64,000 bases of DNA from Candidatus Obscuribacteraceae bacterium (GTDB taxonomy: Bacteria > Cyanobacteriota > Vampirovibrionia > Obscuribacterales > Obscuribacteraceae), in assembly GCA_044226015.1 (NCBI GenBank), contig JBGAHS010000005.1, positions 64,001 to 128,000 on the forward strand. The letters run 5' to 3'. Shown here in pieces: positions 1 through 64,000 of the stretch. The position numbers and the translations under genes are program-made. Each line of letters begins with the position of its first letter. Within the stretch, counting starts at the first letter, position 1. A model generated the notes under the pieces. It was given only the letters and a program-made list of their open reading frames with translations. It had not been told where the DNA came from and did no database searches.

Positions 1-52
1 ATAGCACAGAGTGAGAAGTCGAGGCACTTAACAAGTTCCTGGGTGGTGAAGT

Positions 53-1096
53 ATGACAATGAAAGTAATAGTTTCTGTGGAAGACCCTTTTTTCGGGGCA
101 TCCATCGTGAATTTCGTGAAGGCTCATGATTGGGATGCCGACACAGAGTTTCATGTGCTTAATGTTATTGAGCCTTACATCACCGACACTAGTAATCCTG
201 CGCTAGCTCAGGCGCCCTTGTCCAGGCTTTTTGCAATTTCCGAAAATCAAGTCTTAGAAGTGGCAAGCAAGTTGCTGACTGGAGTAGCGGAAGGTATTGC
301 GAATAAGTTTGGAAACAACACTATCGTTACCAAAGTGATTAAGGGTCATATTGTTGAAGAGATTCTGGCGTATGCGAAGTCGATTGATGCGCAGCTGATC
401 ATTGCTGGATCTCATGGTAGAAGTGGCTTCCGGAAGATTTTTCTAGGAAGCGTATCGTCAATGCTAGTTGCCGAGGCAAAGTGTTCGGTTCTTTTGATCA
501 AGCCCGATGCATCGATATTAGAAACCTGGGAAAGAGTCGTGAAGTCCACAGAGGATGTGGAAATACTTAAGCAGCTGAATTGGGAAATGGAGCAGCGTGG
601 CTCAACAAGAGTAATGCTTGCGCTTGATGAAACACCACTTGCTGACGATATCGTTGATTTCGCGTTAAAGCACCGCTGGAGTTCGAACACTCATTTCAAG
701 CTGCTTTCGGTTGTGCGCAATCCGTCGCAGAGTCTTTTCCCCAGCTCCCCAGCTCTGGAGGAATGGTATGAGGATGCTAGAAAAGTCAGGCAAAATAGTT
801 TGAGACGGCTCGCTCTCAGGCTGCGTGACCAATATCATTCGCCTCATATCGAAGAGGATTTGGTCTCCGGTGATCCGAAACAGGCCATAGTTGAGGCTGC
901 TAGATTGTGGGGCGCTGACCTTGTTATATTAGGAAGTAGATATCATCGTTCATTCCATCGACTCGTGCTTGGAAGCGTTTCTTTGTCTGTTCTATGCAGC
1001 GCTCCGTGCTCTGTTCTTGTATTGAAAGAGAATGCCACTCATTTTTCAGCAAGCTTAGAGGAGCAGGATAGAGAAACCGCGTCTGCTCAATACTAG
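53..1096 (+). CDS. Universal stress protein with two USP domains
   Basis: Two USP signatures: G..VEEIL.YAKSIDAQLIIAGSHGRSGFRKIFLGSVS...AKCSVLLIK and GDPKQAIVEAARLWGADLVILGS...LVLGSVS...APCSVLVLK. Confidence 0.92.
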   Translation: MTMKVIVSVEDPFFGASIVNFVKAHDWDADTEFHVLNVIEPYITDTSNPALAQAPLSRLFAISENQVLEVASKLLTGVAEGIANKFGNNTIVTKVIKGHIVEEILAYAKSIDAQLIIAGSHGRSGFRKIFLGSVSSMLVAEAKCSVLLIKPDASILETWERVVKSTEDVEILKQLNWEMEQRGSTRVMLALDETPLADDIVDFALKHRWSSNTHFKLLSVVRNPSQSLFPSSPALEEWYEDARKVRQNSLRRLALRLRDQYHSPHIEEDLVSGDPKQAIVEAARLWGADLVILGSRYHRSFHRLVLGSVSLSVLCSAPCSVLVLKENATHFSASLEEQDRETASAQY

Positions 1097-1345
1097 TCTT
1101 CATAATCTACCGCGGCTCGGTATCATTTGAGCTGCAGTTTGTTTCGGCTTGAAACTTTTTATCAGGTGAGCTGACAATCTGCTGAATTCACTTGCACCAC
1201 ATTTGATGGCAGAGGCTTCAGCTCTGCGATTTGCCAGAAGACCTGGAATATCGTCATCCTAGAGAGCATTTTTCGAATGGGGATTGTCAGTGTACTTTTC
1301 AATTGATAAAGAGACTCTCGTGCGGTTGAAAAAAACACAGACATT

Positions 1346-1391
1346 AAAAAGAATCACGGCAGCCACACGTAATTGCCGTGTTGTTTCTTTT
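1346..1391. terminator. Possible bidirectional intrinsic terminator
   Basis: Stem CACGGCA (1355-1361)/TGCCGTG (1374-1380), flanked by an A-rich tract on the left and a T-rich tract on the right. Confidence 0.45.
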
Positions 1392-1476
1392 TGTCTGCTT
1401 GGCATAATCGCTTACGAGCATGTTTTGGGTTAAGCCATGCTCGGGTAAAGGGTTGGGTTAATTTGGGTTGGTGAAT

Positions 1477-1869
1477 ATGCCTTTTGAAGATTTGAACCGA
1501 AGCAAATCGTCAGCTGCTCAAGATGAAGTGGCTCGTCAGATTTTGCAAGAGGAAGCTCAGAGAAGTTTCGATGACAAGCCTCGTTTGAACTTTACGTTGA
1601 GACAATCTCCTGAGGCAATGCCTCACGTCTACGGACCTGTCAAAGACCAGGATCTAAACAGAGACTTCGATACTGCATATCGTGCAAAGCAGCTTCCAGA
1701 ACCAGGTACCAGGTCTGTTCGCGAAGTGCGGGACCAATTTATCGATAACATAATTCCAGGATTTGGCAGGATAGAATCGAAAGACGAAAGTTGGCGATTC
1801 GATTATTTGGACCCCAGTAATTGTGATTCCAAAGCGCAAATAGGGCTTTGTTTTAAGATCAAGCGTTAG
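1477..1869 (+). CDS. Hypothetical protein (~130 aa)
   Basis: ORF with protein-like composition; ATG 1477 preferred over TTG 1468; no recognisable motif. Confidence 0.65.
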   Translation: MPFEDLNRSKSSAAQDEVARQILQEEAQRSFDDKPRLNFTLRQSPEAMPHVYGPVKDQDLNRDFDTAYRAKQLPEPGTRSVREVRDQFIDNIIPGFGRIESKDESWRFDYLDPSNCDSKAQIGLCFKIKR

Positions 1870-1984
1870 CGCAAGTTGAGAAGAAAGAGAATAAGATGCG
1901 TTCTTTTTGTGTTTGGAGAGCGGCATATTTGCTTGCTTTTAGAACGAACTGTAGTGTGAGAAAGAGAGATCGTGGACAAGATTG

Positions 1985-2168
1985 CCAGAGTGAATAGGGC
2001 TTGAGACTGGATTGAGAGCGTGAATGAGACTGAATTGAGATTGAAAGCTTGAATGAGACTGGATTGAAATTTAAAGCTTGAATGAGAGACAGTGATTTAG
2101 ACTGAGCGCGTTATTGATAGAACAGAGTGAATGAGGGTTACAGTAAGTGCGTGACTGGGAGAGTGAGC
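1985..2168. repeat. Degenerate copy of the GAGCGTGAATGAGA minisatellite
   Basis: Several eroded units (GAGCGTGAATGAGAC, AAGCTTGAATGAGAC, AAGCTTGAATGAGAG, AGAGTGAATGAGG). Confidence 0.7.
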
Positions 2169-2206
2169 CGTCAGGCTGTTTCCCTTGTTTTGGCTTTCGC
2201 TGAGAA

Positions 2207-2413
2207 TTACCATTTGCTGAGTGCGTAAGAAACTTGGTCATCGAGAAGTTCGCCGAAAACATCATTCAGGCAGCCATAGCTTTGTGTTTCAGGAGCTTTA
2301 ACTGGCTCAACGAATGTTTGGGGAACGCGAACTACTGGGAGGCTGGCTTCTGGTTTGACGTTTTCTGTTTCGTTTGCTGAAGTGAAACCGAGCTTTTGAA
2401 ATAAAGTGAACAT
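2207..2413 (-). CDS. 68-aa small protein, copy A (MFTLFQKLGFTSANE...VSYALSKW)
   Basis: GGAGA Shine-Dalgarno upstream of ATG 2413; the paralog at 3209-3415 differs only by synonymous and conservative changes. Confidence 0.8.
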   Translation of the reverse strand: MFTLFQKLGFTSANETENVKPEASLPVVRVPQTFVEPVKAPETQSYGCLNDVFGELLDDQVSYALSKW

Positions 2414-2769
2414 TGTTTTGCATCTCCGTGACGTGTCATTTCCAACGCTTATAACTATAGTTTTGGAATGTTCCACTCCTGTCCTGGAAATGTCCTCATT
2501 TTGTCTCTGACCAAAATGCAAGCAGGATAAGCCTTTCAATCATTCGAAGGGCTGGGGATCACTCATTCGGACCCGAGCCCTGACACTATTTGCCTGCGAT
2601 CTCTCGGAAATCCTGGCTGATTAGTCGGTAACGATTGAGTTTTTACTTTTTTTCGCCACAGTTCTTCTTTTTGTGCGCAGAGCTGATCGATTGGCTGCTC
2701 TTAGAACGAACTTTAGCGTGAGAGGGAAGCGAGTGGGTGAGATTCACCTGGGGGCGCCTGCTTCCAGCA

Positions 2770-3185
2770 GAGCGTGAATGAGAGTAGCGGAGTGAGAGCG
2801 TGAATGAGAGTGGCGGAGTGAGAGCGTGAATGAGAGTGGCGGAGTGAGAGCGTGAATGAGATTGGCAGCGAGAGCGTGAATGAGACTGGCAGCGAGCGTG
2901 AATGAGATTGGCAGCGAGAGCGTGAATGAGAGTGGCAGAGTGAGAGCGTGAATGAGAGTAGCGGAGTGAGAGCGTGAATGAGAGTGGCAGAGCGAGAGCG
3001 TGAATGAGAGTGGCAGAGCGAGAGCGTGAATAAGATTGGCAGCGAGAGCGTGAAGGAGAGTGGCAGAGTGAGAGCTTGAATAAGATTGGCAGAGTGAGCG
3101 TGAATGAGATTGCCAGAGTGAGAGCGTGAATGAGAGTGGCAGAGTGTGAATGAGATCGGCAGCGTGAGAGTGTGAATGAGATTGC
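2770..3185. repeat. Minisatellite of ~17 units, mostly 20-26 bp, core GAGCGTGAATGAGA
   Basis: Read directly; unit lengths vary in 2-bp steps and mostly break frame, so non-coding; strongly purine-rich on +. Confidence 0.95.
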
Positions 3186-3208
3186 GTTGATTTAGCTTTC
3201 GCTGAAAA

Positions 3209-3415
3209 TTACCATTTGCTGAGTGCGTAAGAAACCTGGTCATCGAGAAGTTCGCCGAAAACATCATTCAGGCAGCCATAGTTTTGTGTTTCAGGAGCTT
3301 TAACTGGCTCAACGTAGGTTTGGGGAACGCGAACAACTGGGATGCTGGCTTCTGGTTTGACGTTTTCTGTTTCGTTCGCTGAAGTGAAACCAAACTTTTG
3401 AAATAAGGTGAACAT
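3209..3415 (-). CDS. 68-aa small protein, copy B (MFTLFQKFGFTSANE...VSYALSKW)
   Basis: Same SD and start context as copy A; 4 aa differences (L8F, L25I, F34Y, S46N). Confidence 0.8.
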   Translation of the reverse strand: MFTLFQKFGFTSANETENVKPEASIPVVRVPQTYVEPVKAPETQNYGCLNDVFGELLDDQVSYALSKW

Positions 3416-3693
3416 GTTTTGCATCTCCGTGCCGTGTGTCATTTCCAACGCTTATAACTATAGTTTTGGAATGTTCCACTCCTGTCCTGGAAATGTCCTT
3501 ATTTTGTCTCTGGCCAAAATGCAAGCGGAATGAGACTTTCAAGGATTCCAAGGTGCGACGGTCATGAAAGGATTTGACACTATTCGCCTGCTGCTCTTGT
3601 TGGGAGAAGCAAAAGCAAGCGAAGCGCTATCGGTTCGCGTTAGAGAAAACTGCGGGGGATTTTGAGCGGAGCAAAGGAATATATAAATGGAGG

Positions 3694-3722
3694 TTGACAC
3701 ACATACGTGAGTATGGTATGTT
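3694..3722 (+). promoter_or_regulatory. Sigma70-type promoter
   Basis: TTGACA (3694-3699), 17-bp spacer, TATGTT (3717-3722) with extended -10 TG. Confidence 0.75.
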
Positions 3723-3728
3723 TTGTAT

Positions 3729-3960
3729 CAAGGATTGCTCCAGACGAGCTCAAATCTGGAGAGGTCTTTTCTGCGGATCATGCCAAAAGTGCGGGTCTGA
3801 GAGCGAGGGCCGACAAGGACTGCCTTGTGTGGTTTGTGTCGGGGATGGAGCCCCCCTTCGCGATTCTCAGGTCCGCTAGAAGAACAGTTTCAAAACCCGG
3901 CCGGATTAGAATAGCGATTTAGCAGCCCCACCTGAGCCAGCCGGTTGTAAAAACCGGAGC
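3729..3960 (+). ncRNA. Candidate structured non-coding RNA of unknown family (3' end uncertain)
   Basis: Downstream of the promoter with no credible ORF; nested helices 3791-3802/3865-3876, 3803-3809/3855-3861, 3810-3815/3837-3842 and hairpin 3738-3761; the G-U pairs form only on the + strand. Confidence 0.55.
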
Positions 3961-4003
3961 GAAAAATATTCGCCAGCTAAGACGGTTTTCGCAGAAGTTG
4001 AAT

Positions 4004-4813
4004 CTATTGTCGACTTGTGTACGAAGACTCTTTGCTCATATTCCAATCATTTCGGCTTGCATGGGTGAATACACCTTTGTCGTCAATGATTGCCGCAATC
4101 GAGCGATGATTCAGTGTACCGAGTCCAGATCTGATTGCCGACGGGAAGAAAAAAATTCTGGCTGCTCCATCTTCTGTTTTGCCCCTTTCTACAATGTTGA
4201 GGAGAGGACTAAATCCGGAATTAACATCTATAACCTTCTGGAAAACTTTTTTTAGAGTCTCGAGATCGTTTGATTTCGCTAGCTTATTTATTTCCTCGGA
4301 CCATTGCTTGATAGACTCGTCTTCGGTGGAACCAGAGAGAAATTTGTTTCCTATCTCACTTAACTGCTTTGCTGCTCTTTCTATGTCCTGAGGAGTTTTC
4401 AGCGCTTTGTCAGCACCGTCCTTCCCTGACTCACTTTTTTCTCCGTCTTTTCTTGCTGAAACGCTTTTATCTTCCGCCTTCGAAGCTAAGTCTTTGCCTG
4501 AGCCTACTCCTTCGGCAGCTTTTTCCATTCGTTTTGCTGTAGTCCGCAGCAAGCCTTCAAGTCTTTGTCTTCTTTCAGGACTCAAGGAGCGCGTAAAAGG
4601 CTCTTCCATAACTACTGACTCAGTGTGTCCAATTCGCTTCAGCAATTCCTGCTGTTCGAGTGTTTGTTTTTCCATCTTGTTCAGTATCGGTGTTGGTGAC
4701 GTATCAGCGAGCAATTTTTCGGAGGCTAGGCTTTGAAGAGAGTCGAGCTCGTTTTCGTTTTGAGTAAAATTCTCTTTGCGATTATCATCCCAGTTTTCGG
4801 AACCTGTTGTCAT
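4004..4813 (-). CDS. Hypothetical protein (~269 aa, charged and helical)
   Basis: Long ORF; AGAGG SD 7 nt before ATG 4813. Confidence 0.75.
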   Translation of the reverse strand: MTTGSENWDDNRKENFTQNENELDSLQSLASEKLLADTSPTPILNKMEKQTLEQQELLKRIGHTESVVMEEPFTRSLSPERRQRLEGLLRTTAKRMEKAAEGVGSGKDLASKAEDKSVSARKDGEKSESGKDGADKALKTPQDIERAAKQLSEIGNKFLSGSTEDESIKQWSEEINKLAKSNDLETLKKVFQKVIDVNSGFSPLLNIVERGKTEDGAARIFFFPSAIRSGLGTLNHRSIAAIIDDKGVFTHASRNDWNMSKESSYTSRQ

Positions 4814-5016
4814 TGCCAAACCTCTACCAACGCTGCGGAATTAATTAGTAAGGGAATTTAGAGCCCAGACTACTAATGCAAATAAAATATCGCAGGATAA
4901 TGGCAAAAGTGTACCGAATGAAATTAATTGGGCATTTGCTCAATTGAAAGACCGGTGAGATTGCTTCAAAATATTGGGCAATCAAGTACATAGAGCATTA
5001 ATCACTGGAGCGCTCT

Positions 5017-6366
5017 TTGCGATTATTTGAATTTCTATCAAGTTTATTTTGCTTGTATCTGGGTTGGAAACTCTATTCCACTGAATTCTCTTGGGGCAGA
5101 GTATACGTTCTTTCCGCTGTCTGTGCTTGCATCGCATTAGTTAGCCATGTTTCGATAGAGCATGCACGCTGGCAAATGGCGCCGCTATATCTTTCTCTTT
5201 TGCTATTACTTTTATGTGTAAGGTACTCTCAGCGAAACGAGACGTCCAGAAAAAGGATTGCAAGAATTCTTGTGTCTGGCTCTGTTCTTTCAATCGTTCT
5301 TGCTCTAGCTATTCCGATCGTTGAATTGCCGGCACCCACAGGTAAGTTCGCTGTGGGAACCAGATATTTCATACTTACTGATGGCAGCCGCATTGAAAAA
5401 TTAGTAGAGGGGCGAAGAAGCAGATCTATTCCAGTGCAGATATGGTACCCTTCTCAACCAGGCGTAGCTGGAGAACGGGCACCATATATGAGGTCATACC
5501 TTGATCTCAGTCCTTTTCTCAAAGCCTTTCCTTTTGCGGTTGCGGCGAGCCATCTTCCGTTGACTAAGAGTCATTCGATTGTTCGGGCTCCTCTTCCCAG
5601 CAGCGAGTCAAGCTTTCCTGTTTTGATATTTTCTCACGGCATGATGGGAGGAAGCATTCAAAATACAGTATTAGCTGAAAGGCTCGCTGCAAATGGATAC
5701 ATTGTCATTGGAATAGATCACACTTATGATTGTGCTTTTGCAAATCTGCAGAACGAAACGATTTGCTCTTTGTTCATGACTCAATTTCCACCGCCGTTTC
5801 GATTGATTGCATCTATTGGTCTGGAACAACGTATTGCAGATGAGCGCTTTGTGCTCGATCTTATTCAAAAACAGAGCAAGTCTTCGCAAATTGATGCTGA
5901 CCTTTTTAATAAAGCAGATCTAGAGCATGTCGGAGTTTACGGGCATTCTCTAGGTGGACAAACAAGCTTGCTCACAGCTGCAAGCGATTCTCGCGTAAAA
6001 GCTGTTGTCTCGCTCGATGGTGTTACTAGAAGACCAGCTGAGATTAAACAAGCCACTATGCTTCTTACTGCAGATCATGAAGGCACCGAATTTGGTGCCT
6101 TCATTCAAGAGCTAATTCCTGCGCTAAAAGGACCACGATATATCTGGCATTGTCGAAGATTTCGGCATGCTGATTTCACTGACCTTCCCTTGTTGACGCC
6201 GTTTCATTGGGTGATTGGTTTATCCGGTGCTGTTGACCCCTCGCATGCAAATGAATTGACGAACAATTATGTGCTCGCGTTCTTCAACAAGTTCTTGAAA
6301 GGAGACGCAAATACGATTCTTGATTCGTCAGCGAATCCTGATGAAATCGAAGTTCTGAAAGACTGA
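5017..6366 (+). CDS. Membrane-anchored alpha/beta hydrolase (PAF-acetylhydrolase-like)
   Basis: N-terminal TM helices, LPAPTGKFAVG, IWYP, FPVLIFSHG, nucleophile GHSLGG, late H.DFTDLP. Confidence 0.88.
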   Translation: MRLFEFLSSLFCLYLGWKLYSTEFSWGRVYVLSAVCACIALVSHVSIEHARWQMAPLYLSLLLLLLCVRYSQRNETSRKRIARILVSGSVLSIVLALAIPIVELPAPTGKFAVGTRYFILTDGSRIEKLVEGRRSRSIPVQIWYPSQPGVAGERAPYMRSYLDLSPFLKAFPFAVAASHLPLTKSHSIVRAPLPSSESSFPVLIFSHGMMGGSIQNTVLAERLAANGYIVIGIDHTYDCAFANLQNETICSLFMTQFPPPFRLIASIGLEQRIADERFVLDLIQKQSKSSQIDADLFNKADLEHVGVYGHSLGGQTSLLTAASDSRVKAVVSLDGVTRRPAEIKQATMLLTADHEGTEFGAFIQELIPALKGPRYIWHCRRFRHADFTDLPLLTPFHWVIGLSGAVDPSHANELTNNYVLAFFNKFLKGDANTILDSSANPDEIEVLKD

Positions 6367-6400
6367 CGCGGTTGATGTACTTTTTAGCACTTCTAGCAAT

Positions 6401-7432
6401 TTAAAATTTGAGCAAGTCCTGGATAGGACCCTCTGCTGTTTGCGTGTATTTGAGTGCTTTTTGCAGTCCCAGAATGTCTGTTACCGTTGTTCTTATGTTT
6501 CCGCAAAGTGAATCGAGCGGTAAGTCATCGAGATCTTTCCCGAATGGTTCTTCGATTTCTTCTGCGATGAGTTCGAGCCCAACCAGGAAGTAGGAACCAA
6601 TCAAAATCATCGGCAAGCCTAGAAGTAAGGAAAACTCTGTTGCTAAAAGCCAGGGGCAGACGATGAGGTTGAGTACGATTCCCTGACGCATGAAAGCTCT
6701 GTAGGAAACTGCCATCTGACTGGTTTTGATACGTTCGCACTCGCCACAAACTTCGACCAGATTTTTCAAATATTCATCGACTAGTGATTCTACTGTATGT
6801 TCATCAATGTACTTATCGCGGTGCCATTGATTTATAAGCATGAAGATCCTATCAGCGACATGCATTGGCAGGTTAGCGACTCTGTTGGAGGTTCGTTCAA
6901 GTCCAGGAAGAGCTTCGCTGGGTGTTGTTTCTCTTAGATGATGTTTGAGCGCATAGGCAAATGAAATTATGTACTGTCCCAACTTCATTCGCTCTAACTC
7001 TGGAACCCCAGGCAGCGAGCGCAGCTTGAAGCAGAAAGAGCGGGAATGGTTCATCAGCTGTCCCCATAGTTTGCGCCCTTCCAACCAGCTTTCATACGCT
7101 GTTTCTGTACGGAAGACTAGCAGAACGCCGAGAACGATGCTGCTGAACGCAACTGAGCCAGATTCCTTGGCGAGGGTATGTACCAGATCTTTGTCGATGA
7201 AAATGTCGACAAGATAGGTATAAATCGCCATGAAGAAGAGGTAGAGCCATACTCGCTTGAACACCGGAACTTTGTGAAATCTGGTAAACGCACGAATCCA
7301 ATCACCAGCCTGAGCATCTCTTATGCCAGATTGCTTCAAGCCCTCGATTATAGGGCTGGCTTTGCTTGTGTTTTGATTGTCCTGATTGTTTTCCAAAATA
7401 AAGTACCGGCGGGCAAGAGTCGCGCATGTCAA
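6401..7432 (-). CDS. Bestrophin family anion channel (YneE-like)
   Basis: LGVLLVFRT..AY..W.EGRKLWG, CERIKT, IEEPFG.D.DDLPLD. Confidence 0.92.
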   Translation of the reverse strand: MTCATLARRYFILENNQDNQNTSKASPIIEGLKQSGIRDAQAGDWIRAFTRFHKVPVFKRVWLYLFFMAIYTYLVDIFIDKDLVHTLAKESGSVAFSSIVLGVLLVFRTETAYESWLEGRKLWGQLMNHSRSFCFKLRSLPGVPELERMKLGQYIISFAYALKHHLRETTPSEALPGLERTSNRVANLPMHVADRIFMLINQWHRDKYIDEHTVESLVDEYLKNLVEVCGECERIKTSQMAVSYRAFMRQGIVLNLIVCPWLLATEFSLLLGLPMILIGSYFLVGLELIAEEIEEPFGKDLDDLPLDSLCGNIRTTVTDILGLQKALKYTQTAEGPIQDLLKF

Positions 7433-7575
7433 GGAATTATAGCAGGCTAAGCTTCTATTTCAGCTTCCATGTTGTGTGCTCAGCGTTGCTCGTTTACAGA
7501 GATTCAACGTGAATTAATCGGAAAGGGCAGCTGCCCAAAGCTTCTGGGTTTTGATATTGTAATGAAATCATTTGA

Positions 7576-8433
7576 ATGGGAACAATGAAACACAAATTCA
7601 TCCTTGTCAATATATCTGTGATGGCGATGGCAGCGACAGTGTGCGTCGGCTCTGTTCACGCTCAGAAGCATAAGTCGAATCCGATGAAGCGACTGTATGC
7701 TGCACCGCTAGTGCCAAAGGAAGATGATACCTACAAAGTTCTTTTGACAGGTGAGGTTAAGCATGCCGATAGCCTTCCTGCTTTGAAGAGTGAGTTCTTG
7801 ATTGGCTCTGAATATGATGAGGCAAAAGTTGAGAAGCCTCCAGCAACTAAAGATTGGTATCAAGTCCCAAGATGGTTGGCGGGTAAATGGGAGAGCATAG
7901 TTCAGTATGAAGTAAACGTTGATGCTGATGGGAAACGCCACAGAGGCTGGGCAATACCGAGTCACGGCGTGGCTGATTACGGAAAGCAAGCAGATAATTC
8001 TTCTGCCGTTTGGGATTTTGTTGAGGTGCCAACGAAAGTCAAATCTGAAACTGCTACTTCCATAAATTATGATTTGACCACAAAGCAGACTATATTGAAG
8101 AATCAACCAGACTTGCTAGTAATAAAAGATGTATTCTCGCGAAGAAAAGTAGACAAAGCTTCTGGGAAAATTTTGCAAGTTTCGCAGATGGAGCAAATTA
8201 GCAGCATAGCACCACATGGGAAAAATGAAATTGAACTTCTGGGTTCACTCAAGGAGTTCGACGCAAAAGGGCATACCATCGGTATTACCAATGCTCTGCT
8301 CGTGTACAAAAGAATTGAGAAATTCAAGCCTTCGAATTTTGGAAAGAAGAAAGAAGACTTACAAGCTTCGTTTGATTGGTACTTAAAGACTCACAATAAA
8401 ACCGCACTCATTCCTGAGCGTGAGAAGAAATAG
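7576..8433 (+). CDS. Secreted hypothetical protein
   Basis: Signal-peptide-like N-terminus ending VHA-Q; WYQVPRWLAGKW motif; beta-rich remainder. Confidence 0.75.
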   Translation: MGTMKHKFILVNISVMAMAATVCVGSVHAQKHKSNPMKRLYAAPLVPKEDDTYKVLLTGEVKHADSLPALKSEFLIGSEYDEAKVEKPPATKDWYQVPRWLAGKWESIVQYEVNVDADGKRHRGWAIPSHGVADYGKQADNSSAVWDFVEVPTKVKSETATSINYDLTTKQTILKNQPDLLVIKDVFSRRKVDKASGKILQVSQMEQISSIAPHGKNEIELLGSLKEFDAKGHTIGITNALLVYKRIEKFKPSNFGKKKEDLQASFDWYLKTHNKTALIPEREKK

Positions 8434-8518
8434 GGCACCAGCAGCGGTGCAAGATTCCGAGTCCAAGATTCAGAGGTCCAAATTGTAGCTGTGCAAGTTT
8501 CAGCGCACAAGTTTTGGC

Positions 8519-9460
8519 TTACATTGCGCGAACTACACTAATCAGCAAAAAGATTGCAATCATTATTAGTCCTGCGCCAAGTGTCAGCAATGTGGAAAAA
8601 GCAAATCCCAATGTGAACAAGATTGGACCCAGATGTCTGGCCCTTTCTCCCCACCATGCTCTTGCTGTGAGTTCGCAAATCCACCCGGCACTGTAGCAAA
8701 TATTGGCTAAAATTCCGTATTCAATTGTTCCTGAGATAGCAAAACCCAGATCAGCAAGCCCCGTAAGATAAACGATGGCGAGTGTGGGAAGTCCACAAAG
8801 CCCTACTGCCAGATTGAAGACAAAACGGCGACTTTCCCACCAGGTGACTATTGAAGCCGCGCCCCTGGGTTCCTCTGGCACTGTTGTGAGACTCGAAAAA
8901 ATTGTCTTAAATAATCTGACAAACCCATGTTCAGATGGTCCCAGGAGGTTGAGGAAATTTTGCAGCTGCTCTGGAGAAGACTGCTCCAGAAGATGAAAAA
9001 ACTCATCAGAGGGCAATTCCTTCAGAATTTTGTGCGCGGACATTCTGTCTTTTGGAATGAGTGATTTCTGTTCTCTGGCAACATTATCGACAAAATGAAT
9101 CGCCTGATTGCTGGCTATTTCAATGTTACATTCCTGTCTCAAGCGTTCGATAACTGAGCTGCTCTCAGTTTGATTTCCGCTCCTGGGTAAATGAAAGTTT
9201 TGCTCGAGAGGCTCATGGGTCATTAGAGTTAGAAGCTCATCACAGCTGGCTTCTAAATCAACGGCGTGCAATCTTTCTTTCAGCGGCTGCTTTTTTGAGT
9301 TCGTTTCAGCATCGGCAAGCGCAAGACTCGATTCAGGGTTGTCTTCATCACCAGGCTTGCCCTCAACTATCCGAACTTCGACATCGCTGAGTTCTTTTTC
9401 ACTGCTTTTCACGCTGGTGGAATCGTCTTTCAGGAGAGCCTCCCCCTTGCTTTCTTTCAC
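8519..9460 (-). CDS. Hypothetical membrane protein (acidic N-terminus, C-terminal TM domain)
   Basis: C-terminal hydrophobic helices with WWESRR...LANICY..GW. Confidence 0.75.
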   Translation of the reverse strand: MKESKGEALLKDDSTSVKSSEKELSDVEVRIVEGKPGDEDNPESSLALADAETNSKKQPLKERLHAVDLEASCDELLTLMTHEPLEQNFHLPRSGNQTESSSVIERLRQECNIEIASNQAIHFVDNVAREQKSLIPKDRMSAHKILKELPSDEFFHLLEQSSPEQLQNFLNLLGPSEHGFVRLFKTIFSSLTTVPEEPRGAASIVTWWESRRFVFNLAVGLCGLPTLAIVYLTGLADLGFAISGTIEYGILANICYSAGWICELTARAWWGERARHLGPILFTLGFAFSTLLTLGAGLIMIAIFLLISVVRAM

Positions 9461-9503
9461 TATAGCACGGGATAAATAGGCACAGTTCCACTCACTGGTC
9501 TTC

Positions 9504-10220
9504 TCAGAGAAAGAGTCCCAGTGTGTTCTTGTAATTAAGGCTTAAGTCAGGATTGTTTTTGTAGATTTCGTCCATCTGAACTACGAAATCGTCCGGGTAA
9601 ACGTCTGCATCGAAAATCTGGTCATACATGTAGACCGCAAAATTTGGATATTTCACCCACAAGTTCAATTGACCCCAGAATGTAGTGTCATTTTCCATGT
9701 CGCCTTTCATTTCAGCGCCGAGAATTGGATATTCGCCGTGCGAATCGGGCTGCCCTACGTACATATAGTGTGTCTGGTTGCCGACGTTAGGAAGTTTGAA
9801 CAGCTTTCCGCTCAGCTCAAGCTGCAAATATCCCCGAGGTGAGCTAACAGGATCTACCCAACCTGCTTCCGGGCGACCAGAAACGAGAGTCAGCTCTTCA
9901 ACAGGCTTCCATGCCAAATCTTCAATCATGTGTTGAATTTCGGTATCGAGATCAATTGGCTCCCACTCATTAGGCGTGGTTGCGCCGATCGGACCTGTGT
10001 GGTCGAACATGCCCCAGTCATTGCACATTGAATAAAAGGTGCAATCATAAGCCAAATATCGCAGGAGTGTCGGCGGCGGCTTCTTGCCGTCCAGCCTCAG
10101 CAAGTCAAGCGCTGTCTGAGACATCGGCTTTGCTTCGTCTGTATTCATCCGAGTGCTCAACTCTTCAATGCACGCATCGACGAGGGAAAGAGGCAACATC
10201 TTCACTGGATTGAACTTCAT
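9504..10220 (-). CDS. Hypothetical protein, possibly SMI1/KNR4 (SUKH)-like
   Basis: GGAGA SD; PPTLLRYL...GEYPIL...YPNFAVYM pattern loosely matches the SUKH layout. Confidence 0.5.
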   Translation of the reverse strand: MKFNPVKMLPLSLVDACIEELSTRMNTDEAKPMSQTALDLLRLDGKKPPPTLLRYLAYDCTFYSMCNDWGMFDHTGPIGATTPNEWEPIDLDTEIQHMIEDLAWKPVEELTLVSGRPEAGWVDPVSSPRGYLQLELSGKLFKLPNVGNQTHYMYVGQPDSHGEYPILGAEMKGDMENDTTFWGQLNLWVKYPNFAVYMYDQIFDADVYPDDFVVQMDEIYKNNPDLSLNYKNTLGLFL

Positions 10221-10560
10221 GAGCCTGGACTGTATCTCCTCTGGAGCCTGGAACTAGTGCTTTGCAACAAACGCATTTTTATCAAGTCTATGCGTTCAAT
10301 TCTTTATGCCACAAGGCTGCGAGCTCCATGCATTATTTCAGATAGCTTTGAAATAAACCTACAAAGTTATATGTTATAAGCATTCGCAGAATTTTTCATG
10401 CATTATCTCTCGAATAGTTTTCGTTCTGACACAGAGCGTAAATGCCAAGCGATGGACTTTTGTTCACGATGCTATTATGCAAGGCGCGGAAAGGTCCGCC
10501 GGTTAAATCTTGGCGCTACCGGCTGGAATCTGAGGATAGGCTTTCTAACAGGTAATTCAT

Positions 10561-11094
10561 ATGCTGCAAAGAATCAGAAGAGTGGTCACTGGTCATAATG
10601 CCGACGGAAAATCGATCATAGTCAGCGATGATGTCTCGCCTCACGCTGTTGCGGTGATGGATGAGCCGGCCTATGGTTTGACCAATTTATGGATATCATC
10701 TTCTACTCCCGCTGATAATGTGACTCCAGGGGATGCTGCAGATAGGAAAATTGTGCTGGAACCGCCCAAGGGTGGGTCAATTTTTAGAGTGGTGGAGTTT
10801 CCTCCTGATAAATCTATGATTGGGAAACTGAATCCAAAAGCCGTCTTTGAGGCTTTGGACGCAGCTTCAACATTGGATACTAACAATCCGCGCCACCCTG
10901 CAATGCACAAAACAAGCACACTGGACTATGCAATTATTTTGTCCGGTGAAATCTATGCCATGATGGATGAAGGTGAAACTCTCATGAAGGCTGGCGATTG
11001 CCTTGTTCAACGGGGTACCAATCATGCCTGGAGTAACAGGAGTGACAAATCCTGTTTGATAGCATTCATATTGATTGACGCTGAGCAAGTATAA
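10561..11094 (+). CDS. Cupin domain protein
   Basis: RRVVTGH...MHKTSTLDYAIILSGE...GDCLVQRGTNHAWSNRS. Confidence 0.92.
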   Translation: MLQRIRRVVTGHNADGKSIIVSDDVSPHAVAVMDEPAYGLTNLWISSSTPADNVTPGDAADRKIVLEPPKGGSIFRVVEFPPDKSMIGKLNPKAVFEALDAASTLDTNNPRHPAMHKTSTLDYAIILSGEIYAMMDEGETLMKAGDCLVQRGTNHAWSNRSDKSCLIAFILIDAEQV

Positions 11095-11139
11095 GCAGAG
11101 CTCGAAAGATTCGAGTAGCTATATCAGCAGCGCTTGAAT

Positions 11140-13302
11140 CTAAGCTAATTCAACTTCCACAAGTGCATCGTAGAAAGTAGCTGCAGCACCGAAATCAGTC
11201 AGCGCTTGTGAGGTGACATCATTAGCATTACAGCCGTCTCGTGTAAGCTTTTTCCACCAAATGGAGAGTGCCACCACGACGCCATTTCTTGCTTTACGCG
11301 TGACTCTGGCGCGAGCGCTAAATCTTCCGCGCTCATTGAAAATACTTACCATGTCACCGTCCTTGATACCGCGGACTCCAGCATCGTCCGGATGAATATC
11401 GAGATAAGGTTCTTTTGCAAGTTTGAGAAAGCTGGGAAGATTTGCAAAACTCGAATTCAAAAAATTATGTGCTGGTGGCGAGATTACTTGCAGTGGATAT
11501 TTTTTTGCTAGTTCGGGCGCCGTCTGTTGAGACTCGATGGGCGCAATGTAGTCTGGCAATGGGTCGAGTCCTTGCTTTTGTAGCGTCTCGCTGTAGAACT
11601 CACATTTCCCTGATTTTGTTGGAAAATTTCCTTGCGCAAATGGTGCGTAGGTTGATGGAACGTTAAGTCTCATCCAGCCATTTTTTTTCAAGTCTGCGAG
11701 ATTTACATCCTTCATTTTGCGGTCGCTAAAGTCAAAGGCTTGCGCCGCTATTTCCTCATCGCTGTCGTTGAAGCAAGCCTCAGTGAAGCCCATTTTTCGA
11801 GCTAGCAAGCGAAAGACTTCCGTATTCGGTTTCGCTTCTCCCAATGGAGCTATCGCTGGGTTGTTCGCCATCACGTAGAGGTGTCCGTACGATTTGTGAA
11901 TGTCGAACTGCTCTAATTGTGTTGTTGCTGGAAGCAGAATGTCGGCGTAGTCGGCTGTGTCTGTCTGAAAAATCTCATGCACTACTGTGAAGAGATCTTC
12001 CCGCTTAAAACCATCTATCACTTTTTTAGAATCAGGAGCTACTGCCACAGGGTTAGAATCAAAAACAAAAATCGCTTTGACTGGCGGGGCTAAATCAGAC
12101 AGTTCTTGTACGACTCTTGTGCCATTTCCATCTTGAAAATTCAATTTGCTCTGGCGTTGCTTGCCGAGCAACGCATCACCAATCGCCGACATGTTGATTG
12201 TTCGGGGATTATTCCAAATAAGTTCGGGGCGCTGAAGTGCAGCATTATCTATTGGGAAAGTTCCCGAACTTGATAAAAGCATTCCGCCGGCAGCATCTCT
12301 CCACGAACCTATGAGAGCAGGTAGGCAGGCTACTGTTCTGACCGCCATGCCTCCGCCTGCGTGTCGCTGCATTCCATAATTGAGCCTGATCACTGCAGGC
12401 TTTGTGTTTGCGTATTCTCTGCTCAGATTGATAATTTCTTCAACGCTAAGTCCTGTAATTTGCGCTGCTCGCTCTGGCGTCCAATTTGAAACACGTTCTT
12501 TAAGCTCTTCATAGCCTACTGTGTATTTTGAAATGTAGTCATAATCGATTAGCTGTTCTTTGATAATCACATGCATCATTGCCAGAGCTAGGGCGCCATC
12601 TGTGCCCGGAAGAAGAGCAAGATGCTGATCACACTTTTCCGCTGAGAGTGAGCGATAAGGATCTATGGCGATCAACTTAGCACCATTTCGTTGTGCATGA
12701 AGGATTTTCGGCCAGAGATGAACGTTAGATGTTATGGGGTTGGAACCCCAGATCAAAATAAGCTTTGAGTTAGTGAATTGTTCCATATCAGTGCCGATGG
12801 AGGCACCAATAGTGATGCGATATCCGGTGGCACCTGCAGTGGCGCAAATTGTTCGATCAAGGAGTGATGCACCAAGTTTATGAAAAAAACGATGGTCCAT
12901 AGATGACCCTTGCACAAGACCCATTGTTCCAGCATAACTGTATGGCAAAATGGCTTGGGGACCGAATTCAGTAATTATCGAGTGAAATTTGTTTGCAATA
13001 ATATCGATGGCTTCGTCCCAGGAGATCCTCTCAAAACGTCCCTCGCCTTTCTTTCCAATGGACTTCATTGGATAGAGAATGCGATCATCACTATATGTTC
13101 TTTCTAAATATCGATTGACTTTGGTGCATAAAAAGCCGCAGGTCGTTGGGTGCTCTTCTGCTCCGCGAATAGCTACTGCAACTCCTTTTTCAACTATAGT
13201 CTCAAGTGCGCAAGTGTCTGGGCAATCATGTGGGCAAGCTCCACGGACAATTGTTCTGTCTGGAGATTCAGTTGCTTGGCTTAATGTCTCATCGTTCATC
13301 AT
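11140..13302 (-). CDS. Molybdopterin-dependent oxidoreductase (Mo-bisPGD family, 4Fe-4S)
   Basis: CPHDCPDTC...C Fe-S motif, ISWDEA, TDTADYADILLPA, C-terminal IHPDDA..RGI.DGD. Confidence 0.93.
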   Translation of the reverse strand: MMNDETLSQATESPDRTIVRGACPHDCPDTCALETIVEKGVAVAIRGAEEHPTTCGFLCTKVNRYLERTYSDDRILYPMKSIGKKGEGRFERISWDEAIDIIANKFHSIITEFGPQAILPYSYAGTMGLVQGSSMDHRFFHKLGASLLDRTICATAGATGYRITIGASIGTDMEQFTNSKLILIWGSNPITSNVHLWPKILHAQRNGAKLIAIDPYRSLSAEKCDQHLALLPGTDGALALAMMHVIIKEQLIDYDYISKYTVGYEELKERVSNWTPERAAQITGLSVEEIINLSREYANTKPAVIRLNYGMQRHAGGGMAVRTVACLPALIGSWRDAAGGMLLSSSGTFPIDNAALQRPELIWNNPRTINMSAIGDALLGKQRQSKLNFQDGNGTRVVQELSDLAPPVKAIFVFDSNPVAVAPDSKKVIDGFKREDLFTVVHEIFQTDTADYADILLPATTQLEQFDIHKSYGHLYVMANNPAIAPLGEAKPNTEVFRLLARKMGFTEACFNDSDEEIAAQAFDFSDRKMKDVNLADLKKNGWMRLNVPSTYAPFAQGNFPTKSGKCEFYSETLQKQGLDPLPDYIAPIESQQTAPELAKKYPLQVISPPAHNFLNSSFANLPSFLKLAKEPYLDIHPDDAGVRGIKDGDMVSIFNERGRFSARARVTRKARNGVVVALSIWWKKLTRDGCNANDVTSQALTDFGAAATFYDALVEVELA

Positions 13303-13351
13303 TTTGTCTTCACCTGTTTACTTAGGATATCAGACTGAGAGCTGTGACACA

Positions 13352-13399
13352 AAATGAAGAGCCCCTGACCTTATATTGGTAGTCAGGGGCTCTTCATTT
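13352..13399 (-). terminator. Intrinsic terminator-like hairpin with perfect 18-bp stem
   Basis: AAATGAAGAGCCCCTGAC (13352-13369)/GTCAGGGGCTCTTCATTT (13382-13399), just downstream of the 13421-13762 gene. Confidence 0.8.
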
Positions 13400-13420
13400 G
13401 CCGTATTATCGCGCCGAATA

Positions 13421-13762
13421 TTAGTCGCTGTAGACGTTGTTCATACGATCACGATAGATTTTAACGCTGAGTTCAGTCATGTCGTCGTGCAGAGCTTTTG
13501 TATCTGGAACGCTTAGCTTGCCGCCGTTTTTGTCTTTCATCTTTTCCATTTTTGATTTCAAAGAATCAACGCTCTTCTTCAGTGCATCGACTTGCTTTGT
13601 TGTCAATTCATTGGCAGATCTGCCTTCATCAATTTCTTTGGACAATTTTTCGATGCGCTCAGTAACTGTCCACTTTTTAGCTTCTGCTGATTGTGGTGTG
13701 AAGTAGGCTCCGGCAAAGAGAAATGCACTCATCATTAGCGTTACCATTACTCTCTGTGTCAT
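13421..13762 (-). CDS. Small secreted helical protein
   Basis: Signal peptide (AEA-KK); GGAGG SD; I..G....LT..Q...L...GGKLS motif shared with 39792-40454. Confidence 0.85.
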   Translation of the reverse strand: MTQRVMVTLMMSAFLFAGAYFTPQSAEAKKWTVTERIEKLSKEIDEGRSANELTTKQVDALKKSVDSLKSKMEKMKDKNGGKLSVPDTKALHDDMTELSVKIYRDRMNNVYSD

Positions 13763-13867
13763 AGTTTAACCTCCGTAATAAGTCTGACCACACAAAGTAT
13801 AACAGTCGTTTGTGTGAGAGGTGCAGCCTTAATGCAGCAGGATCTTTATGATTCCTGGAATTGATTT

Positions 13868-14503
13868 CTATTTCTTGAAGTATTCCATGGGGGGACCCGG
13901 TCTTCCTACGAAGCAATGTTTGTTGAAGCCGTAGTATTTTATTTGTGCTACAGCAGCTTTTGCCGCATCAGCATCACGTGCGAAGTCTTCCATCCAGTTT
14001 GAGCCACATGTTACTTTCCATGAGCCATTGATTTGCTCAGCTTTTACTTCTTCGGTGTTGAATGGCAATTCGTCTTCACCTTCAAGAGTGCCTTGCGGGG
14101 CTTGTCCATCACTCAGAAAATACATCATTGGACGAGGTGTATTGCGTCCCACGAAACAGATTTCGTTGAGCTTATATGTTTTGATCGTTTTTTCAGCAAT
14201 AGCCATGTGACTCTGGTTATCGGCAAAATCGAGAATCCAGTGGTCACCATCTACTAGTTTCCAGCGTCCATCAATATTTTTTGCCTGAACCCTGTTGTTA
14301 TTAAAGCAAATGCAATCGCGCTTATTGAGCGCACTATCGTCGAGTTTTGCATCACCTGCAGATACGAGTTTCCTCGTTACAGGTTTGTCATTCTCCAGGT
14401 ATTGGTCGTTTACTGTAATGCCACCTATCAATGTTTGTGCCTGCGCAGAGCTAACGCTCAGCAAAAATGCGGCGATGATGTTGATGTTCTTGTAGCGATA
14501 CAT
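13868..14503 (-). CDS. Secreted protein with an internally duplicated ~60-aa domain
   Basis: Signal peptide; VQAKNIDGRWKLVDGDHWILDF...ICFVGRNTPRPMMYF repeated as VKAEQINGSWKVTCGSNWMEDF...HCFVGRPGPPMEYF. Confidence 0.85.
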   Translation of the reverse strand: MYRYKNINIIAAFLLSVSSAQAQTLIGGITVNDQYLENDKPVTRKLVSAGDAKLDDSALNKRDCICFNNNRVQAKNIDGRWKLVDGDHWILDFADNQSHMAIAEKTIKTYKLNEICFVGRNTPRPMMYFLSDGQAPQGTLEGEDELPFNTEEVKAEQINGSWKVTCGSNWMEDFARDADAAKAAVAQIKYYGFNKHCFVGRPGPPMEYFKK

Positions 14504-14668
14504 TTTGAGATTCCTGAACTTGGAGATATTGCTACTTCTTCAATTGGGAAATTAGGGTGATTTCTATAATTAATCAAAGTTTGATCATACACGAATGTAC
14601 CTTATTTGTGGATTTAGCCTTGATAGAAGTGGTATAACAATAGCAATTCTTTTGATGGCGTTCTGCTA

Positions 14669-15571
14669 ATGGTAAGTTTCGCAAAACATTCTTGTGGTGA
14701 TAGCCGGCTCGCTTGTTCGGACTGTGGGGCGACTGTTTGTCCAAAATGTATGGTCGAATGTCCTGTTGGCAATAGATGCAAGAAATGTGCCGCCAAAACT
14801 GAAAGTCACATTTTAAAGGTTACGCCTGGTATTGCAATCAGAACCTTCCTAGTGGCAATGCTTGCAGGGTTCGCTTTTACATTTTTGAATCCGTTTGGAA
14901 GTTTCTCCTTTTACTCTTGGATTATCGTTTATTTTGTTGGAACCCTGGTTGGTAATTTGATACATCGTATATCGGGTTACAAGATGGGTGCTGTTATTGT
15001 TGCGGTAGTAATTGCGGGGGTTGCGCTTGGCGCAGTTGCTAACCCTGACACCCTTGTTAATCCGATTGCTAAGCCCGATGCAATTGATGCTCTAGACTAT
15101 GATCTTATGCAAGATGTTGATATGGAGGATTCGGATGCGATGGACGGAGAATTCTCTGGTTCATCTGCTACCAGAAAAGATTCGAGTTCGAAGATAGATA
15201 AAACTACAACTGATGTAACTGATGATAGCAAAGGTACGAACGATGCAGGCTCAGCGACAACTAATGACTCAAGCTTAAACAAAGCTGATTCAACTGATGC
15301 ATTGCAAGCCGGCGCTGATGGCGATTCTAAAGCCGTAGTAGAAGGCGATTCAAAAGCTGGCGCTGATAGCGATTCCAAATTTAAGCATGCCAGCGAGCTC
15401 AAAAAACAGAGAATGAAAATGCGTCAAGAGAAAGCTCGTGCGATGGCAAAAACTCTTTCTTCAACAAGGCACTTTTGGAAGCTCATTGATTTGCTTGTGT
15501 TTGTGGTGGGCGTGCTTACCCCATTTACGGGGATTGTTCCAAATTTTCCATTTTATGGTTTTCGTCGTTGA
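14669..15571 (+). CDS. B-box-like zinc-finger membrane protein
   Basis: H.C...LACSDCGATVCPKCM..CPVG.RCKKCA, three TM helices, Asp/Ser-rich linker, C-terminal TM. Confidence 0.75.
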   Translation: MVSFAKHSCGDSRLACSDCGATVCPKCMVECPVGNRCKKCAAKTESHILKVTPGIAIRTFLVAMLAGFAFTFLNPFGSFSFYSWIIVYFVGTLVGNLIHRISGYKMGAVIVAVVIAGVALGAVANPDTLVNPIAKPDAIDALDYDLMQDVDMEDSDAMDGEFSGSSATRKDSSSKIDKTTTDVTDDSKGTNDAGSATTNDSSLNKADSTDALQAGADGDSKAVVEGDSKAGADSDSKFKHASELKKQRMKMRQEKARAMAKTLSSTRHFWKLIDLLVFVVGVLTPFTGIVPNFPFYGFRR

Positions 15572-15640
15572 TACGAATGTTCAAGATTTGGGGAACAGAT
15601 TGACTGCTCCCCAAATTTATTGATGCCCAGATGTCTGATA

Positions 15641-16039
15641 CTATCTGTGGTGCCTGTTGTGATGTTCGTATCGCTTATGCCTGTCATGAAAGTCATGTCG
15701 ATCATTCAGATGAGGTCCGAGATGTCTAGGGACAGGGAATGGCACCGGAAATGGCGCTGGGAAAGGCGCCGGATTTGGTCGTCCGCAATTATTGGGAATC
15801 CATCCCACATATTCTTCGTATCCTGAATTTCTTTCCCTGACACTGACACCGCCGCTTCCATATATTACTACGTCATCTCGGCGCATTGGTCCGCTAAGCT
15901 GATGAGCTCGATTTGCCAGCGCCACTGTATGGCAAGGACTCTCAAAAATCTCTTGCCTTAAAACATTGGCTGCGTCCATGGTATCGCCAACGACAAGGTC
16001 CGTCGCCAGTCGGCGAGCTTGAAACTCAAAATTACTCAT
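15641..16039 (-). CDS. Hypothetical protein with PFP repeats and a His/Arg-rich tail
   Basis: GAGG SD before ATG; PAPFPAPFPVPFPVP followed by HLGPHLNDRHDFHDRHKRYEHHNRHHR. Confidence 0.7.
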   Translation of the reverse strand: MSNFEFQARRLATDLVVGDTMDAANVLRQEIFESPCHTVALANRAHQLSGPMRRDDVVIYGSGGVSVRERNSGYEEYVGWIPNNCGRPNPAPFPAPFPVPFPVPRHLGPHLNDRHDFHDRHKRYEHHNRHHR

Positions 16040-16274
16040 TTAGAAGCACCTCTTCCTGTTTGGGGGGATTCAGCCAGCTATGCTTACTTCGGATATTAAA
16101 TTGAGAAATGTTCCAGTCAATGCGGGAAACACCAGTGAAGTCATTGACAGATTCCTTGGTGACCTTTCATAAAGGTGCAGAGATCCACCTGGTCATGTAT
16201 TCGGGCTGTCATCTCCAGTCTTAAATATCCTAAAAGAAAGAGTAGAATGGAAGTCAGGTTTCTTCCAGGACAGA

Positions 16275-18872
16275 GTGCAAAGCGGAATGCTATCACCAGG
16301 CACAATAATTGCTGAGCGATATGAAATCATCTCCAGTATTGGTGATGGTGGCATGGGTAGCGTATACAAAGGCAGGCAGATAGGACTCGACAGAATTATA
16401 GCTTTGAAAACTCTTCATCCGCATTTGCTAGCTGATGCAAATTCACGAGACAGATTCGAGCGCGAAGGGAAAATCTTATCACTGCTCACTCACGAACATC
16501 TGATGGTCTTCTATGAGTTCGGATTTTTTGATGAAGTGAGCCCGTTCATGGCAATGGAATTCGTCGACGGAATGAACCTGCGTAAGATCTTGAGCGTGGG
16601 CGGTAAGTTAGAGTGGAAGCGATGTTTGAAGATCGCTGAACAGGTTGCAGAAGCTCTGGCTTATTCGCACCGTCATCACATTGTTCATCGTGACTTGAGT
16701 CCGAGCAACATTATGCTTGTGTCAAGCAGTGACGATTTTGTCAAAGTAATTGATTTTGGTTTAGCACGGTTGTTTGGCGATGGAAAAGGCGCTTTGCAAA
16801 CTCTCACAGAAACAGGACTCCTGGTTGGCAATCCGCTCTACATGAGCCCTGAGCAGTGTCTGGGAAAAAAGGTAGATTCTCGTTCAGATATCTATTCATT
16901 TTCATGCATTCTATATGAGTGTCTCGCTGGTGAAACTCCTTTTTCGGCAGACAATCCAATTGGTGTTATTCACAAGCATATTAATGAAGAAGTGATTCCG
17001 CTCTCAATCAAGGCGAAAATTCCAATCGAACTGTCCTCAGTGATCGAAAAGGGTCTGCAGAAAAATCCTGAGCATCGATATCAATCGATGGAAGAATATC
17101 TTTCAGACTTGCGCTATTTATTGAAGGATGAATATGAGAGTGTGCTGGCAGCTTCTGAATTCTCACGGAGCACTGGTGTTTCGCGAAAGACAAAGACAGT
17201 TTTGCTCTGGTACAGTATTTTGATTTTGGGTTTGCTGTCTACTCTAGCTTTCCTCTATTCAGAGCCAGGCATTGCAACACCAATTGCCCTATTTATGCGG
17301 CAAAATAAAACTGAGAAGGTCTACCAAGAAGCGGAAAAATTTGCCGACTGGCTTGAGGAAGTGAAGCGATACAAGTCGGCTGAACTTATTTACTCCACCA
17401 TTTCCAATTTGTACAATCCATCGCTTCCCGACGGAAAAGCAGCAATTCGATGGTTCAAACTTTCACGAGTTCAATTCGCATTGCATCAAAGCAATCTGGC
17501 ATCAAAATCGCTGGTTTTGGGTTTTCGTTCTATCGATAATATGCCTGCTGAGAAATTAGCCCCGTATGCGCCATACATTGATGAGCTTATTCCGAAAATG
17601 CTTCATTCTGGTCTTGTAATTCCTGGTGAAGCCAAAGGTTGTCTGCACCGCCTTGCTGCAGGCTATTCCGACTTAAAAGACGTTGAGACAACAAAAAGAT
17701 TATGGGACTTGATTGTTTACAAGATTGGCACTGGCAGTCTCTACGCAATGTCTCTTGAATTACTGGACAACATAGGTATTCTCAATGATAGTGGCAGAAC
17801 AGAAGAGTCCGCTATAGTGTCATCTGTGTTGCTGGATTATTTCGATCCAAAAGCATTCAAATCGAAGTTGAAAGAGTTTTCCATAGCGACCAATTTATGC
17901 AAACTCTGTGTTGATATTTCTGATCTCAAGCGTGCAGCACAGTTTCTCAAGCTGGCTGAAGACTTGATGGACTCTGGGCTTGATATGTCAATTCTCGACA
18001 GGCAAGTTTACTATTCTACAAAAGGGATGTATTTGTACAAAAGTGGTGACCATGCTCAAGGGCTTATTCATTTGAGAAAAGGTTTGGAGCTGGCAAAGAA
18101 TATCGGCGACGGTGGCACTGTTGCTTTGATATCGGCACAGTGTTTGTCACACATATATTGGCAAGAAGGAAAACGCGACCAAGGTATAGCTGTTTTGTCA
18201 GCTGCTCTGTCATCGTATAACAGACCTCCGCACAATCTGTCAGCTTTCAATTCCAGCTCAATCGACCTGGCTAATATGCTTCTGGATAGAAACAAAATTG
18301 CCCAAGCCAAAGTGTTGATCAAAGAAGTTGGCTCTGAGTTAACGATGGACTCAAGAAATGAATTGTTAGCTTATTCGCTTTTGCTCAGTGTTAAGGAAGG
18401 CAACTGGGCTGCCTTTCTTTCGAATCTGAAATCTGCTGTAAGTTCCTTGCCAAAAGACTACTGTGTTGCATATTTGCAAGATCCTTTACTCCAAGCCTTT
18501 CTGAAAGGTGAGAAAATACCTTGGGTCGATATTCGACAGATCGCAAATGAGCACCAGGGGCTGAGCCCAGTGTTTGTAGCGGCTACCGCATCAGTTGCTC
18601 AAATAAGGGGCGAGCGAGGAAAAATCGACAGGTGTTTTGTTTTATTAGACGAGGCAAAGAAGAAAATCGAGAGTGTTAGTTCTGGGATGAAAGAACCTTG
18701 CATATTGGCTCTGAGAGTACGTTTGCCAGGTATAGCTAATGTACTATATAAAAACAATCACGTTGACGCTTTGAAGCAACTAGTAGCTTACTGTCAGAGT
18801 TTTCCTGCAAATGAACTTGTTAAAGAATCCGCGTATGTTGAAGATTTGCTGAAACAAAAAGCGAAGGTCTAA
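16275..18872 (+). CDS. Hanks-type Ser/Thr protein kinase with TM segment and TPR-like helical C-terminus
   Basis: IGDGGMGSVY, IALK, HRDLSPSN, DFGLA, YMSPEQ, SDIYS; TM around aa 310-330. Confidence 0.93.
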   Translation: MQSGMLSPGTIIAERYEIISSIGDGGMGSVYKGRQIGLDRIIALKTLHPHLLADANSRDRFEREGKILSLLTHEHLMVFYEFGFFDEVSPFMAMEFVDGMNLRKILSVGGKLEWKRCLKIAEQVAEALAYSHRHHIVHRDLSPSNIMLVSSSDDFVKVIDFGLARLFGDGKGALQTLTETGLLVGNPLYMSPEQCLGKKVDSRSDIYSFSCILYECLAGETPFSADNPIGVIHKHINEEVIPLSIKAKIPIELSSVIEKGLQKNPEHRYQSMEEYLSDLRYLLKDEYESVLAASEFSRSTGVSRKTKTVLLWYSILILGLLSTLAFLYSEPGIATPIALFMRQNKTEKVYQEAEKFADWLEEVKRYKSAELIYSTISNLYNPSLPDGKAAIRWFKLSRVQFALHQSNLASKSLVLGFRSIDNMPAEKLAPYAPYIDELIPKMLHSGLVIPGEAKGCLHRLAAGYSDLKDVETTKRLWDLIVYKIGTGSLYAMSLELLDNIGILNDSGRTEESAIVSSVLLDYFDPKAFKSKLKEFSIATNLCKLCVDISDLKRAAQFLKLAEDLMDSGLDMSILDRQVYYSTKGMYLYKSGDHAQGLIHLRKGLELAKNIGDGGTVALISAQCLSHIYWQEGKRDQGIAVLSAALSSYNRPPHNLSAFNSSSIDLANMLLDRNKIAQAKVLIKEVGSELTMDSRNELLAYSLLLSVKEGNWAAFLSNLKSAVSSLPKDYCVAYLQDPLLQAFLKGEKIPWVDIRQIANEHQGLSPVFVAATASVAQIRGERGKIDRCFVLLDEAKKKIESVSSGMKEPCILALRVRLPGIANVLYKNNHVDALKQLVAYCQSFPANELVKESAYVEDLLKQKAKV

Positions 18873-18912
18873 CCTTGGAGTAAGACCTTCGCAAATTCAC
18901 TCAGGGTATGGT

Positions 18913-21447
18913 CTAGTGTTTGTCCCACTTTATAGTTTGAGAGCAACGAATGTCACGGCTAGAAGTACCCACCGCAATCTCGTATTGACCATCTGGTGAG
19001 TGCCAACCGTGAGCCTTGATGTCGTATGTCGCAAACGCATCTGGTTTTAGTTGAAGCTGAACTGATTTAGTTTGACCGGGTTCTAATTCTATTCTGCTAA
19101 AGCCTTTTAGCTCCTGGACCGGCCGGTCGATATTAGAAGCTACCGGGCGAACATAAAGTTGCACGACTTCTGCACCTTTTCTGTTACCCGTGTTGCTGAC
19201 GTCTACGCTGACATCGACTGTGTCAGTGCTCTTGTTCACCTTGAGATTTTGCAGAGCGAATTTCGTATAAGAAAGTCCATATCCGAAGGGGTATCGTGGT
19301 GTGATGTTTTTCTTGTCGTACCAGCGGTACCCTACGTAGATTCCTTCCTTGTATTCAACTCGGCCGCCATTGTCTGATGTACCGGGGTAATAGCCGAAAG
19401 CTGGCGAGTCTTCAAAACGTTTCTCGAAAGTATCGGGCAATTTGCCGCTCGGGTTGATGTCTCCAAAAATAGCTTCCGCTACTCCAGTGTTGCCGTTTTG
19501 ACCGGGATACCATGCGTGCATCAAGCCCGAAACGTCGTTGATCCAACCTTCCATGCCCACATTTCCACCTGCGTTGAATACAACCAGGGTGCGTGGGTTT
19601 AGCTTACTAGCTTGCTTGAGCATGGTCTGCTGATCTACTGGCAAATCATAGGGTCTATCGAATCCTTCTGATTCCATAAATCCGTTGAAGCCGCCAGCAA
19701 AAATGACAGCATCTGCTTCCGCTATTAGCTTAGCTTGTTCTGCTGTAAATTTGTCTGCAGTTCGGCCCCATCCAAATTGCATAATGGCAGGTCCAGCAGA
19801 GTGCTTGTATTCGATCACAACATCATGTTCTTCGTCTGCTTGCAATTTCATCGTTTTGCTAGCATTCACCTGTTGCCCTGGCACAGATGAGGCTTCAAAA
19901 AGCGGTTTGCCATCGAGCATCACTTTTGCACCATCACTGCAGCAAGCAAAGGTATAGTCGTCTGTGAACGGTGCTTTGATTTTGCCTGTCCATCTGATTG
20001 AGTATTTGTCTACCTTTATGGTGTCATCTGGTCTCCAGGTGCCCCACATGAAATTGACCGTGGGGTCGGTCTTAGTGAGGAATGGGGACCCTTTGAGTTC
20101 TGGATTTGTGTAATATTCGCCTTTCATTCCCCGCTGTCCATCTATCAATTCGAAGACAGAACCAGAGTTAAAAGCAGATGATGCAGTCGGATTGGCGCCA
20201 GCCCAGTTTGGGATGTAACTAACTTTAACGTTGTTGCCCGCTGCCTCTCTGACGGCATCGAGCAAGCTAACAGAGCGAAATGGAATAGTGCCGCTACTGC
20301 CGCCACCACCTACGATGGCAGGGCATGCATTAGGACCGAGCATAACAATTGATTTGACTTTATCTTTGCTCAAGGGCAAGAAGTCATTGTCGTTTTTCAA
20401 AAGTACCAGACCTTTTCTGGCGATTTCCAGAGCCACTGCACCACTGCTGGGGTCATCCAGTGGAATAGACTTATCTTCCTGTTTTGTTTTGAAGAAATCC
20501 ATGGCAACAGACATGCGTATGATGCGTCTGACGTGTTCGTCGATTTGTGCTTGCGTGACCTTACCTTCGGAAAGCAACTTCTTGATGTTGTCTTGCGTGT
20601 AATAGATTCCTCGTCCCATTTCAAGGTCGTTGCCAGCTGTTAATGGACCCAAGCACTCATGAACAGCGCCCCAATCTGACATGAGAATGCCCTTGAATCC
20701 CCATTGTTTTCTCAGAACATCAGTCAGTAAATAGCTGTTTGCGGTACACCATTCACCATTAACTTTGTTATATGCGGCCATCACAGTCCAGCAATTGGCG
20801 TCTTGAACAGCAGCCTTAAATGGAGGAAAGCAAATTTCGTGCAGGCGGCGTTCGTCGACAATGGTGTCGACGCTGTCGCGCAAAATTTCCTGGTCATTTG
20901 CAGCGTAGTGTTTAACGCAGGCGGCTACATTTTGTCCCTGTAATCCTTTTATGTATCCCACTGCAATTTTGGAAGAAAGGTACGGGTCTTCGCCGAAGTA
21001 TTCAAAGTTTCTTCCGCACTGCGCAACTCGGTAGAGGTCGACACCTGGTGCCAGAAGCACATGCACACCGCGAGCGCGACAATCGCGACCGAGGGCTTTG
21101 CCCATCGCAAGAGCCGTGTCGTAGTCCCAAGTTGCAGCGAGCATTGCTCCTGCAGGGTAAGCGGTCGCTTTGCCCCAAACTCTGGCACCGACAGGTCCGT
21201 CGCTGAATTTCAGTTCTGGAATACCTAAACGGCTCAACCCAGGAACATGCATTTCATCAGAAGTACCCGACATCATGGTGATTTTTTCTTCAAGTGTCAT
21301 TTTGCCCAGAAGCTCAGAGACTCTCGCTTCAACCGGGTCGGAATTATCCGCGGAAACTGGCAATACAGCACTGGAACTCATAAGGCTGAGCGCAGCAAGT
21401 GCCATTTTCATTCTTTTGTGCAACATCATAATATTTAGCATCCTCAA
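18913..21447 (-). CDS. Secreted GH3 beta-glucosidase with PA14 insert and Fn3-like domain
   Basis: SDGPVG, GRNFEYFGEDP, KHYAAN, MSDW nucleophile, YSIRWTGKI (PA14), YPFGYGLSYT, GAEVVQLY. Confidence 0.95.
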   Translation of the reverse strand: MRMLNIMMLHKRMKMALAALSLMSSSAVLPVSADNSDPVEARVSELLGKMTLEEKITMMSGTSDEMHVPGLSRLGIPELKFSDGPVGARVWGKATAYPAGAMLAATWDYDTALAMGKALGRDCRARGVHVLLAPGVDLYRVAQCGRNFEYFGEDPYLSSKIAVGYIKGLQGQNVAACVKHYAANDQEILRDSVDTIVDERRLHEICFPPFKAAVQDANCWTVMAAYNKVNGEWCTANSYLLTDVLRKQWGFKGILMSDWGAVHECLGPLTAGNDLEMGRGIYYTQDNIKKLLSEGKVTQAQIDEHVRRIIRMSVAMDFFKTKQEDKSIPLDDPSSGAVALEIARKGLVLLKNDNDFLPLSKDKVKSIVMLGPNACPAIVGGGGSSGTIPFRSVSLLDAVREAAGNNVKVSYIPNWAGANPTASSAFNSGSVFELIDGQRGMKGEYYTNPELKGSPFLTKTDPTVNFMWGTWRPDDTIKVDKYSIRWTGKIKAPFTDDYTFACCSDGAKVMLDGKPLFEASSVPGQQVNASKTMKLQADEEHDVVIEYKHSAGPAIMQFGWGRTADKFTAEQAKLIAEADAVIFAGGFNGFMESEGFDRPYDLPVDQQTMLKQASKLNPRTLVVFNAGGNVGMEGWINDVSGLMHAWYPGQNGNTGVAEAIFGDINPSGKLPDTFEKRFEDSPAFGYYPGTSDNGGRVEYKEGIYVGYRWYDKKNITPRYPFGYGLSYTKFALQNLKVNKSTDTVDVSVDVSNTGNRKGAEVVQLYVRPVASNIDRPVQELKGFSRIELEPGQTKSVQLQLKPDAFATYDIKAHGWHSPDGQYEIAVGTSSRDIRCSQTIKWDKH

Positions 21448-21627
21448 TCAATCCAACCCTGAACTGGAGTGTATTTTCGAACATTCCGCTGGCAAAATCG
21501 ACCGGGATCATAGCAGGAGGTGGGGCGTAATATTAGCACTGCCCGCGTATGGCTTATCCGCAGCTAATGTCAAGCTGGTTTAATGGTCATAATCTTCTGC
21601 TAACAATCCTCTTGGAACGGTTCAGAC

Positions 21628-23088
21628 ATGCAGTTGTCTCTGAAACAAAAAAGCTTGCTTCTGGTGCTAGTTCCAGTGCTTTTTGAACTATTTTTCATTG
21701 TTATTTTGTTTGGTCTTTTGCGCCAGGCTGAGCATGAAGTCTGGCGAGAGACTCATGCAAAAGCTGTGATTTCCGAATCGAACGACATCTGGCGTCTTGC
21801 TTATGACACGGGCATAACCCTGTTCAGTTTTGCTGCGACTCGCCATTCAGCACTAGCCATCAAGTTTGTAGAAACCGAGACCGAGCTTGTAAACCATCTC
21901 AATACTCTGAAACTATTGACACAGGGGCACCCTAAGGAAGAAAAGCTTTTTGCCGAAGTTAATAAGTATGCCCAGTCCTCTCGTGTAGCTCTAAGAAATG
22001 CTCACCAAGCACTGGTTGATTTGAGTGTAATCGATGCAAGTTCGCGCATGCGAAGTCTGCGGAAGAACTTTGAAAGTGTAATACCGCAGCTTGTAGCAGC
22101 TCTCGGTGAGCTAAATGAGTACGAAAAGAAAATCGCAAAGAATAGCCCAAAGGCACAGGAACAATCACGACGCAATGTCCTCTATTTTCTTGTCGCTGGA
22201 ATCGTGTCTAGTACCGCACTGGCTTTTGCATTGGCAAGCTATTTTAATAAGGAGGCACTAGAGCGCTTAGGTGTAGTGATTGATAATACAAAGAAACTGG
22301 CTACTCGCGAAAAGTTGAATGCACCCGTTGCGGGCACGGACGAAATCGCTAGCTTAGACCACGTGTTCCATGACATGGTTGACGCCTTGGAGCTTGCGGC
22401 CAAGCGAAAGCAAGAACTGATGTCTATGGTTAGTCATGACCTTCGTTCTCCACTCATGTCTGTGGAAATTGCACTCGGTTCAATTTGTAGTGGCGTATAT
22501 GGTGACTTGCCAGAATTGATGAGCGAGCCTGTGCAACAATCTCGTCGCAATACTGTGAGACTAATCGAGCTGATTAATGATCTCCTTGATATAGAGAAGC
22601 TTGAGTCCGGAACTATGAGCTTAAACGCCCGGCAATGCGCCGTTAGCGAGATTTTCGATAAGTGTTTTGATGCAGTTAGCTCAAGTGCAGGGCAGAAATT
22701 GATAGATCTCGATCTGCAAGATTCTGATATCGAAATTTATGGCGACCCCGATCGATTAACGCAGGTTTTGGTAAATCTCATTTCCAACGCTATCAAATTC
22801 TCCTCGGAAGGAGGCAAAATTATCGTTTCTGCCTCTGTTAGAGACACTTTTGTCGAATTTGCAGTTGTGGATCAAGGAAGGGGCATTCCCTCTGAAAAAA
22901 TCGGAGTGATTTTTGATAGATTCTCCCAAGTGAATAATTCAGATGCTCAAAGAGGTAAAGGAACAGGGTTGGGGTTGGCTATCTGTAAGGCGATTGTTGA
23001 ATCTCACGGAGGGCAAATCGGTGTATCTTCCGAGGTCGACCAGGGCAGTCGATTCTGGTTCAAAATTCCTTTAGCGGAGACTCGCTAA
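21628..23088 (+). CDS. Membrane sensor histidine kinase (TM-sensor-TM-HAMP-HisKA-HATPase)
   Basis: VSHDLRSPL, NLISNAIKF, DQGRG, GTGLGL. Confidence 0.95.
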   Translation: MQLSLKQKSLLLVLVPVLFELFFIVILFGLLRQAEHEVWRETHAKAVISESNDIWRLAYDTGITLFSFAATRHSALAIKFVETETELVNHLNTLKLLTQGHPKEEKLFAEVNKYAQSSRVALRNAHQALVDLSVIDASSRMRSLRKNFESVIPQLVAALGELNEYEKKIAKNSPKAQEQSRRNVLYFLVAGIVSSTALAFALASYFNKEALERLGVVIDNTKKLATREKLNAPVAGTDEIASLDHVFHDMVDALELAAKRKQELMSMVSHDLRSPLMSVEIALGSICSGVYGDLPELMSEPVQQSRRNTVRLIELINDLLDIEKLESGTMSLNARQCAVSEIFDKCFDAVSSSAGQKLIDLDLQDSDIEIYGDPDRLTQVLVNLISNAIKFSSEGGKIIVSASVRDTFVEFAVVDQGRGIPSEKIGVIFDRFSQVNNSDAQRGKGTGLGLAICKAIVESHGGQIGVSSEVDQGSRFWFKIPLAETR

Positions 23089-24225
23089 ATGTCTAGGTGT
23101 TTGAGAGGAATAAATGCAGTTTTACTTGTGGTATCGATTCCCCTTCTGTCCTCATGTTCTGTGGAGTCCTCCTCGGAAGGAACACTATCTTTTCTGGGAA
23201 ATTCCTACACTTTGCGATGCTGGGAGCGTGAATGTGTAGATGGTCAGCATGCAATGCTCGCTCAAGATTATCGTGAGGCCGCAAAGTGTTTTAGCAAGGC
23301 TCTTGCTTATGCAGGAGGTGGTGCGAGGCTTTTCCAAACACAGCTGCTTCTTGTAGCGGTTGACCTGGACCAAAAGCAGTATGATAGCGGGCTGCGTATC
23401 TGCCGCCAGATGAATGAGCGCGCTCATAGTGCTTACGAACTCTCTCTACTTGATTTGAATCTTGGAAAGTGCTTTTCCGGGTTGCAACGATTTGCTGATG
23501 CTGAAAAAAGTTTCCGATCATGCATCGCTAGAAACGACGCAATAAAAGCTCAAGATGAAGAAACTAAGTTGCTTACTCTAGATGCTCTGGTGTTGTTGAT
23601 TGATTGTCTAAGAATGCAGGGAAAAAACGCAGATGCTGATAATGTTCTTTCGCAGTGTGAGGGGCTAAAGTCCAGGCTGATGAATGTCGTGGAGAACAAT
23701 GATAAGTTCTTGATTGCTCTAGGGCAGAGTCAGCTAGCGAAGACCCCAGATGAAGCGATAAAGATTTTATTGCCAGAGGTAGAGAAGAAAGAAAATCAAG
23801 CGAATACGAATGAGTTTAGAAATGCGATGAAATTTCTTGTGCTCATGTACGCTCGCAATAATGATGATGACTCCAGCCGAAAAACGATGAAAGACCTTTT
23901 GCGTGTTATGAACTCTGACCCATTTTGTTTAGCTGGTGACAGACTCAGATTATTGCTTTATTCTGCCGAGGATTTATTTCTCAGCTCAAAAATAGAATTA
24001 AGTAAGGAAATGGCTTTGGAAGCCCTTCGAATGCGGGCTGCAGCTAAGTCTCATCAGTTATTCGACATACTTTTGCTTCTTGCTCAGTGCGACTACCGCT
24101 TGCATAATCCGAAGGAGGGCAAGCAATACACCCTTGAGGCTGCAGCTGTCGCTGAGAAATTTACCAAAGACGAGAAGGTCAGGTTGGAAAGGCTGAAAAC
24201 GTTCCGGGAAGTGACGGGCTATTAG
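23089..24225 (+). CDS. TPR-repeat putative lipoprotein
   Basis: Hydrophobic leader ending LLSS-C; TPR-like helices; abuts the kinase stop codon. Confidence 0.78.
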   Translation: MSRCLRGINAVLLVVSIPLLSSCSVESSSEGTLSFLGNSYTLRCWERECVDGQHAMLAQDYREAAKCFSKALAYAGGGARLFQTQLLLVAVDLDQKQYDSGLRICRQMNERAHSAYELSLLDLNLGKCFSGLQRFADAEKSFRSCIARNDAIKAQDEETKLLTLDALVLLIDCLRMQGKNADADNVLSQCEGLKSRLMNVVENNDKFLIALGQSQLAKTPDEAIKILLPEVEKKENQANTNEFRNAMKFLVLMYARNNDDDSSRKTMKDLLRVMNSDPFCLAGDRLRLLLYSAEDLFLSSKIELSKEMALEALRMRAAAKSHQLFDILLLLAQCDYRLHNPKEGKQYTLEAAAVAEKFTKDEKVRLERLKTFREVTGY

Positions 24226-24285
24226 CATGTCAGGAAGTGCTAACCCGCACGTGAGCTGGGTATAAACTCAACAAGAGGCTCAGAT

Positions 24286-24957
24286 ATGGCAAAAATTCTA
24301 CTAGTCGAAGACAATCAAGAGCTAGCGCAGCGACTCATAGAGTGGCTCAAATTCAACAAATACACCGTTGAACATGCAGCTAATGGTGAAGATGCCTGTG
24401 AGTTGCTCGATCTTTCTGCTTTTGACATAGTGGTCCTCGATTGGGACCTTCCAGGTAAGTCAGGACTGGAGGTATGTAAATCGTTGCGCACTAAAGGCGG
24501 TACCATTCCTGTGTTGATGCTTACCGGGAAAGATGCCGCTATGGACAAAGTTAGTGCCCTTGATGCAGGTGCAGACGACTACGTAACAAAGCCCTTCAAC
24601 TCGGAAGAGCTTGGTGCAAGAATCAGAGCCCTTTTAAGAAGAGGAAAGGTCGAAAGCTCTAGTAAGCTCGTTGCTGGGGCGCTTGAACTTGATAGGACCT
24701 CTCATGAGGTTTGTCTCAACGGCAAGAAATTGCGTCTCTTCCCAAAAGAATACTCTATGCTTGAGTTATTCATGAACAATCAGAACAGAGTATTCAGCCT
24801 TGATGATATTCTCAATGCCATTTGGACTATGGATTCGTCAGGCTCTGAGGAAACTGTCCGCACCTTCATGAAGACATTGCGCCGCAAGGTCACTGCTGAG
24901 GGTGGCGAGTGTCCTATAAAGACTGTTTATGGATTTGGATATAAATTCGAAGTTTGA
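24286..24957 (+). CDS. OmpR-family response regulator
   Basis: ILLVED, VLDWDLPG, LMLTG, DDYVTKPF, IKTVYGFGY. Confidence 0.96.
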   Translation: MAKILLVEDNQELAQRLIEWLKFNKYTVEHAANGEDACELLDLSAFDIVVLDWDLPGKSGLEVCKSLRTKGGTIPVLMLTGKDAAMDKVSALDAGADDYVTKPFNSEELGARIRALLRRGKVESSSKLVAGALELDRTSHEVCLNGKKLRLFPKEYSMLELFMNNQNRVFSLDDILNAIWTMDSSGSEETVRTFMKTLRRKVTAEGGECPIKTVYGFGYKFEV

Positions 24958-25745
24958 GGCGCCTTATGTCGATAAAATTCAATATCAGCTTTCTGTTGAT
25001 TTTGTTGTTTCAGTTGACGCTTCTGGCGGGTCCACGTGATGTCTGTGCAAAATCGGAAAAGACTGAAAAGTCAGAGCATAGCTCGAAGCCTGATCAGCTC
25101 TCGGATGATGCTGCAATCTATCTCTCTGGTGAATACGATACCGCTCTAGCTAAGTTTCAACAGCTGGATAAAGATGCGCCTGAGAATGCAAGAACTCAGT
25201 ATTATCTAGGACTCTGTTCGATGCGTTTAAGAGACCAGGAAGCGGCAGCTAAGTACTTTGAATTGATGAAGAAATTCGCCAAGGACGAGCAAAGTAAGCT
25301 GCTTGCTGAAACATGGCTAGCTAGAATTGAGCGTCATCAAAAGCACATTAGTGATAACTATTCGATATCGGCACCAACGGTCGCAAAAGAAAACGAGCCT
25401 GTAATCAGAGTCCTCTGGTTTTTTACAAACTGGTGCCCAAAATGCAAACGATTTCGTGAGCATTTCAATAATGCGGAGACGTTATTTCCTTCATTGAAGT
25501 TTGAGCAAATAAATTCAGAAGACCCCCAAAATTGGGAACTCGTTTCAAAATATAAGGTTCGGTCTTATCCAACGCTGGTTTATTTCGGCAAGAACGGCAA
25601 GATCATTGAGAATTTTGCTGGAGCTCCTATGGGTAATACTTTCAATGAGCACCTGATGTCCATGGGGGCAAAGCCTGCAGAACCGTCTTTGCCGTCCGTT
25701 GACGATGGCTCTCAGAGTCTGACTAAACAGGGTAAAACAAAGTAG
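24954..25745 (+). CDS. Exported TPR-thioredoxin fusion
   Basis: Signal peptide, TPR pair (YYLGLC), WCPKC active site, SYPTL cis-Pro motif; start may be ATG 24966. Confidence 0.85.
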   Translation: MRRLMSIKFNISFLLILLFQLTLLAGPRDVCAKSEKTEKSEHSSKPDQLSDDAAIYLSGEYDTALAKFQQLDKDAPENARTQYYLGLCSMRLRDQEAAAKYFELMKKFAKDEQSKLLAETWLARIERHQKHISDNYSISAPTVAKENEPVIRVLWFFTNWCPKCKRFREHFNNAETLFPSLKFEQINSEDPQNWELVSKYKVRSYPTLVYFGKNGKIIENFAGAPMGNTFNEHLMSMGAKPAEPSLPSVDDGSQSLTKQGKTK

Positions 25746-25771
25746 ATGACTTTGTTTTCAAGGAAATTCAT

Positions 25772-26185
25772 ATGACTGTAATGTTGTGTCCTTGCAAAAG
25801 TGGGAAAGCCTATAAGGCTTGCTGTAAAGGATTTCATGAAGGTAAATTGCCAAAAACAGCTCTTGAGCTGATGCGCTCAAGATTTTCTGCTTATGCTCTG
25901 AGGCTGCCGGATTACATAATTGAGACTACTCATTCTGATAACCCGGGGCGGATAGCGGACCAAAAGTTGTGGCGAAAGGAAGTTCTGAAATTCTCCGAGC
26001 AGACAAGATTTGATGGTTTGAAAATCGAATCGTTCGAGCCAGGTGAGGAATCGTCCTTCGTATGCTTTACTGCGCAATTACGGCAGGGAAGTCGAGATGC
26101 TAGTTTTACGGAAAAAAGTCTTTTCGAAAAAGTAAATGGGAAGTGGCTATATAAATCAGGCGTCACTCAAGGAACAGTAAAATGA
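25772..26185 (+). CDS. ychJ: YchJ-family (SEC-C/UPF0225) protein
   Basis: CPCKSGKAYKACC..FH, TALELMRSRFSAY, FTEKSLF...WLY..G. Confidence 0.88.
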   Translation: MTVMLCPCKSGKAYKACCKGFHEGKLPKTALELMRSRFSAYALRLPDYIIETTHSDNPGRIADQKLWRKEVLKFSEQTRFDGLKIESFEPGEESSFVCFTAQLRQGSRDASFTEKSLFEKVNGKWLYKSGVTQGTVK

Positions 26186-29100
26186 GCTTGTCGCTGTTCC
26201 AGCGTGGATTGATCCTCGTTGGAGTGCCGCTCTTATTGGAAATTTTGCTGATAAGTTCGCTCTCTTTCTTGCTTTACCAGTCTGCCGAGGAGCGACTTCA
26301 AGAAAATAAGTACAGAAAGTTCGCCTCAGAAGTTGCTAGCTTGATAGGTTATGTATCCAGTGCGCCTTTCGAATTGGCATCTTCAATTCAATCGCGAGAT
26401 GAGAAACACTTTCGCCGATATGAGTCTCAAGTCCTGAGGTCGCGAAAAGCACTGGACGAAGTTGGACAGATAATCAAAGACATTCCTGAGGTTACTCAGA
26501 GTGATTATGATGAGCTGAAGAAGAGTGTGGATGCTGTTTTTGACGTAACTAAAGATATTGCTGCAAAGCGCAAGGACGTTGATAGTTTTAATACCATTGA
26601 AAAGATGGAGTCCTTTCAAGCAACTCTATCTAAGACCAAAAGGTCCTGTTATCTACATTTAGAGCGCATGTTCGATGTGGGTGATGAAATGACAGAAATC
26701 GCTCAGGCAAAGCTGAACAGAACGCAAGAGATTCAACTTCTTATAGTTCAAATAGGAATAGTAGCCAATCTTCTGGTCGCAGTCGCCCTTACTTTCTTTT
26801 TCAAAAGAGGCATTTCTCAAAGAATCGGTGTCATAGCTGAAAACACAAACGCACTTGCACGCGGTGATTCGTTGCTGTCAGAGTTGGGCGGAACTGATGA
26901 AATTGGAAAGTTCGACCATGCCTTTCACAAAATGCTAGAGCAATTGGCAGCTGCATCTAAGAATGAAAAGGACCTATTCGAAAACGCCAGTGATGTAATT
27001 CTAGTTCTCGATGCTGACGGGAAATTTGAACGAGTTAGTCCAGCATCTAATAAGGATTGGCACTATAGCCCAGATGAATTACTAGGGAAGTCGTTGGACA
27101 CTATTTTGCCCGCTTCCGAAAAAGAATCTGTTCTGCTGCATTTGGAGAATGTTCGAAACAATCTCGACCGTCCGAGTTTCGAATCTATCATACTCACTAA
27201 AAACTCGTCTGAACGAGTTGGTTTATGGTCGGCCTATTGGTCTAGCGAAGAAAGCAAAATGTACTGTATTGTCCATGACGCTACTGAAGCCAGGTCGATA
27301 GAAAATGAGCGTAAAAAGTTTCTGGAACTAATAAGTTCAGATCTCAAAATACCACTGCAAGTCATTTCTGATTCCTTTCGCAAGATTGGAACTATATTTG
27401 GTGCTGATGTCTCACCAAAGCTGACTGAGAAGCTCGACATGACACGCAAAAATTTGCGTAGACTGCTTGCTCTCGTTAATGATTTGCTTTTGGTCAGTCA
27501 GATGGAAAGCGGCAGTTTTGAGCTAGATTTGCAAAGTCAGGATCTAAACGAGCTAATGAGAAGTGCTGCTGCTGATCTTGAAGCACTTCTTTCCAATAAG
27601 CAAATTGAATTGCTGGTTCAAGATTGTGATAGCTGTGTTTTTGCCGACCATGGGCGAGTTGTTCAGGTTATCGTCAATCTGCTTTCCAACGCGGTTAAGT
27701 TCTCTGCAAAGCAAAGTCAAATAACTCTGACTGGAAGAATAAGTGAAGACGATTTAGACTCTGTAAGAATAGAAGTTCGCGATCAGGGGCGAGGAGTTCC
27801 TCCATCACACATCGACAAAATTTTTGAGAAATTTAGTCAGGTGGAGGTCGCCGACGGAAAGCGTAAGGCTGGCACGGGGCTGGGCTTGCCGATTTGCAAA
27901 CAGATAATTGAGCTGCACGGCGGCAAAATTGGTGTGAATTCAGTTGAAAATCAAGGCAGTACCTTTTGGTTCACCCTGCCCCGCAATCAATCGGCTTTTG
28001 AAAAAACTATCGCTTCCTCTTCCATTAGTGAAACAGCGCTGGCTGAGCAAAAGGCGCCAACGGATCCTGTCGCGGCAGTGCCATTTGACCGTCTTAACTC
28101 CGGGGCTGAAGCGGCTAGTAATGTTGACCATAAAGAACTTGCAAGTGTGGGTCATGAAGGCACTCTTCAAACCACTCTTAGAACCAACTCAGATTTTGCC
28201 TCGAAGTTAAGCCGGCAATCTCATGAGCAATCAGCGCAAGAACTCGATAGTGCGAGGACACAGTACAATCATAATTTTTTGAGTAACTTTTTTTCGGGGC
28301 TCAGCATGGGGCAGAAAGGCACGCTGCTCGTTGCTGTGCCACTCGCGGCCGAAATTGTACTTTCAGGATTCTTGTTTCAGTCTTTGTTGCAGACCCAACA
28401 CTATCGCATGAGAGAACTCCATCGTCGCCAGGTGGCGCTTACTGCAAGCAAGTTATCCAAATTTATTCTCTATTCTTCAGGCTCAGTAGTAAACAATGTA
28501 AAAAGCTTCCGGTGGGATCGTTTTTTGAAAAGTATCAAAGCTTGTAGAACACTTGAGGTTATACTGAATGATCTTGTTGCGGAAGACCCGTTCGAGCGCA
28601 AAGAGTTTGAGCAGTTTATGCGCCTGGCCGGCAACTTAAATGAATACAGTCTAAAACTCGTGAAAAGCAATCTCGCAAATTCCAACGAAGGGGTTGCGAG
28701 TTTGCTACAGGAAAAGGTACGGCATCTTAAGGATGTAGCCGCCGTCTGTACTCACCTGCGAAATATTATTCACGAAGCCGAGAAAAAAGAATTTGCCAGC
28801 CCCGAGCGTGAGCTGAGCCAGAGGCATATCCAGGTTATGCTGTTATATTTAGCCTTATTTATAAACATTGCCTTCTCAGTATTTCTGTCAATCTTATTCA
28901 GTGTTGGCGTATCTAAACGCATCCTCGTTATGGCTGACAACGCCAGGCGTTTGGCAAACGATGACCGTCTCAACCCTCTTATTGGCGGAAAGGATGAGTT
29001 GGCTAGATTGGACCAGGCATTTCACCATACCGCCAATCTGTTAGCAGAGGCACGAAGAAAAGAACGCGCTGTCCTTGATAATTCAAAAGATGTGCTCTGT

Positions 29101-30108
29101 GTCTTATCTCGGGAAGGTCAATTCGTTAGTGTTAATCACGCTGCGACACAATATTGGGGTTTTGATAAACGTGAGCTGCTCTCAATGAATGTGAAGCAGA
29201 TTATGAACTCTGCAGATTTCGAGCTGCTCAAAAATGCTGTTCTTAATGATACTGCCGGTGGTGATACTCTCGTTGCTTTAGAGTTGAATGTAATGCGTGA
29301 GAACGGCTCTTCAGTACCAGTTTTGTGGTCAGCCACGCGACGATTGGGTCAGGAAAATATTTTTTGTGTTGTGCATGATATAACGAATAAGCGTGCTCTA
29401 GAAGAGCTTAGAAGAGAATTCCTGGCTATGGTGAGCCACGACTTGCGAACTCCGCTTACCTCCATAGTTGTGGTCGCCTCTTTGTTGGAAGCCGGGGCGT
29501 TTGGTCCAATTCCATCCGAATGCGCAGAACCAATAGCAACTGTGAAATTGAATGTACAGTCCTTGCTTGAGCTAATTAGCGATATTCTCGATTTGGAGAA
29601 ATTGTCTGCTGGCAAGATGCAACTCAACTTGAGTAAGGTGGCATGGTCTTCTGTTGTCTTGCAAATGCACAATCTGGCGCTGACACTTCGTTGTCCTTTT
29701 GACGTGGATATAAGCGAAGAACTAGCTGACGAATTAGTAGAGATAGACGAAGAGCGCTTAGTTCATGCATTGATGAGTCTAGCCAAATACCTTGCCTTTC
29801 ACACACCCGACGAGGCAGGGCGATCCATCCAAGTTTCTTTTGAACGACTGAATGACGGAATGAAGGTCGTTATTGGTGATAACAGCTCAACGCAGGCTGA
29901 CGGTTTGCAGACTTTGTTCGACACTGAAAACAGGGCGGCAAAAACTGTTCTTATGAGAGATGAGACTTTCCATCCAGAAATAGCAGTTCCTCTGGCCAAG
30001 AAAATAATTGATTCGCATTCCGGAGAAATCGAGTTTCTGTTTGGTAACTCAGGCAATAGATTAGATATATTTCTTTTCCGAAAGTCAGAAACAGCCGGCA
30101 AATCCTGA
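26182..30108 (+). CDS. Tandem double histidine kinase, 2x (TM-sensor-TM-HAMP-PAS-HisKA-HATPase), with reciprocally degenerate catalytic motifs
   Basis: Module 1 H-box ISSDLKIPL (no His) with intact N/G1/F/G2 boxes; module 2 VSHDLRTPL with degenerate N/G boxes; H-boxes exactly 700 codons apart. Confidence 0.92.
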   Translation: MSLSLFQRGLILVGVPLLLEILLISSLSFLLYQSAEERLQENKYRKFASEVASLIGYVSSAPFELASSIQSRDEKHFRRYESQVLRSRKALDEVGQIIKDIPEVTQSDYDELKKSVDAVFDVTKDIAAKRKDVDSFNTIEKMESFQATLSKTKRSCYLHLERMFDVGDEMTEIAQAKLNRTQEIQLLIVQIGIVANLLVAVALTFFFKRGISQRIGVIAENTNALARGDSLLSELGGTDEIGKFDHAFHKMLEQLAAASKNEKDLFENASDVILVLDADGKFERVSPASNKDWHYSPDELLGKSLDTILPASEKESVLLHLENVRNNLDRPSFESIILTKNSSERVGLWSAYWSSEESKMYCIVHDATEARSIENERKKFLELISSDLKIPLQVISDSFRKIGTIFGADVSPKLTEKLDMTRKNLRRLLALVNDLLLVSQMESGSFELDLQSQDLNELMRSAAADLEALLSNKQIELLVQDCDSCVFADHGRVVQVIVNLLSNAVKFSAKQSQITLTGRISEDDLDSVRIEVRDQGRGVPPSHIDKIFEKFSQVEVADGKRKAGTGLGLPICKQIIELHGGKIGVNSVENQGSTFWFTLPRNQSAFEKTIASSSISETALAEQKAPTDPVAAVPFDRLNSGAEAASNVDHKELASVGHEGTLQTTLRTNSDFASKLSRQSHEQSAQELDSARTQYNHNFLSNFFSGLSMGQKGTLLVAVPLAAEIVLSGFLFQSLLQTQHYRMRELHRRQVALTASKLSKFILYSSGSVVNNVKSFRWDRFLKSIKACRTLEVILNDLVAEDPFERKEFEQFMRLAGNLNEYSLKLVKSNLANSNEGVASLLQEKVRHLKDVAAVCTHLRNIIHEAEKKEFASPERELSQRHIQVMLLYLALFINIAFSVFLSILFSVGVSKRILVMADNARRLANDDRLNPLIGGKDELARLDQAFHHTANLLAEARRKERAVLDNSKDVLCVLSREGQFVSVNHAATQYWGFDKRELLSMNVKQIMNSADFELLKNAVLNDTAGGDTLVALELNVMRENGSSVPVLWSATRRLGQENIFCVVHDITNKRALEELRREFLAMVSHDLRTPLTSIVVVASLLEAGAFGPIPSECAEPIATVKLNVQSLLELISDILDLEKLSAGKMQLNLSKVAWSSVVLQMHNLALTLRCPFDVDISEELADELVEIDEERLVHALMSLAKYLAFHTPDEAGRSIQVSFERLNDGMKVVIGDNSSTQADGLQTLFDTENRAAKTVLMRDETFHPEIAVPLAKKIIDSHSGEIEFLFGNSGNRLDIFLFRKSETAGKS

Positions 30109-30246
30109 CGTAAAAAGTCGGCGTACTGTCCGAAAAACTTTACAAGCAAAGGGTTAATGGGAATTCCACCATTCACGCCGACGCCTGACGAATCTATATT
30201 TAACCCAAACCCCCGCATTTTAACGACTAGGCATGGTAGCCGGGAC

Positions 30247-32619
30247 ATGAATGTGAAAATAAAATCGCTCTTCTGCATAATTCTGGCCTTTCTGGTAGAG
30301 ATTCAATTTTCTGGCATTGCGGCCTACGCTGAGCAAAACATAGCTCAGATGCCAGTGATAGTGTCTCCTCTTCATGGAGGAGTTGAAGTTGTCACCAAGA
30401 ATGGTGCCCATATAATTCGAAAAGTGCGACGAGTTCGATATTACAAACGAAGTGCAGGCACGCGCAGTGTAAGGCGCTATCACGTTGTGCGTCACACTCG
30501 CAGGTCTCATGCACCAGCGACCACTACTCACACTCGAGTCGGGGACAAGATCGTAAACAGACCGACAGCGGCTTCGGCAGCCGCTCACAATGCTCACAAT
30601 TTGACACCACATCCAACTAATGTGGAACTTCCGCGCAATATCGTTGAGCCTTTGATTATTCATGGAATGGACAATCTCAAGGCCGGTAAGCGCTACATTG
30701 AATTGGTTGAGAGAGACGGTAAGCTCTTCATAAAAGAGGACGGTGATATCGACCCCAACGGCATGTTTGTCGAGGTCGAAGAAGAAGACGGTGTTTGGAA
30801 AATCAAAGGCACCGACATTGTTATTGATTACGCTAATACATTCGACCTTGCTAAGGTTCCACCTGGTGTGAAAGCTTACTTGCGTCCATCGACAGATTAC
30901 ATTGCGCCTGATGAGTCTTATGTTCAATATAAGGAAGGCGCGAATGACGTCATACCTATAAAAGAAGATACAATTCCTCCGCTTGTCGATGCTGGTGACT
31001 ATGTAGAAGTGCACCAGGTTGCAGCCGATGGCGATTTTGCGCCAGGAACCTGGGAAACTGTTGAAGTGCCTGTTGGACAGAGCTCTGTTCCTGGTGGAAC
31101 TGAACTTGTTCCAACTACAGTGACTGGCGGTCCAGGCGTGACTGTTCCAGGTGGACCAGGCGTAGTAACTGAAGTTCCTTTGGGTCCAGGTGGACCAGGC
31201 GTTGTTGCTGTACCAGGTGTACCCGTATCGGGTGGACCGCTCATGACGGGCGGACCAGGCATACCAGTAACAGGCGTTCCAATCGGTGGCGGACCTGGCG
31301 GTGTGCCAGTCAGAGCAGGTGGTGTGCCAGTGGCAGGAATTCCAATGGGAGCTCCTCCAGTTACGCCTCCCGCAACTCCGGCAACTGAAGCTGCCCCTGT
31401 GCCTCCGGCAGTGCCCGTAATTCCTCCAGTCGCAGAAGTTCCTCCGGCAGCTGGTATTCCAGCTCCTGGTTTTCCGATGGCTTCTCCTGACGCACCCGGC
31501 ACGGTGACACCATTTGTACCTGTTGGATCTGTTCCACCACCAGCAGCTGGTGGCAGAGGCTTTGGCTTACCTGGCGGCATCCTTCCAGCTCTCCTCGGAG
31601 CTGGTGCATTGGGCGCCATTGTTCCACTCGCATTGATGAACCGTGGTGGCGGGGGCGGTGGCGGCGGTGGATTTTATCCAGTACCCGTTGGTACTCCTGG
31701 ACAGCCTGTGATTACCGGCGGCACTCCGGGAATCACACCAACACCAGTTGTTTCACCTCCGGTTACCCCTCCTGTTACACCTCCCGTTTGCAACAACCCT
31801 CCGCCATGTAACCCTCCGGGTGGCGGCGGTGGTGATTGTGGCGGCGGTCACGGTGGTGGTGGTCATGGTGGCGGTCACGGTGGTGGTGGTCATGGTGGCG
31901 GCGGTCATGGCGGTGGCGACAACTGCGGACCAGGTGGTCATGGTGGCGGAAATGGCGGACATCATGGTGGTGACAACTGTGGACCAGGCGGTCACCATGG
32001 CGGCGGCTACGGCGGTGGATGTAATCCTCCTCCTCCAGTTTGTCCTCCTCCCCCAGTTTGTCCTCCTCCAACAACTTGTCCTCCTCCTGTTTGTCCTCCT
32101 CCAACTAACTGTCCTCCTCCCTACTACGGTGGCGGTGGATATGGCGGTGGCATCGGTTGTGGACCTGGCGGTTACGGTGGTGGATATGGTGGCGGCTATG
32201 GGAATGGCTGCGACAACGGCGGTTATGGTGGCGGATACGGTGGTGGTTATGGCAATGGCGGCTGTCCGACCATGGGCAACGCTAGCAAGTTCGGATGCAG
32301 CCCTCCTGATGGATGCTCCACTTCATTCAAAGAAAAATGGTGGTCTCAGCATGGTCGCTCTTACGATTACAATGGACCATGCGCCGGACAACAATCAGCT
32401 TGCGCCAGCAATATGATGAATAACTGTGGTCCAGGAATGGGCGGCGTTATGGGTGGTGTGATCGGTGGAGCTATGGGTGGTGTCATCGGCGGTGCAATTG
32501 GTTCAGGGTTTGGTGGCGCTTGCGTCCCGGTCACTCCATGTGTACCAGTGACTCCATGTGTACCAGTGACTCCCTGCGTTCCAGTAACCTGTCCTCCAGT
32601 TGCTGATTGCGGGTACTAG
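30247..32619 (+). CDS. Exported or membrane Gly/Pro/Cys-rich low-complexity protein (~790 aa)
   Basis: ATG 30247 gives a signal peptide ending AYA-E; VPGGPG, GGH, CPPP, GGY and CVPVTP blocks with varied third codon positions. Confidence 0.85.
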   Translation: MNVKIKSLFCIILAFLVEIQFSGIAAYAEQNIAQMPVIVSPLHGGVEVVTKNGAHIIRKVRRVRYYKRSAGTRSVRRYHVVRHTRRSHAPATTTHTRVGDKIVNRPTAASAAAHNAHNLTPHPTNVELPRNIVEPLIIHGMDNLKAGKRYIELVERDGKLFIKEDGDIDPNGMFVEVEEEDGVWKIKGTDIVIDYANTFDLAKVPPGVKAYLRPSTDYIAPDESYVQYKEGANDVIPIKEDTIPPLVDAGDYVEVHQVAADGDFAPGTWETVEVPVGQSSVPGGTELVPTTVTGGPGVTVPGGPGVVTEVPLGPGGPGVVAVPGVPVSGGPLMTGGPGIPVTGVPIGGGPGGVPVRAGGVPVAGIPMGAPPVTPPATPATEAAPVPPAVPVIPPVAEVPPAAGIPAPGFPMASPDAPGTVTPFVPVGSVPPPAAGGRGFGLPGGILPALLGAGALGAIVPLALMNRGGGGGGGGGFYPVPVGTPGQPVITGGTPGITPTPVVSPPVTPPVTPPVCNNPPPCNPPGGGGGDCGGGHGGGGHGGGHGGGGHGGGGHGGGDNCGPGGHGGGNGGHHGGDNCGPGGHHGGGYGGGCNPPPPVCPPPPVCPPPTTCPPPVCPPPTNCPPPYYGGGGYGGGIGCGPGGYGGGYGGGYGNGCDNGGYGGGYGGGYGNGGCPTMGNASKFGCSPPDGCSTSFKEKWWSQHGRSYDYNGPCAGQQSACASNMMNNCGPGMGGVMGGVIGGAMGGVIGGAIGSGFGGACVPVTPCVPVTPCVPVTPCVPVTCPPVADCGY
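32521..32592 (+). repeat. Four 18-bp coding repeats, CVPVTP x3 plus CVPVTC
   Basis: TGCGTCCCGGTCACTCCA / TGTGTACCAGTGACTCCA / TGTGTACCAGTGACTCCC / TGCGTTCCAGTAACCTGT. Confidence 0.9.
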
Positions 32620-32653
32620 ACATCAGATTGTTCTTTGAAAGAATAGAAGTGCA

Positions 32654-34087
32654 ATGAATTTTTTAGCTCGTATCGTTTTTGCGGCATTGTTTGCAATCTC
32701 GAGTATCAGTGTCGCATTTGCAGATGAGGATTCTGCTCCAGACCCTAATCGTCCGATTAAAGACAAGTGGGCTGTGATTATCGGAATTGGTAGGTTCGCC
32801 GACCAGACTATTCCGGCACTGAAATTTCCTGCGAAAGATGCTCAAGACCTGCGCGACTTTCTTGTCAAAAAAGGCAATTTTGCACCTGATCACATTCTCT
32901 TGTTGAAAGACGAACAAGCAAGTCGCGAAAAAATCCTAGATGCCTTTGGTGATGGATGGTTGCCCCGTCGTGTAATGGAAGATGACCTAGTGGTCATATT
33001 CATTTCTTCACACGGTAGTTCTGCTGACCGGGCTGGTGAAAATTTCATCATTGCCTACGATTCAAATCCTGCGCACCCCTATTCGACCAGCATACGGCTG
33101 CAAGATCTCGCCAACGAAGTAACGCGGAGAACTGGATGTGACCGACTTGTTCTGCTATTGGATGCTTGTCACAGTGGAGCCGCCATTGCTGATGGCTCTA
33201 AGGGCTTAACTCGCTCACAATCTAATTTTGATGTGAACGCTATTACAGGAAGCGGGCAGCTTGTGATTAGTTCTAGCAAGCCCGATCAAGTGTCATGGGA
33301 GAGCAAGCGATATCCTAACGGTGTGTTTACTCACAATTTGATAGACGCTCTCCAAGTCAATGGATCTGACACCAGAATCGAAACAGCGTACAAAGAATTG
33401 AAGAAAAATGTGGAGACCGAAGTTCGATTTGACCGAGCAGAGGGACAGTCTCCCATGATGATGAGCAAATGGAAGGGAAATGAGCTGGCCCTTTGTGCGC
33501 AGCCTGCAGAGCCGCGAAAGATTCCTTTTGCACAGGACGAACCTGTCGTTGAAAACAAGATAGCAAGCGTCACGCCTTCAAATCCAAAGGTTTCTATATC
33601 CAGCGCTACTGTGTCTTCGAGCAGTTCTTCAACAGGTGGTCCCAGTAAACCTGTGAATAAAGTTCCGCCAATTCAGAGTGGCAACACTAAGATTCCTCCC
33701 TCTAACTCGTCAGGTGCTGGCACGGTTCCCCAGTGGATGAGCTCTAGCTGGCAAAATGATGGCGGAGACCCCAGTTTGGAAAAAGGCTCCAGATTGTTGC
33801 AAGCGAGTGAGCTTGCCGGTCTCCGCTTTCAGCAGCTTGAAAATATGTATAACGAACCGTATGCTCGACACGGAAGAGGTTTTCTATCGCCACGCTTACA
33901 GAGCTATTTTACTTCGCAGAAATGGTACGCAATCGATCCCACCTATCACTGGAAATCGGATGATCCCTACGTGATTTCACATCATGGACGCATTGATGAC
34001 CCGCTGGTTCTCAACGAGAAGCGAACTCCAATTCAATGGGCGAATATGAAGCTCATAAAAAGTGTAATGACGAATGCTCCCCGCTAA
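32654..34087 (+). CDS. Secreted caspase-family (peptidase C14) protein with C-terminal YARHG domain
   Basis: Signal peptide AFA-D; KWAVIIGI, dyad SSHG and LDACHSG, GVFT..L; NEPYARHGRGF...YF..QKWY. Confidence 0.9.
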   Translation: MNFLARIVFAALFAISSISVAFADEDSAPDPNRPIKDKWAVIIGIGRFADQTIPALKFPAKDAQDLRDFLVKKGNFAPDHILLLKDEQASREKILDAFGDGWLPRRVMEDDLVVIFISSHGSSADRAGENFIIAYDSNPAHPYSTSIRLQDLANEVTRRTGCDRLVLLLDACHSGAAIADGSKGLTRSQSNFDVNAITGSGQLVISSSKPDQVSWESKRYPNGVFTHNLIDALQVNGSDTRIETAYKELKKNVETEVRFDRAEGQSPMMMSKWKGNELALCAQPAEPRKIPFAQDEPVVENKIASVTPSNPKVSISSATVSSSSSSTGGPSKPVNKVPPIQSGNTKIPPSNSSGAGTVPQWMSSSWQNDGGDPSLEKGSRLLQASELAGLRFQQLENMYNEPYARHGRGFLSPRLQSYFTSQKWYAIDPTYHWKSDDPYVISHHGRIDDPLVLNEKRTPIQWANMKLIKSVMTNAPR

Positions 34088-34093
34088 AGAACT

Positions 34094-35287
34094 CTAGTTC
34101 TTAAGAGCCATGATAGGTATCACTTCTTCTTGAATCGGGGATGCTGCCACCACAACCTTTCCTTCTCCAACAAAGACGTCAATTTCGCTTCGGATGCCAA
34201 ACTCCTTCAAGTAAACACCTGGTTCGATAGAGAAGCAGGTGTTGGGAAGTACTCGACGTTCTTCCTTCGTTTCCAGATTGTCCATGTTTGCGCCATTTGC
34301 GTGGACTTCCAATCCGATAGAGTGTCCGGTTCTATGGATGAAATAATCGCCAAATCCCTTACTTGCGATAAAGTTTCTCGCGGCGTCGTCTACTTCCCAG
34401 CCAAATAGTGTTTGACCATTTGTGATGCGTTCTTTTACTAGATTTAGCGCGGCATCTCTGCCACCACTGACGACATCAAAAATTTCTTTGTATTTTTCTG
34501 GAACTGTGTCACCTACGAAACCTGTCCATGTGATATCAGCATAAGTGGCATTTTGTGGTTCTTTCAGCTTTGCCCAGAGATCAATCAATACGAAGTCTCC
34601 GTTCTTGATTTCAGCGTGTTCTTTCTCGTCTGGAGTATAGTGTGGCATTCCACTGTTGGAGTTAACTGCAACTATTGGTCTTGCGTTGCTAATCATTCCC
34701 AACTCGTCAAAACGTTTCCAGATGAATTCCTGCACTTGAAACTCTGTAAGTTTCTCGCCTTTATTCAACGCGCCTTTAATCATGTTGAACGCTTCAAAAA
34801 CAATATTTTTCAGATTGATGCAAGCCTTGATGTGGCTGTCGAGTTGTCCTTCTGACCAGACTGCCTCAAATCGCGAAACCAGGTCAGCCGCGCTTACTAC
34901 TTCTTTTCCAAAAGAGCGAATAAGCTCAAGTGTTCCTGCGTCGACCCGCGAAACATAAGGAACAGCGTTTCGAGGTGAATATTGCATTGCAATCTTCTTG
35001 CAATTTCCGATTACTTTTGGCAGCTGCTCTTCTAGTTGCTTCCAGCCAAGGTAAACGTGCTTCTCTCCTGGCAGTGTGTCCAGCGCGTCTTCTTCAATTC
35101 GATGCACTAATTTGCGTGGCTCACCTTCTTTTGGAATTAGATAGAACCATCTTCGAGTGAAGTGTCCACCAGTTAAGTTCAGGATTCTGAGCGCCAAGTC
35201 ATCATTATCGTGGAAAAAGTAAAACAACCATCCGTCGATATTTTCTGCCGCGATAGCTCTTTGAATTGCCGCTATATCAGGTTTCAT
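34094..35287 (-). CDS. M24 family Xaa-Pro aminopeptidase/dipeptidase
   Basis: PHY, LIDLWA, YADIT, HRTGHSIG, FSIEPGVY...GIRSE. Confidence 0.92.
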   Translation of the reverse strand: MKPDIAAIQRAIAAENIDGWLFYFFHDNDDLALRILNLTGGHFTRRWFYLIPKEGEPRKLVHRIEEDALDTLPGEKHVYLGWKQLEEQLPKVIGNCKKIAMQYSPRNAVPYVSRVDAGTLELIRSFGKEVVSAADLVSRFEAVWSEGQLDSHIKACINLKNIVFEAFNMIKGALNKGEKLTEFQVQEFIWKRFDELGMISNARPIVAVNSNSGMPHYTPDEKEHAEIKNGDFVLIDLWAKLKEPQNATYADITWTGFVGDTVPEKYKEIFDVVSGGRDAALNLVKERITNGQTLFGWEVDDAARNFIASKGFGDYFIHRTGHSIGLEVHANGANMDNLETKEERRVLPNTCFSIEPGVYLKEFGIRSEIDVFVGEGKVVVAASPIQEEVIPIMALKN

Positions 35288-35432
35288 CTCACAAACTCCA
35301 AAAGGTTTCAGAATTCTACCGCACTCGTGCCTCTTGTTTGCTGAAGCGGATCTAGAGAAATAATGAAGCTGTTAAATGCCTAAGTTTGCCGAAGGGTTTA
35401 TAATACAAGTCTCTTCTGAAACGGGGGCTGGA

Positions 35433-36386
35433 ATGCGCTTTCTGACTGGTTTTATTGCGTTGATCATCTTCTTAGCATCGAGCGCGCCTGCTGCTGTCTC
35501 TCGACAACTCGTAATATACAAGTCTCATGACTACATTTCGCGAAACTATCAGGTGCAAAACTTCACAGACACTCTTGCTCTTCAACCTGGACAGGAGACG
35601 CTTCCACTTGTTATGACAATCTATAATGGGTCGCCTGAAGTTCCTTCATTCAAATGGTTTCGCATAATGGTTAATGGCGAAATTCTTGCCACTGAAAAAG
35701 ACATGCTGGGTCGGGAAGCTGCCAGCAAAGATGTTAGCGGATTAATTCGAGGTTCAAACCTTCAGGTGCAGATCGAGGCTGGTGGCGTCCCTGGTGCGAA
35801 TTTGTGGTGGACTCTGGAAACATCGCAAATGGAACTCAGTTACGTTGAACCTAACAGTGTAATGCAGGGTGAAACCGTCAAGCTATTAGGTAGCAACTTT
35901 CCGAGTGATCCAGCCGGGCTCACCGTGACACTCAACGGCAAGGCAGCTACCGTTCTTTCCGCAAGTCCAAATACCCTGCTAGTGCAGGTTCCAAAAAGTG
36001 CCGAACTTGGCGTTAATCATGTAGAGGTTCGTTCTAACGGAGTGACCACCAGTCCTGTTTCGCTGAGCATTATGTCTCGACCATTGCCAGAGATTATGGG
36101 AGTTGACTGCTGGATGGCACCACCGGGAGGAACGATCAATATATCGGGAAGAAATTTTTCGCCAGACGCCGGTGCCAACAAGGTATTCTTCGGATCTGTG
36201 CCCGGTCAAGTTAGCTCCTCTACCGGTACTTCAATGGCAGTAATTGTGCCGAATTGGTCATACGGACCCAGCCAGCTTAATATTCCAATTTCGGTTGAGG
36301 TGAACGGTGTTCGTTCTGCAAACACGTTTCCCTTCGACATTGGTCCTATGTATCATGGCGCCGTACCTCAGTTCGGTCACGACTAA
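35433..36386 (+). CDS. Secreted IPT/TIG-domain protein
   Basis: ATG 35433 gives a signal peptide; two IPT/TIG-like repeats (G.TV.L.GSNF...VTLNG; GGTINISGRNF...VFFG). Confidence 0.82.
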   Translation: MRFLTGFIALIIFLASSAPAAVSRQLVIYKSHDYISRNYQVQNFTDTLALQPGQETLPLVMTIYNGSPEVPSFKWFRIMVNGEILATEKDMLGREAASKDVSGLIRGSNLQVQIEAGGVPGANLWWTLETSQMELSYVEPNSVMQGETVKLLGSNFPSDPAGLTVTLNGKAATVLSASPNTLLVQVPKSAELGVNHVEVRSNGVTTSPVSLSIMSRPLPEIMGVDCWMAPPGGTINISGRNFSPDAGANKVFFGSVPGQVSSSTGTSMAVIVPNWSYGPSQLNIPISVEVNGVRSANTFPFDIGPMYHGAVPQFGHD

Positions 36387-36388
36387 AA

Positions 36389-37090
36389 ATGCAAACGCGC
36401 TGCCCATTCATTGAATGTTCAAAAATAATTGACATCGACGACGAGCACGAATTTCTAACTATCAATTGCCTTGACTGTAAGCGCGACTTCACAGCGCGCA
36501 GCCTGGCTCGACATTTGGAAATAGATAAGCAGGTCGCTAAACACAGAACTGCAAGCACTCATGCCGATGCCTTTTTTGGTGCGTCGCACGATGATCTGCC
36601 AGAGTTGCTTTCAGTTTTGGAAGAGATTCGAAGTCTCTGGAATGTCGGGTCTATTTTTAGAAGCTCTGACGGGGCAGGCTTTTCGCACCTCTTTCTGGTT
36701 GGCATCACCGGCTGCCCCCCACGAAAGGAGATTGCAAAAACAAGCCTGGGTGCTGAAGATCATGTCATCTGGAATTACACTGGTAACTCTGTTGAAGTTA
36801 TTCGCCAGCTAAAAAAGATGAACTATCAAATTGTTGGTTTAGAGAAGACCAACGATAGCAAGCCGTTGAGCGAAGTCATTAGCGCTGGAAGTTTGCGGAA
36901 ACCCCTCTGTCTTGTTGTAGGAAGCGAAACGAAAGGAATCTACCGCGAGACCCTCGACTTATGCGATATAGTCGCTGACCTGCCGATGCGCGGATTTAAA
37001 GAATCTCTAAATGTGGCTGTTGCTTTCGGAATAGCGTCTTATGCCATAGCCGAGCATTTCGATGGAGTTATTAGCGCTGATGGCAAGTAG
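36389..37090 (+). CDS. SpoU/TrmH-family RNA methyltransferase with N-terminal Cys4 extension
   Basis: IRSLWNVGSIFRSSD, VVGSETKG, LPMRGFKESLNVAVA; N-terminal CPFIEC...CLDC. Confidence 0.9.
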   Translation: MQTRCPFIECSKIIDIDDEHEFLTINCLDCKRDFTARSLARHLEIDKQVAKHRTASTHADAFFGASHDDLPELLSVLEEIRSLWNVGSIFRSSDGAGFSHLFLVGITGCPPRKEIAKTSLGAEDHVIWNYTGNSVEVIRQLKKMNYQIVGLEKTNDSKPLSEVISAGSLRKPLCLVVGSETKGIYRETLDLCDIVADLPMRGFKESLNVAVAFGIASYAIAEHFDGVISADGK

Positions 37091-37141
37091 TTGCGAATCG
37101 TGCGATAATCCACCTCATTAGTCTTTTGACAGGAAGCAATC

Positions 37142-37882
37142 ATGCAAAGAAATAAAAGAACGGAATACTCAATAGTCGCTTTTTCCCTTGCTTTAGCCTC
37201 AAGTTTTGCTTTGGCACCATCATTTGCTGCTGATTCGGACTGCCAAAATCTTATCGCTGACGCAGCGGCTTCTTCGAGTGCTGCTCCGAGTGCTGCTCCG
37301 AGTGCTGGTACTGCATCTGGTGGCGACTCAAGTACAGCTGTTGTGGCGACTCTCAAGTCAGAGCAACAACAACTGCGCCGTATGGGTGAGGCAATTAAGC
37401 GCACTCGCCGCGCCGCAAGTGACATTCTCCAGGAATGTACTCAACCTGTGGAGATGATGGGTGAAATAGATATTATCGGTCAAGACGTAATTCCAATCAT
37501 GCCTGCTACTTCTGAAGGTTTCGGCAACAACTACATGCCGCCAAGACCGAAGTACATCAATCTGCATATGGCTCAACTAGATGCCCTAATTCCAATTCTG
37601 AAAGACGACATGAATACACTCGCGATTCCAGATGTGGAAAAAGACTTCGCGAAGCAACCTATGGAAGATCTTTACGGCAACTATTCGGATTTTCAAAAGC
37701 TCTACGCAACGCTTATCACTCTGACGAAAGATAAAGTTGATTACAATGTGCAAGAGCTGATGAGCACTGCCCACGGTATCGACTCAACTTGCAAGGGTAT
37801 GGACGCAGCAAGAAAGAAGCTGCTTCATGAAGAGTCCAAAGCCGAGAAGCAAGAACAAAAACTCGAGAAAGAAAAGAAGTAA
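37142..37882 (+). CDS. Secreted hypothetical helical protein
   Basis: AGGA SD; signal peptide ending SFA-A; short SAAP repeats. Confidence 0.78.
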   Translation: MQRNKRTEYSIVAFSLALASSFALAPSFAADSDCQNLIADAAASSSAAPSAAPSAGTASGGDSSTAVVATLKSEQQQLRRMGEAIKRTRRAASDILQECTQPVEMMGEIDIIGQDVIPIMPATSEGFGNNYMPPRPKYINLHMAQLDALIPILKDDMNTLAIPDVEKDFAKQPMEDLYGNYSDFQKLYATLITLTKDKVDYNVQELMSTAHGIDSTCKGMDAARKKLLHEESKAEKQEQKLEKEKK

Positions 37883-37941
37883 ACCGCTGCCGCAAATGCT
37901 GCCGGTTTACATTCGATGAGAATAATGCGGTGCCGTTCCGC

Positions 37942-37979
37942 AAAAAAAGAAAGGGAAGACAATGAAGTCTTCCCTTTTT
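37942..37979. terminator. Bidirectional intrinsic terminator between convergent genes
   Basis: AAAGGGAAGAC/GTCTTCCCTTT stem flanked by A and T tracts. Confidence 0.85.
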
Positions 37980-37999
37980 ACTGATTCGAGAACCAGAGC

Positions 38000-39526
38000 C
38001 TATAGCTTGATTTTTGCGAGTCCTGCTTTTGCAAGCTCAGCCAATTTTCCTTGCGGAACAAGCGTCAGAACCTGATTATAATCCTTCGCTGCTTCCGGAT
38101 AACGACGCATTCTCACATACACAACTGCTCGTGTATAAAACGCCTGCGGATTATTCGGTTGCTTCTTAATTTCCTTCGTCAGCAAATCCACGCCGTCCTG
38201 GTATTTGCCTGAATTCATGAGGCTGATAGCTTCACGCAAAGGATTGTAAGGAGCGTATTTGACCTCTTCCTTCTTTTCGTCTTTCTTGTCGGAATCCTTC
38301 TTATCTTTGTCGTCTTTCTTATCGGAATCCTTCTTATCTTTGTCGTCTTTCTTGTCGGAATCCTTCTTGTCTTTATCGTCTTTCTTGTCGGAATCCTTCT
38401 TGTCTTTATCGTCTTTCTTGTCGGAATCCTTCTTGTCTTTGTCGTCTTTCTTGTCGGACTCGTCCTTCTTGTCCTTGTCTTTATCCTTGTCGTCCTTCTT
38501 GTCGGCTTCGTCCTTCTTGTCTTTGTCTTCGCCCTCTTTCTTTTCGCCGCTTCCTTCTTTCTTTTCTTCGGTTCCTTCTTTAGTTCCTTCCTTTTTATCT
38601 CCGCCAATTACAGAGTTGATGCCAGGAAGACCGACCGCGTCGGCTTGAATAGGAAGTTGTGGTGTTCCAAAAGGAAGCGAGGATGTTCCAGGTTGTCGCC
38701 CTGGTTCACTTGAATCATCGCCGAGATTTTTCTGAATTGCTTCGGGGAATTGAGGTGTTTTGTTTGGCGAAGGATATTGAGGTTGCTGTTGAAACAACCC
38801 TTTCAAATAATTGGTTTTATCCGATGAGTCCTTTTCTGGAGGCGCATAGGGATCCTTCCATGTGGTTTGATAGATAGTCGAAGCTTCACCGGGGCTTCGC
38901 CCTGGAACAGAGCTGTCACTGCCCAGGTGGCTTGGTATTGCTTCTGGAAATTGCTGAGTTGTTCCTGGTGTTGGATACTGAGGTTGTTGTTGAAACAGTC
39001 CCTTAATTGGATTTACGGGAGTGATCTTCTCGTCTTTCTTGGTCTCGTAGGGATCTTTCCACTGCGTTTGGAAAACAGTTCCAGCTGTACCCGGGTTGCG
39101 CCCGGTTACATCGCTGTCTTTGCCCATGTTAGGCGATACTGCTTCGGGAAACATCTGGGTTGTTCCGGGGGTCGGATATTGCGGCTGCATCTGAAACAAA
39201 CCCTTTAACGGGTTCACTGGAGTGAACTCCTCGGGCTTAGCAGGTGTGCTGCCGCTTGGTACCGCCGATGGTAGTGCGGTTGCCGATGGCGCTGCTGGAC
39301 CACTCGATGGTGTGCTGGCAGCTGCAGGCGAAGATTTTTCGGATTCGAAAAGAGGTTTGCTCTCAGAGGGGGTGAATAATGGTGAGTCGCCGAATAACGA
39401 CTTACTAGAGGCATCAGAACCTTCATCGGCCATCACAGCTGCTGTCGAAGCTATAAGCCCAAGTGTCATGCTAAGAACCAGAGATTCTCTAAGCAATCTG
39501 CCTTTATTGCGTCGAACCAAACCCAT
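38000..39526 (-). CDS. Secreted repeat protein: three 67-aa repeats, Asp/Lys tract, C-terminal TPR
   Basis: Signal peptide; KGLFQ.QPQYP.P..T..FPEA repeats; (DSDKKDDKDKK)n; PNNPQAFYTRA..Y TPR. Confidence 0.85.
   Translation of the reverse strand: MGLVRRNKGRLLRESLVLSMTLGLIASTAAVMADEGSDASSKSLFGDSPLFTPSESKPLFESEKSSPAAASTPSSGPAAPSATALPSAVPSGSTPAKPEEFTPVNPLKGLFQMQPQYPTPGTTQMFPEAVSPNMGKDSDVTGRNPGTAGTVFQTQWKDPYETKKDEKITPVNPIKGLFQQQPQYPTPGTTQQFPEAIPSHLGSDSSVPGRSPGEASTIYQTTWKDPYAPPEKDSSDKTNYLKGLFQQQPQYPSPNKTPQFPEAIQKNLGDDSSEPGRQPGTSSLPFGTPQLPIQADAVGLPGINSVIGGDKKEGTKEGTEEKKEGSGEKKEGEDKDKKDEADKKDDKDKDKDKKDESDKKDDKDKKDSDKKDDKDKKDSDKKDDKDKKDSDKKDDKDKKDSDKKDDKDKKDSDKKDEKKEEVKYAPYNPLREAISLMNSGKYQDGVDLLTKEIKKQPNNPQAFYTRAVVYVRMRRYPEAAKDYNQVLTLVPQGKLAELAKAGLAKIKL
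38275..38525 (-). repeat. 33-bp coding tandem repeat encoding DSDKKDDKDKK (~5-7 units)
   Basis: TCTTTCTTGTCGGAATCCTTCTT(A/G)TCTTT(G/A)TCG repeated on +. Confidence 0.9.
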
Positions 39527-39791
39527 ACTGGAACCCCCAAAGATGCAAAGATTAACTGTTGTTAGTTTTCTTATTCAAGCGTACCGTTTAGGAGGTCATC
39601 TCGGCAAGGTGAAACGGCAAACTCTTTGCTAAATCACGCTGTTGTTACATTTGTAGCCGAGAGATTTCCTAATCGTATTTCACCCATTTTTGCCTTAATT
39701 CAATAGAAATAAGTATTGATTTTTCTAGTTGTCATGTGAGAATAAGGCTGGAATCATAGTTTTTGACAGCATTTAGATGAAGGAAGTCATC

Positions 39792-40454
39792 ATGAAAGCA
39801 AATTATCTCTGCGTGGCACTCATTTTGGGGATGTTTGCGAGTTGCAGCACAGTGTATGCTCAGCAGTTCTGGTACGTTCCTCACATCGATGAGGCAAAAA
39901 CGCCAGTAGAGCAGGTTTTACAGACTGATCTGGCAATGCCAGGTTTTGGAATCGGTTCCACAAGAGCGCAGCTCATCAAGCGATTTCAGTATTCTCTAGA
40001 GCATAAGTGGCTATCTGCAACCCAGGTCGAGCAATTTTGCAACGAGTTGAAGACGATCACCGACCGCGAGCAGGGGCAGCGTGATGATGGTGGAAAGCTC
40101 AGTTTTGAGTCGCGAGTGTCTCTGGCGAAACAACTCAATGAGTTGAATGATCGTTTTGAAGAACAAGTTTTAGTGCGCGAGCAGTCTAATCCCGGTTTAG
40201 ATGGACTGAGAGCTCGTCGAGCCATGATGATTCAGCGTGTGAATCGTGCTGTGGGAGACGGGAAGCTTACCTCACGGAAAGCAATTGAGCTGAAGGAAGA
40301 GATTTCTGCTGCGACTTCAGAGCTTCCAGAGAAAGATATTACTGATGATGCTGCAAAGAAGGTTTCCGCTGCATTGAGCGCAATCAACAACAACATCGAA
40401 GGACAATTGCGTCCGCCATCTGTAGCCAATAAGCCAGTGCCTTTCACGCGCTAA
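39792..40454 (+). CDS. Secreted helical-repeat hypothetical protein
   Basis: AGGAAG SD before ATG 39792; signal peptide ending VYA-Q; two repeats related to 13421-13762. Confidence 0.8.
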   Translation: MKANYLCVALILGMFASCSTVYAQQFWYVPHIDEAKTPVEQVLQTDLAMPGFGIGSTRAQLIKRFQYSLEHKWLSATQVEQFCNELKTITDREQGQRDDGGKLSFESRVSLAKQLNELNDRFEEQVLVREQSNPGLDGLRARRAMMIQRVNRAVGDGKLTSRKAIELKEEISAATSELPEKDITDDAAKKVSAALSAINNNIEGQLRPPSVANKPVPFTR

Positions 40455-40561
40455 AGTTTCAGTTCGCATCACAAATTTGTCACTGCACTCAAGTTCTCAT
40501 TTAAGAAAACCGAGTGTATATCTGGCGTATACGCAAACCCTTGCTCTAGCTCTCCGACCCG

Positions 40562-40678
40562 GAGTTTGGAGAAAATCTTCGCGCCTTTTGGCGGCAGAAA
40601 AACCATAGAACTCAAACGGTACCGGTCGAGTTTGAGAAAATCTTCGCGCCACTTGGCGGCAGAAAAACCATGGAACTC
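40562..40678. repeat. Two ~52-bp direct repeats, each a hairpin (candidate ncRNA)
   Basis: GAGTTTG(G)AGAAAATCTTCGCGCC[TT/AC]TTGGCGGCAGAAAAACCAT[A/G]GAACTC at 40562-40613 and 40628-40678. Confidence 0.9.
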
Positions 40679-40681
40679 CTC

Positions 40682-40716
40682 AAAAAGAAAGGGTAGCTTT
40701 CGCTACCCTCTTTATT
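40682..40716. terminator. Intrinsic terminator, stronger on the - strand and possibly bidirectional
   Basis: AAAAAGAAA-GGGTAGC-TTTC-GCTACCC-TCTTTATT. Confidence 0.8.
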
Positions 40717-40772
40717 CCGTAAACAGGCGCGATTTCGCGTTGACGCCTGGTTATGGAAATTCTTTTGGACGA

Positions 40773-41087
40773 TTAGTTAGCCAATGAAGCTGGGCTCGGT
40801 ACTACAGCGGCTGTAGCAAATGGCATTTCTGCTGCTGCTGCCTCTGTCTTAGTCTCCGCCAATTTGAGCAAGTCAGAGACTGACAAGCCCAATCCGAGAG
40901 CAAGTCTGAACAAGCTTCTCAGAGATAAATTGCGGCGACCTGCTTCAATATCACTTATGTAAGTTCTGTGTAGATCGGCCCGATTTCCAAGCTCTTCTTG
41001 AGATACGCCCAAACTAATTCTGCGTTCTCTGATTGCCCTTGAAATCGCGACTGTCAGCAAAGAAGATGCATCTGCTGCTCTAGCCAT
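40773..41087 (-). CDS. XRE-family HTH transcriptional regulator
   Basis: IRERRISLGVSQEELG.RADLHRTYISDIEAGRRNLSL; GGAGG SD before ATG 41087. Confidence 0.93.
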   Translation of the reverse strand: MARAADASSLLTVAISRAIRERRISLGVSQEELGNRADLHRTYISDIEAGRRNLSLRSLFRLALGLGLSVSDLLKLAETKTEAAAAEMPFATAAVVPSPASLAN

Positions 41088-41228
41088 CGCGTTTCCCTCC
41101 ATACCATGGGATATTTCACTTCGCATAATTGCGAACATGATTGCAGTCTACAAAGCGTACGTGAATAGAAAGTGAATTTTCAATGGAAAAAATGGAGAAA
41201 CTATGGAGAAGATCTGCATATAGTGATC

Positions 41229-41257
41229 TTGACATCGGGTTTTGATCTATCTATTCT
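41229..41257 (+). promoter_or_regulatory. Sigma70-type promoter
   Basis: TTGACA (41229-41234), 17-bp spacer, TATTCT (41252-41257). Confidence 0.7.
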
Positions 41258-41275
41258 CTACCTTAAGTACTTTTG

Positions 41276-42175
41276 ATGAGCCTTACTAAGATGTTTCCGA
41301 ACCGGTCGATTTCACTGCTCTCCATATTTTTTGCAGCGTCTTTGACACTTACTCCTGCAGTCGTCTCCGCCCAGAATTACGGCTACGACAATTCGAGTCA
41401 GTTTCAACAGCAGCAGCCAGCCCAGGGTCAGCAAGCCTACCAGGGCTATCAGTCCGATCCCGGACAACAGGCATTCGGAGGCGACCCCAATGGCGGTTAC
41501 CAGAATCAACAGCCGCAACAACAGCAGCAGCAACAATATCCGAGCCAATCTTACGGCGGTGACCAATATGGAAATCCACAAGGTGATCAAACTTACTATG
41601 GCTATGCCGCTGATGCCCAGAGAAATGGAGCACAGGTCAACTCCCAGCCTCCACCGCAGTATGGAAATCAACAACCTGTGTATGGACAGCAAGGAAATCC
41701 AGGTCAACAATCAGCCAGTAACCAACCGGCCAACCTGCAGCAATTTCTTGATGAGTCAGATAAGCAGCAAGCAAATAAAGGTGGAAAGCAGGCCAAGCCG
41801 AAGTCTGCTGGTCCTAATAAGTTAGTTCAGGCCGGAAGCTCCCTTGCAAAGGTCGGGGGCAATATGGCTATTGGTTATTTCATGGGTAAAGCCATGCAGC
41901 GAAACGCCACGAATATGGGCGTTCCGAAGCGTATGACTCGCAGTATGCCTATGACCGGAATGATGGGTGGACTAGCCGGAAATCCGATGGCTGCCGCTCA
42001 GATGCCGATGATGGGCGGAGGCGGCTATTATCCCAACTACGGTTACGGCGGGGGATACCCACCGCCGCCAGGTTATGGTGGATACCCACCACCTTATTAT
42101 CCTGGAAACGGATATGGAGCACCGATGGGCGCCAACGTTATGACCGGGCTCAATAACCTGGTAAATCAGCGATAA
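41276..42175 (+). CDS. Secreted Gln/Gly/Tyr/Pro-rich low-complexity protein
   Basis: Signal peptide ending VSA-Q; QQQ/YG tracts, GGYPPP tail; start could be 41291. Confidence 0.8.
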   Translation: MSLTKMFPNRSISLLSIFFAASLTLTPAVVSAQNYGYDNSSQFQQQQPAQGQQAYQGYQSDPGQQAFGGDPNGGYQNQQPQQQQQQQYPSQSYGGDQYGNPQGDQTYYGYAADAQRNGAQVNSQPPPQYGNQQPVYGQQGNPGQQSASNQPANLQQFLDESDKQQANKGGKQAKPKSAGPNKLVQAGSSLAKVGGNMAIGYFMGKAMQRNATNMGVPKRMTRSMPMTGMMGGLAGNPMAAAQMPMMGGGGYYPNYGYGGGYPPPPGYGGYPPPYYPGNGYGAPMGANVMTGLNNLVNQR

Positions 42176-42249
42176 GACCTGGTGTATCAGCAATTAAGCT
42201 AATTTTGGGAGTTTTGCTTGGAGTTTTCTTTTAGTTCTGGATTGCAGAG

Positions 42250-42936
42250 CTAAATCAGACCCCTGCGCATTGCTTTTACTGCTGCTTCCGTTCTGCCAGA
42301 AACCGCAAGCTTTTCCAGAATGTGCTCTACGTGAGTACGAACCGTAGACACGCCGATAACCAGCCTGTCAGCGATTTCCTTGTTGCTGAGTCCATCAACC
42401 ATTAACTTCAGTACTTCGGTTTCCCTTTGAGAGAGAGGCGAAATCATTTCGTCGGTTTTGTTTGGCTCTACGGCAACTTGCGCAACACCGCCCGCTGCGC
42501 CATCTTTAGCAAAAATTGTCAGCACTTTGCTGGCAATTCGCGGGTCGAGCCAGGCAGCGCCCTCTGAAACACTCAGAATTGCTCGCTTGAGTCGGTCGGG
42601 GCTCAAATCCTTCAAACAGTAACCGTTTGCACCAGCAGCCAGTGACGCGAAAATCTCCTGGTCGTTATCATGAGATGTAAGCATGATGATTTTCGTGTTG
42701 GGACGTTTCTCTCTGACCTGGCGGGTGGCTTCAATGCCATCGATGCCTGGCAGACCAATGTCCATAATCACAACATCTGGGTCTGCGTTAGCTATTTTGT
42801 TTACGGCTGTCAAGCCATCGGCAGCTTCGCCTACAACTTCGAATTGTCCATCTTTGTGGAGTGCTGCTCTGAGACCATCTCGCAGGAGTTCGTGGTCTTC
42901 AACAAGAAAAACTTTTACTGCAGCTGTGCTGCTCAT
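42250..42936 (-). CDS. NarL/LuxR-family response regulator
   Basis: LVEDH, DVVIMDIGLPGIDG, LSQRETEVL.L...GLSNKEIA..L...TVRTHV. Confidence 0.96.
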   Translation of the reverse strand: MSSTAAVKVFLVEDHELLRDGLRAALHKDGQFEVVGEAADGLTAVNKIANADPDVVIMDIGLPGIDGIEATRQVREKRPNTKIIMLTSHDNDQEIFASLAAGANGYCLKDLSPDRLKRAILSVSEGAAWLDPRIASKVLTIFAKDGAAGGVAQVAVEPNKTDEMISPLSQRETEVLKLMVDGLSNKEIADRLVIGVSTVRTHVEHILEKLAVSGRTEAAVKAMRRGLI

Positions 42937-43040
42937 GGCAGCCCCCTTTCGAAAAATCGTGTGAACGCAGACTATGTCTTTAGATATTATATTGCCACTG
43001 GGTTCATATTTTTAGTCCACACCCCAAAAGAAAGAGCCAT

Positions 43041-44114
43041 ATGAAAATCCTGATTGCAGATGATGATCCCCACTCATTGCGTTTGCTCAGATTGATTCTA
43101 TTGAAAGACGGCTATGAGGTTGTAACTGCCAGCAATGGCAAAGAGGCTCTTGCAATCCTCGAGCAGAGAGATTCGCCGCGCCTGGTTGTTTTAGATTGGA
43201 TGATGCCAGATGTTGATGGATTGACAATTTGTCGGAAGATTCGGGCTGCTGAAACAGAGGATGAATACCGGTACATCGTGCTTGTCACCGCGCGTGGTGA
43301 GACGGAAGATTTGGTTACTGGCATGAATGCTGGTGCAGATGACTACATTGTGAAACCCTTTCACGAGTCAGAATTAAAAGTAAGACTCAGGGCTGGGAAG
43401 AGAATTCTCGACTTGCACAAGCAGTTGCTTGAGCGAACTCAAACAGTGCAGGACTTTGTATATGCATTTTCCCACGACATGCGTACACCGCTAATCGCGA
43501 TCAATCTAACCATGTCACAGGCTATTGAAGGCATTTTTGGCGACATGACAAATGAGTATGTGAACATACTTCGGAAATCAAAGCGTTCAATTCAAGAATT
43601 GATGAATATGGCGGATACACTGCTTATGGTGGCACGCTATGAATACAATCAGAAAGCTCTGGAAAACAACTCGATTGATTTGAATCAAACTGCGCGTGCT
43701 TGTGCTGAAGAACTTGAACCTATTGCGGCTAGTAAGGGCATAAAGATTAAAGTGTCGTCGCCTGAGACTCGTCCAGTAATTAATGGAGACGCGCAGTCAC
43801 TGCGGCGTTTGTTTATCAACCTGATAGACAATGCAGTTAAATTCAGTCCTGAGGGCAGCTCGATCAAAGTTAGCTTTGAAAATTCGGGAAACAAAATAAT
43901 CACGTCAATCATTGACTCCGGACAGGGTGTGCCTGAGGAAGAACAGAACTTGTTGTTTCAACGCTTTTCCAGTAAAACTCGGCGAAAAGGCAGTGGTACT
44001 GGACTCGGTTTGTATCTCTGCAAGAGAATTGCGGAGGATCATGGGGGAGATTTGACTTACAGGCTAGATGCTTCTGTAGGCAGCGCTTTTGTATTAGAAC
44101 TGCCAGTTAGCTAA
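43041..44114 (+). CDS. Cytoplasmic hybrid kinase (REC-HisKA-HATPase)
   Basis: ILIADDD, LDWMMP, FSHDMRTPL, NLIDNAVKF, DSGQG, GTGLGL. Confidence 0.94.
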   Translation: MKILIADDDPHSLRLLRLILLKDGYEVVTASNGKEALAILEQRDSPRLVVLDWMMPDVDGLTICRKIRAAETEDEYRYIVLVTARGETEDLVTGMNAGADDYIVKPFHESELKVRLRAGKRILDLHKQLLERTQTVQDFVYAFSHDMRTPLIAINLTMSQAIEGIFGDMTNEYVNILRKSKRSIQELMNMADTLLMVARYEYNQKALENNSIDLNQTARACAEELEPIAASKGIKIKVSSPETRPVINGDAQSLRRLFINLIDNAVKFSPEGSSIKVSFENSGNKIITSIIDSGQGVPEEEQNLLFQRFSSKTRRKGSGTGLGLYLCKRIAEDHGGDLTYRLDASVGSAFVLELPVS

Positions 44115-44242
44115 ATCTTTTGACGTTTCAAAAATTTTTCAGAACTCCTGAATATTATACCAACATGAAAACGGGCTGCGGTTTACGCTACAACCCTGCC
44201 AACTCCAACTCCGCCGTAACCCGTTTTCGTTTACTACTTTTG

Positions 44243-46000
44243 TTAAAACTTCTTGCCAAAGTGTTTTTCTAGAGTCGCGATGTCTTTTGTCCAATTCATC
44301 ATCGCTACGTCATCTGGAAACTTGCCTGCGAAATCTTTGAGCAAAATGCTTTGCCCTTCTTTTGCAACAATCTCTGAAATGTCATACAAATGACTGGCAT
44401 TTGAAAATGACAACATCAAGACAATGTATTTATATGCTTCAACTCTCTGGTCGTGAGGCGCGACCTTCAATACGGCAACTGTTTCCTGGGCAAGTTTGAG
44501 AGCCTCATCTCTGTTTCCATATTTGATATAGGTGATGAATAGAGTTGCTTGATACGCGACATAACGTGGATCGTGCGGGTCTAAGCGTTTCAGCTGCTGC
44601 GCTGTAACGGCCTGTTGAAGTTCCATATCCATATCATGGTGACCCAGAGAACCGAGTAATCGTGCTGTTTCTAGAATCGCAGCAAATGCTCGCTTGTTCG
44701 TCATGTGTTTCAATTTCAAAATCTTGTAAAGTTGAAGGGCCCGTTGTTCGGCAGCAGCTGTGTTGTTAGATAGTGCTTCGGCTTTCGCTGCAAGGGCCAG
44801 CGTTTCACAGGATTGAATGCTGTTGGGTCCGTATTCAAGAAAACGGAAATTATATTGTTCGGAAAGAATAGTTAGCGCCTGCGGACATTTGCCTTTTAAC
44901 AGAAGCACATTTGCATACGCTGTCAGAATAATGTCGTAGTCTCTGTCATAAGGCAAGTGCTTCTCCCTCATGTATCTGGCTGCAGCCAGGCATGTTCGTT
45001 CAACATCATCGGTTTTGTTGAGTTTTAACTGAGCTTGAGCCAGGCAAGACAGACAGTGCATTACGCGCCTGTCCTCGAAAATAGAGTTTTTAGCATTCTC
45101 AAAAGCCTGTTTGTAATAGGTTTCGGCTGTTTCAAAGTCGTTGTTCTTGAAGGCAGCACTTCCTTCAGAAAGCATCTTGGTGCAACTTGCATCACTAACT
45201 AGTTTTTGGGCTTCGTCATTTCTTCCCATTTCTTTCAGTACATTGAGATAACCATCACGAATGTCGACTAGCAAGAACTCAGTGCAATGTGAGGCGGCTG
45301 CGTACTGTAGTGAACGCTGATATGCATCAGAGGCGGCATCAAAATTCTTTGTTTGGACTGAAACTTGAGCCAGTCCGATGAGGCTATTTACTAGCTCTTG
45401 GCCGAGTTGCGAATCTTCGATGTTCCATTTATCGCCACTGATCATTGACTGATAAATTCCCGCAGCCTTTGCAAACGCGTTAGCCGCGTCATTAAAATTG
45501 TCGTTGCTCGCGTAAAGGTCTGCCATATGAGCAAGCGCGTTAGCGAGATCTTCACGGGTTAGCTTTCGTAGCAAATCGTACTCTACCATCTCAAATTTGC
45601 TTCCGTCGCTCATTTTGACATTTTGCTGTTTTGCATAATATTCTTCGGCACTTTCCAGTACCTTGATCGCTTTTTTGTATGCCGATTGGGCTGCTTTGTA
45701 TTGATTTTGTGCTTTGCATACGTCGCCCAAAACGGTGTAGCTTACACCGAGTCTGAAGTCAGATTCCCCAAATCCCTCTGCTTGAGAAACCGCTTCCTCT
45801 GCTAAGTTTCTTGCAGATTTATACTGGTGTTTTTTCAGGGATTGCATGGCGCCAATTCGGCATTTCTCCCAGAAACGCAGGCGATATTCCCGATCGAAGT
45901 TATTTACACTGCAACTGGTCAGCCCCAGGCAAATTAGCAGTCCGATGGCTGCTCTTTTCCGGTTTTGTCCCTGGGTAATTCTCAAGACGAACTTTTCCAT
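44243..46000 (-). CDS. TPR-repeat putative lipoprotein
   Basis: Leader ending GLTS-C; multiple TPR-like helices; N-terminal motif shared with 23089-24225. Confidence 0.82.
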   Translation of the reverse strand: MEKFVLRITQGQNRKRAAIGLLICLGLTSCSVNNFDREYRLRFWEKCRIGAMQSLKKHQYKSARNLAEEAVSQAEGFGESDFRLGVSYTVLGDVCKAQNQYKAAQSAYKKAIKVLESAEEYYAKQQNVKMSDGSKFEMVEYDLLRKLTREDLANALAHMADLYASNDNFNDAANAFAKAAGIYQSMISGDKWNIEDSQLGQELVNSLIGLAQVSVQTKNFDAASDAYQRSLQYAAASHCTEFLLVDIRDGYLNVLKEMGRNDEAQKLVSDASCTKMLSEGSAAFKNNDFETAETYYKQAFENAKNSIFEDRRVMHCLSCLAQAQLKLNKTDDVERTCLAAARYMREKHLPYDRDYDIILTAYANVLLLKGKCPQALTILSEQYNFRFLEYGPNSIQSCETLALAAKAEALSNNTAAAEQRALQLYKILKLKHMTNKRAFAAILETARLLGSLGHHDMDMELQQAVTAQQLKRLDPHDPRYVAYQATLFITYIKYGNRDEALKLAQETVAVLKVAPHDQRVEAYKYIVLMLSFSNASHLYDISEIVAKEGQSILLKDFAGKFPDDVAMMNWTKDIATLEKHFGKKF

Positions 46001-46099
46001 CACTTGTGTAGCAGAATTATCATGCCCAATTACCAGGGGTTTGATATTGGGGTAATCCGTGGCAATATTAAATGGGCTAAGTCCTTTGTGGAGAGTTTC

Positions 46100-46774
46100 A
46101 TGGCTAAGATCCTGCTTGTCGAGGATGATTCTGATCTTTCCGGAAGAGTATGTGAATGGCTAGCTTTCGAACAGCATGCAGTTGAGGCAGTGTTCGATGG
46201 GGGCGAAGCTACCGAGCGGCTCAAATTTTATCAGTATGAGCTGATTATTCTTGACTGGGATTTGCCAAAAAAGCCGGGAATTGACGTATGCAAGGAATTC
46301 CGCGGGCGAGGTGGCTTGACACCCATTTTAATGTTGACTGGAAAAGGTACGGTTAACGATAAGGAAATAGGTTTAGACGCAGGTGCAGACGATTACCTGA
46401 CCAAACCGTTTCACTTGAAAGAATTATCGGCCAGAATCAGAGCGCTGCTCAGGCGCCCAGCAACATTCACCGGTACAACTCTGAAAATTGGGACCCTGGA
46501 AATCGATCCATCGAGCCATCAGCTTACCGTTGATGGTCGAGAGGTTAATTTGTTGCCTAAGGAATACGCGATTCTGGAATTCCTCATGAGGCACCCAAAT
46601 GAAGTGTTCAGTCCTGATGCTCTATTGAATCGTGTCTGGAATTCAGAAAGCGACGCTTCTACTGATACCGTTTACACATATATCAAAACCCTGCGCAAGA
46701 AGGTGTCGCCTGATGCACCATCTTCCATTATCAAAACTGTACATGGTGTCGGCTATAAATTGGAAAGTAAGTAA
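46100..46774 (+). CDS. OmpR-family response regulator
   Basis: ATG 46100 with GGAG SD; ILLVEDD, LDWDLP, DDYLTKPF, IKTVHGVGY. Confidence 0.96.
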   Translation: MAKILLVEDDSDLSGRVCEWLAFEQHAVEAVFDGGEATERLKFYQYELIILDWDLPKKPGIDVCKEFRGRGGLTPILMLTGKGTVNDKEIGLDAGADDYLTKPFHLKELSARIRALLRRPATFTGTTLKIGTLEIDPSSHQLTVDGREVNLLPKEYAILEFLMRHPNEVFSPDALLNRVWNSESDASTDTVYTYIKTLRKKVSPDAPSSIIKTVHGVGYKLESK

Positions 46775-46776
46775 AC

Positions 46777-46830
46777 AAGCCACATCTAAGTGTTAGCTGT
46801 GGCTTTGATTTGATTTGATTTGATTGATGA
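46777..46830. terminator. Terminator-like hairpin followed by a short (TTTGA)n microsatellite
   Basis: AAGCCACA-T-CTAA-GTG-TTAG-C-TGTGGCTT then TGATTTGATTTGATTTGATT, between convergent genes. Confidence 0.65.
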
Positions 46831-46832
46831 CT

Positions 46833-47477
46833 TCACGCTAAAAGCTTGTTGCTGTGAAAATTCACTTCATCATAATAATCAATTGAACGTGCTTTTGTTT
46901 TGCGCTCGGTATTCTGGTTCGCTCTTCTTTCTCCGCGTGGATTCTCAATGGTTTCTGAGCGATTCATTTCTTGGGGGCGACTCGACGATCCGTCCGTAGA
47001 TGGTACTGTAGGCGGTGGCTGGTCTTGGGGGCGGGCAGCATCGTTTCTTCTAGTGCGTTCTTTGTTAGGTTCATTTTCTGACCTTTGATTGACTTCACCC
47101 TGATGAAATCGATAAGGGTCATTTTTGTTTTCACTTGAATCTGGCTTGTTTTCATCTTGTTTCTTAAAAACCTTGCTCTGACCCTGGTTCTCGACACCAT
47201 AACTCGCTGTCAGCTTACCATGTTGATCAACTTGATAGAGTTTGTGTGCTGACCCCTGCTTATTGTCGGCAATCAGTAAATGTCCGCTAGAATCTTGTCC
47301 GACAATGTTCAGCCCAGGCAGTAAGCCACCTCTGTGCAACTCATTGTTCAATTTTGCAAGGTCTAAATCGTTGGCTTTGGTATTGGTCTTGCGAAACATC
47401 TCGACAGATATCGCCGTCGCCGCTTTGTCAGGCATTAGCTGATCGCCAGTTTTTACTTGCTGTTCAAATCTACTCAT
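46833..47477 (-). CDS. Hypothetical protein
   Basis: GGAGA SD; 214-aa ORF with a disordered C-terminal half. Confidence 0.72.
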   Translation of the reverse strand: MSRFEQQVKTGDQLMPDKAATAISVEMFRKTNTKANDLDLAKLNNELHRGGLLPGLNIVGQDSSGHLLIADNKQGSAHKLYQVDQHGKLTASYGVENQGQSKVFKKQDENKPDSSENKNDPYRFHQGEVNQRSENEPNKERTRRNDAARPQDQPPPTVPSTDGSSSRPQEMNRSETIENPRGERRANQNTERKTKARSIDYYDEVNFHSNKLLA

Positions 47478-47848
47478 TGTTGTTCTCCGAATTGAGTTTG
47501 CTCATTTTGCTGGAGAGTCACGGCGAAATAAGTTCGTTTTTGTGGCAATTTTGGGTCACGGCATAAAATCTCAAGACGTGCACCATTCTTTAGTCATACA
47601 TCAAATGATGGCGACTCGACGAAGCAACGATTTGAGCAGGACGATTTAAGGATAAGACCGGAATTTGTCACAAAGATGAACCATTTCTGATCTTCTGTTT
47701 CTGCACAATCAAGGTACTGAAAACAAATTGTCTCTCCACGAAAGGAGAAGAAGAGTTACCCCTTGAGAAAGCCTCAAATGCATTTTCAAGGATTTTTCAA
47801 AAGTGGCAGTTAAATTGGTTAGACCAGGTAAAGGACGGGCTTATTTCG

Positions 47849-48493
47849 ATGAAAACAACTTCGTTTTCCGGAATGCAAATTCCATCAATTGAATCAGTCA
47901 GCGGCGACGGCATTGCGACTGTACAAGAAACACCTATCGTAGGTAGGCACAATGCAAAAAGAGTTACCACCACGACCAGAGATGGCTCGGGTGCCGTAAG
48001 TACAATATTAGTTGAAGAATTTCACGGTGAGCGCTTGATGTCGAGGCAGCTCGAACAGAATATTCCGACGCGGTCAGTGACAAGAGAACTTTACGAGGCT
48101 GATGGGGCACTGATTAGCAGTGAAACAGAACGACGCGACTTGAATGGACGGAATACAAAAATTGTCGTTAGAGGTTCGGGCAAATCGTCAACAACGCGCA
48201 TCTTGTGCGGCGACGTAGAGGCGCGAGCAACCGAACGCTCTGTTTTGATTGAGACTCCAAAGGCGAGTTATAGCTTCTATCCTTTTGATGGAAAATGGAG
48301 TTCTTTCTATAAGGAAATAAACATGAAGTTAGAGCTGAAGGCTAATTTCTTGAAGAGTCCGGACTCAATTTTGAATGGACCTGATGGAATCAAGATTGTC
48401 TTCAAAGGCGGACGTATGGTTGATTTGTTGGTTGCTTCTGAGTTTGAACCAAGTTCCTCCGAGATACCTTCAGGAGCAAACGCTATTGTTTAG
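47849..48493 (+). CDS. Hypothetical protein (beta-rich)
   Basis: 214-aa ORF with an AGGA upstream. Confidence 0.7.
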   Translation: MKTTSFSGMQIPSIESVSGDGIATVQETPIVGRHNAKRVTTTTRDGSGAVSTILVEEFHGERLMSRQLEQNIPTRSVTRELYEADGALISSETERRDLNGRNTKIVVRGSGKSSTTRILCGDVEARATERSVLIETPKASYSFYPFDGKWSSFYKEINMKLELKANFLKSPDSILNGPDGIKIVFKGGRMVDLLVASEFEPSSSEIPSGANAIV

Positions 48494-48538
48494 TTGCTGA
48501 TTAGTTGTGTAAGCGGAGATGAGGTGCTTTCGGTCTAT

Positions 48539-50071
48539 CTAACGGTTTGCGATCTTCTTTGTGCGCTCTGTTTTGCTGGTTTCGATAAGCTCAGTGTCAG
48601 ATGGTTTTTCAGAAGGCTTTTCCACTGGAATGCGGAACCAGAAAGTGCTGCCTTTTCCTTCTACACTTCGAACACCAATTTCGCCGCTGTGAAGTTCAAC
48701 TAGTGATTTGCATATAGCAAGACCAAGTCCTGTGCCTTTTTTCTTTTTTGCGTCGCCAATTTGATCCACCTGTTGAAACCGTTGGAACATGCTCTTCATG
48801 AAGCTCTCTGGAATGCCTCTTCCCTGGTCGACAACTCTCAATTCAACCGTATTTCCCTCAGCGGGAACAGCTTCCAATGTCACGGTGCTTTCTGCCGGTG
48901 AGAATTTGATCGCGTTGGAAATAAGATTCACTATAACCTGGATGATTCGATCGCCATCTGCGTAAATTTGTAGGTCGGTGTCGACGATCTTGATGTTCAC
49001 ATTTTGCTTTTCTGCGAATGCTTTTACAGATTCGAAAGAACGTTCAAAAATAGGCAACACTGGAGTTCTATGGCAATCGATAGCCAACTGTCCTGCTTCC
49101 ATTTTCTCTATATCTAGCAAGTCGTTGATTAGATTAATCAGGCGAGTTGTGTTGTTCTCTGCGTTTGTGACCTCTTTGTGAGCACGCACCGGCAATGAGC
49201 CTAGTACTCCTTCAGAGAGCAAAGTGAGTGATGCTTGTACTGAAGTTAGTGGTGTGCGAAGGTCATGGCTGACCATCGACACGAGTTCTTGTTTTCGCCT
49301 TGCAGCTTCGGCAAGAGCTTCGGCCATATTGTGAAAGACATGGTCCAGGTGTGCAATTTCGTCTCCGCCCCCGATTCGATCGTGAAGCGTTTGGTGCCGC
49401 GAAAGTCTATCAGTGTTATCCATGAGAATCAATAGGCGTTTTGTCGTGCCACGATTGAAGTAGATTGCCAGTGAAACAGCAAGAATGACATTCGCAAGAA
49501 TGCCTGCAGCAAGGCAGTAAATAACAATCAATCTAGATTTCGCCTCTGCTTGAGGATCTATTTGCTCGGATTTCTCCATTTCTTTGATGAATGCACGCAA
49601 TTCACCTGTCAGGTCAGAAAGCAGAGTTTCCATAACTTCTTTGTCGGCTTGTAATCTGTTAGCCATGCGCGATTCGGCTACCAGAAGGCTGCCTCGGGCG
49701 AGAAGTTCTGTGGCGCGGTTACCGATTTTTTGTACTCTAGTAAGTGCCTCTTTTGTATTTCGACTATCACGCAAAAGAGTCTTCAGATTGGAAATCTGAT
49801 TTGGAATTTCCACGCCCAGGTCTTTATAGCGCTCAAGCATGCGATCGGAACCCGTGGTTCCGTAAATGTACAGGGCGAGCCCGCTGTCCATAATGTTCTT
49901 GAGGAGATTGTTAGACTCTGCCAGCACGGCTTTGGAGTGTCGTTCTCTCCATATTTCGACTTCTGCCTGTTTTAGTGCAAAGATCAGTACCACCACGAAA
50001 AAGATTTCAAACAGCAGCGGTACTGCTACTAGAATTAGACCTTTGTGTGATAGCTGTAGATTAATCTTCAT
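48539..50071 (-). CDS. Membrane sensor histidine kinase, paralog of 21628-23088
   Basis: VSHDLRTPL, NLISNAIKF, DQGRG, GTGLGL; ATG 50071 aligns with the paralog start. Confidence 0.95.
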   Translation of the reverse strand: MKINLQLSHKGLILVAVPLLFEIFFVVVLIFALKQAEVEIWRERHSKAVLAESNNLLKNIMDSGLALYIYGTTGSDRMLERYKDLGVEIPNQISNLKTLLRDSRNTKEALTRVQKIGNRATELLARGSLLVAESRMANRLQADKEVMETLLSDLTGELRAFIKEMEKSEQIDPQAEAKSRLIVIYCLAAGILANVILAVSLAIYFNRGTTKRLLILMDNTDRLSRHQTLHDRIGGGDEIAHLDHVFHNMAEALAEAARRKQELVSMVSHDLRTPLTSVQASLTLLSEGVLGSLPVRAHKEVTNAENNTTRLINLINDLLDIEKMEAGQLAIDCHRTPVLPIFERSFESVKAFAEKQNVNIKIVDTDLQIYADGDRIIQVIVNLISNAIKFSPAESTVTLEAVPAEGNTVELRVVDQGRGIPESFMKSMFQRFQQVDQIGDAKKKKGTGLGLAICKSLVELHSGEIGVRSVEGKGSTFWFRIPVEKPSEKPSDTELIETSKTERTKKIANR

Positions 50072-50300
50072 GTCTGGCAGAGGTTTGTCCAATCTAAAAA
50101 GTACCCGATTGGCTCTGGTTCAAAGCTTCAATGAGTGTTGTTTTTTGCTGGCATTCTGATAAAGACGAACAATTAATCTTTGCTCTCAATCGCTGCTTGC
50201 GGATGAATTTCGGCAGACTGTCTATAATGACTTTATTGGATCTTTCAGTAAGTAGCGGTGACATTTGCTCAGCGGAAACAATAGCAATTTTTTCGGTTCG

Positions 50301-51773
50301 ATGGCAAAACTCCTTGTATTTTGTCTTATTGCGATTCTGCTATGCAATTCGACGATTGCCGGATGCCCGGCTTATGCGAAAAAGACGAAGCAAGAGAAAA
50401 CTGAGAAATCACCGGGCAGCGATGAAATCAAGCCGACTACGTCCGATGTAATGCCTTTGCCAGCGCCATCTCCTGTTCCTCAAGGTGATCTTCCAGGACA
50501 GGCTGCTGAGCCTCCGGATACTTCGGCAAGAGATGCAGCATCAAATTCGCAAGCCGCTGCAGAGCCATCTCAAAAGCCAGAATCGAGTCTGACGCCAATT
50601 GATATAATGCCATCATCAGGGAAAACTGAATCTAGTTCGTCCGCAGCGAAGATAGACTCTAGCGCTGGGACTTCTTCAACAGCCGCAATAAGTCCCATCT
50701 CAACACCAGCTTCTTCATCTTCTCAAACGACAGGGCAATCATCTAAGTCACAAGGTCCTCGGAAAATTGCACCACTGTCAGGTATGCAAATGCCGAGTGA
50801 AGATATGCCACCAGCAGCACCTGAATTTCAGAAGGATGCACCGACACCATCACAGCTTTTCAATTTGCAAGCACAACAAATTGATGTGAGAGCTGCTGAA
50901 CAACGAAACATGCTGCCACCACCTGCGATGCAAGGCATGACGCCTCGATATGGCATGGGTCAGCCTTATTACGGCAATGCGCAGAATTACAATGCCAATG
51001 CAAATGGAAACTTTTTTTCGGGTAATGCAATTCAAAATGCAGATCCAAGAACACTGACTCAGGTAGATTTGCGAAAAATGGCAAATCATGAAGTGGTCTT
51101 GTTGATAGACCGTTCTTCCTCCATGACAGCGATGGATTGCCCAAACGTTGGAGGGTCTTCTCATCCCAGTTTTGCACCAAAAATGGGTGGACTTATGTCT
51201 GCTTTACTTGGTGTTCCTCTTTTGAACGGTATGGGAATGGGCACCAGTCGATGGGAGTGGTGCCTTCATCAGACAAGTGATTTGTCCCGGCAAACGCAAC
51301 AGATTTACTCGCAGGGCATAACTGTGGTGCTTTTTTCCACAGGATTCGTGACTCTTCCAAATGTGACTTTAGACCAGCTTCCTAGAGTATTCAACGACAA
51401 CTTTCCTTTTGGTGGCACCAACTTGGGACCAGCGCTAGCATCGCAGATTGGTGAGTATTTCAGGCGTCGTGAATACACGCGTGGAAATATCAAACCATTG
51501 ATGATTGGTATCGTTACTGATGGCTGTCCTAACAATCGCACTGCCGTCCGTCAAGCCATCATTCAAGCCACTCAGCTGATGCGAGACCAACAAGAAATCA
51601 CCATAATATTTTTCCTTATCGGCGGTATGGATTATGTTGGTGAGGCGTTCGTGCAGGACCTTACTGTAAATCTAGTGCGCCAAGGTGCACGATTCCCAAT
51701 AGTGCGTGCAGTTTCCTTTGGAGAATTGCAGCGAATCGGTCTTGCAAAGGCTATCGCGGACAATCTGCAGTAA
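50301..51773 (+). CDS. Secreted vWA-domain protein with a long S/P-rich linker
   Basis: Signal peptide ending AYA-K; MIDAS DRSSS...GGTNL...VTDG. Confidence 0.85.
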   Translation: MAKLLVFCLIAILLCNSTIAGCPAYAKKTKQEKTEKSPGSDEIKPTTSDVMPLPAPSPVPQGDLPGQAAEPPDTSARDAASNSQAAAEPSQKPESSLTPIDIMPSSGKTESSSSAAKIDSSAGTSSTAAISPISTPASSSSQTTGQSSKSQGPRKIAPLSGMQMPSEDMPPAAPEFQKDAPTPSQLFNLQAQQIDVRAAEQRNMLPPPAMQGMTPRYGMGQPYYGNAQNYNANANGNFFSGNAIQNADPRTLTQVDLRKMANHEVVLLIDRSSSMTAMDCPNVGGSSHPSFAPKMGGLMSALLGVPLLNGMGMGTSRWEWCLHQTSDLSRQTQQIYSQGITVVLFSTGFVTLPNVTLDQLPRVFNDNFPFGGTNLGPALASQIGEYFRRREYTRGNIKPLMIGIVTDGCPNNRTAVRQAIIQATQLMRDQQEITIIFFLIGGMDYVGEAFVQDLTVNLVRQGARFPIVRAVSFGELQRIGLAKAIADNLQ

Positions 51774-51850
51774 TTGCCGATTAAGGCATCAAGTGGGATG
51801 ATTAGGGGAGCTGAAATCTGCCAGCTCCTGGTTAGAGGTGTCAAGTAATA

Positions 51851-52615
51851 GTGAATATCGAGAAATACAATCCTACCGGGCGTTTCTCCGATCGAGCTAA
51901 GTTGTATTCGCAAGCCAGACCTGATTACCCTGGTTCCGCGCTTGACTTCATTGAAGCTCAGCTTCACGGGGGCGGAGGCGAAGTTCTTGACATTGGCGCT
52001 GGTACTGGTATAAGTTCGCGCGCTCTGGCCGCTAAGGGCTTTCGGGTGACAGCACTGGAGCCAAACGAGGAAATGTTGCAAGAAGCGCGAGAGCATCCAG
52101 CATACCGGGAAAAAATTGAATTTGTTAAAGCCAGAGCTGAGCAGACAGGACTAAGTTCCGATACTTTCGATGGAATTTTGTGTGCTCAAGCATTTCACTG
52201 GTTTGATCCTGATCTGGCTCTAATCGAGTTTTGTCGACTTCTCAAATCCGCTGGTTGGCTGTTTCTCATGTGGAATGAGCGCGACGAAAAGGACGAATTC
52301 ACCAAGAGGTATGGTGACTTGCTGCGAACTTTGCCTGATACCTCAAGGGTCGAATTAAAACGTGGTGAAGCTGCGGATCCACTAATGGTCAGTTCTCTAT
52401 TCCACAATCAATTCAAAAAGTCTTTTGAACATGAGCAGGTGCTTGATTTGTCTGGCTTTCTTGGTCGAGCGTTTTCTTCATCCTACGTTCCTCACATTGA
52501 TAGTGATGAAGGAAAGTCGTTTGCAAAACAGTTGGAAGATCTGTTTGCATTTTTTCAGGTCAATGGCAGCATTGTGCTCAAGTACGAGTGCTCTGTTTAT
52601 TGCGGGCAGAAGTAA
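51851..52615 (+). CDS. Class I SAM-dependent methyltransferase
   Basis: Y..ARPDYP, VLDIGAGTG, AQAFHWFD. Confidence 0.93.
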   Translation: MNIEKYNPTGRFSDRAKLYSQARPDYPGSALDFIEAQLHGGGGEVLDIGAGTGISSRALAAKGFRVTALEPNEEMLQEAREHPAYREKIEFVKARAEQTGLSSDTFDGILCAQAFHWFDPDLALIEFCRLLKSAGWLFLMWNERDEKDEFTKRYGDLLRTLPDTSRVELKRGEAADPLMVSSLFHNQFKKSFEHEQVLDLSGFLGRAFSSSYVPHIDSDEGKSFAKQLEDLFAFFQVNGSIVLKYECSVYCGQK

Positions 52616-54717
52616 TGACTCACCGACTATTGCTTCTGGACGATGACGATCTCTTTCGCAAAATGGTCGTGCCCGGCTTGCAGTCCAAAGGTTTTGTCGT
52701 TGAAGAGGCAGCAACTGGTACTGAAGCACTTTCTCTAATTTCTTCGTCTAAATTTGATTTGTTGATCGTCGATGGTGTGTTACCAGATACAGATGGAATT
52801 AAGTGGATTACCAGATATAAGGCGTCTGGTGGCAGAGTGCCAGTTGTATTTGTCTCTGGTCATTGGCAATCATCTGAGGTTTATGAAGTCTTGACCAGAG
52901 ATTTGAAAGTTAGCCAAATAATTCACAAACCAGTCATTCCGCAAGTATTTGTTGAACAAATTCACTCTGAAATGAGTAAGGAACGATGGACTCCTTCTGC
53001 ACCCGCCAAGGAAGAAGTGCGCTATGGTTCAGTAGAAGCTGAAGAGGAAGCTGCCGACGCGGCGCTGGCAAGATCAATGGCTGATCTCATGCGTGAGTAC
53101 ATGGAAGAGCTACCGCAAGAAATTGAAAAAATGCGCGATGGAATAACGATGGCAAAATCGGGGGAAAATACTCACGAAGGAATGAAGCTCGCTCGAATGC
53201 AATCACATAAGTTGCGTGGCACTGCAGGTTCATTTGGCTTGAAAGCCCTGGGCGATTTAATGGCCTCAATCGAAGACAAAATCAGAGCACATGAGGCAGC
53301 ATTCGATAAAGCTGGTAATGATTTCTATATCGACCTTGAGCGTGCTGCAGATCGTGCGGTTCAGCTAAATGAAGAAGCTCAACGCAAGTTTGCTATACAT
53401 CTATCGAAAGACTCCAAATCCGCTGAGTTGCGCACAATATCTCGCATATTGGTTGTCGCCGAAGATGAGACTTTTATTGAATCTGTCTCGCGCGTTGCTA
53501 AGCAAAGACTGATTGAACTTGTAAAAGCTGTCACCATAGATGACGTCATTCATGTGCTTTCAAAAAAATCAATCGATGCTATTTTGATCGATGTGAATCC
53601 TGAGGAACAGAAGTCATTTGAACTCGTTGGAGCCATCAGGGAAACTGCACCAAACGACATTCCTATCGCCTTTGTTAGCGAAGATGCCAAATTGGATGAT
53701 CGCCTTCTGGCTGCCCATCTCGGTGCTTCCTTATATATCAACAAACCCGTTGACCCTGATTCATTGGAAGATGCGATTCAAAGGTTGATGATACTTTCTT
53801 CCAGAGAACGTCCTAAGATTTTGATTGTAGATGACGATATGCATTTCGCGCGCAGAGTTGCACGAATCCTCATGGATCGCGGCATGGAAACGCACTTACT
53901 TGATGAACCTTTGAAGATTCTTGAGAAATTGCAGGAGACACCGCCGGACATTCTCATTCTTGATTTGATGATGCCGTATATAAGTGGTTTCGATATCTGC
54001 AAAATGCTCAGAACAATGCCTCGTTGGCAGGATCTTCCCATCATTTTTGTTACGGCTCAGACTGGCATCGACACGCGAATTGCTGCGTTCTCGTGCGGTG
54101 CAGACGATTACTTGCCAAAACCCCTGTCTGCTGACGAACTCGTTGCAAGAGTGACATTGCGAGTTGAACGATCGCGCTTACTTCGGGAACGAAGTGAAAG
54201 AGACCCCGTCACTGGTCTCCTGGTAAGACGCGGATTCATGGAAAGATTCAATGCTGCGCTTTCTTCGGCTAAACGGTTATCTCAACCTGTGAGTTTGGTT
54301 TTATTCGACGTGGACAAGTTTAAGCAAATCAACGACAAGTATGGACATCTTGCAGGCGATGCCGTTCTTGCTGGGCTTGGAAGGCTGATGCTAAAACGAT
54401 TTCGCGTTGAAGATCTTCGGGGTCGCTGGGGAGGAGACGAGTTTGTCCTCGCATTTTTAGGCAGTGATGTCGTACAATCGCACAGATTGATGCAGGGCTT
54501 TCTAGAAGAATTTTCAAAAATCGATTTTAGCGGAGAGAACGGAGACAACTTTCATGCATCTTTAAGTGCTGGTATCGCGTCGTTTCCTTCCGATTGCGAC
54601 AATGCTTACGAACTGCTTGGTGCAGCTGACCAACGGCTCTATGAAGCTAAAGCGCGCGGAAGGAATCGGGTAGTCTCAGACTCGGCAATAGCCCTACAAA
54701 AGGAAGTGAAGTCATGA
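52615..54717 (+). CDS. Diguanylate cyclase, REC-Hpt-REC-REC-GGDEF
   Basis: ATG overlaps the upstream TAA; three receiver domains, Hpt HKLRGTAGSFG, I-site RVED, GGDEF. Confidence 0.93.
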   Translation: MTHRLLLLDDDDLFRKMVVPGLQSKGFVVEEAATGTEALSLISSSKFDLLIVDGVLPDTDGIKWITRYKASGGRVPVVFVSGHWQSSEVYEVLTRDLKVSQIIHKPVIPQVFVEQIHSEMSKERWTPSAPAKEEVRYGSVEAEEEAADAALARSMADLMREYMEELPQEIEKMRDGITMAKSGENTHEGMKLARMQSHKLRGTAGSFGLKALGDLMASIEDKIRAHEAAFDKAGNDFYIDLERAADRAVQLNEEAQRKFAIHLSKDSKSAELRTISRILVVAEDETFIESVSRVAKQRLIELVKAVTIDDVIHVLSKKSIDAILIDVNPEEQKSFELVGAIRETAPNDIPIAFVSEDAKLDDRLLAAHLGASLYINKPVDPDSLEDAIQRLMILSSRERPKILIVDDDMHFARRVARILMDRGMETHLLDEPLKILEKLQETPPDILILDLMMPYISGFDICKMLRTMPRWQDLPIIFVTAQTGIDTRIAAFSCGADDYLPKPLSADELVARVTLRVERSRLLRERSERDPVTGLLVRRGFMERFNAALSSAKRLSQPVSLVLFDVDKFKQINDKYGHLAGDAVLAGLGRLMLKRFRVEDLRGRWGGDEFVLAFLGSDVVQSHRLMQGFLEEFSKIDFSGENGDNFHASLSAGIASFPSDCDNAYELLGAADQRLYEAKARGRNRVVSDSAIALQKEVKS

Positions 54718-55709
54718 TAAAAGCAATGGTTTTGGCGGCAGGCGTAGGATCCAGGCTTGATCCGATCAGCCAGTACATTCCTAAACCTCTTGTTCCGGTC
54801 CTAAACGTGCCGGTCATAACCAATATCTTGCACGGTTTGAAAAAACACGGTGTGACAGAAGTAGTGTCAAACACTCACTATCTGGCAGAAGCACTGGCAA
54901 AGCATTTCGAAAGTCATCCTGCTGGCGGAATGAATATCAAATTTTTGTATGAAGAAGAACTTTCTGGTGACGCTGGTGGAGTTAGGGCGTGCAAGCAATA
55001 TTTGATGGACGACACGTTCATTGTAATCATGGGTGATTTGATTACTAATGCCAATCTCGGAAGCCTCGTCAAAGCACATAAAGCAAAAGGTGCTCTGGCA
55101 ACAATTGGAGTCAAAAAAGTTTCTGATGTGAGCCGCTTCGGAGTAATGAAGCGTGATGAAAATGGCTTTATTCAAGCGTTCCAGGAAAAGCCAAAGCCAG
55201 AAGAGGCCATTTCGGACGAAATTTCCACTGGAATTTATATTCTTGAGCCGGAAGTGTTTAAGCACATTCCTGAGTCAGGAGTCTATGGATTCGGTAAGCA
55301 ACTCTTTCCTTCTCTGGTCGAAAAAGGTTTGCCAGTTTTGGGTGAGGAAATTGATGGTCAATGGTCCGATATTGGCACTCTGAAAGATCTTTATCGCGCA
55401 AATATGGATGCTCTTGCAGGGAAAGTGAAGCTATTTTGCGAGCCTGAAAAGGGCGCATTGCCTCTGAATAATGTCACGATTGGCGAGCGTGTTCTTCTCG
55501 GTAAGAATGTCACCATTGGTGATGGCACTCAGGTGGGCGACAATGTCATTATTGGAGATGATTGCGTCATCGGGAAGAATGTTAAACTAAGTAACTGTGT
55601 CGTTTTTGGTGACTCTCAGGTTGCTGATGGTTCTATTCTGGAAAAGTGCATATACGCCTTCAACGAACACATTCCAATGGAGCAACGTGAGGCTCTAGCT
55701 GCAAAATAG
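54714..55709 (+). CDS. NDP-sugar synthase (mannose-1-phosphate guanylyltransferase-like)
   Basis: AMVLAAGVGSRL.P....PKPL, FQEKP, WSDIG, C-terminal hexapeptide repeats; ATGA overlap with the upstream gene. Confidence 0.92.
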   Translation: MIKAMVLAAGVGSRLDPISQYIPKPLVPVLNVPVITNILHGLKKHGVTEVVSNTHYLAEALAKHFESHPAGGMNIKFLYEEELSGDAGGVRACKQYLMDDTFIVIMGDLITNANLGSLVKAHKAKGALATIGVKKVSDVSRFGVMKRDENGFIQAFQEKPKPEEAISDEISTGIYILEPEVFKHIPESGVYGFGKQLFPSLVEKGLPVLGEEIDGQWSDIGTLKDLYRANMDALAGKVKLFCEPEKGALPLNNVTIGERVLLGKNVTIGDGTQVGDNVIIGDDCVIGKNVKLSNCVVFGDSQVADGSILEKCIYAFNEHIPMEQREALAAK

Positions 55710-55830
55710 GCGAGATTGCCTCCGAGTGTTCTTACTGTTTCCAGACGCTTTCTGCGCCATGAATTTTGTCGGATTCAATCGCCGTTACCGCGGGATTCAA
55801 GCCTTGCAGCACTAACTTGTATTGGTGGGC

Positions 55831-55872
55831 TCCGTTAGAAAGGTTCCGTTAAAAAGGTTCCGCTAAATGAGA
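55831..55872. repeat. Three imperfect 14-bp direct repeats
   Basis: TCCGTTAGAAAGGT TCCGTTAAAAAGGT TCCGCTAAATGAGA. Confidence 0.6.
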
Positions 55873-55886
55873 TCTACTCACTTGCT

Positions 55887-56921
55887 CTATTTCTTTTGAG
55901 GAGGAGGAGGTGGAGGTGGCGGTGCATCTTTTGAATTCCCAGCCGCTGCTTTCTTCTTCAACGCAGTGACATACTGAAGCCCAACCTTCAGGCGTTGCTC
56001 ATTGTTTTTTGAAATGGCACGTTTGTAATAAAGAATGGAACCATCATAATCCTTATCTATCATCAGCAGATAGGCCGTTCTTTCGTGAGCATAGGCATCA
56101 TCTGGTTTATTGTCTGATGCGAGCTTGTACTCTGGAATAGATTCTTTTATTTTCTTATTGCGATAAAGGTAGTTTGCGAATTCCCAATGCATTTCACCGT
56201 CATTAGGTTTCAGTTTCAAATACTCTTGATACTGCTTTACTGTCTCTGGCTCGTCGTTCTGAAATTGTGCGATTTGAATCAAGACTTTTCTAAGCTGGTC
56301 AGTATCTTTTCCAAAGCTCAAGGCTTTTGTTAGCACCTGTTTTGATTTGTCGTACCTTCTCAAATGAAACAGTGTCTGTCCGTATTCTCCAAGGTAATCC
56401 TTTTCTCTGGACGGTTCTAATTCCATAATTTTTTCGAGAGCTGTTGATGCATCGCTCCAATCTTTGCCCCTCTTACAGGCATCGAAAAGGCAGATGTACA
56501 GCTGAATATTTTTCTGATTGGTGTTCAATGATTGCTTTAAAATAGATTTTGCATCGCCGTAGCGCTTGCGATCCATATCGATTTTTGCTTTTTGCAAGGC
56601 TAAATCTGGTGGAACTCCTTCTACTACCGGCTTAGGGGCTGGTGCAGGTTTTGGTTCTTCTTTGGGAACGAGCTTCTTTTCCTCTTCCTCTTCTTCCTCT
56701 TCTTTGCTTGGTGTAGTTTCGCTGCGCTGACCACCCATCAATGCTCTCTGAATGGCGTCATCATTATTATTTTGTTCAGCTTCTGTCTTTTTGCCTTTGC
56801 CCTTTTCAGCGAAGGCGGAATTACAAATTATCGAAAGGGAAAGCGGGAACGTCATCGACAACGCTAAAAGAATTCTTGAGAAGGACTTTCGAGCTTTCAT
56901 TTTTAATCTCTTTGCTAACAT
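55887..56921 (-). CDS. Secreted TPR-repeat protein
   Basis: Signal peptide ending AFA-E, poly-E and PAPAP linker, TPR helices, poly-Pro tail. Confidence 0.85.
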   Translation of the reverse strand: MLAKRLKMKARKSFSRILLALSMTFPLSLSIICNSAFAEKGKGKKTEAEQNNNDDAIQRALMGGQRSETTPSKEEEEEEEEKKLVPKEEPKPAPAPKPVVEGVPPDLALQKAKIDMDRKRYGDAKSILKQSLNTNQKNIQLYICLFDACKRGKDWSDASTALEKIMELEPSREKDYLGEYGQTLFHLRRYDKSKQVLTKALSFGKDTDQLRKVLIQIAQFQNDEPETVKQYQEYLKLKPNDGEMHWEFANYLYRNKKIKESIPEYKLASDNKPDDAYAHERTAYLLMIDKDYDGSILYYKRAISKNNEQRLKVGLQYVTALKKKAAAGNSKDAPPPPPPPPQKK

Positions 56922-57122
56922 TCAAAACTACCAACATTGCTTTACATTCCCCGTTGCAACAATAAAGAAGCAAAAAAGCACATTCTCCGGTTCTTGTTTC
57001 TTTATGCCTGCCAGGCAAGGGTTTTGAGGTTTGTGACTAAAGGCTTCACGATTTGCCTGAAAATGTTATCGGTCTCAAGCATTCGGGAAACCTACCTGTA
57101 TTGAATCCTTCAGAGAATTGCT

Positions 57123-58496
57123 ATGAAGAGCAGCAACCGATGGGTAGTTTGTGTGACTTGCATTGGGCTTGTGTTATCGCCAGCCTTTGCAAGCAGCATC
57201 ACTGGCGATGAGGGAGCCATTCTGACAGACGTACACAACAAAGTCGATAAACGAGTCAAGGTTGGTAGCGAAAAAGATGTTTGGGGCGAAGTGTGTCCAG
57301 GTAAGTTAGGCGATCTGTTGCCCGAAGGAACACAGCTTGCAACAGGAAACCGGTCCTGGGCTCAGATAAGCTGGCCAATGGTGACTACCAGAATTTGGGA
57401 AGAGTCTCTGGTGTCGATAGCGCCGAACAAAAAGATTGTAAATCTGCGTGAGGGCGAGATGCTTTTTAATCTCGATAAAAGGCACAAGGTGAGTGAGAAT
57501 TACGAGGTCTGGACAAAGTTGCTCCAGGCTCGCGTTCATGGAACGACCTTTATTGTGCAGTCTACGGCAGATTTTTCCCGAGTTGCTGTGCTTGAAGGAA
57601 ATCTTGATGTGCTTAATCGCCTTGATAATAGCATTGTGAATGTAGGACCAGGCGTGATTTATGAGGTTCGTACTGGAGCTGGTCCAGGTGCGAATTGGGT
57701 CAAACCAGTGAACTATAAAGCCAATAACAGGGCTCCCGAAGCCTCTCCCGTGCAAGGTGTTGGCTATTCTGCTGCCCCGCATCAAGCAAGCAATTACCCA
57801 AACGCAAGAATGACCCAAGATTGTCCTGAGAACATGACGGAAGACGAGATGAAGGCGAAAGCCTATCGAATGGCGAATAACGACCCTCAAAAGCTGGCGT
57901 ATTATTTTGAGAAGATTCGCATGTATCAAGAGAATAAGCGAAAAAACGAAATGGTGCGTGGACAGAACAGTGGTGTTAACAACTTTATGCCACCAAAGCT
58001 GAATGCAGCCCCCGCAAAGTTTGAGCCGATTGTTCCACTGGTTGATACAAGTGAATTTGCGCCACTGAAGTTCGATAAATCAACAAGCTCAAAACGTGGT
58101 GTCACTGAATTAAAAGGCAAAGACTCTTTTGTTGACGAACTTGGATCAAAGGCGGCTCCACCATTGTCTCTCTTTCGCTCTGGAAATGCTGCTACAAATC
58201 TCTATCTTGCTGACGTTGATAAGCTCTGGCAAAACAAGTTAGTGCAGGGTTTCTCGGAAAAACTACCGAGTTTAGCCCTCGTTCGCGATGAACTATATTC
58301 GCTGTCGCCGATTGCCAAATCAAAAGATTACTTCGACAATTCGCCTCAGACAATAAAGAAGCGCAATGAGTTATTTGCAAACAGGGCTCATGTTGTAAGA
58401 GGACCTGAGGGAAGCACTCCTGGTCGAGAGATGGCTAATGCTCTGACATTGCCTGGGCAGGCTAATGACTCAATCGCACAGAAAAAGCCGCTCTAG
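57123..58496 (+). CDS. Secreted FecR-domain protein
   Basis: G..L.TG..SWAQI, LREGEM.F, ARVHGTTF.V...VAVLEGNLDV. Confidence 0.82.
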   Translation: MKSSNRWVVCVTCIGLVLSPAFASSITGDEGAILTDVHNKVDKRVKVGSEKDVWGEVCPGKLGDLLPEGTQLATGNRSWAQISWPMVTTRIWEESLVSIAPNKKIVNLREGEMLFNLDKRHKVSENYEVWTKLLQARVHGTTFIVQSTADFSRVAVLEGNLDVLNRLDNSIVNVGPGVIYEVRTGAGPGANWVKPVNYKANNRAPEASPVQGVGYSAAPHQASNYPNARMTQDCPENMTEDEMKAKAYRMANNDPQKLAYYFEKIRMYQENKRKNEMVRGQNSGVNNFMPPKLNAAPAKFEPIVPLVDTSEFAPLKFDKSTSSKRGVTELKGKDSFVDELGSKAAPPLSLFRSGNAATNLYLADVDKLWQNKLVQGFSEKLPSLALVRDELYSLSPIAKSKDYFDNSPQTIKKRNELFANRAHVVRGPEGSTPGREMANALTLPGQANDSIAQKKPL

Positions 58497-60670
58497 CTTT
58501 GTCCAATTTTTTCGAGCCAAACAGAAGCGCTCTTAAAAGCTGGGGTTCTTGATTTTTCGTCGACGTTTGCTCTGATTAGCACATTGGCTTCAGGGTAGTA
58601 CATCGCTAGAACACCGGGCTTGATAGGGCTGATAACTGCTTCGATGTTCTCCATTCTGCCTGCTTCACCTCGAACGTTTACCATGTCACCGTCTTTGATA
58701 CCAAGCTGAACTGCGTCTTCATTTGAAATGAGGACGCAAAATCTGTGCGGAACACCTCGGTAAAGGTCGTTTTCCTCGTAAACTACACTGTTGAATTGTC
58801 CCTCTGACCTCAATGTAATGAGGCGGTATTCGTCTTTCCTTTTAGGAGGCAATGTCGTTTTATGCATCACTGCCTTGCCACTAGCCGTTGGAAAATTAGC
58901 TTGATGAAATATACGACCGTTGATCGTAAATTCTCTTCTGGTGCTTTCTATGTTGTCTATTTCCTTGAAGCCAGGAACGACTTGAGCGATGATTTTGCGA
59001 ATCTGATTGTGGTCTTTCATTGACGACCAATCGAAAGGGGTTTTGCCAAGCACTCGATCTGCAAGTTCCGCAAATATTTCCGTCTCACTTCGCAACTGTC
59101 CACCGACATTTTGCTCGCCACCATCAGACAGGCGAACAAAATTGAACATAGATTCCTGTGTGGTGCTCTGTTTCTCTTCATCGCGGGCCAGCACAGGTAA
59201 AATCAGAGTGCGCTTGCCTCTGCCATGAAAATGACCCGGGTTTAGCTTGGTCGAAAGGTAGACTGTGGTGCCAATCTGTTGCATAGAATGACTCGCCCAG
59301 TTTGAATTCGGGTTGGAACCCCAGAGGTTTCCACCAAGTGCAATCAAGCAATCGATTTTGCCCTCACCAGCGGCTTCAACCAGTCCGTGCGTATCGTAGC
59401 CTTCTCCGTCAGGAAGTGTTTTTCCGTAGACCTTTTCCAGGGCTTTCTTAAAGCTGTCAGCTATTGTTGGTGAAAAGCCAATGGAACCTATGCCTTGTAC
59501 GTTTGAATGACCACGTATTGGCACGAGTCCTGCCCCTGGCTTGCCGACATTGCCTGTGCAGAGCGCCAGATTGATAAGTGCAAGTATATTATCAACGCCC
59601 CACTGGTGGTGCGTCAGCCCCATCGCCCAGGCGAAGATACAAGCTTTTGACTCAGCAACTTTATTTGCGAAGTCCGTAATGACTGCTCTGCTCACCCCTG
59701 AGCAGGCTTCGATTTCTTCCCAACTTTGATTATCGGCATTGGCTATGACTTCGTTGCTATTTTCTGTATGAGAATCGAGAAAACTTTGCTTCAGCTTGCC
59801 AGATTCTCTTAGAGCTTTGATCGCACCCATAAAGAGCGCAACATCGCCTCCCGCCATCACCTGAATGTAATCAGAAGCTATCTCACTCCCAAAGAGCAGC
59901 GACATAGGGCGAGATGGCACATGAAAGCGCTCAAGTCCTTTTTCAATAAGCGGATTAATCACAATGACTCTTCCGCCTCTTTTCCTCAAATCCGATAGAA
60001 CGGTCATCAGTCGGGGATGATTCGACGCAGGGTTGGCTCCTACCAGAACTATGGTGTCGCAGAGCTTGAGGTCTTCCAATTCGACCGTAGCAGTGCCAGA
60101 GCCAATGCTTTTTTTCAAGGCTACCCCAGAAGCCTGGTGGCAATAGAAGCTGCAGTTCATCACATGACTGCAGCCATACACTCGAGCAAATGATTGCATC
60201 AGAAAGGCGGCTTCGTTCGATGAGCGACCCGATGAATAAAAGCCTACGCGGTCTGCTTGAGTGGCTTTCAAGCTTGATGCCACAATTTCCATTGCTTGTT
60301 CCCAGCTTATTGGCTTGAAGTGCATCCAATCATGCTGATGAAGAAGAGGAAACGCAAGTCGACCGGCATCCTCTGCCTGTTTTGGTGTTAACTCAAGTAG
60401 GCGGTCGAGAAAGTTTTTTTCGAAGAATTCAAGCGAAATGGCTCCCTGCATATCAGCAACTTGTGCCTGCAAGCTTTTCTTGCAGACTTCAGGAAAATGA
60501 CCGCGCTCATTCACCATTCCGCCGAGCTGGCCGCCCATGCCTAAAGCGCAAGTTTTACAGGCATTCTTAGAACGCATCTTCTTCCAGAGCCTGATAGGAC
60601 CTGCTTCTATTGCTTTCTTGATTGTATAGGCGACGGCTGGAAAGCCGCCGCCGTATCTGCCTGTTCTCAT
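58493..60670 (-). CDS. FdhF/YdeP-family molybdopterin oxidoreductase
   Basis: FYSSGRSSNEAAFL, NCSFYCHQASG, GANPASNHPR, PIRGHSNVQG, TLRSEGQFNS, YYPEANVL. Confidence 0.92.
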   Translation of the reverse strand: MRTGRYGGGFPAVAYTIKKAIEAGPIRLWKKMRSKNACKTCALGMGGQLGGMVNERGHFPEVCKKSLQAQVADMQGAISLEFFEKNFLDRLLELTPKQAEDAGRLAFPLLHQHDWMHFKPISWEQAMEIVASSLKATQADRVGFYSSGRSSNEAAFLMQSFARVYGCSHVMNCSFYCHQASGVALKKSIGSGTATVELEDLKLCDTIVLVGANPASNHPRLMTVLSDLRKRGGRVIVINPLIEKGLERFHVPSRPMSLLFGSEIASDYIQVMAGGDVALFMGAIKALRESGKLKQSFLDSHTENSNEVIANADNQSWEEIEACSGVSRAVITDFANKVAESKACIFAWAMGLTHHQWGVDNILALINLALCTGNVGKPGAGLVPIRGHSNVQGIGSIGFSPTIADSFKKALEKVYGKTLPDGEGYDTHGLVEAAGEGKIDCLIALGGNLWGSNPNSNWASHSMQQIGTTVYLSTKLNPGHFHGRGKRTLILPVLARDEEKQSTTQESMFNFVRLSDGGEQNVGGQLRSETEIFAELADRVLGKTPFDWSSMKDHNQIRKIIAQVVPGFKEIDNIESTRREFTINGRIFHQANFPTASGKAVMHKTTLPPKRKDEYRLITLRSEGQFNSVVYEENDLYRGVPHRFCVLISNEDAVQLGIKDGDMVNVRGEAGRMENIEAVISPIKPGVLAMYYPEANVLIRANVDEKSRTPAFKSASVWLEKIGQS

Positions 60671-60680
60671 CACCGCACCG

Positions 60681-62045
60681 TTAGCGGGCAGCTGCTGTTG
60701 TCTTCAACTCGTCCCTTACCGCTTTGAGAGAATCTTCCAGAGCATTCAGGAATTTGTCTAGTTGCTCGTATGTGATCACCAGTGGTGGCTCAACTCTTAA
60801 CACGCGAGCATTAATGTAGGTGCCCGAAATCAGAATGCGTCTTGCAAACAAGTGCTTTGCCACTAGATATCCGATATCGTTGTTTGTAAACTCCATACCG
60901 AGCATCAGTCCTACGCCGCGTGCTCCAGACATGACGTCAGGATATTTTGCAGCTAGCTTTTGCAGCGCGGGCAAGAGATAAGCGCCCTTTTCGTGAGCTT
61001 GTCTTGGAAGATCTTCTTCTAACAACACATTAATAGTAGCAATTGCTGCTGCGCAGGCTACCGGATTGCCACCAAATGTAGTGGTATGAAGGAAGGGATT
61101 GTCAATGTATTTAGCCCAGGTTTTTGGCGTTCCAACAACTGCGCCAATCGGCATTACTCCACCGCCGAAGCCTTTTGCCAGTGCCATCAAGTCTGGTACT
61201 ACATTATCGTACTCGCAGTAGAACATCTTGCCACTTCTACCCATGCCGCATTGAATTTCGTCGAAGATCAACATAGTGCCATATTTGTCACAGAGTTCTC
61301 GACATGCCTGCAAATAGCCTGGAGGTGCAACATTGATGCCACCCTCGCCTTGAATAGGTTCAAGCACGAGTCCAGCAATTCTGTCTCCTGTGAAGTCACA
61401 GCTCTCCATAATTGTCTTGATTGCTTGAATGTCGCCAAATGGCACGTGGCTCCAATGAAGAAGAGGTAGAAACGGTTCGCGAAACACAGCTTTGGATGTT
61501 CCACCCAAAGCACCCAGGCTCTTTCCATGAAATCCACCCAGTGCACCAATAAAGTGCTTGCGACCGGTCGCGAGCATCGCCATTTTGAGGCAACCCTCAA
61601 CTGATTCCGTTCCGGAGTTGGTGAAGAAAGCATAATTTAAGTCGCCTGGTGTAATTAAAGACACGAGGCGCGCCAAATAGCATCTGAGCGGGTCGATAAG
61701 CTCTTGCGAGTGGATAGCCTGTCGGTCAAGCTGCTCTCTGACAGCCTTCATCACCTTAGGGTGGCGATGTCCCACATTGTAAATGCCAAATCCGCCGAGA
61801 ATGTCGATGAACTCAGTTCCATTGACATCGCGGAATACCGCACCCTCATCGTCCCATTCAACTGCAGTGTAGTCAGTACTGACGGACTTTCTGTATTGCA
61901 AAAAGCCTGCATTTACATGGTCGGCCCAGTACTGGACTGAGTCTGAGCAGATTTGTTTGCGTTCTGCTTCTGAAAGTTCCTTTTTGCCGATGAGCTGCAG
62001 TACTTCGTTCGACTTCTGCTTGGCAGCATCTAAGTCTTGAACCAT
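60681..62045 (-). CDS. patA: Putrescine aminotransferase (class III PLP)
   Basis: HVNAGFLQYRKSV, LGGFGIYNVGHR, HSQELIDPLR, NSGTESVE, EPIQGEGG, FDEIQ.GMGR, LAK, HTTTFGGNP, matching PatA/YgjG as recalled. Confidence 0.9.
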   Translation of the reverse strand: MVQDLDAAKQKSNEVLQLIGKKELSEAERKQICSDSVQYWADHVNAGFLQYRKSVSTDYTAVEWDDEGAVFRDVNGTEFIDILGGFGIYNVGHRHPKVMKAVREQLDRQAIHSQELIDPLRCYLARLVSLITPGDLNYAFFTNSGTESVEGCLKMAMLATGRKHFIGALGGFHGKSLGALGGTSKAVFREPFLPLLHWSHVPFGDIQAIKTIMESCDFTGDRIAGLVLEPIQGEGGINVAPPGYLQACRELCDKYGTMLIFDEIQCGMGRSGKMFYCEYDNVVPDLMALAKGFGGGVMPIGAVVGTPKTWAKYIDNPFLHTTTFGGNPVACAAAIATINVLLEEDLPRQAHEKGAYLLPALQKLAAKYPDVMSGARGVGLMLGMEFTNNDIGYLVAKHLFARRILISGTYINARVLRVEPPLVITYEQLDKFLNALEDSLKAVRDELKTTAAAR

Positions 62046-62156
62046 TTTTTAGTTCTCCTGCTGAAGATTAACGATTATAAGCGCGTGTTGGACGCTAATC
62101 ATATCGCATCTAGCCCCGAGTGATTATAATTGCACAGGGTTTTTGAGGCGGAACAG

Positions 62157-63623
62157 ATGTCCTGGTGGCAGAGTTTAGGATTGCCCGGTGCGCAAATAGA
62201 TAAGACCAGTGTGAGATTTCCCGTGGAAATCGAGCTAGTGCCTGAAGTGCTCAAGGCGCAGGTGCATTTGAGTACTTTTATTGTCGCTGACGATGAACTC
62301 ATATGCTGGACCTATGTTTCTGAGGGACTGCGTAAGATGGGGCAGAAGGAACTGGTCATTAGTCTTAGAAAACCAGTCGATGCTGCCGTTGGGGAGTTTC
62401 CGCAGGCGCCAGTCGAGTTTTTCAAGACTGTTTTTCAATACAGTGTTCGAAAAGAGTTTATTGATATTGGCAGCGTTTCCGATTTTGGTGAACCTGGATT
62501 TTTGACCAATGACTTTATTGGTGCGGCTTACATTAGAAGTCAATCACTTGGTGAATTTTTTCCGCCGGCTGAGAGTCTTGCAATGGTGCTTTTGACGAAA
62601 GACGAGATGGAGGCGGTTCAAATTGCTGGACTGACTCGAGTTCTGGCACTTCTTGGACGCGCCAATCTCCACTTCCCCTGTCCAGCCTGGAATGACCTCG
62701 CGCGCGTACCTGTTGTGTCATCAGAGCTATTATCGGTAATGAAAGAGAGCTTCATTTCGCAGATGCCAAGAATATTGGTTCGCGATTCCGGAGTAAGCTC
62801 GCTTGAGCGTGTCATCGATCTGCAATTGCCCTTATCTGCCAGGCATTATTTCAAACAGCTTGATGAGCTAGAGCGCCAGTCGCCTCTTTTACTTTTGTCT
62901 GATTTAGATGAGAGGGCTGATGCAGTTCTTGTCTTTCAAGAAGAACGTAAGGCTGCGCCGCTGGCTATTAGTGCGCCGGGGACTCCGGGAAGTCGCATCG
63001 CTGGTTCATTTATCTGCTTCGCTCCTGCGCAGCCTGGCGACCAGGGCATGATTATTGAAGATGGTTTCGCCCTATCGATGCGTGATGAAACCTGGAGTGA
63101 ATTAAAGAATAGTTTGGTTAATGGAAGTCCTTTCTATCTCTCCAGGCAGGAAGAGGGCTACGATTTTCGATTGAACTGGCATCAGGATGAACTGGCTGCA
63201 CCCGGACCGGAAACTATTGAGATAAGTGGGGTTGAGTTGGGCTGTCATGGCTCTAAGGCGCAAGACAGTTGTGCTGAGAAAACTTCGGTTCCTGCATATG
63301 CTACTGCTATCAATTTTCTGACTCACGAAAATGAAATCAGGCAATTAATCGAGATGGACGTTTTAAGACGTTATGTTGAGCACCTTGAGGATGTGGTGCG
63401 AGACCATTTCTTCTGTATGGGTGAATCAGACGGCTTCGATTTGAAGCTGGTTTGTACCATACTTCCGGAACGCAAAGCCGAATTCGAAGTGTCGAGCAGC
63501 CCAGTTATGGAGGCCGACGATGAAACAGATTTGCTCGATAGGCTCTCGATAACTTATGCGCCAGAGATACCTCAAGGCGCTATTAAATTGAATATGGAAA
63601 TCTGTGTTTGGGGCGGTAAATAA
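62157..63623 (+). CDS. Protein with a SARA/endofin C-terminal (DUF3480)-like domain plus an extra C-terminal domain
   Basis: CWTYVSEGL..MGQKELVI.L, RVLALLG....FPCP.W....R.P, DERADAVLV, AIS, GSFICF, IIEDG in the order recalled for ZFYVE9/16; GAGG SD before ATG 62157. Confidence 0.7.
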   Translation: MSWWQSLGLPGAQIDKTSVRFPVEIELVPEVLKAQVHLSTFIVADDELICWTYVSEGLRKMGQKELVISLRKPVDAAVGEFPQAPVEFFKTVFQYSVRKEFIDIGSVSDFGEPGFLTNDFIGAAYIRSQSLGEFFPPAESLAMVLLTKDEMEAVQIAGLTRVLALLGRANLHFPCPAWNDLARVPVVSSELLSVMKESFISQMPRILVRDSGVSSLERVIDLQLPLSARHYFKQLDELERQSPLLLLSDLDERADAVLVFQEERKAAPLAISAPGTPGSRIAGSFICFAPAQPGDQGMIIEDGFALSMRDETWSELKNSLVNGSPFYLSRQEEGYDFRLNWHQDELAAPGPETIEISGVELGCHGSKAQDSCAEKTSVPAYATAINFLTHENEIRQLIEMDVLRRYVEHLEDVVRDHFFCMGESDGFDLKLVCTILPERKAEFEVSSSPVMEADDETDLLDRLSITYAPEIPQGAIKLNMEICVWGGK

Positions 63624-63648
63624 GAGCAATTCTCGCGGGAGTTAATTC

Positions 63649-64000
63649 ATGAGCGTCAGTAAAACATGGACTGCTGCGGCATCTAACGCATTCATTGAAG
63701 AGTTTGAGCTGGGTCCCTGGGGAACAGGTTCCTTAAGCGGCTTGCAGTTTGTTGTTAGTGACATGATTGATATTGAAGATCGTGTTACCGGTTCGGGCAA
63801 CCCTACCTGGTTGGAAGGACGTGCTAATGCTGCTTGTAATGCACTGGCAGTCGATATATTGCTCGCCTCTGGTGCACAGTGCATCGGCAAAACAAAGACC
63901 GATGAATTTACCTTCAGTCTTTTGGGCGAAAGCAGTTTTTCTGAAACACCTGTGAATCCTCGTTGTGAGAATCGCGTTCCTGGTGGCTCTGCAGGTGGTG
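63649..64000 (+). CDS. Amidase-signature family protein (truncated by the window edge; not in the ORF track)
   Basis: Manual translation MSVSKTW...GSLSGLQFVVSDMIDIEDRVTGSGNPTW...GAQCIGKTKTDEFTFSLLGE...TPVNPRCENRVPGGSAGG; GGGAG SD. Confidence 0.88.
   Translation, partial: MSVSKTWTAAASNAFIEEFELGPWGTGSLSGLQFVVSDMIDIEDRVTGSGNPTWLEGRANAACNALAVDILLASGAQCIGKTKTDEFTFSLLGESSFSETPVNPRCENRVPGGSAGG

Follow-up and report, generated by a model that had tools for sequence, protein, structure and literature searches.

Comparison with described histidine kinases

Sensor histidine kinases are, in the textbook view, homodimers, and the heterodimers known to us among them are inhibitory or artificial. Fused duplicates of a homodimer that share one composite active site are familiar from mammalian adenylyl cyclase C1/C2 and from ABC transporters with one degenerate site, unrelated enzymes that offer an analogy only. 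Covalent CpxA dimers are reportedly the subject of an earlier paper. Pseudokinases of the ChpT type have lost a catalytic element, retain the fold and act alone as regulator or phosphotransferase. Rv0600c-Rv0601c is a split kinase. The accessible part of a review states for it only two kinases and one regulator.

The protein described here is a tandem membrane kinase encoded in the window, the whole 64,000-nucleotide stretch of DNA analysed. Each of its modules has the domain order of the trans-acting class I (HisKA) kinases CpxA and GacS, and the active-site residues map one to one. CpxA and GacS are homodimers with two equivalent faces, whereas the window protein is one chain with two unlike halves and apparently one face. 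CpxA acts asymmetrically, one CA being mobile and the other held (PMC3904827, accessible text). The trans test in GacS mixed H293A with G472A/G474A, one mutant being altered at the His and the other in the G2 box (PMC8498467, accessible text), and this mixture is the laboratory counterpart of what the window protein encodes naturally. CheA3/CheA4 of Rhodobacter sphaeroides likewise place the ATPase and the phospho-His on different cooperating parts, but they are soluble, separate class II proteins in which whole domains are absent, without a shared membrane sensor (PMC3591291, in excerpt). The window protein instead displays the reciprocal decay of two full modules within one ORF; two separate proteins, as in a split kinase, occur only among its two-gene relatives. 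For a class II Hpt/P1 acceptor, the Pfam search of the window protein gave no Hpt or CheW match.

RetS-GacS of Pseudomonas aeruginosa is a natural DHp-DHp heterodimer in which RetS combines an H-box with a degenerate ATPase, as in module 2, but the pairing is transient, inhibitory and unfused, and GacS is a complete kinase (PMC8498467, PMC5992135, both in excerpt). In DivL, comparison with solved DHp sequences places Tyr where His belongs; like the window halves it has lost one catalytic element and retained the fold, but it acts alone, without a complementary half. RetS- and DivL-type proteins lack complete kinase machinery, whereas the window chain carries both His and a canonical ATPase. 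The soluble or hybrid kinases P0098, P0103, P0109 and P0320 also have two HisKA-HATPase cores per chain, both intact, with a receiver between them and without a duplicated membrane sensor. The literature searched, with most subscription journals outside its coverage, contained no description of this architecture, in line with the sequence-only reading, to which no example was known.

Domain organization of the tandem kinase

The window protein and its parts, all on the + strand, are as follows.

26182..30108, +, tandem membrane histidine kinase of 1308 aa, (TM-periplasmic-TM-HAMP-PAS-DHp-CA) x2, from the sequence and an AF2 model of residues 181-1308
26287..26733, +, periplasmic sensor 1 (residues 36-184), CHASE3/four-helix-bundle-like by ESM Atlas features
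26734..27294, +, TM2, HAMP1 and PAS1 (residues 185-371), from Pfam and the AF2 model
27295..27519, +, His-less DHp1 (residues 372-446), Ser386 at 27337-27339; helix 2 retains Asn424 and Arg427
27643..27987, +, canonical ATP-binding domain CA1 (residues 488-602), Pfam HATPase_c 110 bits; eight motif residues invariant in 83/83 homologs
27988..28296, +, cytoplasmic linker returning to the membrane (residues 603-705), largely of low confidence in the model
28303..28833, +, TM3 and periplasmic sensor 2 (residues 708-884), a helical bundle from the AF2 model and half-to-half alignment
28834..29394, +, TM4, HAMP2 and PAS2 (residues 885-1071), from Pfam and the AF2 model
29395..29619, +, His-bearing DHp2 (residues 1072-1146), His1086 at 29437-29439, with Asp1087, Arg1089, Thr1090, Asp1137 and Lys1140
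29737..30075, +, degenerate CA2 (residues 1186-1298), N, G1 and G2 boxes gone, fold still predicted

The anatomy given by the sequence-only reading was confirmed. The head-to-tail duplication of a membrane kinase is evident from the open frame and the homologous halves (124/458 identical, E 7e-43), whose alignment ends ahead of the ATPase domains. Module 1 has Ser386 (TCA) in place of the phospho-His and Ile390 at H+4, where module 2 has Thr1090, and it carries the canonical CA1 boxes; module 2 combines a canonical H-box around His1086 (CAC) with a degenerate CA2. Pfam placed HATPase_c at 489-602 only, its best HisKA stretch at 1077-1144, and two PAS stretches. Measured against a class I HisKA kinase, module 2 alone supplies the phospho-acceptor His and module 1 alone an HATPase_c with N, G1, F and G2 boxes, so that neither module has the contiguous His and ATPase of a homodimer. 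The linker of about 110 aa was found to be the longest among the 83 full-length homologs, its Pro600-Pro720 span being 121 residues against a median of about 67 and a minimum of 47.

Sensor 1 had ESM Atlas features of CHASE3 (0.96) and 4HB_MCP/TarH (0.94), and no Pfam match reached the cut-off for this segment. Named NCBIfam kinase families (WalK, PhoR, AtoS and others) gave no score above the curated cut-off among the best 25 of 83 matches, of which the top one was WalK (288.8 vs. a cut-off of 725). None of the chains listed by the solved-structure fold search extends beyond a single module (query TM no higher than 0.18). A promoter scan was uninformative, with seven matches vs. 12.6 expected by chance.

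Conservation of the reciprocal loss

A frameshift or assembly artefact was ruled out by the open frame and by a second contig, from an independent sample of 2016, which covers the entire stretch with six substitutions, no indels and both key codons unchanged; the stop or frameshift between the modules that the sequence-only reading had named as refuting evidence was found in neither. Neither His1086 nor any of eight CA1 motif residues varies in 83/83 full-length homologs, while the module-1 site is His in only 16/83, in agreement with the earlier argument against random decay. Judged from these homologs, the reciprocal loss is not due to chance. Ser386 was considered as an alternative phospho-acceptor and rejected, because eight different residues occupy the site across the 83 homologs. 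The His-less DHp1 retains Asp+1 in 78/83, a point against the mechanism proposed below. In seven pairs, pN was below pS in all regions, the His-less DHp1 and dead CA2 among them, with pS so saturated that no dN/dS ratio is computable; the comparison points to purifying selection on the HAMP and sensor segments of both halves.

The second-shell residues follow the same division. For the 66 derived full-length homologs, conservation in module 2 is 96-100% at His, Arg+3, Thr+4, Asp+51 and Lys+54 (Thr1090 at 96%), and module 1 has lost the His as well as the residues at +4, +51 and +54; Arg+41 reaches 100% in module 1 and is gone from module 2. Intact homologs, 15 in number, have His, Arg+3, Arg+41, Asp+51 and Lys+54 at 100% in both modules. 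Mean identity is 66.6% for CA1 vs. 33.3% for CA2 in the derived proteins, and 66.7% and 66.6% in the intact ones. Across non-intact proteins, Lys/Arg+54 tracks His (134/151 vs. 14/138) and Arg+41 tracks the live CA (141/145 vs. 16/144), a co-segregation that suggests a role for Arg+41. VicK and HK853 are among the nearest solved DHp sequences, and HK853 is cis-acting, which tells against a trans mechanism. VicK is also described as cis (PMC3904827, in excerpt).

Residue mapping assigns His248, Glu249, Arg251 and Arg296 of CpxA to module 2, and Asn356, Asn360, Phe403 and Leu419 to module 1. In the CpxA trans Michaelis complex, CA touches Arg296 of the opposite, His-bearing monomer (PMC3904827); the accessible CpxA text makes no mention of Arg283. 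As far as such mapping goes, the second-shell residues segregate like His and the ATPase and match this complex, and His-side residues and attacking CA would come from different subunits, as in a trans kinase.

Distribution and origins

Of the 186 two-module membrane kinases collected, 40 have every element intact, 138 are reciprocal, seven lack one element and one is truncated. Each reciprocal protein retains a single His together with the opposite module's ATPase, never a same-module pair, and a whole module beside a dead one occurs in 0/186. Six double losses are possible, and just the two trans-preserving kinds were seen, 104 proteins in the polarity of the window protein and 34 reversed; these counts are the same at motif thresholds 7 and 8 but overstate independence, as the 104 are mostly one clade. 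The unused ATPase has been deleted in 25 of the 34. The sequence-only reading had expected a His-less DHp1 and degenerate CA2 to be conserved, and had named His in both modules or random motif loss as evidence to the contrary; the 104 forward proteins, part of the 138 reciprocal ones, favour it, and the 40 with both faces indicate that loss is not required. Left out of the 186 were 54 multi-domain matches: repeat entries for proteins of the same genome, genes with a single module, hybrids with two cores that lack a pair of HAMPs, the fragments P0116, P0168 and P0274, and P0291 and P0293, in which the first HAMP was missed; these five named proteins have the cross-module pattern too, over the extent they cover.

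The family thus comprises intact, forward, reversed, ATPase-deleted and two-gene forms, which the earlier reading overlooked. The named relatives are Obscuribacterales/Melainabacteria, and outside the order 0/300 phylum genomes matched at 1e-70, with two candidates per genome scored. The host genome has 16 two-module kinases and the split pair. A two-gene pair is located at G000:C8:205401-208467, and a member that has lost CA1 by deletion at G000:C8:228042-230612. The two-gene version, with overlapping genes, was found at 6/19 loci read, in six genomes of the window organism's genus; the partner ATPase of the split pair retains 6-7 of nine motif residues and is not proven dead.

Reversed forms sit within intact relatives, with seven state changes and at least three origins on a 68-row tree that took in 16/98 forward PAS proteins and included the trait-bearing DHp columns; CA2 loss is one change on an 83-row tree. 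On this phylogenetic evidence, the cross-module pattern arose at least three times. The path may have led from a single kinase to an intact fused tandem and then to the loss of either face, the idle ATPase sometimes being deleted.

Proposed mechanism and alternatives

We propose that both modules of one chain occupy the two subunit positions of a class I (HisKA) dimer, the sensor, TM, HAMP, PAS and DHp segments of module 1 pairing with those of module 2 and the linker looping from CA1 back to the membrane. With phosphorylation in trans, as we take it to run in these kinases, the dimer would have two faces. On the retained face, CA1 (with DHp1 helix 2) would bind ATP and phosphorylate His1086 on DHp2, which also appears to have kept its phosphatase motif (HDxxT) and the helix for regulator docking; the opposite face (the His386 site and CA2) has decayed. 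Output would pass to a regulator, probably OmpR-type, encoded elsewhere; the genome encodes 41 OmpR-like regulators. We give this reading, in which a covalent pseudo-heterodimer has a single trans active site running from CA1 to His1086, a probability of about 0.8.

The comparative evidence argues strongly for the fixed direction that the sequence-only reading had proposed, and a complex prediction of the cytoplasmic halves with ATP and Mg adds a weak pass (score 0.49 vs. 0.00 for the best control, contact agreement at least 59%, partner pLDDT at least 76). The pass mark is reached by 116/157 solved complexes and 2/215 mismatched pairs, kinase dimers may pass by likeness, and 0.49 falls in the band up to 0.60, held by only 18/157 solved complexes and both passing mismatches. 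The expected DHp1/DHp2 pairing is weakly favoured by this pass, against which stand modest AF2 pTM values (0.63 and 0.60). The suggested two-input integrator found no support: no test showed two ligands, and the two four-helix sensor halves could equally build one asymmetric site.

Those pTM values would also suit complementary chemistry between chains, module 1 of one molecule acting with module 2 of another in a domain-swapped dimer or array and fusion fixing stoichiometry only, which we consider unlikely. The long low-confidence linker would permit swapping, the two-gene form would work, if at all, between chains, and RetS-GacS has been proposed as a domain-swapped oligomer (PMC8498467, in excerpt). 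However, the Pro600-Pro720 span measures at least 47 residues in all 83 homologs, and the minimum CA1-to-HAMP2 distance is greater where PAS is present (215) than where it is absent (191); these minima are weak evidence, as expected if the linker runs back along its own rod, and high local concentration would favour closure. Less probable still is a non-autokinase, i.e., a RetS- or DivL-like protein that serves as a phosphatase, drains phosphate as a sink or inhibits other kinases, with the CA1 nucleotide as an allosteric switch only. Module 2 resembles RetS, a phosphatase, in its intact HExxT-type motif and degenerate ATPase (PMC5992135, in excerpt), the conserved Thr1090 would fit, and an OmpR-type gene lies within 2 kb of only 3/17 tandem or split kinases vs. 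9/9 single-module kin; but all 138 reciprocal proteins retain His, always with a complete ATPase on the opposite module, and Asn499 and Asn503, both catalytic, do not vary, whereas a pure phosphatase could do without one of the two. It is highly improbable that DHp1 and DHp2 each form a homotypic bundle (DHp1-DHp1, DHp2-DHp2), CA1 crossing over to His1086 as in CheA3/CheA4, or that a redundant duplicate merely decayed, for although split kinases acting as enzyme and substrate exist (PMC3591291, in excerpt) and seven single-loss intermediates occur, helix-2 residues divide between modules by face, whole and dead modules are never combined among the 186, and the sensor and HAMP segments of both halves are under purifying selection.

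It is also likely, if somewhat less so, that in Obscuribacterales class I sensor kinases changed repeatedly from homodimers to obligate heterodimers with one trans active site, whether fused in either polarity, fused with the idle ATPase deleted or encoded as coupled two-gene pairs; each receptor would then have an asymmetric two-part sensor and be kept from mispairing with dozens of paralogs. Such proteins would make up a natural class of (pseudo)heterodimeric histidine kinases that has not been described, and would amount to genome-level proof of trans action for these kinases. Evolution has here performed the classic complementation of a His mutant by an ATP mutant several times and in either direction, and the intact ancestors survive. 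The residues belonging to each catalytic face can be read from the family's sequences, and natural one-site kinases would be tools for dimer asymmetry and half-site reactivity in signalling. The 25 members without a second CA make its need in phosphatase activity addressable. The family may further serve as a scaffold for engineered receptors, single-chain or two-input, and as a clean bacterial example of homomer-to-heteromer evolution through complementary loss.

Neighbouring genes

Three genes neighbour the tandem kinase.

21628-23088, +, intact single-module kinase
23089-24225, +, TPR protein
24286-24957, +, OmpR-type regulator, a candidate partner only

The sequence-only reading had named the regulators at 24286 and about 46100, the second placed at 45965 in the present analysis, as targets for phosphotransfer, a suggestion that found no support: an intact single-module kinase of its own lies no more than 2 kb from each (21628-23088 and 48539-50092), nearer than the tandem kinase or equally near, and neither is therefore established as its partner. 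The same three neighbours also adjoin the ortholog in genome G065.

Architecture of the tandem kinase

The window carries a tandem histidine kinase encoded by an uninterrupted reading frame:
26182–30108, plus strand, 1308 amino acids, with an N-terminal module 1 (His-site bundle DHp1, ATPase CA1) and a C-terminal module 2 (DHp2, CA2)

Ser386 (TCA, 27337) occupies the phospho-His site of module 1, and His1086 (CAC, 29437) lies within a canonical H-box in module 2. The sequence-only reading had assigned these residues, and the codons and Pfam domain calls bear it out, with the ATPase domain detected in module 1 only and the best HisKA stretch in module 2. Its claim of an intact frame across both modules also stands, since an independent 2016 activated-sludge contig spans the gene with six substitutions and no indels. 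The two modules are 27% identical across 458 columns, reaching the DHp end, and none of the best 25 NCBIfam matches attained its cut-off. In its first periplasmic domain the protein is similar to CHASE3 and to four-helix ligand-binding domains; the suggestion of two separate inputs is unsupported.

Immediately downstream, an 820-aa protein of Pro/Gly/Cys-rich repeats (30157–32619) has no Pfam or NCBIfam matches, and its 47% identical homolog (L039:7476–9956) is found at the equivalent position next to the kinase ortholog of the related genome G065. A hybrid kinase (Receiver-HisKA-HATPase, 43041–44114) with intact motifs also occurs in the window.

Homologs and the pattern of loss

A whole-protein search retrieved 83 full-length homologs (1210–1353 aa), those with taxon names belonging to Obscuribacterales or Melainabacteria. 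None of the 83 departs from His1086 or from any of eight CA1 motif residues, and 16 of them have His at the module-1 site. The family comprises 66 reciprocal proteins (one cross-module His–ATPase pair kept), 15 fully intact proteins and two with one loss. Order-wide, 18 of 107 genomes gave matches at 1e-100, and the loci read held reciprocal tandems in eight other genomes, intact tandems in three and ordinary single-module kinases in four; none of 300 other genomes of the phylum matched, two candidates being scored per genome. G054 (L042:6585–18030; three in a row adjoining an EF-Tu-like gene) and G055 (L050:1–7931) hold arrays of adjacent tandem kinases in which every motif is intact.

Pooled with this genome's own proteins, the homolog searches yielded 186 proteins with two HAMP modules once duplicates were removed. 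Of these, 40 are intact, 138 retain exactly one His and the other module's ATPase, seven lack one element and one is truncated. Only two of the six possible kinds of double loss occur, both keeping a cross-module pair, either forward (ATPase in module 1, His in module 2; 104) or reversed (34). Most of the forward proteins belong to a single clade, so the 138 do not stand for as many independent events. A whole module beside a dead one was found in none of the 186, and the query should have reached such proteins through their intact half. Random decay, which the sequence-only reading had argued against, is thus a poor account of the losses. In the tree, the reversed forms branch from within groups of intact relatives, in the PAS as well as the PAS-less lineages, implying at least three origins; the pattern is real, conserved and evolved more than once. 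P0136, P0150, P0161 and P0201 are reversed PAS-type tandems, and the reversal of P0136 looks recent (module-2 His replaced by Gln, first ATPase partly decayed).

Tandem and split kinases in the same genome

Kinase profiles match 84 reading frames of this genome, 16 of them two-module membrane kinases: seven like the 1308-aa protein, four PAS-less with the same polarity, one intact, and four reversed, with His in module 1, the first ATPase deleted and a live ATPase in module 2. The reversed copy on C12 also retains its module-2 His.

PAS-less (about 1000 aa; four forward, one fully intact) and reversed (846–888 aa) tandems and an unfused pair
C1:850540, PAS-less tandem
C11:10873, PAS-less tandem
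C11:129735, PAS-less tandem
C3:210294, PAS-less tandem
C6:217382, PAS-less tandem
C8:228042–230612, reversed tandem
C8:604429–606969, reversed tandem
C10:374995–377559, reversed tandem
C12:264098–266764, reversed tandem
G000:C8:205401–208467 (L001:5402–8468), minus strand, unfused pair of overlapping genes

In the unfused pair, the first gene encodes a kinase that lacks the His but has a canonical ATPase, and the second a kinase that has the His and whose ATPase is partly degenerate. Six of the 19 loci read hold this two-gene form; all six come from this genus, including G059, G062, G063, G064 and G065. A looser pair occurs in another genus (G058, L090:3018–6079). Single-module relatives are intact in 88 of 94 cases; P0215, P0225 and P0235 (603–622 aa) are His-less single-module PAS kinases with canonical ATPases, possibly partners of more split pairs, or fragments.

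Residues sorted by catalytic face

Among the 66 derived homologs, module 2 alone retains the His and the residues at H+4, H+51 and H+54, and module 1 alone the Arg at H+41. At H+3, module 2 has Arg and module 1 mostly Lys. Both modules of intact tandems keep these residues, and the sorting recurs across all polarities. Mean identity is 33% for CA2 versus 67% for CA1. In seven pairs, pN was below pS, which was saturated, in every region, among them DHp1 with its missing His, the dead CA2 and the two sensors.

In the CpxA study, the CA of the trans Michaelis complex touches Arg296 of the opposite monomer, and dimers mostly carry one phosphorylation each, one CA being held inactive (PMC3904827). 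CpxA His248, Glu249, Arg251 and Arg296 align with module 2, and Asn356, Asn360, Phe403 and Leu419 with module 1; by alignment, the residues kept in the tandem kinase are the CpxA trans complex divided between its two halves.

Proposed mechanism and partner regulator

We consider it about 80% probable that the chain would fold into a pseudo-heterodimer in which paired HAMP and PAS domains relay the signal, CA1 transfers the phosphoryl group onto His1086, and DHp2 alone provides regulator docking and the phosphatase motif. Conservation, reciprocal losses and face-sorted residues favor its core, a pseudo-heterodimer with CA1 acting on His1086, as proposed earlier. On the structural side, AlphaFold2 (AF2) models of residues 181–1308 (pLDDT 84.3, pTM 0.63; linker disordered, CA2 still folded) and of a full-length reversed member (83.4, 0.60) were obtained. 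When both cytoplasmic halves were modelled as a complex together with ATP and Mg, the score was 0.49, and that of the best of three controls 0.00 (contact agreement 59% or more, partner pLDDT 76 or more). This is a weak pass: 116 of 157 solved pairs attained the mark, as did 2 of 215 mismatched ones, and resemblance to solved kinase dimers may account for it. We infer that the modules pair inside one chain. Against this mechanism count the weak structural result, the 40 relatives without any such loss, the presence of cis kinases among the solved proteins nearest in DHp sequence, the retention of Asp387 beside the missing His and the only partial ATPase degeneration in the split pair.

In a fused or obligate pair of subunits, an ATPase whose target His on the other subunit has been lost has nothing left to phosphorylate, and decay of that face can then be neutral. 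The selected trait may be an asymmetric sensor, or a guard against mispairing among many paralogs.

An OmpR-type gene lies within 2 kb of 9/9 single-module kin versus 3/17 tandem or split kinases. The regulator at 24286, previously named for a phosphotransfer test, is preceded by the gene of an intact kinase and by a TPR gene; the same trio flanks the G065 ortholog, so the regulator may be shared. TPR-thioredoxin and YchJ/SEC-C genes (24954–26185) separate it from the tandem kinase, the last overlapping the kinase start; they are not listed in this interval at G065.

Relation to known systems

DivL, ChpT, adenylyl cyclase and ABC transporters offer analogies to the tandem kinase. Its nearest known counterparts are class I kinases that act in trans, the split kinase CheA3/CheA4 (PMC3591291) and the inhibitory RetS–GacS heterodimer (PMC8498467, PMC5992135). 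Kinase heterodimers mentioned in passages of a 2025 review are only inhibitory or sequestering (PMC12189002), and no fused, reciprocally degenerate sensor kinase was found described in the literature searched, subscription journals largely excepted. Several proteins among P0098–P0120 and P0305–P0366 are hybrid kinases with two transmitter cores flanking a receiver, nearly all with intact motifs; those with taxon names come from other phyla, and P0098 bears an ETR1_N domain.
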